Source: Magallana gigas (Eukaryota). Taken from it: a DNA stretch of 64,000 nt. The notes below the pieces were generated by a model that worked only from the letters and a program-made list of their open reading frames with translations, was not told where the DNA came from and did no database searches. The position numbers and the translations under genes are program-made. The stretch covers positions 55,118,001 to 55,182,000 of the forward strand of contig NC_088858.1 in NCBI RefSeq assembly GCF_963853765.1, in the 5' to 3' direction. Position 1 is the first letter of the stretch; every line of letters starts with the position of its first letter. Positions 1 to 64,000 of the stretch are shown here, piece by piece.

Positions 1-2092
1 TTCGTATTCATTACAATAAAACAAAACAAAAAACAGAGAATAGATACATTAAAGGATATCATAGAATTATACTATGAAATGATATAGATTACATCGAACG
101 TTTCCTCCTGGCAAAAAATCAAGGTGCTTTCAAAGCACACCTAAAGATTACAGAAATACGAAATGCAATTCATTGCAATACCAGTTTTTTGCTTTTTTTC
201 ATCTATTGATATAGGTATACTTTTGAGAAGGATATTGCATTTGTTTACCCCTTTGATTATTGCTGCTAATGTGTTGCTTGTGTTTGACTATTATTTAAGA
301 AAATACAATAAATGAGGATTTCCTTTTTGAGTTTTTCATTAATGTAATTAAATACCTACTTTTGATAGATAGAAAGCTTACAGAAAGAACAATAATTTTC
401 ATCTTCAAACTTTCGTTAATAATTTTTATTTATTTTGTTATCCTAAAGACGATTGTCTTTGCTGTCATACACACATTTTGTTTCATTTTTTGACTAACGC
501 TCTATAAATCCAGTTGAGGACAAAGACAAATTTGTCAAATCGAAATGTCGTGTTTACATGGATTTAAAGATAAGTTATTGTTTTTTCCTTGAATCTTTTT
601 ATTCCTCAGCAATATAATAGGGTTTAGCCATCTAAATTCCGTTTTTCAAAGGGCCTATGAAATTGTTCAAAGTTCCAAGTGTCCTTAGCGTTTTCAGTCT
701 TTTCAGACGTCACTGTCTTTGGGCTATTTGTTTAACACGACCAAATCTGAGACGTCATACATAAGTTCGTCAGTATTTTCGAAAAAAAATATCCCCTTTA
801 TCCCAAACCCATGTCATTTTTTTTTTACCAAATCTGTTTAAATTCGTCTTTCAAATATTTCGGCTATACCTCGTGATTTTCGGTGTAATTTCAGAGAGAC
901 TTTTATTGACCCATCAAAAATTCCACTATTCCAATCGTAACGACTGTAAACATGTTTACTAAAAATTGTCAAGGCGTATATATCGCTCACCTGAAGTGCA
1001 AATCTGCTTCGTAATTGACGTTGTGCTTAAGTGTCCAAGTAGCGCAGTGCCAACAAGAGATATCAATATTAGTTGTAGAACCTGCTTATCAATAGTTGTA
1101 AAATAAATAAAGTTCAGTTGTGTTTGCTTTAAAATCTATACTTGTTCCAGGTTTTCACTTAATACTTTTATTCAAAACTACCTTATAATCATTTTAAACT
1201 CATTTGTCGGCCTTTTCTCAGATTAAGAGAAAATGGAATTGTACATTTTTCGAGAATAATTGGTTTTTTTTCTTTTTATTTTTATAAGCTAAAGAGAAAT
1301 GAATGAGGAACGTTAAATGGTGAAAATCTGCTTACATTATCACTGGTCATTATGTTACCTTTTGTATGTAGCATTAGTAAAACAAATGTTCGTACGCCGA
1401 GTTGAATCATTGCTGTTTTCTTCCAAACATTGTTAATTTGCTTTAATCAAATGTTGTTTCGTCCTCAGGCGGAAAAGCATACATATTTTCAATGAATGTT
1501 AATGTACAATTGAGATTCATATAAATCTGGATATGATTTTTCATACGTTTTTTTTTAAATTCTCTTACCTGTATGACTAAGACAAATCGGGATTTTTGTG
1601 TAGGTGTTTTATTCAAAAGTTGATTATTACTCCAAGTACTCTTTTTAGCTTCAAGATTGAAATCTTTGATTCTAAAGGAAGTTCTAATGTTTTTATTTTA
1701 TTGTGTAACCAGGAAATCGTAACAAATAAACCTTCTAAAGCGTCATTGGCCATATGGTCGTGAATACGAAGCATCAAACATGTGTGGCAGCATCCGGGAG
1801 AAAAAGTATAAACAGGGGCTCAATTAAAGAGTTGAAACAAACCCGAATCGTCTGTTAAACTGATCTATCTTTTAACAGTTGGCATCTTCTGAAACAGAGA
1901 TTTCTTTATAAAGTTGCTGCTAAGAGTTGAGAGGTAATGGTTTTATCTTCTTACTTGCGTTTTAAAAAATAGTTTCATAAAAACCATTCAGAATTGATGA
2001 AAGATTTATTACAAGACTTTTGCAATAGATTTTTTTTCAACTGTCAAAATGTCTAGCTACTTTTTCTTAACTGTTTTGCAGATTGACCAAGT

Positions 2093-4130
2093 ATGAAGGT
2101 CCAAGTTATATTTGGAGTAATAATGTGTGCAATTGCATGTTTGGGACAAGAATCGGTTCCGAAAGAAATAATGGAGGACGAAAGACGTAGGTTTTGAATT
2201 TTTTTATGATAACGTTACAAAGATTGTCTTCAAATTTTATTCACATATTAACTTTTTAAAAAGTTACATTTATTGATCTACTCAAAAGGTTCATTTTAAG
2301 TAATCTTTATATGCAACTGATCTAATGTGATCTTCTCACTTGAAAATCCAGTGTACTTGTATATAACGTCTTTCACCAAATCAGTATTTTAAAATGCTAG
2401 CAGGTACCAATGAATGTTAAAACATTTGCTTTAAGTCTTCATGGATTATTTTTTAAAAAAAATAAATATGAAGCAAATAGTGTTCTTTAGATTAAATTTG
2501 TGCTATTTTGCATCTTATTTCTTAATTTAGATTGAATAAATATAAGTTTAAATAAAGGGGTTCAAAGGATATATCATCCAGTGTCTAGTAACCACGCATC
2601 GCATTAGAGAACTAAGAAAATAAAAATCGTATCATAAACAAGAAAGATATTATTCTTACAAATATTTCCATGATTTCTTTTTTTTTTGTCATGAAAGCTT
2701 CTTTTATAAGATGATTGAGCTTGAAATGCACTATTGAATACGTTCCGTTTCAGTGTTTGAAGAACGTGCTATGAATCCAGCGGTGGACAAAGTTAAACCA
2801 AATATCCGTAAGTTATATATCTTTATAATTTAATTCTGATTGTAACGCCTCGTTTGATTGGCTAAACAAATTCATATATATCGTATAACATAACTTGCCT
2901 ACATTACAATAAGACGCGCGTGCAAAACGTATAAATCCGCTTGACGTTACGTTTAAATTTTGTACAAATTAACATATTTTAACTAATTAATGGGCCTTGT
3001 TATCTAATTTAAATAGTAGAAAATTAAATTACATATAAGGAATAAATTTAATTTCTACCTATGTTATACGAGTATAACATAACTTCGCGGTTTATAAAGC
3101 ATAAACTGCCCCAAGTTATGTTATATCGTGTAACATAGGTAGAAATTAAATTCATTCAAAAACAGATAAAATATTTTTAATTTTTCTACTAAATAAAGAC
3201 TTATAATTGATAAGAACTATCCTAATGCAACTCAACTCTAATGAAATCAGTAAAATAAAATATTTCAATAAACATGGATAAATATCTTACACACTTTACG
3301 TTTACCTTTACAGTGCCTTTCTATAAAAGAACCTGCTGTCCAAGAAGGAATGGAATGTAAATCAACCTAGCGACTGGGACATTTTCAGGGAGCGTAGAAG
3401 GTGTATCGTCACCAACATTTCAAGCTCAAAAATCAACGAAGGCCAAATGTAGCTACATGACGACTCTGCGGGCCAACTTCCAAAACCTCACAAGATGTCT
3501 TTATGACTGGCACCACGGCGGATGTGTGTCCTTTCCAATGTGCAAAATGCGCATGCTCAGAATCGATATGTTCTTGGGAAATAATAGAAAGGGATACATG
3601 TTCAATGTAGGAGATAGCCAAAGTAATAATGGATGGGGTAAGACAAAATTCCTTTTGTTAATGATTGTTGATATGCAAATACAACTATGATATTTTGATT
3701 AAAACTGAACCTTTTTTTGAAAGGTGGAGACTCTGGTCATACAAAACATGATGCGGAAATCTTCGGCTATTATCCTACCATTCATGGATATAAATCTGAT
3801 TTTTGCAAATCCGAGAAGTCAACCTGGGCAAACACTCTTTTAAAACCCGGTGTCAGAAGAGTGACCATTTTTGCTGCCAACAACTATGCCAGAATCACCA
3901 ATGACAACGGATTCGAAGTGAAGGGTTGCCACAAGTGTGCTTTTGCTCTCAATGGACAAGACCCGGATGACCGTGCTAACACGCTATACATGGCCTTTAA
4001 CAGGGTGATCGCGGCTAGCAATAGACGAGGAGTTGGGGTGTGTACCGTTAGAATCCGCTGGGAGTGTCCAGATTGTGAGAGATCTATTTTCCCATTTCCT
4101 CTAGGTGACAAAGCAGCTGATGTTGAATAA
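2093..4130 (+). CDS. Uncharacterised secreted Cys-rich protein (~290 aa) with one in-frame TAA (pseudogene, null allele, or rescued by an alternative acceptor)
   Basis: Exons 2093-2186, 2754-2807, 3314-3637, 3724-4130 join through GT-AG junctions with matching phase 1. N-terminus MKVQVIFGVIMCAIACLG-QES looks like a signal peptide; the joined motif is FNVGDSQSNNGWG|GDSGHTKHDAE. In-frame TAA at 3358-3360. Family not recognised by name. Confidence 0.7.
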
Positions 4131-5174
4131 TTTTCATGTGAACAGATAATTATGTTTTCAAAATGTGATCACAATTTTTTATACAAATCTTCATCGACTT
4201 TCTTAAAAAGTTTAAAATCGTATCTCGTAAAAATTATGCACAATTATTGTCAATCAAACTAACAAAATGTTGAATAAATCACTTTTTGTCACAACGAACT
4301 TTGTCTGTTTACATGGCTAAAAAGTATTACTATTACTTTTATCAAATGGTTACTAAGTATATCAGTTCCTCAACAATAAGAAGTGTATTAAGATGTAGTT
4401 GTTTACATCAAAACTATATTGAACATCAACTTGTTCATCGTCATTATAATAATTCCTTAGAATAACAGAACATAACTGTTTTCTCGTTGTTGATATTTTT
4501 TTACTCTACACAGGTTGAAGGCTTACAATTCAGTCAATGTAATGGTATTTGTCACTCCCTGACTTTTACCTTTGGAAATTGTTTATTTTACCAAAATTGT
4601 GTTTATTTTTGCAGCACAGAGGGTATAACTAGTTTATTACTTACCAGCAGGTCCCAAGCTCGAATAAAGCAGGGACATTTGTTTAAGTGAAAAGTAATAA
4701 TGTTTTAAAATTTGATTTTAATCCCAAAATTGAACTTTTTCCATCATTGTCAAGTCAAGTGCAAGCTTGAATTTCATATTCTTTCTGGGGATATGAACAA
4801 TTGGACTTATATTTTTAACTTTGCTAAGGGGTGTGGAGGACCCTTAATGTCAACTGAAAGGTCTTGAAAGCTGACAGAGTGACATTTATATGCCAACAAG
4901 TGATCTTCAAGTTATATTTCAGTTGACTGAACAACTGCGTCTGATTTTTTTGTAATCAAGAGAATAACGAAGTTAGACAGAAGTTACATTTCAGCAGACC
5001 CGATGGCAGAGCTACATCATGCAGTATCAAAAGTCATTAAAAAGACTTTTTGCAACAGTTTGCTATTCTTTAGGCTATCAAAGAAATACGATAAAATATC
5101 AGACAAATAACTTTAATAATCCTCGTATTGTTCGCCTAGTCCTTATGGAAATGATGTTTGTATATGAACGTTGA

Positions 5175-5570
5175 GCGTATGAACAGTTTCTAAGGCGAGG
5201 CAAGCTACTGACAAACAAGTTGATAAAACAGGACTATCAACAGTCTTGTTTGAAGTCATCTTTTCGTATGTTCTATGGTCGATACAACGACCTTGTTAGC
5301 AAATACAATCTTCTACTGGGTCGCATGCTGATTGACGTTTTTCATACTAATTGTTAGACCACAATTAATCATCTAATTGTCTACGGAGTTTTCCGTTTTT
5401 CCCCGATTACGACAAAGTGCACACGGCGGGTGTGACCGTTCAGCAGAGGATGCCCACTCCTCCATGGCACCTGGTCCTACCTCTATCTTTTTGGAGGTCC
5501 GTGTTGCTCTGCTTTGAATTTGTATTTCGCTTTATGGATTATTGAGATGGTTGACAGTTTGTTATTATTT
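5175..5570 (+). mobile_element. 3' fragment of a Penelope-like retroelement (probably Naiad-type): RT C-terminus plus 3' tail
   Basis: 5175-5357 translates AYEQFLRRGKLLTNKLIKQDYQQSCLKSSFRMFYGRYNDLVSKYNLLLGRMLIDVFHTNC*, which resembles the C-terminal end of mollusc PLE RTs. It is followed by a GC-rich tail (GCGGGTGTGACCG...ACTCCTCCATGGCACCTGGTCC). Subfamily assignment is from recall. Confidence 0.55.
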
Positions 5571-6876
5571 TCATTTTTTCATACTTTCCATGATGCGACC
5601 CCAAAAGGAAGTGACACTGTGTGTTTGTTAAGAATTTTCTCAATAAATTTCGATTATAAATATACTAGTTTTACAAAACGAGACAGACATTACATGTTTA
5701 CTCACTTATTCATTGTAAATGTACGTTCAACTGGCGAGAAAACTATGACTGTCTTATAATCTTTCATTATGAAAGATATTCGGATGACGACATTAATCAA
5801 ATTTTAATCATTCTTTATCTAATAGCAAACTTTATCACATCTAATTTCAATTTTTGTAGGACTTTTTTATCAAATAACATGCAGATAGTGTAATCATCAA
5901 TTAACCTATTTGTAGATTTGAACTTTTTTCTTGATTTGTAAAAGTACATAATGCTTTGTTGATAAAATATCTTATCACTCAAAGTTATTCTTATATAATA
6001 ATAAGTGACTTCAATTATAATAAGAAAAATCAAATTGATATGACAGGTGATTGAATGAGAGAACATACGTCCTAATTGCATCCATTATCGTTAACTTTAA
6101 TGATCATGAAAAAAAAATTGACAATCTTCGTAACGATTAATATTCGTGTTGTGATGACGAGTGACGTTTTATCAATATAAAATTTTTAGTAAAACATCGG
6201 TTTTGTGAATGGAATGTTGGTATACCATTCAGCCATCTAGTCAACATATAATATTAAGAGACGATTATCATAGATATTTCGTTATAGAATATGTTTTTTA
6301 TCAAAGGTAATGCATCACGGTAGAAAAATAAATACAACTGCGAACATTAACACTATCTGAATAATAAAGCCGTTTGCAATCAATTTTAGTATCATTTACT
6401 TTTTCTTAGAATATACGATTTCACACTAGCTTTTAAATAAGGAATAAGGAATCATTTTTTGAGTATTATGAGGTGATAATTTTGGTCGGGGCGTGATCAA
6501 ATCCAATAAAGCCCGAAGGCCATCGTACGATTAAATCTTTAAATATAAATAAGCAAACCCCGCCGGCGCCTCAATTTGGCGTCATTTGTATTATGGGTTA
6601 TATAGTACAAAATCGATACGTAGTGTTATCACAGACAAAGACACTGGACAATGTAAATATATGTATTTCATTCATTTAGTTGTAACGCATTATTTTGATT
6701 GTTATCTTATAATGCTTTAAAATATGAAAACACACTAAAAACATTATATCAAGCAAGAAAAAATTAATGGTATTTTACATACGTGTTTTAAATCCATATG
6801 ATTTTGGACCTACAGAACATTATGACGGGGGTTTCCGTCAGAGGCGTTGGTTTAATATGTAACGGTTTTAATACCA

Positions 6877-6877
<1 letters not shown>

Positions 6878-6949
<72 letters not shown>
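6878..6949. repeat. (TA)n microsatellite at the end of the Penelope element
   Basis: Pure TA run, seen directly. Confidence 0.98.
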
Positions 6950-6953
<4 letters not shown>

Positions 6954-7788
6954 TTTAAAACACTGTTTCAAAATATTGCGACCGTCTTACCGGTCTTCAT
7001 CAGTCGGTGTTTATTGTCTATAGCAACACAACGTAGAACATATACTATGACGTCACAATATGAATACAGTCTGGCAAGTGACGTCATACAACAATATTGC
7101 GCCAAAAACATATGAAATATAGGTGAGAGTCTATAGAAAGCACATTGATAGCCGTAATTAGTACATAAACAAGTAATATATGAAAAATGTATTGATAACG
7201 GGACATAAAATATAGAAAATGTCTATTCAAACTAGTAAAAGTAGTCTAAAGACAATAATGTTCCCTTTTGTTGATACCAAAAGGCATATAAGTATTTAAT
7301 TTTTTCTTCCACAAATCTTCTCTGAATTTTCTGTAAGTTTCATCTTTGTACAATTTTTCGATACCTATTACAGAATAATCCTCAACTGTATGTTCGTCAG
7401 TATAAAAATGCATTGCTACAGGGTCGTTAGTTTCTCTCCTGATCAGTGACAAATTTAAAACATGTCTTTGATATAAAGTCACCCCCGTTTCCCCAACATA
7501 TACAATTTTGTTACACTTTTTACAAAACACCCCACAAACAACATTACTTGACTTGCAATCGATATGATTTTTAACTTGATACGTTTTGCCCTTAGAATCT
7601 TGAAATTGGCCAGAACAAATACTATATTTACACATAACACATTTTTTTGCACCACACGGCTCGCATAAGGGTTGTTTTTTTAAAAAAGAGGTTATTATGT
7701 TTCTTATGGACCAATATCTCTTTCACGTTGAAGACCGGTAACACGGTCGAAATATTTTGAAACAGTGTTTTAAAGTGTTTTATTATTC
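6950..7788 (-). mobile_element. 5'-truncated Penelope-like element: CCHH linker plus GIY-YIG endonuclease, with pseudo-LTR and an inverted pLTR fragment
   Basis: ORF 7246-7635 contains CKSSNVVCGVFCKKC..YVGETG.TLYQR..HF...REDLW.KKLNTYMPFGIN, a PLE GIY-YIG signature. Upstream CEPCGGKK/CVMC is broken by a 1-nt frameshift in an A run. 6951-6998 is an inverted repeat of 7729-7776. Confidence 0.88.
6957..7013 (-). ncRNA. Degenerate minimal type I hammerhead ribozyme in the PLE pseudo-LTR
   Basis: Minus strand reads AAACAC-CGA-CTGATGA-A-GACCG(GTAAGA)CGGTC-GCAA-TAT-T-TTG-AAACA-GTGTTT: core CUGAUGA, 5-bp stem II, GAAA mutated to GCAA, palindromic AUAU stem III. The inverted copy at 7729-7776 keeps GAAA but lacks CUGA. 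Confidence 0.7.
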
Positions 7789-7916
7789 NNNNNNNNNNNN
7801 NNNNNNNNNNNNNNNNNNNNNNNNNNNNNNNNNNNNNNNNNNNNNNNNNNNNNNNNNNNNNNNNNNNNNNNNNNNNNNNNNNNNNNNNNNNNNNNNNNNN
7901 NNNNNNNNNNNNNNNN
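7789..7916. other. Assembly gap (N run)
   Basis: Run of N. Confidence 1.
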
Positions 7917-8070
7917 TTATGTGAGGATACACTGCATTTTGTAGAAATGTACAAATGTACAAAACTTGCCAGACCTCTGGAAAGGAATTCTTCTGAAAGA
8001 GCATGCGAGCACAGGTATCACTCGGTGGAAATTGAAATTGATTGCAAAAAATGTCATAGATGCATAAAGA
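7917..8070 (-). pseudogene. Relic of a GRL exon 1 fragment
   Basis: LYASMTFFAINFNFHRVIPVLAC matches INASLTIFAINTNFSPVIPVLAC of the GRL at 12504-13493. The nucleotide similarity to ~12890-13000 is visible by eye. Confidence 0.8.
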
Positions 8071-8080
8071 TGGTGACGCT

Positions 8081-8345
8081 GTGGTGATGCTGTTTCCACA
8101 AAATATGACAGAAAAATGATCGGCGATATTCTACTACAACATTATTTATATGAATTTGATCCCTGCAAACTGTGCAAACACCCATTAAGAACAAGTTGTA
8201 AAAAAGGTTATCATTTTTCTGCCTACAACTACATCAAAATCACCAGTGACAACGAAGTCGAAGTGATGGGTTGTCACACGTTGTACCTGGCTTTTTTAAA
8301 GGTCGATATCGACTAGCAGTAGTCAAGGTAATTTAGTGCATACCA
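8081..8345 (+). pseudogene. Diverged relic of the last exon of the secreted-protein gene
   Basis: FSAYNYIKITSDNEVEVMGCH-TLYLAF matches FAANNYARITNDNGFEVKGCH...TLYMAF (3724-4130), with an internal deletion. Nucleotide similarity starts at the exon start (GTGGTGATGCTG vs GTGGAGACTCTG). Confidence 0.75.
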
Positions 8346-10485
8346 CCAGAAACCTTTGAGAGGGTCTGTGAAATAAAATTAATTTCATAACTACCCTTCG
8401 ATATCAAGCTGGATAAGGTGTTTCAGAGCGATTCACATAAAATCGGGGTATATTAGTAGTTTTTTTTCCAGCATGATTTACTGTATATTCCTAATTTTAT
8501 GCAAGTACATAATTCTGCGATTTTACCTTTTGCATTAAATCGTGGGAACAGAAAATCGCAAACGACAAAATGTTATCATAGTTTCATTTAGTTTACATCA
8601 GTTCTAAAAATTAAAACAAAGAATTTTTAACATTTTTTTAATGCATCAAATTCTCGAAATTCAGTTGTTTTACGTAGCAGAGGTGAGTTTCCAAACCATT
8701 AAATTATTTATAGTAAAAAAGCTGTTTTATTACTATTTAAATTTATTTACCTTCAAAGTGACGATACATTCTCATAGAAAAATCGAATGCATTGCTAATG
8801 CAACGTCAAAGTTGATTCTTCAAACAGATCGTATGAAGTACAGACAAGTGACTTTCTTCATATCGCTGTGAAATCAATCGAAAGCCCTAATATACCCGCG
8901 TTTTACACAAACATTTTTTCCATAAACTGGCTTATAAATTTCTATTCCAAAAAAAAAAAATATTTTAATGTAAAACATTTAAATATAATCAGCAAAAAAA
9001 AACATAATATAGGAAATGCAAAAAAATAATTTTCGAGTAAAAATATATTAGATGAGGAATTTTAATATCTTAAATTTCAAGTCAATTTTTGAATGCTTGA
9101 CTTATCAAATTATGTCATTTGTTTTCATTTGTGATTACTGTTTTCTCGACAATATTGATAAACACAGAGATATTCCTCAGAATTTTTTTAAACATTTTGT
9201 GTTGTCATTTAGCAATGAGAATAGGCTGTCTGTATTTGCACATGTACGAGGGGTCAAATGTGAGGGAGATGTGCGGCCATCTTGACATTTGAGAATAAGA
9301 ACGTAAACATTTCATGAAATGGTTTGTTTCTGCCCGAAACTGGCCAAAAACTGTTGCCAAAAGATATAAAAGCAAGTCCTCCATGTCATTGTGTTTGAAA
9401 AGTATGCATACAAGAACTGGACAATGCCTTTTCAATCACTCAAAACAGTTTTCGAACTTATTTTGAAGATTTAAAAATCTAAAAAAAAAAATATGAAGGG
9501 GTTCATTGGTGTCCTCTCTACAACCATTTTTTGAGAAAAAAGTTCGAAAACTTTGCTAATTTAAGTTGTAACTTTGCCTTAAAATGTCGTTATAAAATAG
9601 CTTTTGATAAAAGGTAATGAACAACGATAACAAAGCAAATATGACCACAAACATTGACACTTTATAACAAACTAGAGTCGTTCGTAAACGATATAATTTA
9701 ACTGCATTTCTATAGAACAATAGACACAATTTCAAACTAACCTTTAAACGAATTTCATTCATTTAGTGGTAAAGCGTTATGTTGATTGTTTGCATACCTT
9801 CTAACAGAGTTTTTTCCTCTTAATTGATTCGTTATGCAAGGGCATTTTCTATGGATGAACTATTTCTGATCCTACCTATCATTTTAGTAAAGTTTGCTTT
9901 GCTCCTGTTTTGTATTTTTTCTTTGTACTTTTGATTTTGAACATTGTTCGTTATTACCACATTTCATTATAATGTTGAAAAATATGAAAAGGCATAATTG
10001 CGCTAAAGCAGACATGGAATTAAATACAGACAAAAACAAAATTGTGTCTTAAAGAATTAAATACAGACAAAAACAATATTGTGTCATAAAGATATGATGT
10101 ATATGTGACGGTGTGCAAGTTATTATGCAGCTTACAAAGAAATAGCTTATAAGAATGAACAACATTTCTACTTAATGAAATGTCTAACATTTCTGTTACA
10201 AAATTGGATTAATTGCACCGAAAAGTATTTTCAAAGAAGAAACAAATTATTTTATTATTCATTATTTCTCATTTCGCTCTAAAAGAAAAAACAAAACAAA
10301 CACACGAAAATATATTAAATGAATTATTTTGTGGTTATCTCAAAGATATAGTACCACCGTAAGTCAGGCCATAGGTGAAGTATATACAGTTTTGGTGTCA
10401 TATCCTAGCCCCAAAAAGAACAAAGTAAAAAAAAGTTGACAAAGATATATTAATCTGTTTATTTCAGAAAAAACTTTCGAAATAT

Positions 10486-12412
10486 CTAGATTCGGAATTG
10501 AAGTAGCAGAAAAAAATATGTCACGAACAATCCAGCAAGCTACAATTCAAAAGAAAAGCAGTGACAAAATAAAAGTAAAAAGTATCCTAACACACTGAAT
10601 TTTTTTCTGATGCAAAACAATCCATTTGAATTATTGATTTAGATGCGTATTTGGATTTAAAATTAGATGTTTACTTACCGTAAGAATCATTTCCTTGGTG
10701 ATTGTGATAATACCGAGTACTGACAGACCAATAGACGGACCGTGAAGTTTGGTCATCAACAGGTTCAACTTTTAAACAGTTGTAAAAAATAATGTGAGAT
10801 AAATGAAATAATACACAATTTTGTTTTGACTTATCTATAGCGTCATGACATGATACAAAGTTGAGTTATTTAACTCTTAGATACAGTTATTTTTTCCTTC
10901 CTGAGAATGCCAGTGTTGTTTTGAGAGACAGGAAGGCTTTATCAAGAAAATACACTCGATTTAAAAAACACAAGACACAATTGTATGACGCAAGTATACT
11001 CTTAAGGTCAAGATCAAGTAAATGACAGGTGTCTACCGGTATATGAAATTCAAGATATAAATTCTTTTAATGATGCTTCATAACAATATCTTTGTTTGAT
11101 AGAGTGTATCGGGGCCTAAATTTAAACATACGAAAAATAATATTTTAAATTGTCATTTTCTATGAAATATAAAGGAAATAAGTAACAAATCTCGGACCTT
11201 TGTCCATTTTTGATGATTGTAATATATCTAGAATGCCTACAGTCCAAAATGACTTTGATGAATTTTGTTTCTCCCTTTTAAAATGATGTCAAATGGAATA
11301 AAGGTATCGGGATGACTTTTTCCATGATTTGGTAAAGAGGTCAAGAAACTGTCTTATTTTCTACATTATATACTAAGGTTTCTCCACCCTTAATGTTTTC
11401 ATGGTTTAATCTGTGTAATATTTGTTTAAATTTGAAGATTAATATGTAAACATTCAAACTGAACTTAAATATTTGTATGTTGCAAATATTTTATTTATGC
11501 TGTAGAAGCAAACACCTGTACACTATTAGGGAAATTATAGTGAAAACTGCTTTACAATCGAACATCACATTTTTAAAAACCGATTTCTATTTAATAAAGC
11601 AATTTTTTTAAAGAAATCAATCGTAATCCTTTATTTTATGTATTTTAACAGTTTAGGGCCATTTAAACTTGCCAGTATGTTTAAAACTTTGAAATAATGA
11701 TTCAAACTCACTGAAAATTAGTACATTTGTAATTCATGATAAATACTATCGAAACCTGCAAAGAAATGTTTACCTTGCCATGTAAAAAATTATGAATTGT
11801 AGTCTCAGTCAAGCTTGCCTATGTATGGTTTTATCAGTTTTTTCAATAAATCAGCTATTTTAACTCAAACTACCTTCTATACATTGATAAACATTAGTGT
11901 CATTTCACTTTACATAGCTTAAAATTTGTTAAACACAAATATAAATCAAGAAATATTGGCAAAACCATGCATCACATAACACTTATAACTGATAACGGTA
12001 AAATATTCCGGATTGCTCACAATGACGTCATGCGACAATCGAAAGACCTTAAAAGTACGGGGAAAATATTTATCAAATCAATTATGAAGTCATAATGGTT
12101 CTAGCACCAAAAAGACACTCCGAGATCATTTACTAGATCTTGACTTTAAACAGTTTTCAGATAACAGTGATTATTGCTGATGGTGGAAGTTAATCAAAAA
12201 TGATCATATATCAAAACGACAACGGAAATGTGTTAACAAACAAAACATTTTCAATATATAGTTGTGTTAAAGTATAGTATACCTCTATCATATCATCAAT
12301 ATTGGTATCATTGACATCGATATTAAAGATCTCTTTAGAAAGCCCATGTGCCTGAAAAACCCAAATGGATAGATAGATGGATATATGGTTAAATAGATGA
12401 TTTAATTTATTT

Positions 12413-12496
<84 letters not shown>

Positions 12497-13493
12497 TAAT
12501 GACCTTTTCGTGCAACGTGGCTGCTTTCTTTGTGATGATAAGCGTAGTCAATATGGCGAATGCGAGCCAAAAAGATAAAATGGAAATGTGTGCTAGATCG
12601 GTGCTAGGTACGGACTTGTTTATCATTTCGTAAGTCGTGAAACAAGCAATTCCCAAGTTTATCACAAAAACAGCAGCCAAATAAAATTGTAGACTCTGGT
12701 CAACGGTTTCAACCATTTTGCACAACTGCAAGTGCTTCTTCCGAATATTCTTGAAAATATCCAATCTACATGAATTTTGCTCAATCGTCGTCTGTTTCAT
12801 TACGTCATAGAGATCATCATATAGGAACTCAATGGCGCTCACAAGCGTGCAAAACATGACAACGGGGAAAATGGACACACCTGATGATATAATCTGTACA
12901 AAACTTGCCAAAACTCTGACTGAGAGAGATGTGTTGGGGAAAGGGTTGCATGCGAGCACGGGTATCACTGGGGAGAAATTTGTGTTGATTGCAAAAATCG
13001 TCAAACTTGCGTTAATAGTAAAATATGTCCAACCTATAGCGAGATTCCTTGCCCCACATTTTCTGATCCTATTACTCTTTGGGTTTAACATCAGACTCTT
13101 TGAAATTTGGTCCTCCACAGCATCGATATACTGCTTTACATAGCTTTCAAAATGATTTCTGTTATCGTAAAAGATGAACAAAACAATGCTGACGATTGCG
13201 TTTTGCAGGTAGAATAACAGAGTGATTATTCGTAGTGATGTCAGGTTTGGAATAAAATCTATTCCTACCCAGAAAGATGGAAGATACCTCAATACATTCA
13301 AACTCAGCAGAGTGCACACAAAGGCACAGTAGAACCGAAGAAAGTTTTCCGTTGAATGTTTTACAATTATAGATGTTTTTTTGGCTGGATCATCTATAGC
13401 GGGGTTAACCTCACTTTTCTGTCGTCTATGGCATATTCCAAATATTCCAAGAGACAAACGCAGTGGCTGCATTAAACGTTCAGCGCGCGCCAT
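10486..13493 (-). CDS. Gustatory receptor-like (7tm_7/GRL) protein 1, 400 aa
   Basis: Exons 13493-12504 (330 aa), 12351-12283 (AHGLSKEIFNIDVNDTNIDDMIE), 10768-10679 (LNLLMTKLHGPSIGLSVLGIITITKEMILT) and 10539-10486 (LAGLFVTYFFLLLQFRI*). All introns are phase 0 GT-AG. The TYxxxxxQF TM7 signature of the GR superfamily is present. Confidence 0.92.
12413..12496. repeat. (GATA)n microsatellite just inside GRL1 intron 1
   Basis: Pure tetranucleotide run starting 7 nt from the donor at 12503. Confidence 0.98.
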
Positions 13494-16400
13494 ACTAAAT
13501 GAAAGAAGCTGGTATTGTGTGCAGATTTATACGTCATCCCTCTCACAAAATATGATACTTGTAACTGATTGACATATGACAGAGTGTAACTAGATTAGGG
13601 TGTTTGGTATGCACAATTAGTTATTCTAGAGGTTGCAGTAGAGTGTTTTGGTATAAAATTATGATTTGATTGAAGATAATGACTGAGGAGAGCAGAATCA
13701 ATAGAACTGAGCGGATGAACAATAAAACACTTAACAGGACCATCGGAGTACTGTATTTTCGGATGGAAATTCAATGTATGTTTCGTTTTAAATGAAATCC
13801 GTAAACAAAATGGAAAGGAGGATTCATATTAAAGTGTTGCTGCTACATCAGGGGATATTTTTGATGGATTATATCGTCCATTAAGTACTCTGCTTTTACA
13901 AATAGTGTCATCGTTTTGTCAATACCTAAACCGCCCTGCTTCATTTTATATGCTATTGTGCATCCTTAAAATGCTTATTGATCAAAGGTCAAGATCTAAT
14001 AAATAAAGAAGCCAACCGATTTTTGAAAAACAACATTAATGAGTTCTTTTAATGATGCTTTGTGACAATATTTTGGTTTCATCAAATGTATCGAAGCTTT
14101 AAAAGTTTAATATAATAAACTAGATACAAAATTGTGTTTTAAGTGTAAATTAGGTTCCAAGTCTTGTATTTCATGACGAGTGAAATGCAGTATATATCCG
14201 ATACTCCAGCTTCTCTATAAACGTATTACAACATATAAAATGTTCCCGACTTCTTTTTTAAAACCATATAAAATTGATAAAGATATCTGGATTACTTTTT
14301 CCAGCTTTCAATTGCAAATAGAATGTTCAGAAACGGTTTCATATTCAACATATTGCCTTATAATTAGAGGGGATTGTCATGATTTTAGTCAAATTCTGAT
14401 TTTTCTGTTTTTATTATTTACAATGCTTTAGGAATGCATTTTAGTGATTGAATGAAATATGAGAGTCTATCAATGAGTTATAAGCAAGATACAGGGCATA
14501 CATTTCTTTGTCATGTAAACAAGGCTCGTGTCCTGGGTTTTTTACATAGGTTTGAACAATATACCAGTAAACATCTTTTCCAAGCTGATTTGTCTCTCTT
14601 CTGATTCATTTTAAGCATGAATAAACAGTTCCTAGCGTTTATCACATTCATTTTAGGTTTAAAAGTGGAATTTTCATTTCAACATTCAAAATGTAAACTT
14701 TGGTTACATAGCAATGAAATGTAAGTTCTGTAACTCACTTATAAGTCAATGAATAGCTCTCAAATTTTGGTTGCCTATTAATAAAGTATTACAAACATTA
14801 AAGTGGAAAAAATGACCTAACTCGTGACCATGCCCCTTCAAAAATCAAAGTACTGAGAGTACTAAAAGACGGGGTCTTGAAAGTTTGAATTTGTAATTAT
14901 CATGGATTTCCTCCAATATACTTCCAAAATCAATGAGTTTGAATTATTTGTTACAATCTATGTTAATTCGGCTTTTTTGCAATTGTCTAATACTTTGTCT
15001 AAATTGTACTCAATCCCGGCCGTCATAATTGTAGAAAATTGACACAACGGTATATTATGTAAAATAAGACCCCAAGGAAAAATTTTAAAAATTACTACTA
15101 ACCGGGAAAATCAAACAACAATATCAAAGTAGATAATTTTAACCATTAAATTTATTCAATTTTGTGTTCCAAGGGAAAATCCACAAGTCGGACGGTATCC
15201 GTAATAAAAGTTTTATGAAAACCCCGAAAACTCTAAAACTGCTGAATTAACAAACAAAGTGAACATTAGTTAACCGATAACAAACACAGGCACCTGACGT
15301 TAGAAATATTTTTTTTACAATAAGATTCCAAGAACTTTGACAATAACAAGATATGCCACGGTCGCCATTTTGATTTTTAAGACCAACTTATCTGACACGA
15401 TTTTCTTCATTTGTGATTCATGCAAAATTAATAGGTAAAATTAAATCCGTTCGCCACTTACTACTTTTTTGTGTAAACTCGTGCATCACCTACACGAATT
15501 ACGATACAACCGTTCCTTTCATTAAAAATCATACTCCGAAAATCAGAGACATAAATAACAGAGATGGTCAACCCCGCCATTAGCGTGTAAATGTTACGGG
15601 ACCAACCTTACTTTGAGAACTACAAGTGCAACAGCAATCTTGTATAAGTCATTAAATCTGAACCTGATAGTGAAAATGAACCTGAACCTGTAAATATTTT
15701 AAGCATGTTTTATTTATGAAATATTTACAAAAACTTTTTATTTAGTTTTTAAATTACTTTTTTAAAACTTATTGACTTTTCACAAAGTAATGGTAATGCA
15801 TTACTTTACTCATGTAATGGTAATGTAATGCATTACTTCAAGAAAATTAAGTAATGGTAATGGTAATTTAATGCCATAATTAAAGAACTTGGTTCTTCAA
15901 TCGAGAAGATTGTTTATATTATATGATATATAAGTTTTCCAAAATGTATAATCTATTATAGATTTTGCTTACAATGCATTGTTTAAAATTTAAATTCAGT
16001 TTAATCAACTAAAGAGCCAACGAACGAGAAGGCAAATTCAGACTTGTTTTTTACTTTCTTTGTACAAAATTCCTTTAGAGACGAACACCAGTCATACCGC
16101 AAGTAGACTGGAAGCAAATGAAACACCTATTTAATTTGTATAACATCTGTGTATAACCCGTCCCGATTTTAACTTCGGCTTGCGCATGAAGTTTGGTAGT
16201 ATTAAGGTGAAAGATTGTCAAAATAAAATTCACAACTTTTCAAAAATGGCACATTGCGTTTGGGAACTTTAATTTCGATTCCACCACCAACCTCTTCTAT
16301 TGATTAATGAGCTCGTACAGCAACTGAAATGTCAACGGCGCTATGCATTCAGTTACGTAACTCAATCCACATTTGAACCCGCGCAAGAATATTTTGATCA

Positions 16401-16595
16401 AAAAAACTATTTGTTTATTTTCTAAATAGAATTTTGTTTATACACAGAGGACTTAAAAAGATTTAATGTGTGTTTTTATAATACAAATTTACTGAAATGC
16501 ATGAAAACTTTCTGCACTATTATCTTAAGCGTAGACTCAATTCATGTGTTCTACGCGTGCCTTCCGGTTTGAGACTTCGGCTGACAGTAAACCAA

Positions 16596-16621
16596 TAGAC
16601 GGGGTCACGTGACCCCGTCTA
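16596..16621. repeat. Perfect 26-bp palindrome TAGACGGGGTCACGTGACCCCGTCTA
   Basis: Seen directly; centred on CACGTG. Probably part of a repeat element. Confidence 0.9.
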
Positions 16622-16882
16622 AAAATTGTATGCTATATAGCTCACTTGTAACTCAACAAATGACACTTAAATTATGGTTGCCTATTCAAAACGCCCGACT
16701 AAAGCACATTCTGACTATGTCCCTTTAAATTCATGACGTACTAATGACATGTTGGAAAACAATAGGAAAGCAACATTGAAGCCTCTATTTTCTATCACGC
16801 TTCACGGTGGTATCTGTAAAGGAAATTTGGAGTGTATGTCAAGTTTCCCTTATTAGAAAATGAATTTAAACAAGTATTTCAT

Positions 16883-17300
16883 TTAAAGGAATGATCGGAA
16901 ATAATGATATATAGATAAATAGAAGCAATCAACATGAACAGTTTGATGTAAAATGATTAAAAAAATACTGTATTTTTTACAAAATATAGAATATTTTGAA
17001 TCTGTACACCATAATGTCATCTTATAAACCGTCAACAAATTTAATTTTGAAACAAATTTGGGGAAAGCCGTTCGTAGACTCCTTGTCAAGTTTTATATTT
17101 TTAACGTAATTATTAAATGTTAATACATCTTCTTCTTCAGAATACTAGGTAGGGCTCCTCAAAGAGCATTAAATTAACACGTATACAAAGAAAGAGTTGT
17201 ATTAAAATAATTTAATGCGACTGAAAAACATTGAATGCCATCATAACTTGCTATTGAGGTCGCATTTTAACGTAACCTCGTTTATAAATTTCGATGTGCA
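16883..17300 (+). repeat. Dispersed ~420-bp repeat; second copy at ~55640-56052
   Basis: TTTAAAGGAATGATCGG...CGTAACCT is shared by both loci with high similarity by eye. Confidence 0.8.
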
Positions 17301-18386
17301 TGCTTGAATTAACAGGTCGAACTGTATTTAATGTATGTTCGCATCTCTTAAGATAAATGAATTGAAATAAAACTGAGTAAAATGTTATAGCTTAAAGTTT
17401 TTATAAGAACTACTTATGCAAGCGGAATGTGTGTGTACGTGGAAGCATTTGCCGGATGCCTCATATGGACACAACAGTGATCGGCCGAAGCCGATCACAA
17501 AAATTATTTCCAATTAATTAATGTGATGTCTTAATCAATCTAAAACTAAAAACAACGCTTTGAAATCATTTTTAGATTTTATTTACTTAAAAGAAAACGT
17601 TTTCAAGTTAAAAAAAAATTTAAAATGTGCAAATGCTTTATGAAACGCTTAAAAACGCATGCATATAATGATATTTATAGCAAGATGAACAATCTGTGTT
17701 TATTTCAAGGAGTATAATACACAAATAAACGCACATGATTTTAACAAGTATTACAATGAATTACTGAACTTTTCCAAAATATAAATATTTTCAAAAATGA
17801 CAAAGTCACAACAGAACATTGTTTAGTACTATATACATGCTTAATTACTTATATCGTGTAAGACTAATGTAAAAAAAAAAATTAATATGCTTGATGTTAC
17901 GTTTGAAGTTTGTAAAATTCAATGTTATTTTAATTGTTAAATGACTGGTTTTTATACAATTAATGGCAAACATCTAAATGATAGGAATTTTATTTCCATA
18001 CTGTGCGGAACTCTTTAGTAAAGCTTGGTTTGAACAATCTGTATACAAATGTATATAAACAGAGTTTGACTATGAGAACAATATAATTATTATAATTTTG
18101 TTGGCTAACTTCATGCTGTTACTATTCTTGATTACGTCATTTATATGTGTCGAATGATTCCTTTTTATCTTGGTGGTGAAATGATGATGCTACAAAAAAA
18201 CAGTTAAAGATATATACTGACGTAAATTCAGCTTAAAATATTTGATTTTTACTTATTTTAATGACTACACCTTTGAAGTAAGAGAATGAAGATAATTACT
18301 ATATAGCTAGTAATAAAATCTAAAAAAAGAAAAAAAAAAAAAAAAAGGTCCGTGTGCCTTAAACCAAGGTATGATAAAATACGTAC

Positions 18387-21300
18387 CTATATTTTAAACT
18401 GAATCAGCAAAAAGAGGTATGTCATGAAAACTCCAGCGAGCTAAAATCAGAGAAGTATTTTTTTTTTCGTGTTTAACCATACTACGTGGCTAGATTAAGT
18501 CATACTGAACAAGAAATTCAATTAAACATACTCAACAAAATATTTTCTATTGTCCGCGCACGTCTTCATATTTCTAGCAAATATTTCACAGCTCTAATTC
18601 ATACTCAATTACAGCATACAATCAATTACATTGATGTCAAGCAACTACGGCATATTGGATTTTAGCTGTTAAAGGAGACTTTCTGTTTGTTTTACAGATG
18701 AAAGCAATAAATTTATGTATTTGTAGGAAAGTGGTTTTACAACATGATCAATTAGAGCACCATTCGTCTATATAGAAAGAGCGCATAGAATGTATGCCAT
18801 TTTAATGCTTTATTATGATATAAACTAAATATGAAACAATTGTGTCTGCTCTTTGCTCATATACATAGGGAAAAAACTAAATTAAAATGAATTTTACCTT
18901 CTTGGTACATGAATGTCTGTTGAATTTTTTTTTCAAATGCTTTTTTTTAAATCTTGTAAATATCCAGCATGCCTTTTTGTATTCACTTTAAAATATTATG
19001 CGACTTACCGTTAGAATCATTTCCTTGGTGATGGTTATAATACCGAGTACTGACAGACCAATGGACGGACCGTGAAGTTTGGCCACCAACAGGTTAATCT
19101 GAATATATAATCCATACACCATTCTCTAATTAAAGTATAAATCTTCGCAATATTGTGTACCCACCTATATTAATATTGTATACCCACCTTTATTTGCTTG
19201 CGAATCAAATGTTACTGCATGTTCTGAATACATTACATTTTAACCACCCACCAGTTTATCTCAACTAAATTTCGAAATGAAAGTGTATATATTTTGTAGA
19301 TATACATGTACTTCCTATATTCTTTATTTTATACCATACTCTTTATATAAAGGATATTTGGATATGTCTGCCAGCAAAATTAATGACAGGAAGCAATGCA
19401 TTTATTGATGTAGGTATACGTAACAAATCTTTAACATATTCACTAAACATTCCTTGTATCTTATCTAATCTTCGCAATTCATACAATATTGCAATATATT
19501 TTAGACATTTAAGTCTATTTAAACAGATTTATATTTTGGTACTCACGTGCGCAAGATCCTGCATTGTAGCTCCGTCCAAATTGACATCCATTATCAACGG
19601 AGAGAGACCATGGGCCTAGAACAGTGAATATTTTAAATCAAATTCTTTATTTTAAATGACATGTATCGCTTTTGCAAATTCCTACTTAAGGTCAGACGCG
19701 ACCTATCTTCCATTTTTTTTCTATCTTTACAATGTGCAATTTAGTAATTCTATAATTATATTTTCATGTTATATGATACTTTTTTATTTAAGCATGACTT
19801 TATTAATAAGCATTTAAATGCATTTTTCATGCTGTTTTACGGAAAATTCTAAATATTCTAGCTCCGAAAATAGCCTGGTAATATACCCTGAATTTTTGGG
19901 AATAAACATTTTTATATGCTAATAAATAAGAAAAAATATATCAAGGAAAATTCTATAAAAATGAGAAACGTCTCATGTGTCCTTAAGATTAATTAAGATT
20001 CGGTGACCACGTAAAGTCAAGGATNNNNNNNNNNNNNNNNNNNNNNNNNNNNNNNNNNNNNNNNNNNNNNNNNNNNNNNNNNNNNNNNNNNNNNNNNNNN
20101 NNNNNNNNNNNNNNNNNNNNNNNNNNNNNNNNNNNNNNNNNNNNNNNNNNNNNNNNNNNNNNAATCTGATTGGTTTAGACGCAGTTAGTAATCTGTTCTA
20201 TTACCCTTAGCGTTAGCAACACACTTGGCAACGGGTAACACTATATAAATAGTGCCTGTTTGGGAGGGTAACAGTTGAAATTGACACCCCGAGAAAACCA
20301 TTGTCAACCGACGCGAAGCGGTGGTTGACAATGGTTTTCGAGGGGTGTCAATTTCAACTGTGATCCTCCCAAACAGACACTATTTATTTTGTTATACTGA
20401 ATGTCTTTTTTAAAATTTTTAAGAAAATCTTACTGCTTTTATATAGGAATAACGTGAATTCTACAGCGAACCGTACGCGCATAATTTTCGCGCATGTAAC
20501 ATTTTTTAATGTTACCCGTTGCCAAGTGCGTTGCTAACGCTGAGGGTAATAGTAAATATTATTAACTGCGTCTTAACCAATCAGATTTCAGTATTTAACA
20601 TGAAAGTATAACAAAACGAATTGTTACATGCGCGTAAATTATGCACGTACGGTTCGCCGTAGAATTCACTTAATTTCTATATAAAAGAAGTAAAATTTTC
20701 CTTACAATGGTTGTCTCGGGGTGTCAATTTCAACAGTTACCCTCATAAACGGGCACTATTTATATTATATATATATCTTTGATTCTTACAAAAAAAAAAT
20801 ACTTATTAAAACACACTTCAGAAAAGTGCAATTAAAAATATGCTGGACAAATTATATTCCTGCTAAGCTAATGAAAACTTTTATTGCGATAAAAAAATCT
20901 TTATATTTATGTGCCGTTTTATTTGGAAGTAAATTAAACAAAACCAAATCTGCTGCAGACATAAATATGAAATGGTATGGAAAACCGTTTGTTCATCGTG
21001 CAATTCAAGCAGAGGGTCGTTTATCTAATTTTTCGAGGATCTTTTGAATTCATTGACTCTCAAACTTTGACAGTTTGTCTCTGCAAACACACGTCTTTTG
21101 TCATTGGGCCAAATAATATGTAATTGAAGTATAGTGACAAAAACCTGCCTGAATTGATTATAACATTCTTAATATCCTAACAAAATCCCTCAATAAGTAA
21201 GTACTTTTCGTGTGTTTCTTCTGTTTATTAAATTCGCGAGTGCTTGGCCATGCGTTAAAATTTATAATGTTCTTGAATTTTTTTAAAAATATATATATTA

Positions 21301-22419
21301 TGGACTACTTATACACAAAAATAAATGAGGTCAGTTAATTTGTTTTGACTGTCCTTTTTAACGAATGGTATCACCTTAAGCAGTGACCAAATTTTAACTT
21401 CTAGAGATATAATTGAGAAAAGATAACTGTACCTTCTCGTGTACATTAGCGGAATTTACAGATGTTATAAAAGGGACCAGAAAACACGCTCCCAGCCAGA
21501 AGGAGGAGATAGCGATCTCTGGTACGTTGGGGGCGTTTGAAATTTCGTGTATCATTTCGTAAATTATAAAACACGCATTTCCGATGTTTAACAGGTAAAC
21601 GTTGGCAATGTAATAACTCAAACTTTGGTCCACAGTTTCCACCATCTTACATAATTTCAAGTGTTTGTATCGAACACACTTCAACGTCTCGAACCTGTTC
21701 GGACAATCTTCTAACGCCGTGTTGTCGATGACGTCATAAAGTTCCTGAAACTGAGTCGCTATGCCACTGGTCAGAGAATAATGAAGAACAGCCGGAAAAA
21801 TCCACACTCCCGTTGAAACGGACATAAATAGACACATAAGTATTTTAACAGCCAATGAATGACAAGAGAGAGGGTTGCACATGACATACGCAAGCTTCGG
21901 AGAAAAGTCGGAAAAAAATAGAAAAATGATAAAACCTGTGTTGAATAGAACTACCATCCAACCAGCTATAGTAGCCCGTATTATATGTCTCTTAACATGT
22001 TCGGTTCTTGGGTTCGTCTTTAATCGTTTCGAAATACTATCTGTGGTTACGTTAATGTACTGCTTTTCATGTCTCTCAAAATGGTTCTTTTGTTCGAAGA
22101 ATACGAACAAAACTAATGAATTCACGGCGTTTTGTATGGTCCAGATTACATTGACGATTCTATGAGCAGTAAGATCTGGGATGAAATCTACTCCGACCCA
22201 GAAGCTAGGTAGGTATCTAATGACACTCAGGCTCATCAAGCAGCAGATGAAGATACAGTAAAATCTGATTGCTTTGGGCAGGATCCGCGGGGGGTTCGTA
22301 TTTTGGTCCCCGGTGTCTTTTGCTGGCTCTACTTGACTGTGCTTCGGTGTGTGGTACAATCCAAAAATGGCTAGAGATAAATACAGCGGCCGCATGTACA
22401 CGCTCCTGGATGTATTCAT
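18387..22419 (-). CDS. Gustatory receptor-like protein 2, 399 aa
   Basis: Exons 22419-21433 (329 aa), 19615-19547 (AHGLSPLIMDVNLDGATMQDLAH), 19098-19009 (INLLVAKLHGPSIGLSVLGIITITKEMILT) and 18440-18387 (LAGVFMTYLFLLIQFKI*). Same phase-0 structure as GRL1. Intron 1 spans the N gap. Confidence 0.88.
19690..19982. mobile_element. Non-autonomous TTAA-inserting DNA transposon (Kolobok-like termini GG...CC)
   Basis: TTAA|GGTCAGACGCG...CGTCTCATGTGTCC|TTAA; imperfect TIR. Confidence 0.5.
20025..20162. other. Assembly gap (N run)
   Basis: Run of N. Confidence 1.
20163..20770. mobile_element. Foldback/MITE-like palindromic element plus a partial second copy
   Basis: Outer inverted arms at 20163-20240 and 20510-20588; inner ~140-bp hairpin at 20245-20387. 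Rearranged pieces recur at ~20610-20770. Confidence 0.8.
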
Positions 22420-23833
22420 ATTTAGAGTTGCTTGAGAAGTTGTTAACGGTATTCAAAGTTTAACGAGAAATGTAGATGTGGCATCAAAGACAAATTCTAG
22501 GAACGCGTAATGGCTGGTCATTTGTGTCTTCTAAAGAACCAGGAGAAAATGTGCTTAAATGGGTCCCAGGTGAAAGAGACAAAGCGTTACCAATTAAGCT
22601 CATGAAATGATTAACGATTTATTAAAGATGTCCAATTGTTTGTTCTAACTATCATAACAGTTTAAAGTAGATTCCTAGTATTTACCAAGCCATCCACATC
22701 TTTATTGCATTTGTCATATATTCTATTGATTGTTGTGCATGAATATCCATCAAAGGATTGGAGAACAAGAACGGACAACTTCAATTTATTGACCAAGTTG
22801 TGCAAATTCACTAATTTCATATTTCAAACAACATTGTGAAACTCTTTCAAACGTAATACAATCCAACGTGATTTAAACTTTTGCATCGGTCAATTTAACT
22901 CTGGATCGGTGAGTATAGCGTTGATAATGTCCTGGAATAGATGGGTCAATTATTACGTGTATCTACCGACAAAGAAAATAACGTTCTACCAACCAAATGC
23001 AGAGTCACTTGGTTTTTCTGAATAGTTGCAAAAGGCTAAAGTTCAATGCAGGTAGTACATGTGATCTAGGCCAATGATGCAATATCGCGTTCTTACATGG
23101 TTTCAAGATCGGAAATGCCCTCACAGGGTCTGAGTTAAAAATAGATAAAAATAAGAGCACATGCGTATATATCTTATATATTGCATCAAACTCTAGGTCT
23201 GTCATCATTTTATGCAATGTTGGGAGAAGATTTTTCCAACAAATTAACGTCAAGATCTAGTACATGGAAGACGTCCTCATACATACCGTAGATTCATTGT
23301 TTTACGCGAGTACTTAATTCCGCGCTTCAAATGAATTGCATCAAATTGTGAGTATTTAAAATCGCCAAGTAGTTTTTAGTTTCAATTAGTTTACATCTAT
23401 CGGAAAGACAAAAGTGAGATTTTAAATACGTGATATATGCTTCTCGCGATTTTACGCGGATATTAATTCCTCACAATTAATTAGGTATCACCAGTAATTC
23501 TTTAAGTGATGCTTCATTGCATTAGTTTTGTTTGATAAGGTGTATCGGATCTTGATATTTTGGAAAACACAATATAATAAGCATGTTTGAACTGTCATTT
23601 TCAAGGAATATGAAAAAGAAAAAAGTAACAATCCTGGAGTTTTGCCCATTTTTGAATGAAATATATCTTAATAACTGCTCACATATCTCAAGAAATGGTA
23701 TCAAACAAGCTCCAAACCTTAACTTTAAAATGATATAAATGGGATAAAGTTAAATATAGGCATCAAGATAACTTTGATGAAACTATAAGATTTAATATTG
23801 AATTCAACTAATTACAACGAAATTGTTAACAGT

Positions 23834-23835
<2 letters not shown>

Positions 23836-23894
<59 letters not shown>

Positions 23895-23914
23895 TGTGTG
23901 TGTGTGTGTGTGTG
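23836..23914. repeat. Compound (GA)n(GT)n microsatellite just inside the GRL3 intron
   Basis: Reads (CA)n(CT)n on the sense (minus) strand, starting ~20 nt from the donor at 23933. Confidence 0.98.
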
Positions 23915-23933
23915 TTTTAAAAAGAACTGTTAC

Positions 23934-24920
23934 CTTTTCGTGCACTTTCGCAGATTTTATGGAGATAATAAATGGTATGATAAAAGAACTCGCCAGCCAG
24001 AATAATGACACAACCATCTGTGTTATGTTTGGATCACCGCTCACTTTACTAATCAGGTCATAGATTAAAAAGCACGCAGTTCCAATACTTAACAGATAAA
24101 CGTTTGCCACATAGTAGCTCAAACTTTGGTCCACAGTTTCCACCATCTTACATAATTGCAAGTGTTTGTATCGAACACACTTCAACGTCTCGAACCTGTT
24201 CGGACAGTCTTCTAACGCTGTGTTTTCAATGACTTCGTGAAGTTCCTGAAATCGTATCTCGATAGCAGTGGTTAACGAATAATGGAGAACCACTGGGAAA
24301 ACCCACACACCCGATACAAGCAAAAAGAGAACGGATATGAATATCTTCACAGGAATAGATTTGTGAGACAGAGGGTTACATAGGGTCACTGTCACATCGG
24401 GCGTCAGGTTCGAGAAAAGCAGACAACCAACTGTCACGGCATTGAAGATGACCATAATCCACCCGACCACCAGAGCTCGGACCATGCTTCTTTTGGCTTT
24501 CTGACATGCTGGGTTGGTTTTTAGATACTTTGAAATGTCGTCACTTATCACCGTGATGTACTGTTGGACATAACGCTCAAAATGATTCTTGTTCTCGAAG
24601 AAAACGAAGAGAACAATACAGTTGACGGCGTTTTCTATGAACCAGACAAGAACCACGATTCTTAGTGCGGTGGGGTGCGGGACAAAATCGATCCCCACCC
24701 AGAAGCTTGGGATGTAACGGAGAACGTTCAGACTTAAAACACAGCAAACAAAGAGGCAGTAAACTTTCTTCACTTTTGACAGTAAGTGTGGAGGTTTGCT
24801 ATTTGCTTTGGCATCAAAAGCTTTAGCGGGTTCAACAAGGCTTGAATTCGATCCATGCGATAATCCAAACAACGCAAGTGACGTATGCAGCGGCCGCATG
24901 TGAGTTCTCATGGATGCCAT
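23934..24920 (-). CDS. Gustatory receptor-like exon 1 (GRL3, 329 aa) without its own 3' exons
   Basis: Intact ORF MASMRTHMRPL...SAKVHEK, the same length as GRL2 exon 1, ending at a canonical donor AAG|GTAACA. The ORF track's start at 24998 is probably too far upstream. I found no exon 2-4 homologues in 22420-23933. Confidence 0.85.
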
Positions 24921-26163
24921 GTTAATTCTTCGACTTTCAATTGTTCGCAAAAAACCCAACTTTTTGAGAGGTGTAAAACCCAAACACCTAAATGACAAAT
25001 CGAAGTAAATCCTTCAGGAAATTGTTTTCTTCCCTCACAAAGTTTCGGTGGTAATATTAATAATAGTTTTTTTTTTTCTGCAACATGCAGATATTAACCC
25101 TTTGTGATGCTCCGCTGATCTATCCGAGTAATTCCCAGTCCGTTTTTTAGCAAATACAATAATGTTATGTCAATCGTGGATATTTACAAAGCAAATGAGA
25201 TGTAAAGATCTGTTTCCATCCCGTTAATTGATTTACGGTAATGGTGGTAGAAACCAATGTCCTTTTATAATAAAACACTGCGGTTCGGCTACAGTGCCAA
25301 CTTTATAAAGGCAAACAAACCAGTAATATTTACTGGTTCACTTTCCAAAGACATCAAATCGCCAGATTAATAGATACATCTAATGTCGTTAAAATCCTGC
25401 CGGTCTTCTCCTGCGTTTTTGATCCCTGTTACGTAATTACTGCCCTGACGTTTTGGAAACCTTACATATTGGGAAAAAACTCGTCCCTGCTTGACAGACC
25501 AAATAAGCTTGACGTGATAAAAGATCGGAACGGTGCCGAATGATGTTCCATGGCGTTCTGGGGCTATCACAATTATCAATCCACATTAACCAAATTAATT
25601 ATTTCATCGCTACTTTGAGGCACTCATACTGTTATCTATCCGTTCTTGCTTTATTTGTCTGTCACAAAAACTTAATGGCAGCTCTTAATTAGAACTTGGA
25701 CACACTTCTCGTAATGACTTCTTTCACAATTCCCAGAGCAGATTGTCGTGTATCTTGCATTATATTAACATTAAACTCATTTAAAGAGGGGGTAACTTTA
25801 CTTCATGCACTGTAAAATATTCCGATCTATATAGGATTTAAAGTTCAATATTCTCTTGCAGTGTCTTAATTACGAATATAAACTAATGAGCTTGGCGCGT
25901 ACACTACGCGTTTCAATAAGAAAACTGTACACATCCAATGTATAAACTTAAGCACCATTCACTGTCAGATGTGTTGTATCTTTTCCAGACCTGAAATAGA
26001 AAATATAAAGTTACAGCTCACCACGCAGTGTCATTTTATTCTGCTAAGACGGGTCAACAAGTATTTTATTTAAAATAAATAGCGAATTAACTGTACATAG
26101 TGTGTAACTTCAGAAATTAATTAGACTTCTACATCGCCGCACCACACCTTAGAAAAAGCTGCA

Positions 26164-26290
26164 GTTGTTTTGTGTTTTGAGATGGACTACCGTAAGTTTA
26201 TTTGTGTTTTGAGATGGACTACCGCAAGTTTATTTGTGTTTTGAGATGGATTACCGTAAGTTGTTTTGTGTTTTGAGATGGACTAAGTTG
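26164..26290. repeat. 32-bp tandem repeat, ~4 copies
   Basis: TGTGTTTTGAGATGGACTACCG recurs at 26171, 26203, 26235 and 26267. Confidence 0.95.
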
Positions 26291-27011
26291 TTGAATACGT
26301 TTATTCTAGGGGCGAGAGTGGTAAACAAGATTTCCCCGTGGCTCTCCTGAGCCAATACTCGAGGTCAACTCAAGATTAATTGGTCCATTTTTCTCAAGTG
26401 ACTTAATTGGTCATCCTATCATTTGAATACCAGGGGGAGGGAGGAGGGCTGAAAAACGTCTGGGAGGGGGTTCCCAGGCTTGCATCGGGTGTGACCGATC
26501 CAGATACTATTGCACGTATCGGTTTGTCACTCCACCTGTCAGTTCATTAAGGGCTGCATTATCTATACTTGGTAAGATATAAGCTAGTCATTGACATTTT
26601 GACTCTTTGAAAAAAATAAGGATTCTGCATGACTTGTTATAGTTACCAAAAATATTTTTAGGGGGTGAGGTGGGTGGATGTAACATCCCACCCCCTAACC
26701 TTAACAATAAATTCCTAAAGAGTCTTAGACACAATTATCTTGTTTATCTTAAGTTTGTGTATTCAAATGAATTCAAATGGATTGGTTGGAGGAGTTTATT
26801 GCACCTGACAGAATGTTTATAAAACAACCAAATAATGAATACCTCTAACATTAAAAAGTATTCTGATACATGAACATAAAACTTCTACCATGTAAATCTT
26901 ACACAAGCCACATGCATCAAATTCCACTTCATTTTAGTGAGTTTTATAACAAACAAAGAATCACAAGGTAAATAAGCTTCTAAATAACATAACAATACTC
27001 ATGATAAATTA

Positions 27012-27229
27012 CTGTAGGTTCCTAATTAAACACCAGGAATTAATTTCCGCATAAAACCGCAAGAAGCACCTGTCGCGGATTTTAAAATCTCGCCATTATT
27101 TTCTAAGAGTTAGGAACTATAAGAAATGAAGAGCAATGTTCCACGTTCGCAATTCTATATTCTGGCAAATTGATACAAACCAGTGGGTTTCGCGTAATTA
27201 AGTACTCGCGTAATATAAGGAATTTACAG
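27012..27229. mobile_element. TA-flanked Tc1/mariner-type MITE family A (other copies 34210-34449, 39881-40094)
   Basis: TA|CTGTA(G/A)(A/G)TTCCTAATT...AGGAATTTACAG|TA. The TA TSD is clean in the 34210 copy; internal sequence is shared. Confidence 0.75.
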
Positions 27230-28046
27230 GAATTAAATGATAAATCCATCATAATAAGGCAAGATATTAAGATCAAGATCTAGAAAATGAGAGATGCCTA
27301 CAGGTTTATGAATTTCAGGACATAATTTCTTTCAAATATGCTTCATAACAACAGCTTTTTTCGATAGGGTGTGCCGGGACTTCAATTTCTGGTTTACACA
27401 ATGAAAAAATCATGTTTTTAACATTCTATTTCTGTATAACATGAAGGAAAATAGTAACAAATCTTAGAGTATGGCCATTTTAGACTAATTAAATACATCT
27501 AGAATGCCTACATTCTAGAATGTCTCTTGATAAACAATTTTAAACGAGCTTTTGACCTCCTCATTAAAGTGATGTAATATTCAATATAGGTATCAGGTAT
27601 CATAAACTTTTCAGTGATTTAATAAAGAATCTGAAGAAACTGTTAAATATTCTACATACATGTAATTCCTTTACAGCCGTTAAGTATAGAAATTTTTTTT
27701 ATCAAATCAATTATGATGTCAAAATGGTTCTTGCACCAAAAAGACACTCTGGAATCATTTACTAGATCTTGACCTTAATTAATGTCCAAAGTAACAATGT
27801 TTTGTTGAGTTAATTTATAACCTAATAAGAAAACAAGAAATCTAAATAAATGATACAAAACACAGGCACAGTACATGTAATAAAGCAATAATGGCCACCT
27901 TTGGGGCATTGGATAATAAAAACATGTATCACATAATCATGACATTGTCCATTATGGTTCTATGAAAAAATACAATTCACAATTGCGCAGAGTATAACAA
28001 TATAATAAAAAAAGATACAGTCAAGTCTTTTGCCAGTTTCCTCTTT

Positions 28047-29323
28047 TCAATCAGTCTGAGATTCAATCGATTCTTTGGGATGGTGTTGGAAATACTTGTC
28101 ACTCTCTGCAGCAAACACAATCAGGATCATCACATAGAGCAAGGCATGGACAATGGCAGAGAGAGTCTGGAGGGCCACAAATCCCCCAGACATTCCCACC
28201 TTGTCCCTCAGGTATATCAGGTTGTACACAAACAGATAGGTCCCCCACAGAACATTGACCCCAGCCAAGAACATGGCCGCTGTGGAAAGTAAACAACAAC
28301 AATCAGTTACACATAAGCTTGTCAATCTTACGTTTCTTTAATAAGTATCATTTATCTGATAAAAAATATGAGCTTTCTATCTAAGATATTTAATCTGTAT
28401 TAAATTCCTACTCAACTTGATAAATTATAGAGAACCAATAACTTGGGAAAATGTTAATTCATTCATCTCAATATTGATTCACCTTTAAAAGATCTCTAGA
28501 TTGAGAAAAAACATCAGTAATGTTATGATTGACTTCTTCAATGTCTTATTACATAGTACATGTACATCAATTTTTTTTGTTCTGTGTTCAAAGGTTTAAT
28601 ACTTCAGGGGTTTCTACACATAATAATGTACAATGTGGCTGCTCTACTTACAGTACCCGGCTAGCTCTGCCACGACCGAATGACCTTTGTACAGCATTCC
28701 GACCCCCACCCCTGTCATCAGGTAAGAGTTCCGGCACCACGACAGGTAGCCTGGATAGAAAGAGGATAAACAGCATCGATCAATGAAGCTGCTTTCAATT
28801 TCGTAAGAAAGTATATCATTTATCATTTGTGTACATGGCAAATACACAAACAGGAAACATTGTCAATTCAACAAAAAATTGCTCTTGCTTACAGTCACAG
28901 AAATATTGAAAATAGATATAGAACTTTAGCTTATAATTCTGCTGTATTTAAATCCTTGAATTAATGATACTCACCATTTTCATTAGCAAGTCGGCATGCC
29001 TGATAATAAATGAAACAAATCATATATTGATGTGTATGATCATCGTAGATTAAAGAGCAAGAACTGAACACGTACAGGGATACGTCTCTACATACCCAGG
29101 CTGAATTCTCTATGGCTTCTGATGACATTTTGTTGTTTATGTAGATGTAGCCTTTGTCTTTGGAGTCTGGGTTTGTACACATAATTCTATAGCTCTGGTT
29201 CTGTGTTCTTACTCTTGACAACATAACTGTTGAATGCTCTGTGGCTGTATGGTGAGATGTCAGAAAACTCCCTAATGACACACACTGTCGTATTGTCTGT
29301 AGACTTCTTAGTGTTCTTGCCAT
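28047..29323 (-). CDS. TMEM160: Transmembrane protein 160 homologue (mitochondrial), 194 aa
   Basis: Exons 29323-29096, 28999-28975 (25 nt), 28750-28652 and 28279-28047, with consistent phases. N-terminus is Arg/Ser/Thr-rich like a presequence. NSAWACRLANENGYLSWCRNSYLMTGVGV aligns with recalled TMEM160 ADAWLLRKAHETAFLSWFRNGLLASGIGV. Confidence 0.8.
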
Positions 29324-29434
29324 GGTTTCAAGAAACAGGAGTAAGCAATTTACTCGTCCAGATCTCACCTAGGTCATAAAAAAATCCACAAAGATTTTGA
29401 AAACTAGTGAAAAGGATGAACAATCGCAATGTAC

Positions 29435-29722
29435 CTTGGATTAACAGTTTAACCAATTAACATATAGGCTAAACGGTTGGGTTATACGTGTTGCAGAACC
29501 CGAAACAAGAAAACAATGCTAAATTGGTTATCATAAGGAAAATAACTAATTTATCAATGATGCATAGATTAACAAGCTATCTTCATTAAATACCTGTCTG
29601 ACATCAAAAATATACCAAATTTCAGTCCACAACGCAAATCGGATATACGGAGGCGATAGATAAAAGTAAAAACCAAGCCGTTGTTTGTTTACAAAGGGTG
29701 TGCGGGTTACATGTAGAATGAG
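29435..29722. promoter_or_regulatory. Putative bidirectional promoter / 5'UTR exons of TMEM160 (-) and SELENOL (+)
   Basis: Oppositely oriented donors at 29434 (minus, AAG|GTACAT) and 29723 (plus, GAG|GTATGT), with acceptors at 29369 and 30392. Inference only. Confidence 0.45.
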
Positions 29723-30434
29723 GTATGTTGAATGCGTGTAAAGATTTGTTCGTCATTTATATACACGTCCATAAAATCCATAATGCTCTTGGTATAGAAA
29801 TGAATGTTACTTTTATAAGTGTAAATAATGTGATTTCACATCAGAATATGTGCATGCCAGCATGCTATAACTTATTCTCTTTTGAGAAGTGGATGTAGGC
29901 TATGCCTGTCCACTTCTCAAAAGAGAATAGCTATAACTGTGATGAAGTTGGCTACTGAGGTATTTTACTTAGTGTTATTTGCTTGTTTATCAGTTAACTG
30001 CAGACATCCAAGAATTCATTTCAATCAATGCTAATTATTAATGAGGCCTAAATTAGTACATTGTAAATTTGCAATAAGACATAAAAGATTTATTTTTGCA
30101 TAAGCAACAAATATATTTTTCATTTCCAATTTCTTTATTGTGAAAGACAGACATTTTCCACACAAGCACTTAGCCTTAAAAGCATTTCATTTTAATATAA
30201 GTGGATTAATTATTTTCTACAAGTAGATCCAACTGCATGTTGATAATCACAGCTTAATTTATAACTTACAATGTACATGTATGTAACATAATCTCTTTAT
30301 AGGTTAATATATATATATAGATGACAATCATGACACCAAGCAAAGGTTTTTTTTTCGTTCTAGAATTAAAGGTTAATAAGAATTCCTGTCAGAAACATTT
30401 GGGCCATTTGTGAAGTCCACACACAGACAGACAG

Positions 30435-33400
30435 ATGGAGGAACTGAAACAAGCACTGACAGACATACAGACAACAGAGAGTAGCCTTATAGGGTATCTC
30501 AACGATGTCCTCAATGGTAAGAGATGTCCACAACGTCCACAGTTTATGACATGCATGATTTAACTCGAGTTCCTCTAGCCAATAGTTAATTAAAATACAT
30601 TGTTACATTGTACACTTCACTTTGACCTTTACTGCATGAACAACTAGGGTTGTGGAGTTGAGTATGGATAAACATGTGGCTTAAATGGGAAGATGAATTT
30701 TATATAAACATGTAGATATCAAATTAATATATAGATTCTTATCATAGAATGAAAGGTTAATATTTATTACAAGTGTTGTGAAATGTAAATGTACTAGATA
30801 TCTTGGTACAACCTTTGACCCTGCTCCATACATTACCCTGCTCCATACATTACCTGGAGCTTCAGCATGACTACATCCATCTAACTTATCAGAGTCTATT
30901 CTATATTTAAATATACCTATTTTGTTTGTTATATCTACCCCTGTTTGTTGCATGTACCCATGATTTCTTTATTCTTCACAAGGTATGGCTGTATATATAT
31001 ATGTATGCATTGTATTTGTGTACCATGTTGACCATCTAATATCAATTACAGTAAAACACGGTTATAGCGAACACACTTAAAATGTATTGGTGCTTACAGC
31101 GAAGTGATTTTCATTCCCCATGACTGTATAATATGTTGTAAACTTAACGGAGTTAACGAATTTTGCTTATAGCAAAGTAAAATCACTTGTCCCTGGCACT
31201 TCGTTATAAGCGTGTTTTACTGTACACGGCATTTATCACTGACTACTTGTAGAGCCTGATGGTGTGTCCCAGTTAATGGATGGAAGAATCGGAAGGCTGT
31301 TTGAGATGGCCAAGTGCTACAAGTCTGCATTTGACAGGTAAAGACAATATTGGTGTTTACTAGGCTAGTAATGCAAATTTTGCTTGTAAACATGTTAAAA
31401 AATTATAACATATTTTTACTAAATATGTACCTTTGAGTATTTATTTTAACCTTGCAATGAAATTTTGAAATTGCTTTGACAGATTGAAGGTAACATCAAG
31501 AGCTGAGTTTCAAGAGCACATCAAGAGAGGTTACAGGTACGCAGAGAATTTATTTCCTCTTTCTTCGTCAAATGAGATCGAAAGACTAGCTTAATCAGGA
31601 TGATAAAGAAAGTGACAGCTAGTGTTAAAACAGAAGAACTGAAGGTTGGAAAAAAATATGATGGAAATAAAAGCTAGATCGAGAAATTCTGAATTCATCA
31701 ATCCAGGTCTTTTCATCGATTCTTTAATAAATGTTCGTTTTCAATGAAATATATAGTGAAAAAAAAAGAAAAAAAATGACTTTCTTTGGCACCTGAGTGT
31801 ACATGTTCTGTATGTATTATATATTATGCAGAGTACATATACCATGTAAATATGCTATATATTATACAAGGTACAGTTGTCAGTAGTTAAATGTACTTGG
31901 GACTGTATCAGGATCGACAGAGCTGTCTGCCAGTCAGTAAATTAATATTTATAAGTTTCTTATTGTACAAGGTTTAATTTGTAAACAATGATGTGTTTAT
32001 ACATGTAAGTTAAAAGAGCTTCCTGTCTGAATAAATGAACTGGCTAGTCTTTAACTGATAGCGGACATGGATATTTCACTCAATGAGTCATGTATCCGCA
32101 AGTCCTTGCAAGAAGCTGTTGTTATCTGAAAAAAAATTACATAAGTTATCACAATCATATGCATGGGAGATTCTTTTGATCACAATCTGCCCCAATTAGT
32201 TCTTTAGCTCTCTATTCTTTTTCTATTGATGGGCCTCAAGTTGCAGAGACCTAACGTCATTTCAACAGCAATGCCTAAATTTAATTGTGATGTCATCTGA
32301 GATAGCTACTTTTTTTTCATAAATTACGTGTTGTAACAGACACAGTGTGTACACCTTAAAAGTTCATATCCCCCCCCCTCCCAACATGCACATATTGAAT
32401 TAATAAAACTACATAACTTTTTAAGTGAGTTCGTTTTTTTTTCCTCTCTATTAATCAGCTTACCCTGGTCCTTTCTTGAATCAAACAAAAGAGACAACTC
32501 TTCAAACCATGTTCCAAAGTACTGTTTTCACTGTATAACCACAATATTGATAATTATATTGCTGTTAATGTCTTAAACTCTTTGAATTTGCAGTGATCAA
32601 TCAGCATATATCACAAAACGTGCTTATAACATGCAACTAAAGATAAATACAGCAGATGCAACTCGATCATATAATCTAATTAAATTCTCTTGACTTTATG
32701 TCTTATTTTATTAGATATGCAGAAATACGAGATCTAGATGAAGACATTGTGAATTTAGAGGTAATTTTTAAAAGTAATTCTTTTATCTATCATTCATTTC
32801 ATCAAATATTATATTTCTTTCTTTCTGTGTTTCTATTGATGACCTATCACCTATCACCTAAATTAGTTCCATATTGAATCATTTCAGTAATTCACTTCTT
32901 TGATCATTTTGATTTATGTACAGTTCTAATGACATTAATTAAATTACTGGGTTTTTTTGACAGGAAGAATGGGATGGGATATTACAGAGAATTGACCAAT
33001 CACTGAAGGAGGATGACACAGGTGTTGAGCTGGGAGACACAGGACCAGTAAATGTCATGTTGACTGATGCTAGAACCGGGCAGGAGACCAGTTTAACGGA
33101 GTATCTAGGTCACCAGAGCCTCGTTTTGGTGCTTTTAAGGCATTTCGCCTGACTTCCATGACGACAGCACATTGAACAAGTTGAAAAATCAGAGGTGTGA
33201 TGTAAAACTTATGGTTGCTCAATTATAAGTAAATCTCACAATCTAACTTAAAGGGGAATTTGTATATAATGAGATCACACTTCAATTAAAGAAAAATTTA
33301 GTAAGAACAAATACTCAAGCATTAAATCTGTAGGACATGAAGTATGCAATGTATGAATAAATTTAACCCCCCTCTTAAACAAAAAAAATTGTTTATATAG

Positions 33401-36400
33401 TAGCCATGTTTTGAAGTACATGTAAATGATTTAGGAGCAGATATCAGATTCAGGCGGTCAGGCAATAGTAGTGTCTTTTGGTGACCAAAAAGGGGCACAG
33501 CAGTGGCTAGTAGAGACCTCCTGTCCATTCCCCATGCTCCTGGACTCACAGAGAAAGGTAGAGAAGTTCTGAATGATTAATTAACATATGTTAGTAAGGA
33601 CCTTCTTTTTATAAGGATTATAATCTGTAGAAGCTATTTAACAAGACCAGGGAATTTTGGTAGCCTAAGGATGTAACTATCTTTTTCTTGCGCCAAAGCA
33701 AGTTAAAAATAACTCTGGTTTCAAGTGAAATATACACAGATTATGTAGTCTTTTAAAATTAGCTCAAAAGCTAGCCGAATCATGTTAATTTCAAAGAGCA
33801 ATGGCTGAGTGGCCAGCAATGAAATAGACAGGCCTACATCACAATGCTGTTTGACACAACTATCCAAAGTCCAAGCTCCTGTTAAAATGGTTCTAATTTG
33901 TTACTGGTTCTCGGTTGGAACAATAATGGCAGTTTGTACCATCATTGAACAGTTAAAATATGTCTGTGAATTTTAACACAGTTTTTAGACCTTGTTTCCA
34001 TTCCTTTAGACATAATTTTAAGGTTTGCAATATGTCAGTTATGTACATGTATGTTTTAACTTGTTACTAGGTGTATACTGCATTTGGTTTGCATCGTTCT
34101 GTCAGCAAAGTAAGTATGCCTCATTATTTTCTATCATTGCCTCAAGTCTCTTCATAATTTTATAGAAGTACAAAAGAGGCCTAAATAAGACTTTGTTCCA
34201 GCATGCATACTGTAAATTCCTAATTCTAAAACGTGAGGAATTATTAATATTATCCGTGTAAAATTGCGAGAAGCACCCTTCGCAGATTTTAAAATCTCGC
34301 CATTATTTTTTGAGAGTTGAAAACAATAAGAAATAAAGAAAGAAGTTCTGCGTTTGCAATTTTATATTCTCCCGATTTGATACAAAATAGCAGGATCGCA
34401 GAATTAAATACATGTAGGTCCCTACTTGCGTAATGTAAGGAATTTACAGTAGTTTACTGGTTCATTCCTGTGAGAATATTCTAAAGCTTTGACCACAATT
34501 AATTCACCTTCAAGTTGGTGGAAAATATCTATTATAATATATGTCCTCAATTTATGTTTAATTAAAATAATTGCTTGGCATTATTGTTTGATAAACATTT
34601 ATACTGAACAGGTTTGGGGAGTAGAAGAGATGGTTTACTATGCAGAGTCAATGGCCAAGAACATTCCGTTACCCAAACCCTCTCAGTACGTCAATGATGA
34701 CCCGCAGCAGGTAGATTAATTTAAGTCCTGGAGATCAAGCCCAAGGTTTCTTCATCCAGTCACAAATTAAATATCTAAGATATTTGTATTCTTATTTTTT
34801 CTCAGATGGGTGGAGATTTCATCATTGACAAAGATGGAGTTGTACAATACATGTACTGTAGTAAGAAGTCCATGGATAGACCGTCTGTACAAGATATTAT
34901 AGACAATTTGAAGGTATGCAGTGTCTGTCTTAACTGTAATCTCCTGTTTGTAGAGTTTAATCAGTAAGGGCCTAAGGGGGACTATACTATTGTTTTATGC
35001 ATAGATAATGCACTGACAATCTACATCATTCTTTGTGTGGCGATTGATTGATTATAATTTAGATTAAGTCCAGCGTAAAACATGCTTTTTTTTAATTTGC
35101 CAAACCACCCCCTTCTTACTTTGAGGCTGAGTATCAGAGAACCTTAAGTTATTAATATTAACACTTTCTAATAAACAATGTACTGTACACAGGGTTATCC
35201 CCCCCACCCCCATGTGTATGTGCTGCTACTTTACACTTGCAAAAGGTTTCACCCTCACACAGTTTTGTGGTAGATACTTACTCTTTCTTTTTAACACAGT
35301 AATTAAAACTTGTTTTGAATTTGCTCAGTCTTTAAAAGGCCTGCGAATGATAGCATATATTGTTTAGCCGCCTAACTAAAAGTCATTTTTTTGAAAGTTG
35401 TCTAATTAAAGTTATTTTTTTATAATAATGTAAACATTTATGTATATTTTCATTAAATATAAATGATTTGGTCAAACAAAGAGAGAAAACTTTTTATTTT
35501 GGGTTAAAATAGCGAATTTCATAATAGAAAATAACGGAAAACAGAAATGTTTTTTAAAACATCTCCAACCCCTCCCCCCCACCGGGAAACAAATATTCCT
35601 TTTGAGGGGTTTTAATTATTGTTATTTAGCATATTTTTACCAAAGGGTTTGTTATTTCACGGGGGGAAACATATGTCTACAGACCGAAATACATTCCAAA
35701 AAAAGAATTTTGCTTTGTAAATTTGTGAAAAATAATTAACAGATATGAATTAAATGACAGAACTATATATGATATGAGTTGAATTTTGCCCCCATAATTC
35801 GCCATTTTTAAAGTGTTTCGGGTATATTAAAATATTATGTTATTTTTTAGTCTAGAGGAGTTGATATTAAATATATTTTTCACCGATTTATTTGCACTCA
35901 TTTGCAGCATATGACGTCAGAAGTGACGCTTTTTCTATAATTCAATCAAAATCAGTCAAAAATTGACATTTTTCTTACCTTTAAACGAATGGGAAATATA
36001 GAGCGCATGCTTGAACAAGGAAAATTTGTATGTCAGTTATTAGTCTTGGCTGGTTACATCTCTGATTAAAATATGTTGTTTGTTCAAGCGTGCGCTCTAT
36101 GTTTTTTGAAAGAAAAACTGCTTGAAAACAAGCTGTTTTATGCTAAAAATGCATAAATGGCGGGAAAAGACTGTCTTCATGATACCATATTTCTAAATTG
36201 TGGGCACTTGAATCAAAATGAACATAATGTATAAACATCACATATATATCTGTACAAAGAAAACAAAGATTTACAGTAAAATGATGATGTTCATTTTAGG
36301 GGGCCATTTTAGGCCCTTATCATATATAGTCCTTTACTTTAATATATACCGGGTAATTATATGTTATTAAGTTTTTATGCACATATTGGCTGCTAAATGA

Positions 36401-36728
36401 TATTTTCCTCACTCATAGAGACCGATTTCAATGAAATTTTTTTAAGACCCCGCGTTAGCAAAACTTTTGTTTAAAAATAATTTTTTTGATTACAAATTTT
36501 ATTTTGATATAAATTGATTAGGATTTGATTTTACTTTTTTAATTAGTAGAAAAGTTAGTTTTTGAATATCTGACAGCAATTCTGAAATATTTGGATGTAA
36601 AATGTAGGCGGGACAAGGAGGTTGCTGACAAGGAGGGCCAAGGAGTGAAAATAAAATGGGAGCGAATGTTTCCCTGTATGTATAGTATATTATGATTTCA
36701 TTCTTTTTTTTTGCAGAAACTCCAATGA
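30435..36728 (+). CDS. SELENOL: Selenoprotein L (thioredoxin-like fold, UxxU motif), ~290 aa
   Basis: Exons 30435-30516, 31253-31337, 31483-31536, 32715-32760, 32964-33194, 33441(or 33435)-33557, 34071-34109, 34612-34710, 34806-34913 and 36717-36728, all phase-consistent. VLLRHFA-TGA(33150)-LP-TGA(33159)-RQH, followed by VVSFG, LLDSQRK-VYTAFGL and DDPQQMGGDFIID...DRPSV, all typical of SelL. A SECIS lies downstream. Confidence 0.93.
31049..31222. mobile_element. TA-flanked Tc1/mariner(pogo)-type MITE family B (other copies 41741-41923, 46775-46915)
   Basis: TA|CAGTAAAACACGGTTATAGCGAA...TTCGTTATAAGCGTGTTTTACTG|TA; three copies in the window. Confidence 0.85.
35759..36333. mobile_element. Non-autonomous DNA transposon with imperfect TIRs
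   Basis: AGAACTATATATGATATGAG...GCCCCC versus the reverse complement of the right end AGGACTATATATGATAAGGG...GCCCCC. No clean TSD. Confidence 0.5.
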
Positions 36729-36745
36729 AAAGACCTTCATTTCCA

Positions 36746-36801
36746 GTAGTGATGAAAAGCTAAACTGAAAACTCGTGAAAGTTTAGTTTGGAGGGTGCTA
36801 C
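36746..36801 (+). promoter_or_regulatory. SECIS element in the SELENOL 3'UTR
   Basis: Helix I GTAGT/GCTAC; A-UGAA / GGAG non-Watson-Crick quartet; 10-bp helix II AAGCTAAACT/AGTTTAGTTT; apical AAA. Confidence 0.9.
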
Positions 36802-38256
36802 GAAAATGGTGTTTTTACATTGGAAACATTTTAAATTTACTAGTATGTATCTAGTGGGTAGTTTAATAGATTTGATTGATCAGCAGGTTTGAAATATGTC
36901 TTTCATATTGTTATCATATTGTTATGTTCCATTTAGTGATTATCTTCAACTCTCTCTACATATATTTATAGGTAATTGAATTCTGTTATTCATATCCATA
37001 TTCCCAAATACATTAAAGTTTGTACAAATAATTTTCCAATTGCAATTATTTGTGTTTCTCAATGCACTATTGCTAAAAATGTTTATGTATGGTTATTTAC
37101 TGAATGTTGGGTATGTCAATTAACTTTTGAATTTTAGAATGAACTCTAAAAAAAAATTGTCATTTGTTTTTTCATACGAAAACATGTATCATAATAAAAA
37201 ATATTATTACCAAATCAAGCATTTATTATTTGTGTTGACATCTAATGTGCATCATCTAAAACCCTAGAACTCCATCTAGACCAGTTATTCTTTTCTCTTT
37301 ATCACCCCTGCGAATGTGTTCGGAATGTTTTCTTTATCGTTGCTAAGTATGTAATAATTTATAAATCTAGAGTTGCTTGAATGAAAGTTCACGAGAATTG
37401 TTCAGTTCCTGTGAAATTTGGAGCGGAAGTGTAAGTGTTCGGATAATATACTCAAATTATGTGAGTACTGATCGTTTTTCATATCATAACCTACTTTGAT
37501 TTATGTTAGAACATTAAATTCTTTCAAGATACATTGTATATGTCTTTATCGTCTAGTGGTTATTTAAACTAAACGATAATATTCAAAACAGTTATCATTC
37601 GTGTTTAACCACTCTACACGTGGTTGAAAATATAAACATTGGGTTGCTTTATAAAATCATAGCCATGTTTAATGCTTTTGGTGTGCAATACCGTGATTTT
37701 TAAAAAAGAATGGGTTTCTGTTTTGTATAAAAAAACTAGTATATATCAAGCCATTTTCAAGAAACATTCTGCATAGAATAGTATAGTCTGTTTCACTATT
37801 GATGCTTTTACTAGGTCAGGCGCGGATCGAATATTAATCCGTTGGGGGGGAGGGGGGGTACTACTAAGCATGTTTATTGTTGCAACAGCAGAAAAAACCT
37901 AAAAAACCTATAATTTTATTGTTACATTTATTTCTAGAACTCATTTTATCCACAAATTAATGAAGATATAAAGTTTAAAATCAATAAACTTTTAGATTCT
38001 ATATTTGACTTCAAAAACCTAGTTTTGATGACATACCTGTTCTAAAATACATGTACAGTATATAATTTTTTAACTTCAATTTTTAAATGTTAAGAAATTT
38101 CTCAATTACCCAACACATCTCGCTTCTTCATTCATAAAATCAATATTGATTTTGAATTTTTCAAGTTAAGTAATTTCAAATTAATATAACTTAAAAAGTG
38201 GATTAAGGAGACCTCTACCCTCTACAAAATGTTTATGAGGTGGCTTTATAACTTAA

Positions 38257-38741
38257 GGTATCCGATCCATAATAGCCCATGTTCAATGAATCGGGGTGCA
38301 TGACAGATATGTATAGGCTTATAATACTCAGTATACTTGGACATACTTTTTATGTTAAAATTATCAGTATGTAAGAGTAGAATGTGTCCTAATTGACCTT
38401 TTCCTGTTATCGAAGAGTTGCCTTCCTTTGCTTTTAATCTATAAAATTCAATTAAAAAAAAAACTATATGGTATAAAATTTGTTTTAAATATTTTTCCTA
38501 TTTCTAATAATTAAATGCATATTTCCACCTGAGCATTTATTGATACTCTTAGTATTTACTTTTTTATTTAAAAAATGTGATTGTCCCCATGGACCTTAAA
38601 ACAATTTTAATTAATATTTTTGAAAATTTCTCTAGGTTAATCTTTTTCTACTCTGAAGTGCTTTGAATTGATATAAGAGTATTTAATATATGATTGATAT
38701 TCAAGGTTAGAATAATTGGGTCCTAATATGGGTCGGATACC
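38257..38741. mobile_element. TTAA-inserting MITE (Kolobok-like GG...CC termini)
   Basis: TTAA|GGTATCCGATCCATAATAG...CTAATATGGGTCGGATACC|TTAA. Confidence 0.8.
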
Positions 38742-39049
38742 TTAAAGCCTGAATATTGGAGGAAAAAACAAACAAAAATAAGCAAATTATACAAAGAAAC
38801 TAACTTTTAATTAAAAAAAACTTGATTCTGTGCTTCATCTGGCTCATCATTGTTTGATAAAGTCAAATATCAAGGCAACGCTTTGGACATTAATATTAAT
38901 GACAAATTGAAAGACAGATTCTCACAAAGAACAAAGCTATATACATGTATACACCAGAATACCAGTATTTGCATATCATACAGATTCATGATTTCACAGA
39001 CATCAACACCACACGTAGAGTAAGGTAGTTAGAACTCAAGGCATCAGTG

Positions 39050-39200
39050 TCTCACGGAGGTTTGTCATGTACTTAACATGGGTTTCTAACAAAAACTTGC
39101 CTCACGAAGGTTTGCCATGTACTTAACATGGGTTTCTAACAAAAACTTGCACCACGAAGGTTTGTCATGTACTTAACATGGGTTTTCTAACAAAAACTTT
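39050..39200. repeat. 50-bp tandem repeat, 3 copies
   Basis: AGGTTTG(T/C)CATGTACTTAACATGGG at 39058, 39108 and 39158. Confidence 0.95.
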
Positions 39201-41069
39201 GGTTTACTACACATTTTAGTTCTAACATTACAATTTACTCACTTCTATTTTGACTTTTGCGTGCTTGGAAGTTTGTAAAAAATCTATATATAAAGTTAAA
39301 ATGTGCTGAACAATTAATTTCATTGCTGTTTAAACAAAAACTAATTGTAAAACTGTGAGCAAATACCTGTTTTACATTTTGCTCCCCAAAAAATAATGAT
39401 ACAAGTATAAAGAAAATGATAAAGTTAAACAGATACTGATTAATTAAAGCACCATCACCATAACACAATACTTGTCATCTGATTAGGGACTATAGGATGG
39501 ATCTTAGAACTTGTAGACAAGTAAACAATTACCCGGTAGTATTATTCTTTGTTTAGTTCACATGTACTCAAACTTTTCAGGATAAACGTCAGTGTTCACA
39601 CTTTCTCAGTATGCTTCAACAAACATAAAAGTAATACATATGTAAACTGAAAGTACTAACAAAATACACAAAAATGTACAAAAATAAAAATGGATTTCAT
39701 AACAATCACTAACACATGACAAAGCACCATCAATATAAAGTCACCCACGTCAGAGTATTACGTGTACATAGTCAATACATAAAGTTTATCGAAATTGCAC
39801 CTAGGTAACTTACTCCAGACTTGTACTTCAACTACTGTATGTAAATATTAAAGAAACATACATGTTTGCTACAATGAATACGGTAGATTCCTAATTAAAA
39901 GCCAGGAATTAATATCCACATAAAATTGCTAGAACCACATCTCGTGGATTTTAAATTCTTGCTTTTATTTTTCAGACAGATTTGAACTAAACGTCTCTTT
40001 GATAAAAATTTGGCATACATAATTTCATATTCTCACGATTTGATTCAAAATGGTTGATGGGATAAAGTACTTGGGTAAAATGAGGAATCTACTGTACTCT
40101 ACCACGTCCAGTATCTACCGTAGTTCAATAAACAATTTGTTTCATAGAGTACCGGTAATTACTACAAGTCTAGTTTTTAACATCTAAGTCCTTAACAATG
40201 TGATTAAATAGAAAGATAAATAAACAGAGATTCTTCTCTCAATCTCACAATCCATATACTTGTTCTCCTGTTCATGAAAGTGTCCACACTGATAGAAAAG
40301 ACCAATGACATAAAGTTCATTCATTCGCTGAGTTCTGAACTCAAAATCTGTGAGGATAATCTTCTGTTGCAGACTTTGGTGATAACCTACTGATCTATCT
40401 CACAGGTAATTTAACCATCACTGCTATTAAGTCCAGATTTACAAATATAATGAAGATGGTATCATCCATATACAACCATTCATATTTCTAATTCAAAACT
40501 CCAGTAACCAGTTTCCATCAAATCTTTTGAATCTTTTTTCTACAAAATCAGAAGTTTTTTTTAAGATGAATAGTTCATATTATCACACATCGGTTAAAAT
40601 GTTTCAAAGTAAAATTTTATGAGGTAAAACTTTATTTTTTTTATTAAAATTCAAAACTATCCACTCTCAGAAAATGTTAATCGAAATTTTGAAACCAATA
40701 TCATGACCAATTTTGATTTCAACATGCTGTGATTTCTACTTCTGGAGTATGTATCCTAACAAGAGGCTCTGCTATTCAATGTAACCTGACATTAAGACCA
40801 ATCGCAAGGGAGACATTGATGCATGAATGAGAAGTTGGGATTGCAACCGTTTTAAAGCTGCTTGGTCTGATTTCACTAAACTACCAATATAAAAACACCC
40901 CTCCCCATGCTCAAAAACCACAGACCCAGGGTTCATAAAATACATCAGTGCTATGTACTCGGGTTGACAACTTGATGCCTAGGGGTAGAGAAGAAAACTT
41001 TTGAAGAATAAATACCACTGTTAGTAAGAAAATATTTCTTAAATAATATCATTTCACCTTTGACATGTT

Positions 41070-43706
41070 TCACTTTTTTCTTCTGTTCATCTCAAAAACA
41101 GTTGTATCTTCGTCGTCATCATCATCATCAGCATCTAATGGTGCCATCTCATAATCTGCCCCACGACCAGATATCAAACCGTATTTCTTTGTCTTGTTGC
41201 GTTTCCTTCTCAACCTAAAAAATTAAATCAAAATGTCTCAAAAATTTACACGACTTTATCTTTTGGAGATGTTACCGTATTCAGCTGTAACATTTAATGT
41301 GACATCATGTCTTAAAATTCAGCTCCAACTTGGGTTGATTGTTGTTTTTAAAGTGGAGACATATCTGTTTGTCTTGCCCACTTCAATTCAGTAGCTCAAA
41401 TGTCATTCTAAATATATTACTTACTATTTAAAATAACATGGATATCCAACTTGTTGAGAATGAGATTAAATCTTAACTCAGACTTCCTGAATATCTAACA
41501 GCTGTTAGTGAAGGCAAATGTCTAACAGGGAAGTGAATGTAAAGTTGTAAACACATCTGAAATCCACAATGACATGATCCTCTCCTACTCACGGGTCATG
41601 GCTGCTTGAATACATTATTATACTGCTGAACACATGAATTCATATGTCTAAGAGTATGTCACATTTAAACCCAAGCAGAGGATAGGTGGCCCCGACCTGT
41701 TGACATGCACTGAATTTTTATTGATAGGCTGTTAAATGTACAGTAAAACATGTTTATAGCGAACACACTTATAATGAATTGACGCTTACAGCAAAGTGAT
41801 TTTCATTCCCAGTAATTCTATTACATGTTGTAAACTTCAATTACTTGACGGATACAACAAATTATGCTTATAACGAAGCAAAATCGTCTGTCCCTGGCAT
41901 TTCGTTATAAGCGTGTATTACTGTATTGCAAGTAGTATATATATATACACAATTTTTAACTGCACATTTATGGCTTATTGATAGAAATTCAGAGGCCTTT
42001 GGTGAGACGTAAGAGGATCAGACAGTCTGATCAGACCCAACCTAACACCAGAGCAGACCCCAACTAAACCCCGGGTTTACTTTCGGGGTGTACCTGAGGA
42101 CAACTCTGGGTCTGCTTTTTGAAAATTTGCGTTCACTCGGGGTTTAGTTTGGGTCCACTTGCCAGTCCGGGTTTACTTTGGGTCCACTCAGGGTTTACTT
42201 TGGGTTTGCTTTCTGGGTCAACTGTAAGCACTGAAGTGTGAAGCAGACCTGTCTTTTATCTTACATGTACAATCTTACTGCTTGTAATTCCTGCCCCTTG
42301 TATATTTCAAAAACACATGTAGCATCTGCTTTCAGGGGTATACTTCTGATTGTGCTTTACTCTCTGGGTCCACTCTAGTAAACCCAGAGTAAACCCAAAA
42401 AGTAAACCCCGGGTTTAGTTGGGGTTTACTTTCTGTTAGGTTGGGTCTGATCGGTACTGAGCAGTGTATGATTTACATTGGAAGTGGTTTGCAAGTTGCG
42501 ACCATGAAAATGAATTGAACTAAATGTAACATTGAGATGAAAGGTTAAATGGAAACATTGTGAATAGGACCACGAATAGACTAAATAGGCATGAAAAGAC
42601 AAAATAATAACATATATGAATAGATAGCAGCATGAATTTATAAACAAATAGCAGCATGAATGAATAAATAGCAGCATGAATGAATAAAAAGCAGCATGAA
42701 TGAATAAATGGCAGCAGAATGATTAAATAGCAGCATGAATGAATAAAAAGCAGCATGATGGAATAAATAGCAGCATGAATGATTAAATAACAGCATGAAT
42801 GAATAAATAGCAGCATGAATGATTAAATAGCAGCATGAATGAATAAATAGCAGCATGAATGAATAAATAGCAGCATGAATGAATAAATGGCAACAGAATG
42901 ATTAAATAGCAGCATGAATGAATAAATAGCAGCATGATGGAATAAATGGCAGCATGAATGAATAAATAGCAGCATGATGGAATAAATAACAGCATGAATG
43001 AATAAATAGCAGCATGAATGATTAAATAGCAGCAAGAATGATTAAATAGCAGCATGAATGAATAAATAGCAGCATGAATGAATAAATAGCAGCATGAATG
43101 ATTAAATAGCAGCATGAATGAATAAATAGCAGCATGAATGAATAAATAGCAGCATGACTGAATAAATAGCAGCATGATTGATTAAATAGCAGCATGAATG
43201 AATAAGTAGCAGCATGAATGAATAATTAGCAGCATGAATGAATAATTAGCAGCATGAATGAATAAATAGCAGCATGAATGAATAATTAGCAGCATGAATG
43301 AATAAATAGCAGCATGATTGATTAAATAGCAGCATGATGGAATAAATAGCAGCATGAATGAATAAATAGCAGCATGATGGAATAAATAGCAGCATGAATA
43401 GACCATTTACCTCCAGGCTCTGACGCCGAAGTAAATCACAACGATAGCAGTGACTCCTATCAGGACGTAGAACGCCCTCATCAACATATCCTTGTTATCT
43501 TTTATGGTTTCCATTATTGTCTTCTCCTTCACCGTGTCATTGCTGGTGCTCGTAAGCGGCGCCACTGCCGTCGTGTTAACGGTCAACGTTGTGTCTGGCG
43601 TCACCGACGTCGTACTGCCATCATCGCCAGCATCAACACATGGCAGAGTGGAGAATACTGAACAGAAAACTAAGAACGAAAATAAATAAACGCATCCCGA
43701 AACCAT
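41070..43706 (-). CDS. FAM174: FAM174 (DUF1180) family single-pass membrane protein, 146 aa
   Basis: Exons 43706-43411 and 41214-41070 (phase 2). Signal peptide, Thr-rich ectodomain, TM RAFYVLIGVTAIVVIYFGVR, then RRKRNKTKKYGLI..EMAPL.DDDDEDTTVFE. Confidence 0.85.
42023..42459. mobile_element. MITE with ~60-bp TIRs (CAGT...ACTG) in the FAM174 intron
   Basis: GATCAGACCCAACCTAAC...CCCCAACTAAACCCCGGG is mirrored at the right end. No TSD seen. Confidence 0.7.
42620..43400. repeat. 20-bp minisatellite (AAATAGCAGCATGAATGAAT)n
   Basis: Direct; it explains the spurious MLLFIHSCCYL ORFs. Confidence 0.97.
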
Positions 43707-44097
43707 TTTGACAGATATTTAGAGCGTCATATGACTGTCATTTAGTCATCATCATCATGGATAAGAACAACAAATCGTGGACACATCACAAGATTTTACG
43801 GAAGTGGAAGCATAGGATTTTGTGAGGCGTACGCTGTATGTCTCGTGTTGAGGTAATACCTGATTATTTTTGCAGAATGAAAACTGAAGAATGCCATCAA
43901 AGTAAATTCTGAATAAATCGGTACTTATGCATAGCATTTTTAACAATTAGAACTAAAATCATGTATGGTTTGTAAACATCCGACATAACAATGTACACCT
44001 TAACAAAAGACTTTTGGCGCAAAAATTGAAATTAGCTGTCAAAAAATGAACAGCTCCAAAACATAAGGCGGGTATAAGCAGGCGATGTGGGTTAATC

Positions 44098-47000
44098 ATG
44101 AATAATAACCTGCAAACAGGTAGATATGACATAGGAGAAGAACTCTTCCAGATCGATGACCGAAATGATCAGGTAAAGCAAATACTAGATAGAGTATTCT
44201 ATCGTTAAAATGACAGATGTCCTACGGACCCGGTTTAACTTGCTGCGACCTGAGCGTAGCCTGGTCACGGAAAGATTATTCTTTCTTAGCAGAGACATAT
44301 ATAACATTATTTAATTTATGTTATTTATCACTGTTTATGTCTCTGGGTAAAGCTTCTGGCTAACGTTTCAAACATGCATATGTTGCTTTTCTGAGTTTTC
44401 ACATCGTTGGTCTGAACACACACCTGAGAAATAAATAACAACACAGTAGATCAGTAATGAGGATTTTCTAAAAAGTGTATTCTGTTGTTTAATACCATAA
44501 ACCTTGGTGAATGACAAATATACTCGATTGTCATGTTTGTGAAATTCACCATTTTAGTCGCAATAACTATATAAAAGGAAGATATATTATACAAAAATTG
44601 ACCTGGGTTGAGGGCAACATTGATTATATTAGCCCCCGAGGGACGAAATATTGTCCGACGCAGAACGGAGGGCAATATTTAATATGTTTATTCAACAATC
44701 AAGGGCCCTCGTGGGGCATATGCATTATAACAATAAAACAACATGATTATAACAAGTAATGGATGAGATATATAAATATTGTACTGATAAGTAAGCATAG
44801 TAAGTTACAATGGGAGGTACATTTGATATAACACACATCAAGTTGTCATACACATATGCAAGGGTATATATACATTTATTTGCAAGTCCACAATCCCTCA
44901 AAACAATGTGTTATTATTGATACAAACATATTATATACAGCCCCACATATGTATTTGTATTCTATATACAATTGTATGTAGACATATTATATAGAGATGG
45001 GACGATGCACCCGTGCATCACGGTATTTATTTTGACGATATTTGGATTGATACATTTACCATTAATACAACGATACCTAAGCGAACTTTTTTTTTATTTT
45101 TCAAAAATATCCGAGCTTCATATATCAGCTATTTTTAGTCTGCGCGCCTAATTTGAAAGAACAAAGATGGCAGAAGACCTCGTAAAGTTGTCAAAACTCT
45201 TAAGAAGCTAAATCTGGAGTGTGGACAACTTTTGGATTACTTGTTTATGAAAAAGTAGTGTATATGAGACTTAAGTAATTTGTAAATGGTGCATCGCTCA
45301 TTTTAAATATATCAAAATAACTTTGGACATGCGGTAATACATTGGCAGATTGAATTGATTTTTAACCCTTATTCATGTTTTCATGTAGTTGCAATGTATC
45401 GTGATATGTATTGTATTGCATCTCATGTATCGTGATATGTACCAAATTGGCTAAGTACAGAATCGTCCCAGCCCTAATATTATATAACTTTGCATTTGTG
45501 ATATATTTTCAAGGTAGGACAGTTAGTGGAAGGATAATATTTTATATAGAGGGTTGAAAACTGTATTTTGTTGGCCTGACCACATGGGGCACCAAGGGAA
45601 AATGCCTATTGCAGCATATGGCTATGCATTTCGTCAGAGCCATATCTGTGCGGTCTTGTACCCAGTCCTAAGCACTCTGGCCAGCTTAAAGGAGCAAAAG
45701 TTTTGACGTGTTGTCTTGACTACAAGACAATGCCTTTTCAACAGTCAGTGCATTGTTGGCAACTTGACAGTCAGTCTTGTACCCCATGCAGTCTACACAG
45801 CTTGTGAGTGTATCCCTGGGAGACTAATATAATCAATGTTGCCTGAAAACACAATAAACATTTATTTTGTTATATAAAGAAACAAACCAAAAAACGAGAA
45901 TGAATTTGAAAATAGATCGGTGTGATTTCTCAGCTTGATATAGAATTCACAAATTTAATTTCACACAAAGTCTATTTCCAAAATATTGTTGGCATCAGAT
46001 GGCCACTATATATATATATTGATCTGCCGATGCCTATATGCTACATTAATTAAGCTACAGATGTTGTACCTGATTTTACTTTACAAATTCCGAAATCCTT
46101 ATATCCATTATGATAGCAAATTTTTGCATTGTTTGTCCATTGTTTACTTGCCTTAACTGATTGCTTATTATGACGTCACCTTGTTTTGAGTCACGAAGAT
46201 GTATTTACATCACCATTTACAAATCAACAAATTCGAAACATAGAGAGAAATATTCTCTAAATATTATTCCTAGCTGGTCAATATTTTTTGGATGAGCTTA
46301 TATTTTAATTATTGACTATTCATCTATATAGAGTTATATAGTAAGAATATACTACTGAATATAACAATATTATATATTGCCTGAGATTGTATTAAATATT
46401 TGAAAAGGATTTTTTAGCTTACAAATCCAACAAACTTGCTATGGGCAATAGTCACAAGACAAGGCATAATATCCCTTGCATGTGGGTCCTGTAAAAGGAC
46501 TCATTTTCCATTTGAAAATTGATAGTTTTTTCCCAAAACTAATTGAAAAATCTGTGTTGTATTGTGTTATAAAAGATACTAGAATGCTGAGTGAGACATA
46601 CTTGATATATCTGTCAATTAAATATTTGAGTGTTCTGTTAATTAAGTGTGTTTTATTATGATGAAAACATTAATTCAATGATTATACATGTGTAATATGC
46701 AAATGAAAACCAAGAAAACTGTATAGATAAGAATTGTTGTTTTTTGCTAACTTGCATCTAGCCATATTTATACACAGTAAAACACGGTTATAGCAAACAC
46801 GCTTATAATGCATTGACCCTTACAGCGAAGTGATTTTCAATCCTCGTAACAAATTATATTTATAACGAAGTAAAATTGCCCGTCCTTGTCACTTAGTTAT
46901 AAGCATGTTTTACTGTATTTTTCCCAAAAGAGCAATTTTTCGACAAAAAATACCCAATTGAAAGGGTACAGGATCCTGCACCAAAAAGGGTCAATTAGCC

Positions 47001-50000
47001 CTGCAAGAATAAGTCTTCTGTGATGTTCCAGCGCCTGTCTAGGTTCTGATAACAATCTCTCATCTGCCAGAGAATAATTACTCGGGTCCCAGGGTGGGAC
47101 GGGTGTTAGATAGGGACCCTGGTTCTGAGGCGTACTGTTTATTGGAGCTAATGGATTAACACCCTGGCCTAAAAAAAAAAGAATACCTTATGTGTGACAC
47201 TACCATGATAGCAATCTAATAAAAAAAAAGAATGCCTTATATGTGACACTACCATGATAGCAATGCTTTGGAAAATATTACCCAGTTGTAACATCATTTG
47301 ATTTTAACTTAAGAAAAAATTGTGTGGCTTGATCCACAGAGTCAGATACTGAGCAAGTTGCCAAATGTGGATCAACAGATCAAATGAGATGTTTCACTTT
47401 GGATCAAGTTACTGATATGATAATATATATTCACTAAAATCACATGATAGGAATTATATTGCCATTAAGCCCATTTTTTTTATTTTTGCACGAAGTACAT
47501 ATAATATATTTTATACATACATGTATTATATTTTATAGGAGAAGCAGTGGTTGGTATCACTCATTGACACATTCCCAATCATTAGAGGCCACTGCTCTGA
47601 CGATGAGTTTCACAGATTTTTGTTGGGGCTGAGGCGACTAGTGCGGAGGCAGTTTGTAGAGTACAAGCTGGTCAGTGTCGGGGAATTGTTGGACTGCAAG
47701 GATGGCTTCTGTGTGAACATTCAGTCCAAGGAAAGTCCAGAGGCCCACACTCAGAATTCCAGGCAATCTCACAGGTAATTGAAATATTTATTAACCAGAG
47801 GGGCAACACTAATGAGATTCAGATATGTTTTGATTTTATTCCATTGTACAAAGGGATCAATTGGGCACAAGTTATAAAAAATAGAGGTACTTAGAGACAA
47901 TACATTTAGTTGCATTATGATGTATCAAGTTCCTTTATAATTTTAATGTGTAGAAATTTTGCATATTGAAGTATTTGTATTTATCCATTCCTAATATTGT
48001 AAGATTAAATGAAATGATAAAATGTGTCATTTTCTAATTTGTCCCCATTCAAGCAGGAGAGTTTTGTATGGGCAGTTTGTATGTCAGACTCTGAGACATG
48101 ATGACCAGGTATCAGGCGTTCAACTACAGGACAACACAGGAGCCATTGACTGCAAGGTATTCCTCAAACCACTGAAAGGTCTTGTATAGTATGGTCATTG
48201 TGGAGAGGAGTCCACTACTTGAATGAATAAAGACTGATGGAAACATAAACTTATTTTATGGATATAGCTGGTTATCTTTGTCGCTTAGTTTAAACATTTG
48301 AAAATATAACTGTAAACCAACTTTTATTTAGGTTCAAGAAATGGTCACATTCACGAGAGCCTTGTCAATGCAAATATTTCTCACTGCAAACCAATCATCA
48401 TCTGCATCTTGTATAATAGTCTCCAGATAATATACATCTTGATCATGATAATAGTCACTGCGAACCAGTTAATCTCCAGTTAATTGTGAAATAAAGTCAT
48501 CAGTAATCAAAGTGGGTTTACAGTATATACAGGATAAGCTCTGAATTGTAATACAGACTCCTCTGTTGCCACAACTTGGTAAGGAGGTCTGTTTTGTTAA
48601 AATCATTTAATGATTGTAAAGTTTAGAATGATGACCATGTTTTCCAAATTGAATCTCTTCATTATGTCAGTAGGTTATACTTTCTTTTACAGGTGATTGA
48701 ATCTATCAGACATAACTTTCTATTACAGGTGACTGAATCTATCAGACATAACTTTCTATTACAGGTGACTGAATCTATCAGACATAACTTTCTATTACAG
48801 GTGACTGAATCCATCAGACATAACCTGATTTGTACCAAGGATTCCTGGTGTATTCTGACATCATGGAGACTGGTCTCAAATGAAACAGGTTAGTAATGAC
48901 TGATTTGGATGAAATAGTTTAGTAATAACTAATATCTAATGAAACAGTTCAGTAATGACTGATATCTGATGGAACAGGTTAGTAATGACTGATGTCTGGT
49001 GAAACAGTTAAGTAATGACTGATATCTGATGAAACAGGTTAGTTATGACTGATATCTGATGTATCAGGTTAGTAATGACTGATATCTGATGGAACCGATT
49101 AGTAATGACAGATATCTGATGTATCAGTGTAGTAATGACTGATATCTGATGGATCAGGTTAGTAATGACTAATATCTGATGGAACAGATTAGTAATGACT
49201 GATATCTGATGGAACAGGTTAGTAATGACTGATGTCTGGTGAAACAGTTAAGTAATGACTGATATCTGATGAAACAGGTTAGTTATGACTGATATCTGAT
49301 GAAACAGGTTAGTAATGCCTGATATCTGATGGAACCGATTAGTAATGACAGATATCTGATGTATCAGTGTAGTAATGACTGATATCTGATGGATCAGGTT
49401 AGTAATGACTGATATCTGATGGAACAGATTAGTAATGACTGATATCTGATGGAACAGGTTAGTAATGACTGATGTCTGGTGAAACAGTTAAGTAATGACT
49501 GATATCTGATGAAACAGGTTAGTTATGACTGATATCTGATGAAACAGGTTAGTAATGCCTGATATCTGATGGAACCGATTAGTAATGACAGATATCTGAT
49601 GTATCAGTGTAGTAATGACTGATATCTGATGGATCAGGTTAGTAATGACTAATATCTAATGGAACAGATTAGTAATGACTGATATCTTATGAAACATGCT
49701 AGTAATGACTGATATCTGATGAAACAGGCTAGTAATTACTGATATCTGATGGAACAGGTTTGTAATGACTGATATCTGATGTATCAGTGTAGTAATGACT
49801 GATATCTGATGTATCAGTGTAGTAATGACTGATATCTGATGAAACAGACTGGTAATGACTGATATGAAAATTGTGGACCAAGAACTGGCCAATTTTTTTA
49901 AAAGCAAGTCAATTTATATATTTTTTAGTCTCAAATATTGGGAGGAATAATATGTTATATATAAACTTGTTGATAGTACCCAATATAAACATTAGAATTT

Positions 50001-53000
50001 CCAAAGTCTATGTATATTATTCAATCTTCATGTAAAGTTTGTGTTTATAAAGAGTTTTCTTGCAGGTTTGAATTATATTGAAGTTTCGAGATTCTCTAAA
50101 GAGGAGAATGATCAGAACATGAAGCGAGATATCCGAGTTCTGTCAACTGTAGATGTCTCAACCTTACTGAGAAATAAGTAAAGTATCGCACTATTATTAC
50201 GCATTAATGAGATTAGATATACTCACATTGTGTATAGCCGTAACATTGTTAATTGACCTACAATTTTAGGGATACACTTCATACCAACAGAATAAATGTG
50301 ATTGGAGAGATCAGATGCATCGGTGAAGTTATCAAGTAAGGGTTGTTGTTGTTGTTTGTTGTTACATTTGTTTTCATGGTCCCGGTTTTTCATTAATAGA
50401 ATAGTAAACATGTTATATATTATAAGTTAGGTATGTCATCAATAGAATAATAAATATGATTTTCATTATAAGTTAGGTATGTCATCAATAGAATAATAAA
50501 TAATGTATGTCTTATAAATCAGGTAAGTCATCAATAGAATAAGAAATATGACATTTCTTATAAGTTAGATATGTCATCAATAGAATAATAAATATGACAT
50601 TTATTATAAGTTATGTATGTCATCAAAAGAGTAATAAATATGACATTTATTATAGGTTAGATATGTCATCAATAGAATAATAAATATGACATTTATTATA
50701 GGTTAGGTATGTCATCAAAAGAGTTAGCTGCAGGACTGTAGCTCCCGGTCTGAAAAAATTCGGATGAACGACCTGGGAGCTACAGTGCCTCCCATAGTAA
50801 AAAACTGCAATTTAGGGCGCACAAAAAATTGCGCTAAGTTTGGACTTATTAACCTTATTTTCACACAAATTCTGTAAAAATAATTAGAACCATTAAATTC
50901 TTCAGCAAATTTACTACTGATATCATCACTTTACTTGCCTCAGACTTTCTCTTAAACATGATTACCGACCTCGGAAAATGAAGTATGTTAATTTACGTCA
51001 AGATCGAGAGCCGCCATTTTTAAATGTAAACAAACTTGCACCACTTTAATTGACAGGGCTGGGGATGGTGTTTAAAAGAATATCAGAGGCAAGTGAAGTG
51101 ACAAATACATATGTATCTGTAGTAAAATGTCCGAGGAATTTTTTGGGATTAAATATTTGTACAGAGTATGATCGTAAATGAGATTAATCAGACCGGGAGC
51201 TACAGTCCTGCAGCTACAAAAGAGTAATAAATATGACATTTATTATAAGGAAGGTATGTCATCAAAAGAGTAATAAATATGAAATGTATTATAAGTTGGG
51301 TATGTCATCAATAGAATGATAAATATGGTAGGTATTATAAGTTATGTATGTCATCAATAGAATACTAAATATAGTATTTATCATAAGTTAGGTATGCCAT
51401 CAATAGAATGATAAATATGGTAGGTATTATAAGTTATGTAACTTTGCCAACAATTATTTATTCATCAAGTAAAAATGAACATTTCTTGTTACTATAATGT
51501 AAGCAGATTTTACACATTTTATCATCAAATGATTCATTGCATGATTGTGCTAATACATGATTGTGCTAATACATGATTGTGCTGATACATTATTGAGCTA
51601 GTATACGATTGTGCTAGTACATGATTGTGCTAATACATGATTGAGCTAGTATATGATTGTGCTAGTACATGATTGTGCTGATACATGATTGTGCTAATAC
51701 AAGATGGTGCTAATACATGATTGTGCTAATACATGCTTGTGCTGATACATGATTGTGATAATACATGCTTGTGCTGATACATGCTTGTGCTAATACATGA
51801 TTTTGATAATACATGATTGTGCTAATACATGATTTTGATAATACATGATTGTGCTGATACATGATTGTGATAATACATGATTTTGCTAGTACATGATTGT
51901 GCTGATACATGATTGTGTTAATACATGATTGTGCTGATACATGATTGTGATAATACATGATTTTGCTAGTACATGATTGTGCTGATACATGATTGTGTTA
52001 ATACATGATTTTGATAATACATGATTGTGCTAATACATGATTTTGATAATACATGATTGTGCTGATACATGATTGTGATAATACATGATTTTGCTAGTAC
52101 ATGATTGTGCTGATACATGATTGTGTTAATACATGATTGTGCTGATACATGATTGTGCTAATTACTCAAAGAGTAAGATTGTTTTGATTTTAGTTATGCC
52201 ATTAATTTATGCACCTTCTGGTTTCGAGTAAAGAGTTAAAGTCATGGTAAGCTTAGCATGCAAAGAGTTCATTATTTGTGGGCGAGTTTTTCACTGTGAC
52301 ATCAAATGTGATTTTATTTTTATTTTTTAATTACAGAATTAAAGAGGATCTGATACTTTTAATTGAGTTAGAAAACAGTATTTTCATAATTGTAAAGGTA
52401 AATACACTATTTTATACATACATTATAGCAATTTATTTAGTTTCATTATGCAATGACTACTACTACAAACCATACTTTATTCACAACAATTTTATTTTGT
52501 GATTTACCAGAGATAAGCTGGATTGAGACAACCATTTTTCCCGATTGAACTTTATACACACTTGTTTTTTTTTATGTAACACCCATACAGCAAATAAAGT
52601 TAGTTTACTCTAAACATTTATTTTTTATACTTGTTTGATTTTTAACATCAAGTTACAAAATAAAGCTATAAGAATAAGGATGAGATATAACTATTTAAGA
52701 TGCATATCCTCCAACCTGTTAGATAATAATGCAAAAGAATCAGCCATTAGTTCTTTTAAAAGGTCAAACCTTTCAAATAAAAATGCTGCCGAGCATTTTA
52801 AAAAAAATGTTGTCAGATTTGCAAAGAATAACTCAGTCTTCTCTTTTAAACATCAGATTTAAAAAATGAATTCTGTAACATTGTTATACATGTATATCTG
52901 AATATCTATTGTTTTGTGACAGGACAAGAGGTTCCTTCACTGGCGCGACCTCCTGTCTCCTCACATATATATGTACATCTGCAGGGGTGTGCAATTACAA

Positions 53001-64000: not shown

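Follow-up and report, generated by a model that had tools for sequence, protein, structure and literature searches.

The DNA comprised between positions 18054 and 25562 of the window (the whole 64-kb stretch that was analyzed, to which all positions refer) corresponds to LOC105338147 of Magallana (Crassostrea) gigas and is encoded on the minus strand. It very probably represents one gene in which two mutually exclusive first exons are joined to shared exons 2–5, two receptors being thus obtained from a single oyster gustatory-receptor-like (GRL) gene. We consider this a sound but modest finding. The translations stitched from the window are identical to the RefSeq isoforms X1 (GRL3 type, XP_011441440.3) and X2 (GRL2 type, XP_065943279.1), and the same pair of isoforms is annotated in the separately assembled genome of C. 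angulata (LOC128168891). As RefSeq holds both isoforms for two oyster species, the gene model is already public. According to the earlier note, such a design is not known to have been described in molluscs; this stands as far as the literature searched is concerned, since we found no paper in which GRLs of molluscs are described as alternatively spliced, but not with respect to the databases. A survey of the C. gigas GRLs, which Robertson is said to have published in Chem Senses in 2015, may mention the locus. What is new here is that the design is missing at the orthologous loci of two relatives, that a 134-nt gene-conversion tract links the first exons, and that a related species has lost 58 nt, with a frameshift, from its GRL2-type exon. 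The features considered are the following:

23934..25562, minus strand: GRL3-type alternative first exon (CDS 24920-23934, 329 codons, TM1-6)
24118..24251, minus strand: gene-conversion tract in GRL3, with its partner at 21617-21750 in GRL2 (126/134 nt identical)
21433..22717, minus strand: GRL2-type alternative first exon (CDS 22419-21433, 329 codons, TM1-6)
20025..20162: assembly gap, within the shared intron, coding frames untouched
19547..19615, minus strand: shared exon 2 (23 codons, phase 0; end of TM6, loop, start of TM7a)
19009..19098, minus strand: shared exon 3 (30 codons, phase 0; TM7a and the turn preceding TM7b)
18387..18440, minus strand: shared exon 4 (17 codons and stop; TM7b, motif T-Y-LFLLI-Q-F)
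18054..18192, minus strand: shared exon 5 (3′UTR), from RNA contig L001 and a sister-species contig
10486..13493, minus strand: GRL1 (LOC105338156), a neighbouring paralogue that is complete, having exons 1-4 of its own
12351-12283, 10768-10679 and 10539-10486, minus strand: GRL1 small exons (phase 0, AG/GT sites)

Three intact first exons of about 330 codons, each terminating at HEK with a phase-0 GT donor, had been described in the earlier note, and this was confirmed to the base. The GRL3 exon ends in cac gaa aag followed by GTAACA, the GRL2 exon in cac gag aag followed by GTACAG, and the GRL1 exon (13493-12504, 330 codons) in aag followed by GTCATT. The GRL2 first exon sits within the intron of the GRL3 isoform: as had been claimed, it follows the GRL3 exon without any gap, its ATG lying 1,514 nt (N-free) from the GRL3 donor, and tblastn detected no homologue of exons 2, 3 or 4 in between. 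The 5′UTR of GRL3 is contiguous with its CDS up to at least position 25562 (at least 640 nt) in contig L001, and that of GRL2 extends to at least about 22660-22717. Contig L004 contains a leader located further upstream, at 27043-26284. The resulting receptors are 58% identical in TM1-6 and have an identical pore segment.

The central prediction, that GRL3 splices over GRL2 exon 1 onto 19615, 19098 and 18440, was borne out by RNA. Contig L001 aligns with positions 25562..23933, 19617..19547, 19101..19009, 18440..18387 and 18192..18054; it spans 23934 to 19615 and joins GRL3 exon 1 directly to exon 2, GRL2 exon 1 being skipped. The same joins from GRL3 exon 1 to exons 2–5 are present in the sister-species contigs L005, L007 and L008. 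Identity of L001 is 98.1% in exon 1 and 95.8% in the 3′UTR exon. Many full-length spliced transcripts of the GRL3 type, encoding 392-399 aa, were found in several studies and in two species. The three small coding exons of LOC105338147 (19615-19547, 19098-19009 and 18440-18387) are all in phase 0 with AG/GT sites and encode residues 330-399, identical in isoforms X1 and X2; shared exon 3 is 90% identical to exon 3 of GRL1. A GT donor lies immediately 3′ of the exon 4 stop codon. The true start of exon 5 is to be placed at 18189-18192, because a TAG is common to it and to the end of exon 4, and according to a sister-species contig exon 5 continues to about 17698. Exon 3 is also spliced directly to exon 5, which gives rise to 421-aa forms without TM7b.

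Each first exon has a 5′UTR and a start codon of its own, encodes TM1-6, which face the ligand and make up most of the subunit, in about 329 codons, and ends at a phase-0 GT donor. Neither the GRL2 nor the GRL3 first exon has its own set of 3′ exons, and the exon 2 acceptor (19615) is the first acceptor downstream of both. Exons 2–4 supply TM7a/TM7b, the pore-lining helix, and exon 5 the 3′UTR. We propose that transcription starting upstream would yield the GRL3-type receptor (isoform X1), GRL2 exon 1 being lost within a 4.3-kb intron, while a start located about 250–450 nt upstream of the GRL2 ATG would yield the GRL2-type receptor (isoform X2). The GRL2 and GRL3 first exons may have separate promoters, the transcription starts being bounded by contig ends only.

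The gene belongs to the GRL branch of the insect GR/OR superfamily of seven-transmembrane ion channels, and its products are putative ion channels. Each exon 1 alone scores 26.6-36.7 bits against Pfam 7tm_7 (PF08395), at or above the cut-off (26.6). Addition of exons 2–4 raises the score from 33/37 to 64/66 bits in the two isoforms (64.4 bits for X1 and 66.3 bits for X2), and the matches span from profile position 18 or 2 to 368 of 370. The AlphaFold model (AF2; pLDDT 85.6, pTM 0.85) was obtained with 41 diverse homologues, an alignment of 13 sequences having given an unusable model with a pLDDT of 49. It assigns TM1-6 to exon 1 and TM7a/7b to exons 2–4, the predicted fold being of the insect GR/OR channel type, with seven TM helices and a split TM7a/TM7b. 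When this model was compared with the PDB by Foldseek, the top 24 matches were all Gr43a, Gr64a, BmGr9, Orco or OR chains with probability 1.00; TM-scores normalized to query length were 0.56-0.77 for ranks 1-22, and 0.58 and 0.50 for ranks 23 and 24. The next match beyond insect GR/OR/Orco chains had a probability of 0.18. PDB sequences searched with a profile gave no match, the link to the insect receptors being provided by the fold search only. TYhhhhhQF has been described as the signature of the C-terminal TM7 (PMC11730519); here, exon 4 encodes M-T-Y-L-F-L-L-I-Q-F-K-I, and GRL1 has T-Y-F-F-L-L-L-Q-F.

Splicing of GRL2 exon 1 to exon 2 is presumed; what speaks for it are the RefSeq X2 models of two species and a contig ending at the donor base. 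We found no RNA contig joining the two exons; L011 and P0039 reach the 3′ end of GRL2 exon 1 and continue into the intron, and L011 resembles genomic DNA. A search for spliced GRL2-type fragments, in which the C-terminal half of X2 served as query, returned nothing but a fragment of GRL1 and transcript P0059, in which both first exons are skipped, and the exact junction pattern had no match in JGI metagenome contigs. It could be argued that only the GRL3 isoform is functional, X2 being no more than a model and GRL2 exon 1 a duplicate stranded in the intron, an exon that would be transcribed mostly as pre-mRNA and be about to decay. To this reading may also be credited that the related species carries its 58-nt frameshifting deletion in the GRL2-type exon in three samples, that a gigas-like contig (L017) shows a 1-nt deletion in a T run of this exon, which may be an error, and that C. 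virginica lacks the GRL2-type exon. We nevertheless consider it unlikely, as the exon is an intact 329-codon ORF, 58% identical to GRL3, with a dN/dS of 0.16 between the two and a ratio of 0.21 between GRL2 alleles (9 synonymous and 7 non-synonymous changes). In addition, the match of complete X2 to Pfam 7tm_7 runs from one end to the other, and independent annotations of X2 exist for M. gigas (two releases) and C. angulata.

RNA coverage, analyzed by placing contig pieces from four RNA-type runs (X1, X3, X6 and X8) on positions 19500-25450, bears on both sides of this question. In runs X1 and X3, GRL2 exon 1 has less depth than GRL3 exon 1; the two are similar in X6, whereas in X8, in which GRL3 exon 1 is only partly covered, GRL2 exon 1 has more. 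In runs X3 and X8 the depth of GRL2 exon 1 is about that of the intron, as would be expected if the exon were silent. Joints from either first exon to 19615 were not listed, the joint table being full of repeat noise (20160-20770 and 23280-23490). Against a silent exon, in run X1 coverage takes in the exon and some 300 nt 5′ of it and stops at the donor base: GRL2 contigs are confined to 21432-22717 with nothing below 21432, one of them ends exactly at 21432, and the mean of the 21291-21489 bin fits coverage of 21432-21489 only. Coverage begins around 22717-22880, with zero depth upstream, and depth is zero at both flanks of the exon (20893-21290 and 22883-23280).

A second alternative is that the assembly misleads, GRL3 having its own exons 2–4 (collapsed, missing or hidden in the gap), from which the spliced contigs would stem. 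The gap at 20025-20162 does lie in a repeat-rich intron, next to nested inverted high-copy repeats (20163-20766), and L001 is less similar at the 3′UTR exon than at exon 1. However, the gap lies in the intron delimited by the GRL2 donor (21432) and the acceptor of exon 2 (19616), on the 3′ side of GRL2 exon 1, where a set private to GRL3 would be misplaced, and the DNA between the GRL3 donor and GRL2 exon 1 is N-free. Additional copies of exons 2, 3 or 4 were not detected by tblastn (word size 2) in the 64 kb, positions 22420-23933 included. A six-frame search of the whole 564-Mb assembly returned three copies of exon 1 and two of exon 3, all within the window; that there are only two sets of exons 2–4 is therefore borne out at both scales, and private 3′ exons overlooked by the earlier note were not found genome-wide. 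Neither do the spliced RNA contigs contain additional sequence between exon 1 and exon 2, and the separately assembled C. angulata genome gives the same X1/X2 pair. We thus regard an artefact as very improbable. The sequence 23496-23668, which resembles 11060-11229 in GRL1 intron 2, was considered as a relic of a lost private GRL3 intron 2 and rejected; it is a transposon fragment, because the same element is present at 27327-27500, outside any GRL and beside a second dispersed repeat.

That GRL3 exon 1 could be the dead remnant of a partial duplication, a 5′ exon left on its own from which no receptor is made, would fit its lack of private 3′ exons. This idea is virtually dismissed by the spliced transcripts (L001, L005 and the many others of 392-399 aa), by the dN/dS of the exon and by its orthology to the only first exon of C. 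virginica, the resemblance extending to the (CT)n microsatellite that follows the donor. Selection on GRL3 exon 1 is purifying: dN/dS, which the earlier note had proposed to check, is 0.16 against the sister species, not near 1, and 0.21-0.22 between alleles for either first exon. The variable/constant design suggested for a bivalve is therefore supported by the L001 splice, the RefSeq match, the lack of private 3′ exons, dN/dS and the AlphaFold model.

The orthologous locus of C. virginica has a single first exon, without a GRL2-type exon, and that of Saccostrea contains two complete genes, not the shared-exon design. As the arrangement is absent at both loci, its origin is probably independent from that of the insect cases. 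In the protein tree, GRL2, GRL3 and C. virginica form a trichotomy; when the conversion tract is removed, the nucleotide tree weakly favors (GRL2,(GRL3,Cvir)), with support of 85/80. Synonymous sites are saturated in the dating of the exon duplication. The conversion tract has one mismatch in an 89-nt core, against 57% identity elsewhere between GRL2 and GRL3. Taken together, these data point to a recent, independent origin in oysters as the probable course: a first exon would have been duplicated into intron 1 of a four-exon GRL gene, and the locus would now be a small birth-and-death array, with a 134-nt conversion and a younger-looking exon broken in a related species. If so, the old GR structure (a long TM1-6 exon followed by three short phase-0 TM7 exons) would repeatedly favor such diversification, and molluscs and insects would have taken the same route to varied ligand-binding regions on one pore.

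The combination of alternative large first exons with shared TM7 exons is textbook knowledge for a few Gr genes of insects, and a transcript-backed bivalve case carries this design beyond arthropods. Because it is missing at the orthologous loci in two other oysters, the gene would offer a natural, dated example of how such a locus begins. The two receptors, whose pore helix is the same and whose TM1-6 are 58% identical, also constitute an experimental pair that could help to map which ligands are recognized by the GRLs of molluscs, a group that has hardly been studied. The practical importance of the finding is limited, as RefSeq already models both isoforms and the family is small in the M. 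gigas genome (six first exons among the searches that recovered each copy). At the further GRL loci, C7:1.92 Mb and C9:1.81/1.82 Mb, there is no sharing of 3′ exons; the C9 pair consists of tandem genes, each of them complete.

With respect to known systems, the clustered protocadherins and UGT1A follow the same logic: each variable first exon has its own promoter and donor and splices to common constant exons, and unchosen downstream variable exons leave as intron because they lack an acceptor. These are unrelated proteins with much larger arrays, and promoter choice is documented there, whereas in the oyster GRL it is inferred. Within the GRL subfamily, the Saccostrea echinata pair (L003), the M. 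gigas C9 pair and GRL1 have the same four coding exons and phase-0 introns, but each first exon has its own exons 2–4, whereas LOC105338147 has one set for two. The closest parallel is Drosophila Gr39a, in which three small shared exons for TM7 and the C-terminus are preceded by several large ones; each of the latter codes for six TM domains and has a GT donor, and the first AG acceptor is the one with which the block of small exons begins. At that locus, exons are duplicated, turned into pseudogenes and lost under overall purifying selection (PMC2204066). Gr28b and Gr23a are further Drosophila gustatory receptor genes with alternative large 5′ exons. Like Gr39a, the oyster gene consists of a large exon and three small phase-0 coding exons, and shows exon birth and death among relatives. 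It differs in having two alternative exons (four or five in Gr39a, five in Gr28b), an extra 3′UTR exon and a conversion tract linking the first exons and, compared with the insect Gr genes, in that its host is a lophotrochozoan GRL in which the arrangement is probably young.

Three intact gustatory-receptor-like (GRL) first exons and two sets of small coding exons are present on the minus strand, and the coordinates that had been read from the sequence in the earlier note proved exact to the base:

13493–12504, minus strand: GRL1 exon 1, open, about 330 codons, ending HEK with a phase-0 GT donor
22419–21433, minus strand: GRL2 exon 1, open, about 330 codons, ending HEK with a phase-0 GT donor
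24920–23934, minus strand: GRL3 exon 1, open, about 330 codons, ending HEK with a phase-0 GT donor
12351–12283, 10768–10679 and 10539–10486, minus strand: set of small phase-0 exons behind GRL1
19615–19547, 19098–19009 and 18440–18387, minus strand: set of small phase-0 exons behind GRL2

The interval between the GRL3 donor and the GRL2 ATG is indeed ungapped: its 1,514 nt are N-free, and tblastn (word size 2, E up to 20) found no homologue of exons 2–4 in it. Private GRL3 3′ exons that the first reading might have missed do not exist either, as the whole 564-Mb assembly, searched in six frames, gave three copies of exon 1 and two of exon 3, all of them inside the window. A 109-nt relic resembling the GRL1 first exon (7956–8063, minus strand; 75% DNA identity, 16 of 22 residues) matches residues 162–183 only and adjoins a second assembly gap (7789–7916). 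It is a piece of a dead fourth copy, which that gap either truncates or conceals.

Protein search with GRL3 exon 1 retrieved P0001, a 399-aa protein on a 1,979-nt Logan RNA contig (L001) that aligns to the window at 25562..23933, 19617..19547, 19101..19009, 18440..18387 and 18192..18054. Since it aligns as separate exon blocks, this contig represents a processed transcript; it passes from GRL3 exon 1 to the small exons that follow GRL2, GRL2 exon 1 being skipped. Identical joins are found in contigs L005, L007 and L008, obtained from several other runs and from a species whose DNA differs by about 10%. These contigs bear out the prediction that GRL3 exon 1 is spliced over GRL2 exon 1 onto 19615/19098/18440. 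The fifth exon of L001 is 3′UTR and its donor directly follows the stop codon (TAG/GTACGT). The GRL3 5′UTR extends without interruption over 640 nt or more.

By cluster look-up, the gene is LOC105338147. Its two annotated proteins, XP_011441440.3 (isoform X1, GRL3 type) and XP_065943279.1 (isoform X2, GRL2 type), are exactly the stitched translations of the window, and therefore the two-first-exon gene model was already public. The same X1/X2 pair is annotated in C. angulata (LOC128168891), and GRL1 corresponds to XP_011441449.4 (LOC105338156). The earlier note's remark that the design had not been described in molluscs stands in part: no paper on the two-first-exon model or on alternative splicing of molluscan GRLs was found in the literature searched, which did not take in Robertson 2015 (a survey covering C. 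gigas GRLs), but both isoforms are in RefSeq. In older 421-aa isoforms exon 3 is spliced to exon 5, exon 4 is skipped and TM7b is lost; these are probably non-functional products. Upon this skip exon 5, normally 3′UTR, is read in frame over 18189–18073 (minus strand), the TYxxxxxQF motif being absent. UniProt K1Q8W0, an old 780-aa model, is an erroneous fusion of TMEM160 with both GRL first exons and with portions of GRL1.

Taking the evidence for and against the GRL2 isoform together, we consider it very probable that two productive isoforms, of GRL2 and GRL3 type, are made, and unlikely that GRL2 exon 1 is a mostly silent intronic exon. Against silence, the exon is intact, its dN/dS versus GRL3 is 0.16, and a second GRL2 allele (contig L011) shows 9 synonymous and 7 non-synonymous differences (ratio 0.21), GRL3 alleles giving the same figures. 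Contigs of RNA run X1 in the GRL2 region are likewise confined to 21432–22717, with zero depth at 20893–21290 and 22883–23280. No piece lies below 21432, and one contig stops exactly at this position, the last base common to intron and exon 2, which is the pattern expected of a de Bruijn graph at a used donor site; the coverage further hints that transcription starts separately, about 300–450 nt upstream of the GRL2 ATG. A silent exon would nevertheless agree with the 21433/19615 joint being unseen, both among the RNA-run joints listed, which were filled by repeats, and in further searches, and with contigs L011 and P0039, which reach the GRL2 donor and continue into the intron. It would also agree with the depth of GRL2 exon 1, which falls short of that of GRL3 exon 1 in two runs (X1 and X3) and is close to intron depth in X3 and X8; in X6 the two exons have similar depth, and in X8, with GRL3 exon 1 covered in part only, GRL2 exon 1 is the deeper. 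Contig L011, colinear over 23091..21094, is probably genomic DNA.

As to how the two isoforms most probably arise, both large exons are first exons, with no acceptor before either ATG, and the exon 2 acceptor is the first one downstream of both. Transcripts started upstream of GRL3 would use the GRL3 donor and lose GRL2 exon 1 together with the 4.3-kb intron that contains it; those started in the 1.5-kb spacer would use the GRL2 donor. We infer that the two first exons are selected by promoter choice. One RNA contig, L004 (encoding P0059), begins in a block of 760 nt that precedes GRL3 (27043–26284, minus strand), runs through one or two tiny exons (25992–25958) and then splices to exon 2 (19615), skipping both large first exons and leaving only a 122-aa ORF that ends in TM7; the tiny-exon donor differs between L004 and the window allele. 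It could be an upstream leader, a third promoter or read-through from TMEM160. The latter (30407–27750, minus strand; four exons in transcript contigs L022–L025, transcripts ending near 27750) is the immediate upstream neighbour of the GRL gene and has the same orientation; it also lies upstream in C. virginica.

The N run at 20025–20162 is intronic, with the GRL2 donor (21432) on one side and the exon 2 acceptor (19616) on the other; no reading frame crosses it, and spliced RNA contigs show no intervening sequence at the exon 1–exon 2 boundary. Its right flank belongs to an inverted-repeat nest (20163–20766), whose depths in the thousands in RNA-run contigs mark it as a high-copy element. Two high-copy dispersed repeats are intronic, this nest and 23281–23499 (depths from hundreds to thousands), and further repeat copies lie at 27007–27227, 34208–34411, 39886–40096 and 8479–8599. 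Microsatellites start 10–17 nt past the exon 1 donor of GRL3 ((CA)n(CT)n, 23922–23835) and GRL1 ((CTAT)n, 12497–12415), GRL2 having none; in the C. virginica orthologue (locus L002) a (CT)n tract occupies the same place, just after 10987. Their position may be due to chance or may affect donor use.

Over their full length both isoforms match Pfam 7tm_7 (64 and 66 bits; cut-off 26.6), the common exons nearly doubling the score of exon 1 alone. The AlphaFold model, built from a 41-sequence alignment of molluscan relatives, is confident (pLDDT 85.6, pTM 0.85). In a fold search with it, the best 24 PDB matches were all insect chains (Gr43a, Gr64a, BmGr9, Orco and OR chains), with TM-scores by query length of 0.56–0.77 for ranks 1–22 and weaker values of 0.58 and 0.50 for ranks 23–24; no fold other than insect receptors came close. 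In the model, exon 1 (residues 1–329) closes with TM6; a loop and the first part of TM7a come from exon 2, TM7a and a turn from exon 3, and TM7b with T-Y-LFLLI-Q-F from exon 4. In solved insect channels (Orco and GR structures) TM7b lines the pore, and therefore the proposed picture of a variable TM1–6 on a constant pore segment holds. The exon 4 motif conforms to the family signature TYhhhhhQF (PMC11730519).

The orthologous C. virginica gene (LOC111131177) has one first exon, a GRL3 orthologue that also shares the microsatellite directly past the donor, and no second one is present in its 1.67-kb intron 1. Saccostrea echinata carries two complete tandem genes with exons 1–4 in each, and common 3′ exons are absent from the other M. 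gigas GRL loci. Taken together, the shared-3′-exon design either belongs only to this locus and the Magallana lineage or has disappeared elsewhere; trees do not separate an exon duplication before from one after the C. virginica split. A gastropod gene model (P0065, Batillaria attramentaria KAK7491008.1, 1,448 aa) has at least two exon-1-like units in series without TM7 exons between them, and may be a mis-fusion or another first-exon array.

GRL2 and GRL3 exon 1 share 57% DNA identity overall, yet a 134-nt tract (21750–21617 in GRL2, 24251–24118 in GRL3) is identical at 126 of 134 positions, and its 89-nt core has one mismatch where C. virginica differs at many synonymous sites. On these sequence comparisons, the tract indicates gene conversion between the two exons. 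P0039, from a 1,308-nt Logan contig, joins a GRL3 N-terminal part to a GRL2 C-terminal part, the switch falling inside this tract; it is an assembly chimera, a caution that the two isoforms can be blended in transcripts assembled from short reads. Three samples of a related species with 87% DNA identity (L018–L020, aligning to 22662–21666) carry a 58-nt frameshifting deletion in the GRL2-type exon (about 21794–21741, just upstream of the conversion tract). Since the segment lacks GT-AG ends, it was rejected as an intron.

A variable/constant design like that of Drosophila Gr39a and Gr28b is thus supported in a bivalve by the L001-type transcripts, the RefSeq isoforms and the AlphaFold exon map, transcripts backing the upstream exon, and annotation with indirect read evidence backing the downstream one. 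The angle of most interest is its probable independent, recent origin in oysters. Birth, homogenisation and death of exons have been reported for Gr39a across Drosophila (PMC2204066), and the oyster exons match this pattern. LOC105338147 is a genuine case of the Gr39a/Gr28b design in a mollusc.

What the first reader, a model, noticed from the sequence alone, without database searches (positions are those of the whole stretch)
32964..36801. Selenoprotein L with a double-UGA UxxU redox motif and SECIS, invisible to ORF callers
Seen: exon 32964-33194 reads RHFA-TGA-CTT-CCA-TGA-CGA in frame, with SelL-like sequence continuing over five more exons and a canonical SECIS at 36746-36801. Established: SelL is the selenoprotein family with two Sec in a UxxU thioredoxin-like motif forming a diselenide, restricted to aquatic organisms. 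Inference: automated annotation will probably truncate, split or mis-splice this gene. It is a rare case of two Sec insertions three codons apart driven by one SECIS.
Basis: partly seen in the sequence, partly recalled or inferred. Interest (0 to 1): 0.75.

Follow-up and report, generated by a model that had tools for sequence, protein, structure and literature searches.

The report
Oyster selenoprotein L gene, UxxU motif
This is a real, expressed oyster gene for selenoprotein L, a redox protein whose two in-frame "stop" codons three codons apart are read as selenocysteine; the family is well known, so the main value is correcting public gene models that cut or splice around the motif.

Summary
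Exon 32964-33194 reads ...LLRHFA-TGA-CTT-CCA-TGA-CGA... in frame. Five downstream exons follow, and a SECIS hairpin lies at 36744-36803, 24 nt after the stop codon.

RNA contigs from three studies and stranded raw reads confirm every GT..AG junction. They carry both TGAs unchanged, and no listed junction removes them.

It has 10 exons (30435 to about 37200) and encodes 292 aa with Sec at positions 152 and 155.

Six orthologues (31-73% identity) all keep A-U-L-P-U-R as TGA..TGA, with synonymous changes around it. A freshwater snail and percomorph fish have C-x-x-C at the same place. Orthologue SECIS elements keep ATGA/AA/GA and the helices, although the stem sequences differ completely.

Profile searches link the protein to GenBank "selenoprotein L" entries. 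An AlphaFold model of the snail Cys homologue puts the motif at the strand-to-helix junction of a peroxiredoxin-like thioredoxin fold, where ResA and PRXL2B have CxxC.

Public models of this gene (K1PYT0, XP_019928933.1) splice around the motif. Models in other molluscs truncate or split the gene.

Verdict: a correct call and an ordinary member of a known family. The same scan flagged other selenoproteins (MsrA, SelJ) elsewhere in this genome.

The parts
30435..30516 (+). Coding exon 1. ATG at 30435 (context GACAGATGG); donor GTAAGA.
   Evidence: The frame-2 ORF holds MEELKQALTDIQ.... The transcript-derived protein P0001 matches the spliced N-terminus at 147/151 residues, across this junction. 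The junction itself lay outside the stretch laid with reads.
31253..31337 (+). Coding exon 2
   Evidence: The acceptor ...cttgtag|AG and the P0001 match support the start. The 3' junction 31337|31483 is seen in 4 RNA runs.
31483..31536 (+). Coding exon 3
   Evidence: Junctions 31337|31483 and 31536|32715 are seen in 4 runs.
32715..32760 (+). Coding exon 4
   Evidence: Junctions 31536|32715 and 32760|32964 are seen in 4 runs.
32964..33194 (+). Coding exon 5. It holds the first strands of the peroxiredoxin-like fold and the U-L-P-U motif.
   Evidence: Translation. RNA contigs of X2, X4 and X11 cover 32962-33192 or further with 0 differences.
33150..33161 (+). TGA CTT CCA TGA: Sec152-Leu-Pro-Sec155, the redox motif
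   Evidence: Both TGAs are conserved in six orthologues, while the Leu and Pro codons vary. They align with CLPC of a snail homologue and, through it, with CEPC of ResA.
33435..33557 (+). Coding exon 6. One X2 contig skips it.
   Evidence: Junctions. Pfam AhpC-TSA_2, E=1e-3 on this exon alone.
34071..34109 (+). Coding exon 7
   Evidence: Junctions seen in 4 runs.
34612..34710 (+). Coding exon 8
   Evidence: Junctions.
34806..34913 (+). Coding exon 9 (MGGDF...DRPSV block)
   Evidence: Junctions. The columns are invariant in the family alignment.
36717..37215 (+). Last exon: three codons, stop TGA at 36726-36728, then the 3' UTR. Poly(A) signals are ATTAAA at 37012 and AATAAA at 37193. The 3' end is approximate.
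   Evidence: Junction 34913|36717 is seen in 4 runs. The X4 contig ends near 37021. The X2 contig runs past 37149.
36744..36803 (+). SECIS element, form 1: helix I, ATGA/GA core, 10-bp helix II, A-rich apical loop
   Evidence: Orthologue SECIS elements sit in the equivalent 3' UTR position.

Best explanation
This is the oyster orthologue of selenoprotein L (SELENOL). It is a single-copy, 10-exon gene whose mRNA is about 1.2-1.4 kb.

During translation, UGA codons 152 and 155 are both recoded to selenocysteine. One SECIS hairpin in the 3' UTR directs this. It lies 449 and 440 nt downstream of the two UGAs and 24 nt after the true stop. It acts through the standard eukaryotic machinery (SBP2, eEFSec, Sec-tRNA).

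The 292-aa product has two parts:
- a family-specific N-terminal helical bundle of about 105 residues;
- a C-terminal peroxiredoxin-like-2 / thioredoxin-fold domain.

U-L-P-U sits at the end of a beta strand and the start of the following helix, which is the CxxC position. The two selenols are inferred to cycle between a diselenide and the reduced form, making the protein a low-potential redox enzyme. Its substrate is unknown.

Shown here: gene structure, expression, retention of both UGAs in mRNA, conservation of the UGAs, a SECIS in orthologues, the fold, and kinship with named SelL proteins.

Inferred: actual Sec insertion, the diselenide chemistry (taken from published work on fish SelL), and likely nonsense-mediated decay or a 151-aa fragment when Sec insertion fails.
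For: - **Sequence and splicing:**
- **Strand:** in the stranded raw reads the first mate lies on the minus strand, so the RNA is plus.
- **Database ORFs stop at the UGA:** of the 40 relatives found by phmmer (E <= 1e-3), about 35 end exactly at ...LLRHFA.
- **UGAs conserved:** five transcript contigs (L007, L011, L012, L014, L015) and genomic L010 read A-TGA-Leu-Pro-TGA-Arg. About 135-140 conserved in-frame residues follow.
- **Translation continues past UGA2:** the 11 codons after UGA2 show 4 synonymous changes and 1 non-synonymous change against L010.
- **Cys forms:** ACLPCR in Biomphalaria and SCLMCR/SCLLCR in fish.
- **SECIS:**. Orthologues score 29.7 and 23 bits for Rfam SECIS_1, or match by motif. 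Their helix II sequences are unrelated but still pair.
- **Sec machinery:** a tRNA-Sec gene at 77 bits in this genome.
- **Copy number:** single copy.
- **Domain and fold:** Pfam AhpC-TSA_2 and AhpC-TSA above cut-off on the old model of this gene and on the Cys homologue. The AF2 model has pLDDT 88, with CLPC between strand 152-157 and helix 164-175. Nearest folds are PRXL2B (PDB 9usa, TM 0.83 by target) and PRXL2C.
- **Named relatives:** 'selenoprotein l [Plakobranchus ocellatus]', 'selenoprotein L [Mugil cephalus]' at E=1e-31, and AFDB clusters 'Sell' and 'Selenoprotein L'.
- **Family definition:** PMC2397514, PMC3316567, PMC13134290.
Against: - No protein-level evidence is available here (no 75Se labelling, mass spectrometry or ribosome profiling).
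- The oyster SECIS scores below Rfam's gathering threshold (18.1 vs 35 bits).
- My descriptor thresholds were set after seeing the element.
- The exon 1/2 junction rests on a database transcript ORF, not on reads I laid.
- One RNA contig skips exon 6.
- 34 further joints over the 6-kb stretch laid with reads were not displayed, so minor isoforms are not excluded.
- The structure model is of a 39%-identical Cys homologue, not of the oyster protein.
Confidence: 0.93

Rival explanations
1. The UGA-bearing segment is removed by splicing, as in the public models K1PYT0 and XP_019928933.1. The real protein would then lack the motif and be an ordinary Cys-free peroxiredoxin-like protein.
For: Two public gene models use internal donors that jump from before the motif to exon 6. 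34 minor joints were not displayed.
Against: - All listed junctions leaving this exon start at 33194.
- Contigs from three studies run through 33150-33161 unchanged.
- The jump deletes the strand-helix junction that carries the active site of the fold.
- Orthologue transcripts all keep the segment.
- The first exon of those old models maps 38 kb downstream, so they are chimeric.
Confidence: 0.03
2. The UGAs act as true stops. The gene would make only the 151-aa helical N-terminal fragment, or be a decaying pseudogene.
For: Gene callers across many species output exactly such truncated ORFs. Sec insertion is never fully efficient.
Against: - The downstream frame is conserved at 31-47% identity from sponges to fish and completes a Pfam domain.
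- Synonymous changes dominate right after UGA2.
- Both TGAs are invariant while neighbouring codons drift.
- A SECIS is present in each lineage.
- Cys forms exist.
Confidence: 0.02
3. The UGAs are read through by a near-cognate tRNA (Trp, Cys or Arg) without selenocysteine.
For: Both UGAs are followed by C, a leaky termination context.
Against: A conserved SECIS in the 3' UTR has no role in plain readthrough. Homologues replace the positions only with Cys, the chemical analogue of Sec. The genome carries tRNA-Sec.
Confidence: 0.02

Closest known systems
Vertebrate (fish) selenoprotein L, SELENOL/SelL
   Same: It has the same two-domain layout of about 300 aa and the same ...LLRHFA-[UxxU]-RDH... 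context. The spotted gar model W5NFI6 lacks exactly those four residues. It has two Sec two residues apart served by one SECIS (PMC3316567), a peroxiredoxin-like motif and a diselenide (PMC13134290, PMC2397514), and an aquatic host.
   Different: It is only 30-36% identical to the fish proteins compared here. Some percomorph proteins named selenoprotein L carry CxxC instead of UxxU (P0221, P0248). The oyster SECIS lies unusually close to the stop codon (24 nt).
Biomphalaria glabrata A0A2C9LHP9, whose RefSeq models are named 'peroxiredoxin-like 2C'
   Same: It is a full-length molluscan homologue at 39% identity, with the same N-terminal helical domain and the same motif context, RHFA-x-LP-x-R.
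   Different: It has Cys at both positions (CLPC) and belongs to a freshwater snail, so no recoding is needed.
PRXL2 family (PRXL2C/AAED1; PRXL2B prostamide/prostaglandin F synthase, PDB 9usa)
   Same: These are the nearest folds, with TM 0.83 by target to 9usa. PRXL2C is the top Swiss-Prot structural hit. The CxxC (C44/C47 in PRXL2B) is at the equivalent site.
   Different: They are about 19-22% identical, contain Cys only, are about 200-226 aa, and lack the N-terminal helical bundle. They are separate families.
Bacillus ResA thiol-disulfide oxidoreductase
   Same: The CEPC active site aligns residue for residue with CLPC of the snail homologue, and so with ULPU.
   Different: The sequence relation is weak (E about 0.04). 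ResA is a bacterial extracytoplasmic thioredoxin-like protein without Sec.

Membership tests
Selenoprotein L (SELENOL) | Two in-frame UGA codons separated by two codons (UxxU) | tested here: met
   TGA CTT CCA TGA lies at 33150-33161, in frame. It is kept in mRNA. It is conserved in six orthologues.
Selenoprotein L (SELENOL) | The motif occupies the CxxC position of a thioredoxin-fold / peroxiredoxin-like domain | tested here: met
   Pfam AhpC-TSA_2 and AhpC-TSA match. The motif aligns to CLPC of the snail Cys form and to CEPC of ResA. In the AF2 model it sits at the strand-to-helix junction. The structure was modelled on a homologue, not on the oyster protein.
Selenoprotein L (SELENOL) | One eukaryotic SECIS in the 3' UTR serves both UGAs | tested here: met
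   A single SECIS-like element lies at 36744-36803. It is the only descriptor hit in the window. It is below the Rfam gathering score. Function was not assayed.
Selenoprotein L (SELENOL) | Sequence homology to recognised SelL proteins, including the N-terminal region | tested here: met
   The profile of the N-terminal half hits 'selenoprotein l' (Plakobranchus, E=6.5e-52), 'selenoprotein L' (Mugil, E=1.3e-31), gar, amphioxus, Ciona and a sponge. AFDB clusters 'Sell' and 'Selenoprotein L' are the top fold matches for the N-terminal domain. An Atlas lead agrees. These names are automatic annotations.
Selenoprotein L (SELENOL) | Host has the selenocysteine machinery and is aquatic | tested here: met
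   A tRNA-Sec gene scores 77.3 bits in the same genome. The host is a marine oyster, per the names on near-identical proteins.
Selenoprotein L (SELENOL) | Sec is really inserted at both sites and forms a diselenide | not testable with these tools
   This needs 75Se labelling or mass spectrometry. It is published for fish SelL only, as cited in PMC2397514 and PMC13134290.
PRXL2C (AAED1) | Cys-only CxxC protein of about 226 aa without an N-terminal helical domain | tested here: not met
   The oyster protein has UxxU, is 292 aa, and has a helical extension of about 105 aa. It shows only 19% identity in the structural alignment to mammalian PRXL2C.

The most novel reading that the evidence does not exclude
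The N-terminal helical bundle of about 105 residues is conserved from sponge to fish. It has no Pfam family and no significant PDB fold match. It may be a SelL-specific docking module for the unknown partner or reductant of the diselenide. Termination at UGA152 would release the bundle, plus the first strands of the catalytic domain, as a stand-alone 151-aa product. The gene's output would then switch with selenium supply.
Probability: 0.12. Interest if true: 0.5.

Novelty: new member of a known kind. Interest (0 to 1): 0.3.

Why it matters
The family, its UxxU motif, its single SECIS and its presence in aquatic invertebrates have been published since 2007, so nothing here changes the concept.

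The practical value is in annotation:
- The older public models of this oyster gene (UniProt K1PYT0, RefSeq XP_019928933.1) are chimeric and splice out the active site.
- The same gene is truncated or split in at least four other mollusc genome annotations.
- The corrected 10-exon, 292-aa structure, with RNA support, gives a clean reference for molluscan SELENOL.
- It also predicts a specific tryptic peptide (HFAULPUR) to look for in oyster selenoproteomics.

SELENOL's function is still unknown, and oysters are a tractable, selenium-rich system in which to study it.

Tried and rejected
- **Rfam, whole window at gathering threshold:** nothing found. The SECIS appears only with the E-value threshold.
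- **Pfam on single exons:** only exon 6 gave a weak hit, because the exons are too short.
- **First coordinates for exon 6:** They were corrected with a script.
- **First start codon:** I took ATG 31276 as the start. This was rejected when P0001 showed an upstream exon.
- **Alignments A3 and A4:** these mixed N-terminal and C-terminal fragments. MAFFT placed the N-terminal fragments on the wrong half, so both were discarded. A5 and A6 were used instead.
- **MAFFT alignment of five SECIS elements:** it put the oyster ATGA one column off. I tabulated the helices by script instead and ran no formal covariation count.
- **SECIS of L015:** not convincingly found.
- **SECIS of L012:** it has a G.A/A.G interruption in helix II that my script missed.
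- **Look-up of P0014:** nothing found.
- **Papers not held:** the founding SelL paper (Shchedrina et al. 2007) and the oyster selenoproteome paper (Baclaocos et al. 2019, PMC6885538). Whether oyster SELENOL is already listed there is unverified.
- **PDB fold search of the N-terminal domain:** no significant match, best E 0.13.
- **Rival readings:** pseudogene, spliced-out and plain-readthrough readings were rejected, as set out under the rivals.
Full report
**1. What is in the sequence**

This fits the near-identical database proteins, which are named Magallana/Crassostrea gigas.

Exon 32964-33194 translates without frameshift to ...GHQSLVLVLLRHFA*LP*RQHIEQVEKSE. The two stops are TGA at 33150-33152 and 33159-33161.

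**2. Gene structure and expression**

I laid three RNA-seq contig sets from three studies, plus one stranded poly(A) raw-read run, on 31150-37149.

- **Junctions.** GT..AG junctions appear at 31337|31483, 31536|32715, 32760|32964, 33194|33435, 33557|34071, 34109|34612, 34710|34806 and 34913|36717. Most are seen in all four runs.
- **Both TGAs retained.** Contigs of 571-800 nt cover 32962-33192 or beyond with zero differences. No listed junction removes 33150-33161.
- **Strand.** In the stranded run the first mates lie on the minus strand over the exons, so the RNA is plus.
- **Isoform.** One X2 contig skips exon 33435-33557 (junction 33194|34071).
- **First exon.** A further 5' coding exon (30435-30516, ATG at 30435) was found because the transcript-derived database ORF P0001 begins MEELKQALTDIQ... 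P0001 matches the conceptual splice 30516|31253 at 147 of 151 residues.
- **Full coding sequence.** It has 10 exons, 879 nt and 292 codons, with Sec at 152 and 155 and the stop TGA at 36726-36728.
- **3' end.** Poly(A) signals lie at 37012 and 37193. Contig ends near both suggest two 3' ends.
- **Copy number.** The gene is single-copy in the 564-Mb genome.

**3. Are the UGAs coding?**

I ran an exhaustive phmmer search with the 63 residues before the first TGA. It returned 40 relatives at E <= 1e-3. About 35 of them end exactly at ...LLRHFA. This is the signature of ORF callers stopping at a conserved UGA.

I then fetched the DNA of six relatives: five transcript contigs (31-47% identical over the full length) and one genomic exon (73% identical).

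- All six read Ala-TGA-Leu-Pro-TGA-Arg.
- The Leu and Pro codons vary: CTT, TTA and CTG for Leu; CCA, CCG and CCC for Pro.
- In each transcript the frame then continues for about 135-140 conserved residues to a normal stop.
- Against the 73% orthologue, the 11 codons after the second TGA carry four synonymous changes and one non-synonymous change.

Cys forms exist at exactly these columns: ACLPCR in the freshwater snail Biomphalaria glabrata, and SCLMCR/SCLLCR in percomorph fish. A spotted-gar Ensembl model lacks precisely the four motif residues.

**4. The SECIS**

The hairpin at 36744-36803 has these parts:

| Element | Coordinates |
|---|---|
| Helix I | 36746-36751 / 36796-36801 |
| ATGA | 36752-36755 |
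| Helix II (10 bp) | 36757-36766 / 36780-36789 |
| 13-nt apical loop, starting GAAAAC | 36767-36779 |
| GA | 36791-36792 |

- **Rfam score.** SECIS_1 aligns end to end at 18.1 bits, below the curated 35. The reported E of 1.2 is multiplied by 4227 families, so it is about 3e-4 for this one family in the 601 nt searched.
- **Chance control.** A strict descriptor finds only this site on both strands of the window: ATGA, at least 9 contiguous helix II pairs, AA at the start of the loop, GA, and at least 5 helix I pairs. It found 0.025 sites per shuffled window. Its thresholds were chosen after seeing the element.
- **Position in the mRNA.** The SECIS core is 449 and 440 nt from the two UGAs and 24 nt from the stop.
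- **Orthologues.** Their 3' UTRs carry equivalent elements. L007 scores 29.7 bits and L014 23 bits against SECIS_1. L011 and L012 match by motif.
- **Covariation in kind.** Helix II sequences are unrelated (AAGCTAAACT, GATCACAGC, AGACAGACTGT, GGGGGTAGGT) but all pair. I did not run a formal count.
- **Not found.** I could not find a convincing SECIS in L015.
- **Machinery.** The genome has a tRNA-Sec gene at 77.3 bits. Other notes of this scan flag MsrA and SelJ selenoproteins elsewhere in it.

**5. What the protein is**

- **Domain.** Pfam AhpC-TSA_2 and AhpC-TSA pass their cut-offs on the old public model of this gene and on the Cys homologues.
- **Structure.** The AlphaFold model of the snail Cys homologue has mean pLDDT 88 and pTM 0.85. 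It shows a helical bundle (residues 9-112) followed by a thioredoxin/peroxiredoxin fold. CLPC lies between strand 152-157 and helix 164-175, the classic CxxC position.
- **Nearest solved fold.** Human PRXL2B (9usa, a C44S/C47S mutant), TM 0.83 by target.
- **Nearest Swiss-Prot models.** PRXL2C, at about 19% identity.
- **Sequence match to ResA.** phmmer aligns CLPC to the CEPC active site of ResA.
- **N-terminal bundle.** Modelled from the oyster-type sequence (pLDDT about 90 over residues 1-100), it has no significant PDB match. Its top AlphaFold-DB cluster matches are named 'Sell' and 'Selenoprotein L'.
- **Named relatives.** A profile of the N-terminal half hits 'selenoprotein l' of a sea slug and 'selenoprotein L' of fish. 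It also hits amphioxus, Ciona, sea cucumber, scallop and a sponge.

**6. Comparison with the literature**

SelL is described as having two Sec two residues apart, inserted with a single SECIS (PMC3316567). It has a peroxiredoxin-like motif and a diselenide bond (PMC13134290, PMC2397514). [quoted passage not shown] It has been found in several marine invertebrate genomes (PMC3473315).

All sequence-level defining features are met here. Sec insertion and the diselenide cannot be tested with these tools. The founding paper and the 2019 oyster selenoproteome paper are not in the held library. From my own knowledge the latter probably lists this gene, but I could not verify that.

**7. Annotation**

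- UniProt K1PYT0 and RefSeq XP_019928933.1 ('uncharacterized protein LOC105343367') use internal donors that delete the motif. The RefSeq model loses the 22 residues around it.
- Their first exon maps 38 kb downstream of the gene.
- In Plakobranchus, Mactra and Patella the gene is cut at the first UGA, and the remainder is called as a second gene.
- Mya arenaria has a 'LOW QUALITY' model that jumps the motif.
- I could not inspect the current RefSeq annotation of this assembly.

**8. Mechanism and verdict**

The most likely mechanism is standard SECIS-dependent recoding of two closely spaced UGAs. The product would be a two-domain redox protein whose ULPU forms a reversible diselenide.

- **If Sec insertion fails.** A 151-aa fragment would result. 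The UGA lies upstream of five exon junctions, so nonsense-mediated decay would be expected. This is inference from general knowledge.
- **Rival readings.** The spliced-out, truncation-only and plain-readthrough readings are each at about 2-3%.
- **Overall.** The finding is correct and cleanly supported. It is an ordinary member of a well-described family, and its interest lies mainly in fixing the annotation.

Noticed in passing
window 33194|34071 junction (skips 33435-33557): One RNA contig in run X2 joins exon 5 directly to exon 7. This removes 41 in-frame residues of the peroxiredoxin-like fold. It may be a minor isoform or an assembly artefact.
   Followed up: no
window 31150-31349, 33550-33949, 34150-34549, 35350-36750: These intronic stretches have RNA depth hundreds to thousands of times that of the exons. 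Reads lie on both strands, with many mismatches and loose ends. They look like widely expressed interspersed repeats, not part of this transcript.
   Followed up: no
G000:C6:55188831-55188950 (about 6.8 kb beyond the window's end): The first 40 residues of the old public models (K1PYT0, XP_019928933.1) map here, 38 kb downstream of the gene on the same strand. Those models are therefore chimeric.
   Followed up: partly
proteins P0048, P0075-P0176: Many metagenomic or prokaryotic 'peroxiredoxin/AhpC' proteins of 125-140 aa are found. The one whose sequence I read, P0048, begins just after the motif position (it starts LCRH...). They may be N-terminally truncated calls of bacterial SelL-like selenoproteins.
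   Followed up: no
proteins P0221, P0248, P0100, P0187: Percomorph fish proteins that GenBank names 'selenoprotein L', 'peroxiredoxin-like 2C' or 'prostaglandin F synthase-like' carry CxxC (SCLLCR). The spotted-gar model deletes exactly the UxxU residues. Naming in this family is inconsistent.
   Followed up: partly
window exons 5, 8 and 9 (e.g. 34668, 34677, 34877, 34880): Amino-acid polymorphism between oyster haplotypes is high. P0001 differs from the window at 4 of 151 residues, and the old RefSeq model differs at 6 of 125. The variant letters also appear in RNA contigs of X4 and X11.
   Followed up: partly
window 37012 and 37193: Two poly(A) signals are present, with RNA contigs ending near each. 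This suggests alternative 3' ends, both downstream of the SECIS.
   Followed up: no
window 7789-20162: 266 N letters lie within this span.
   Followed up: no
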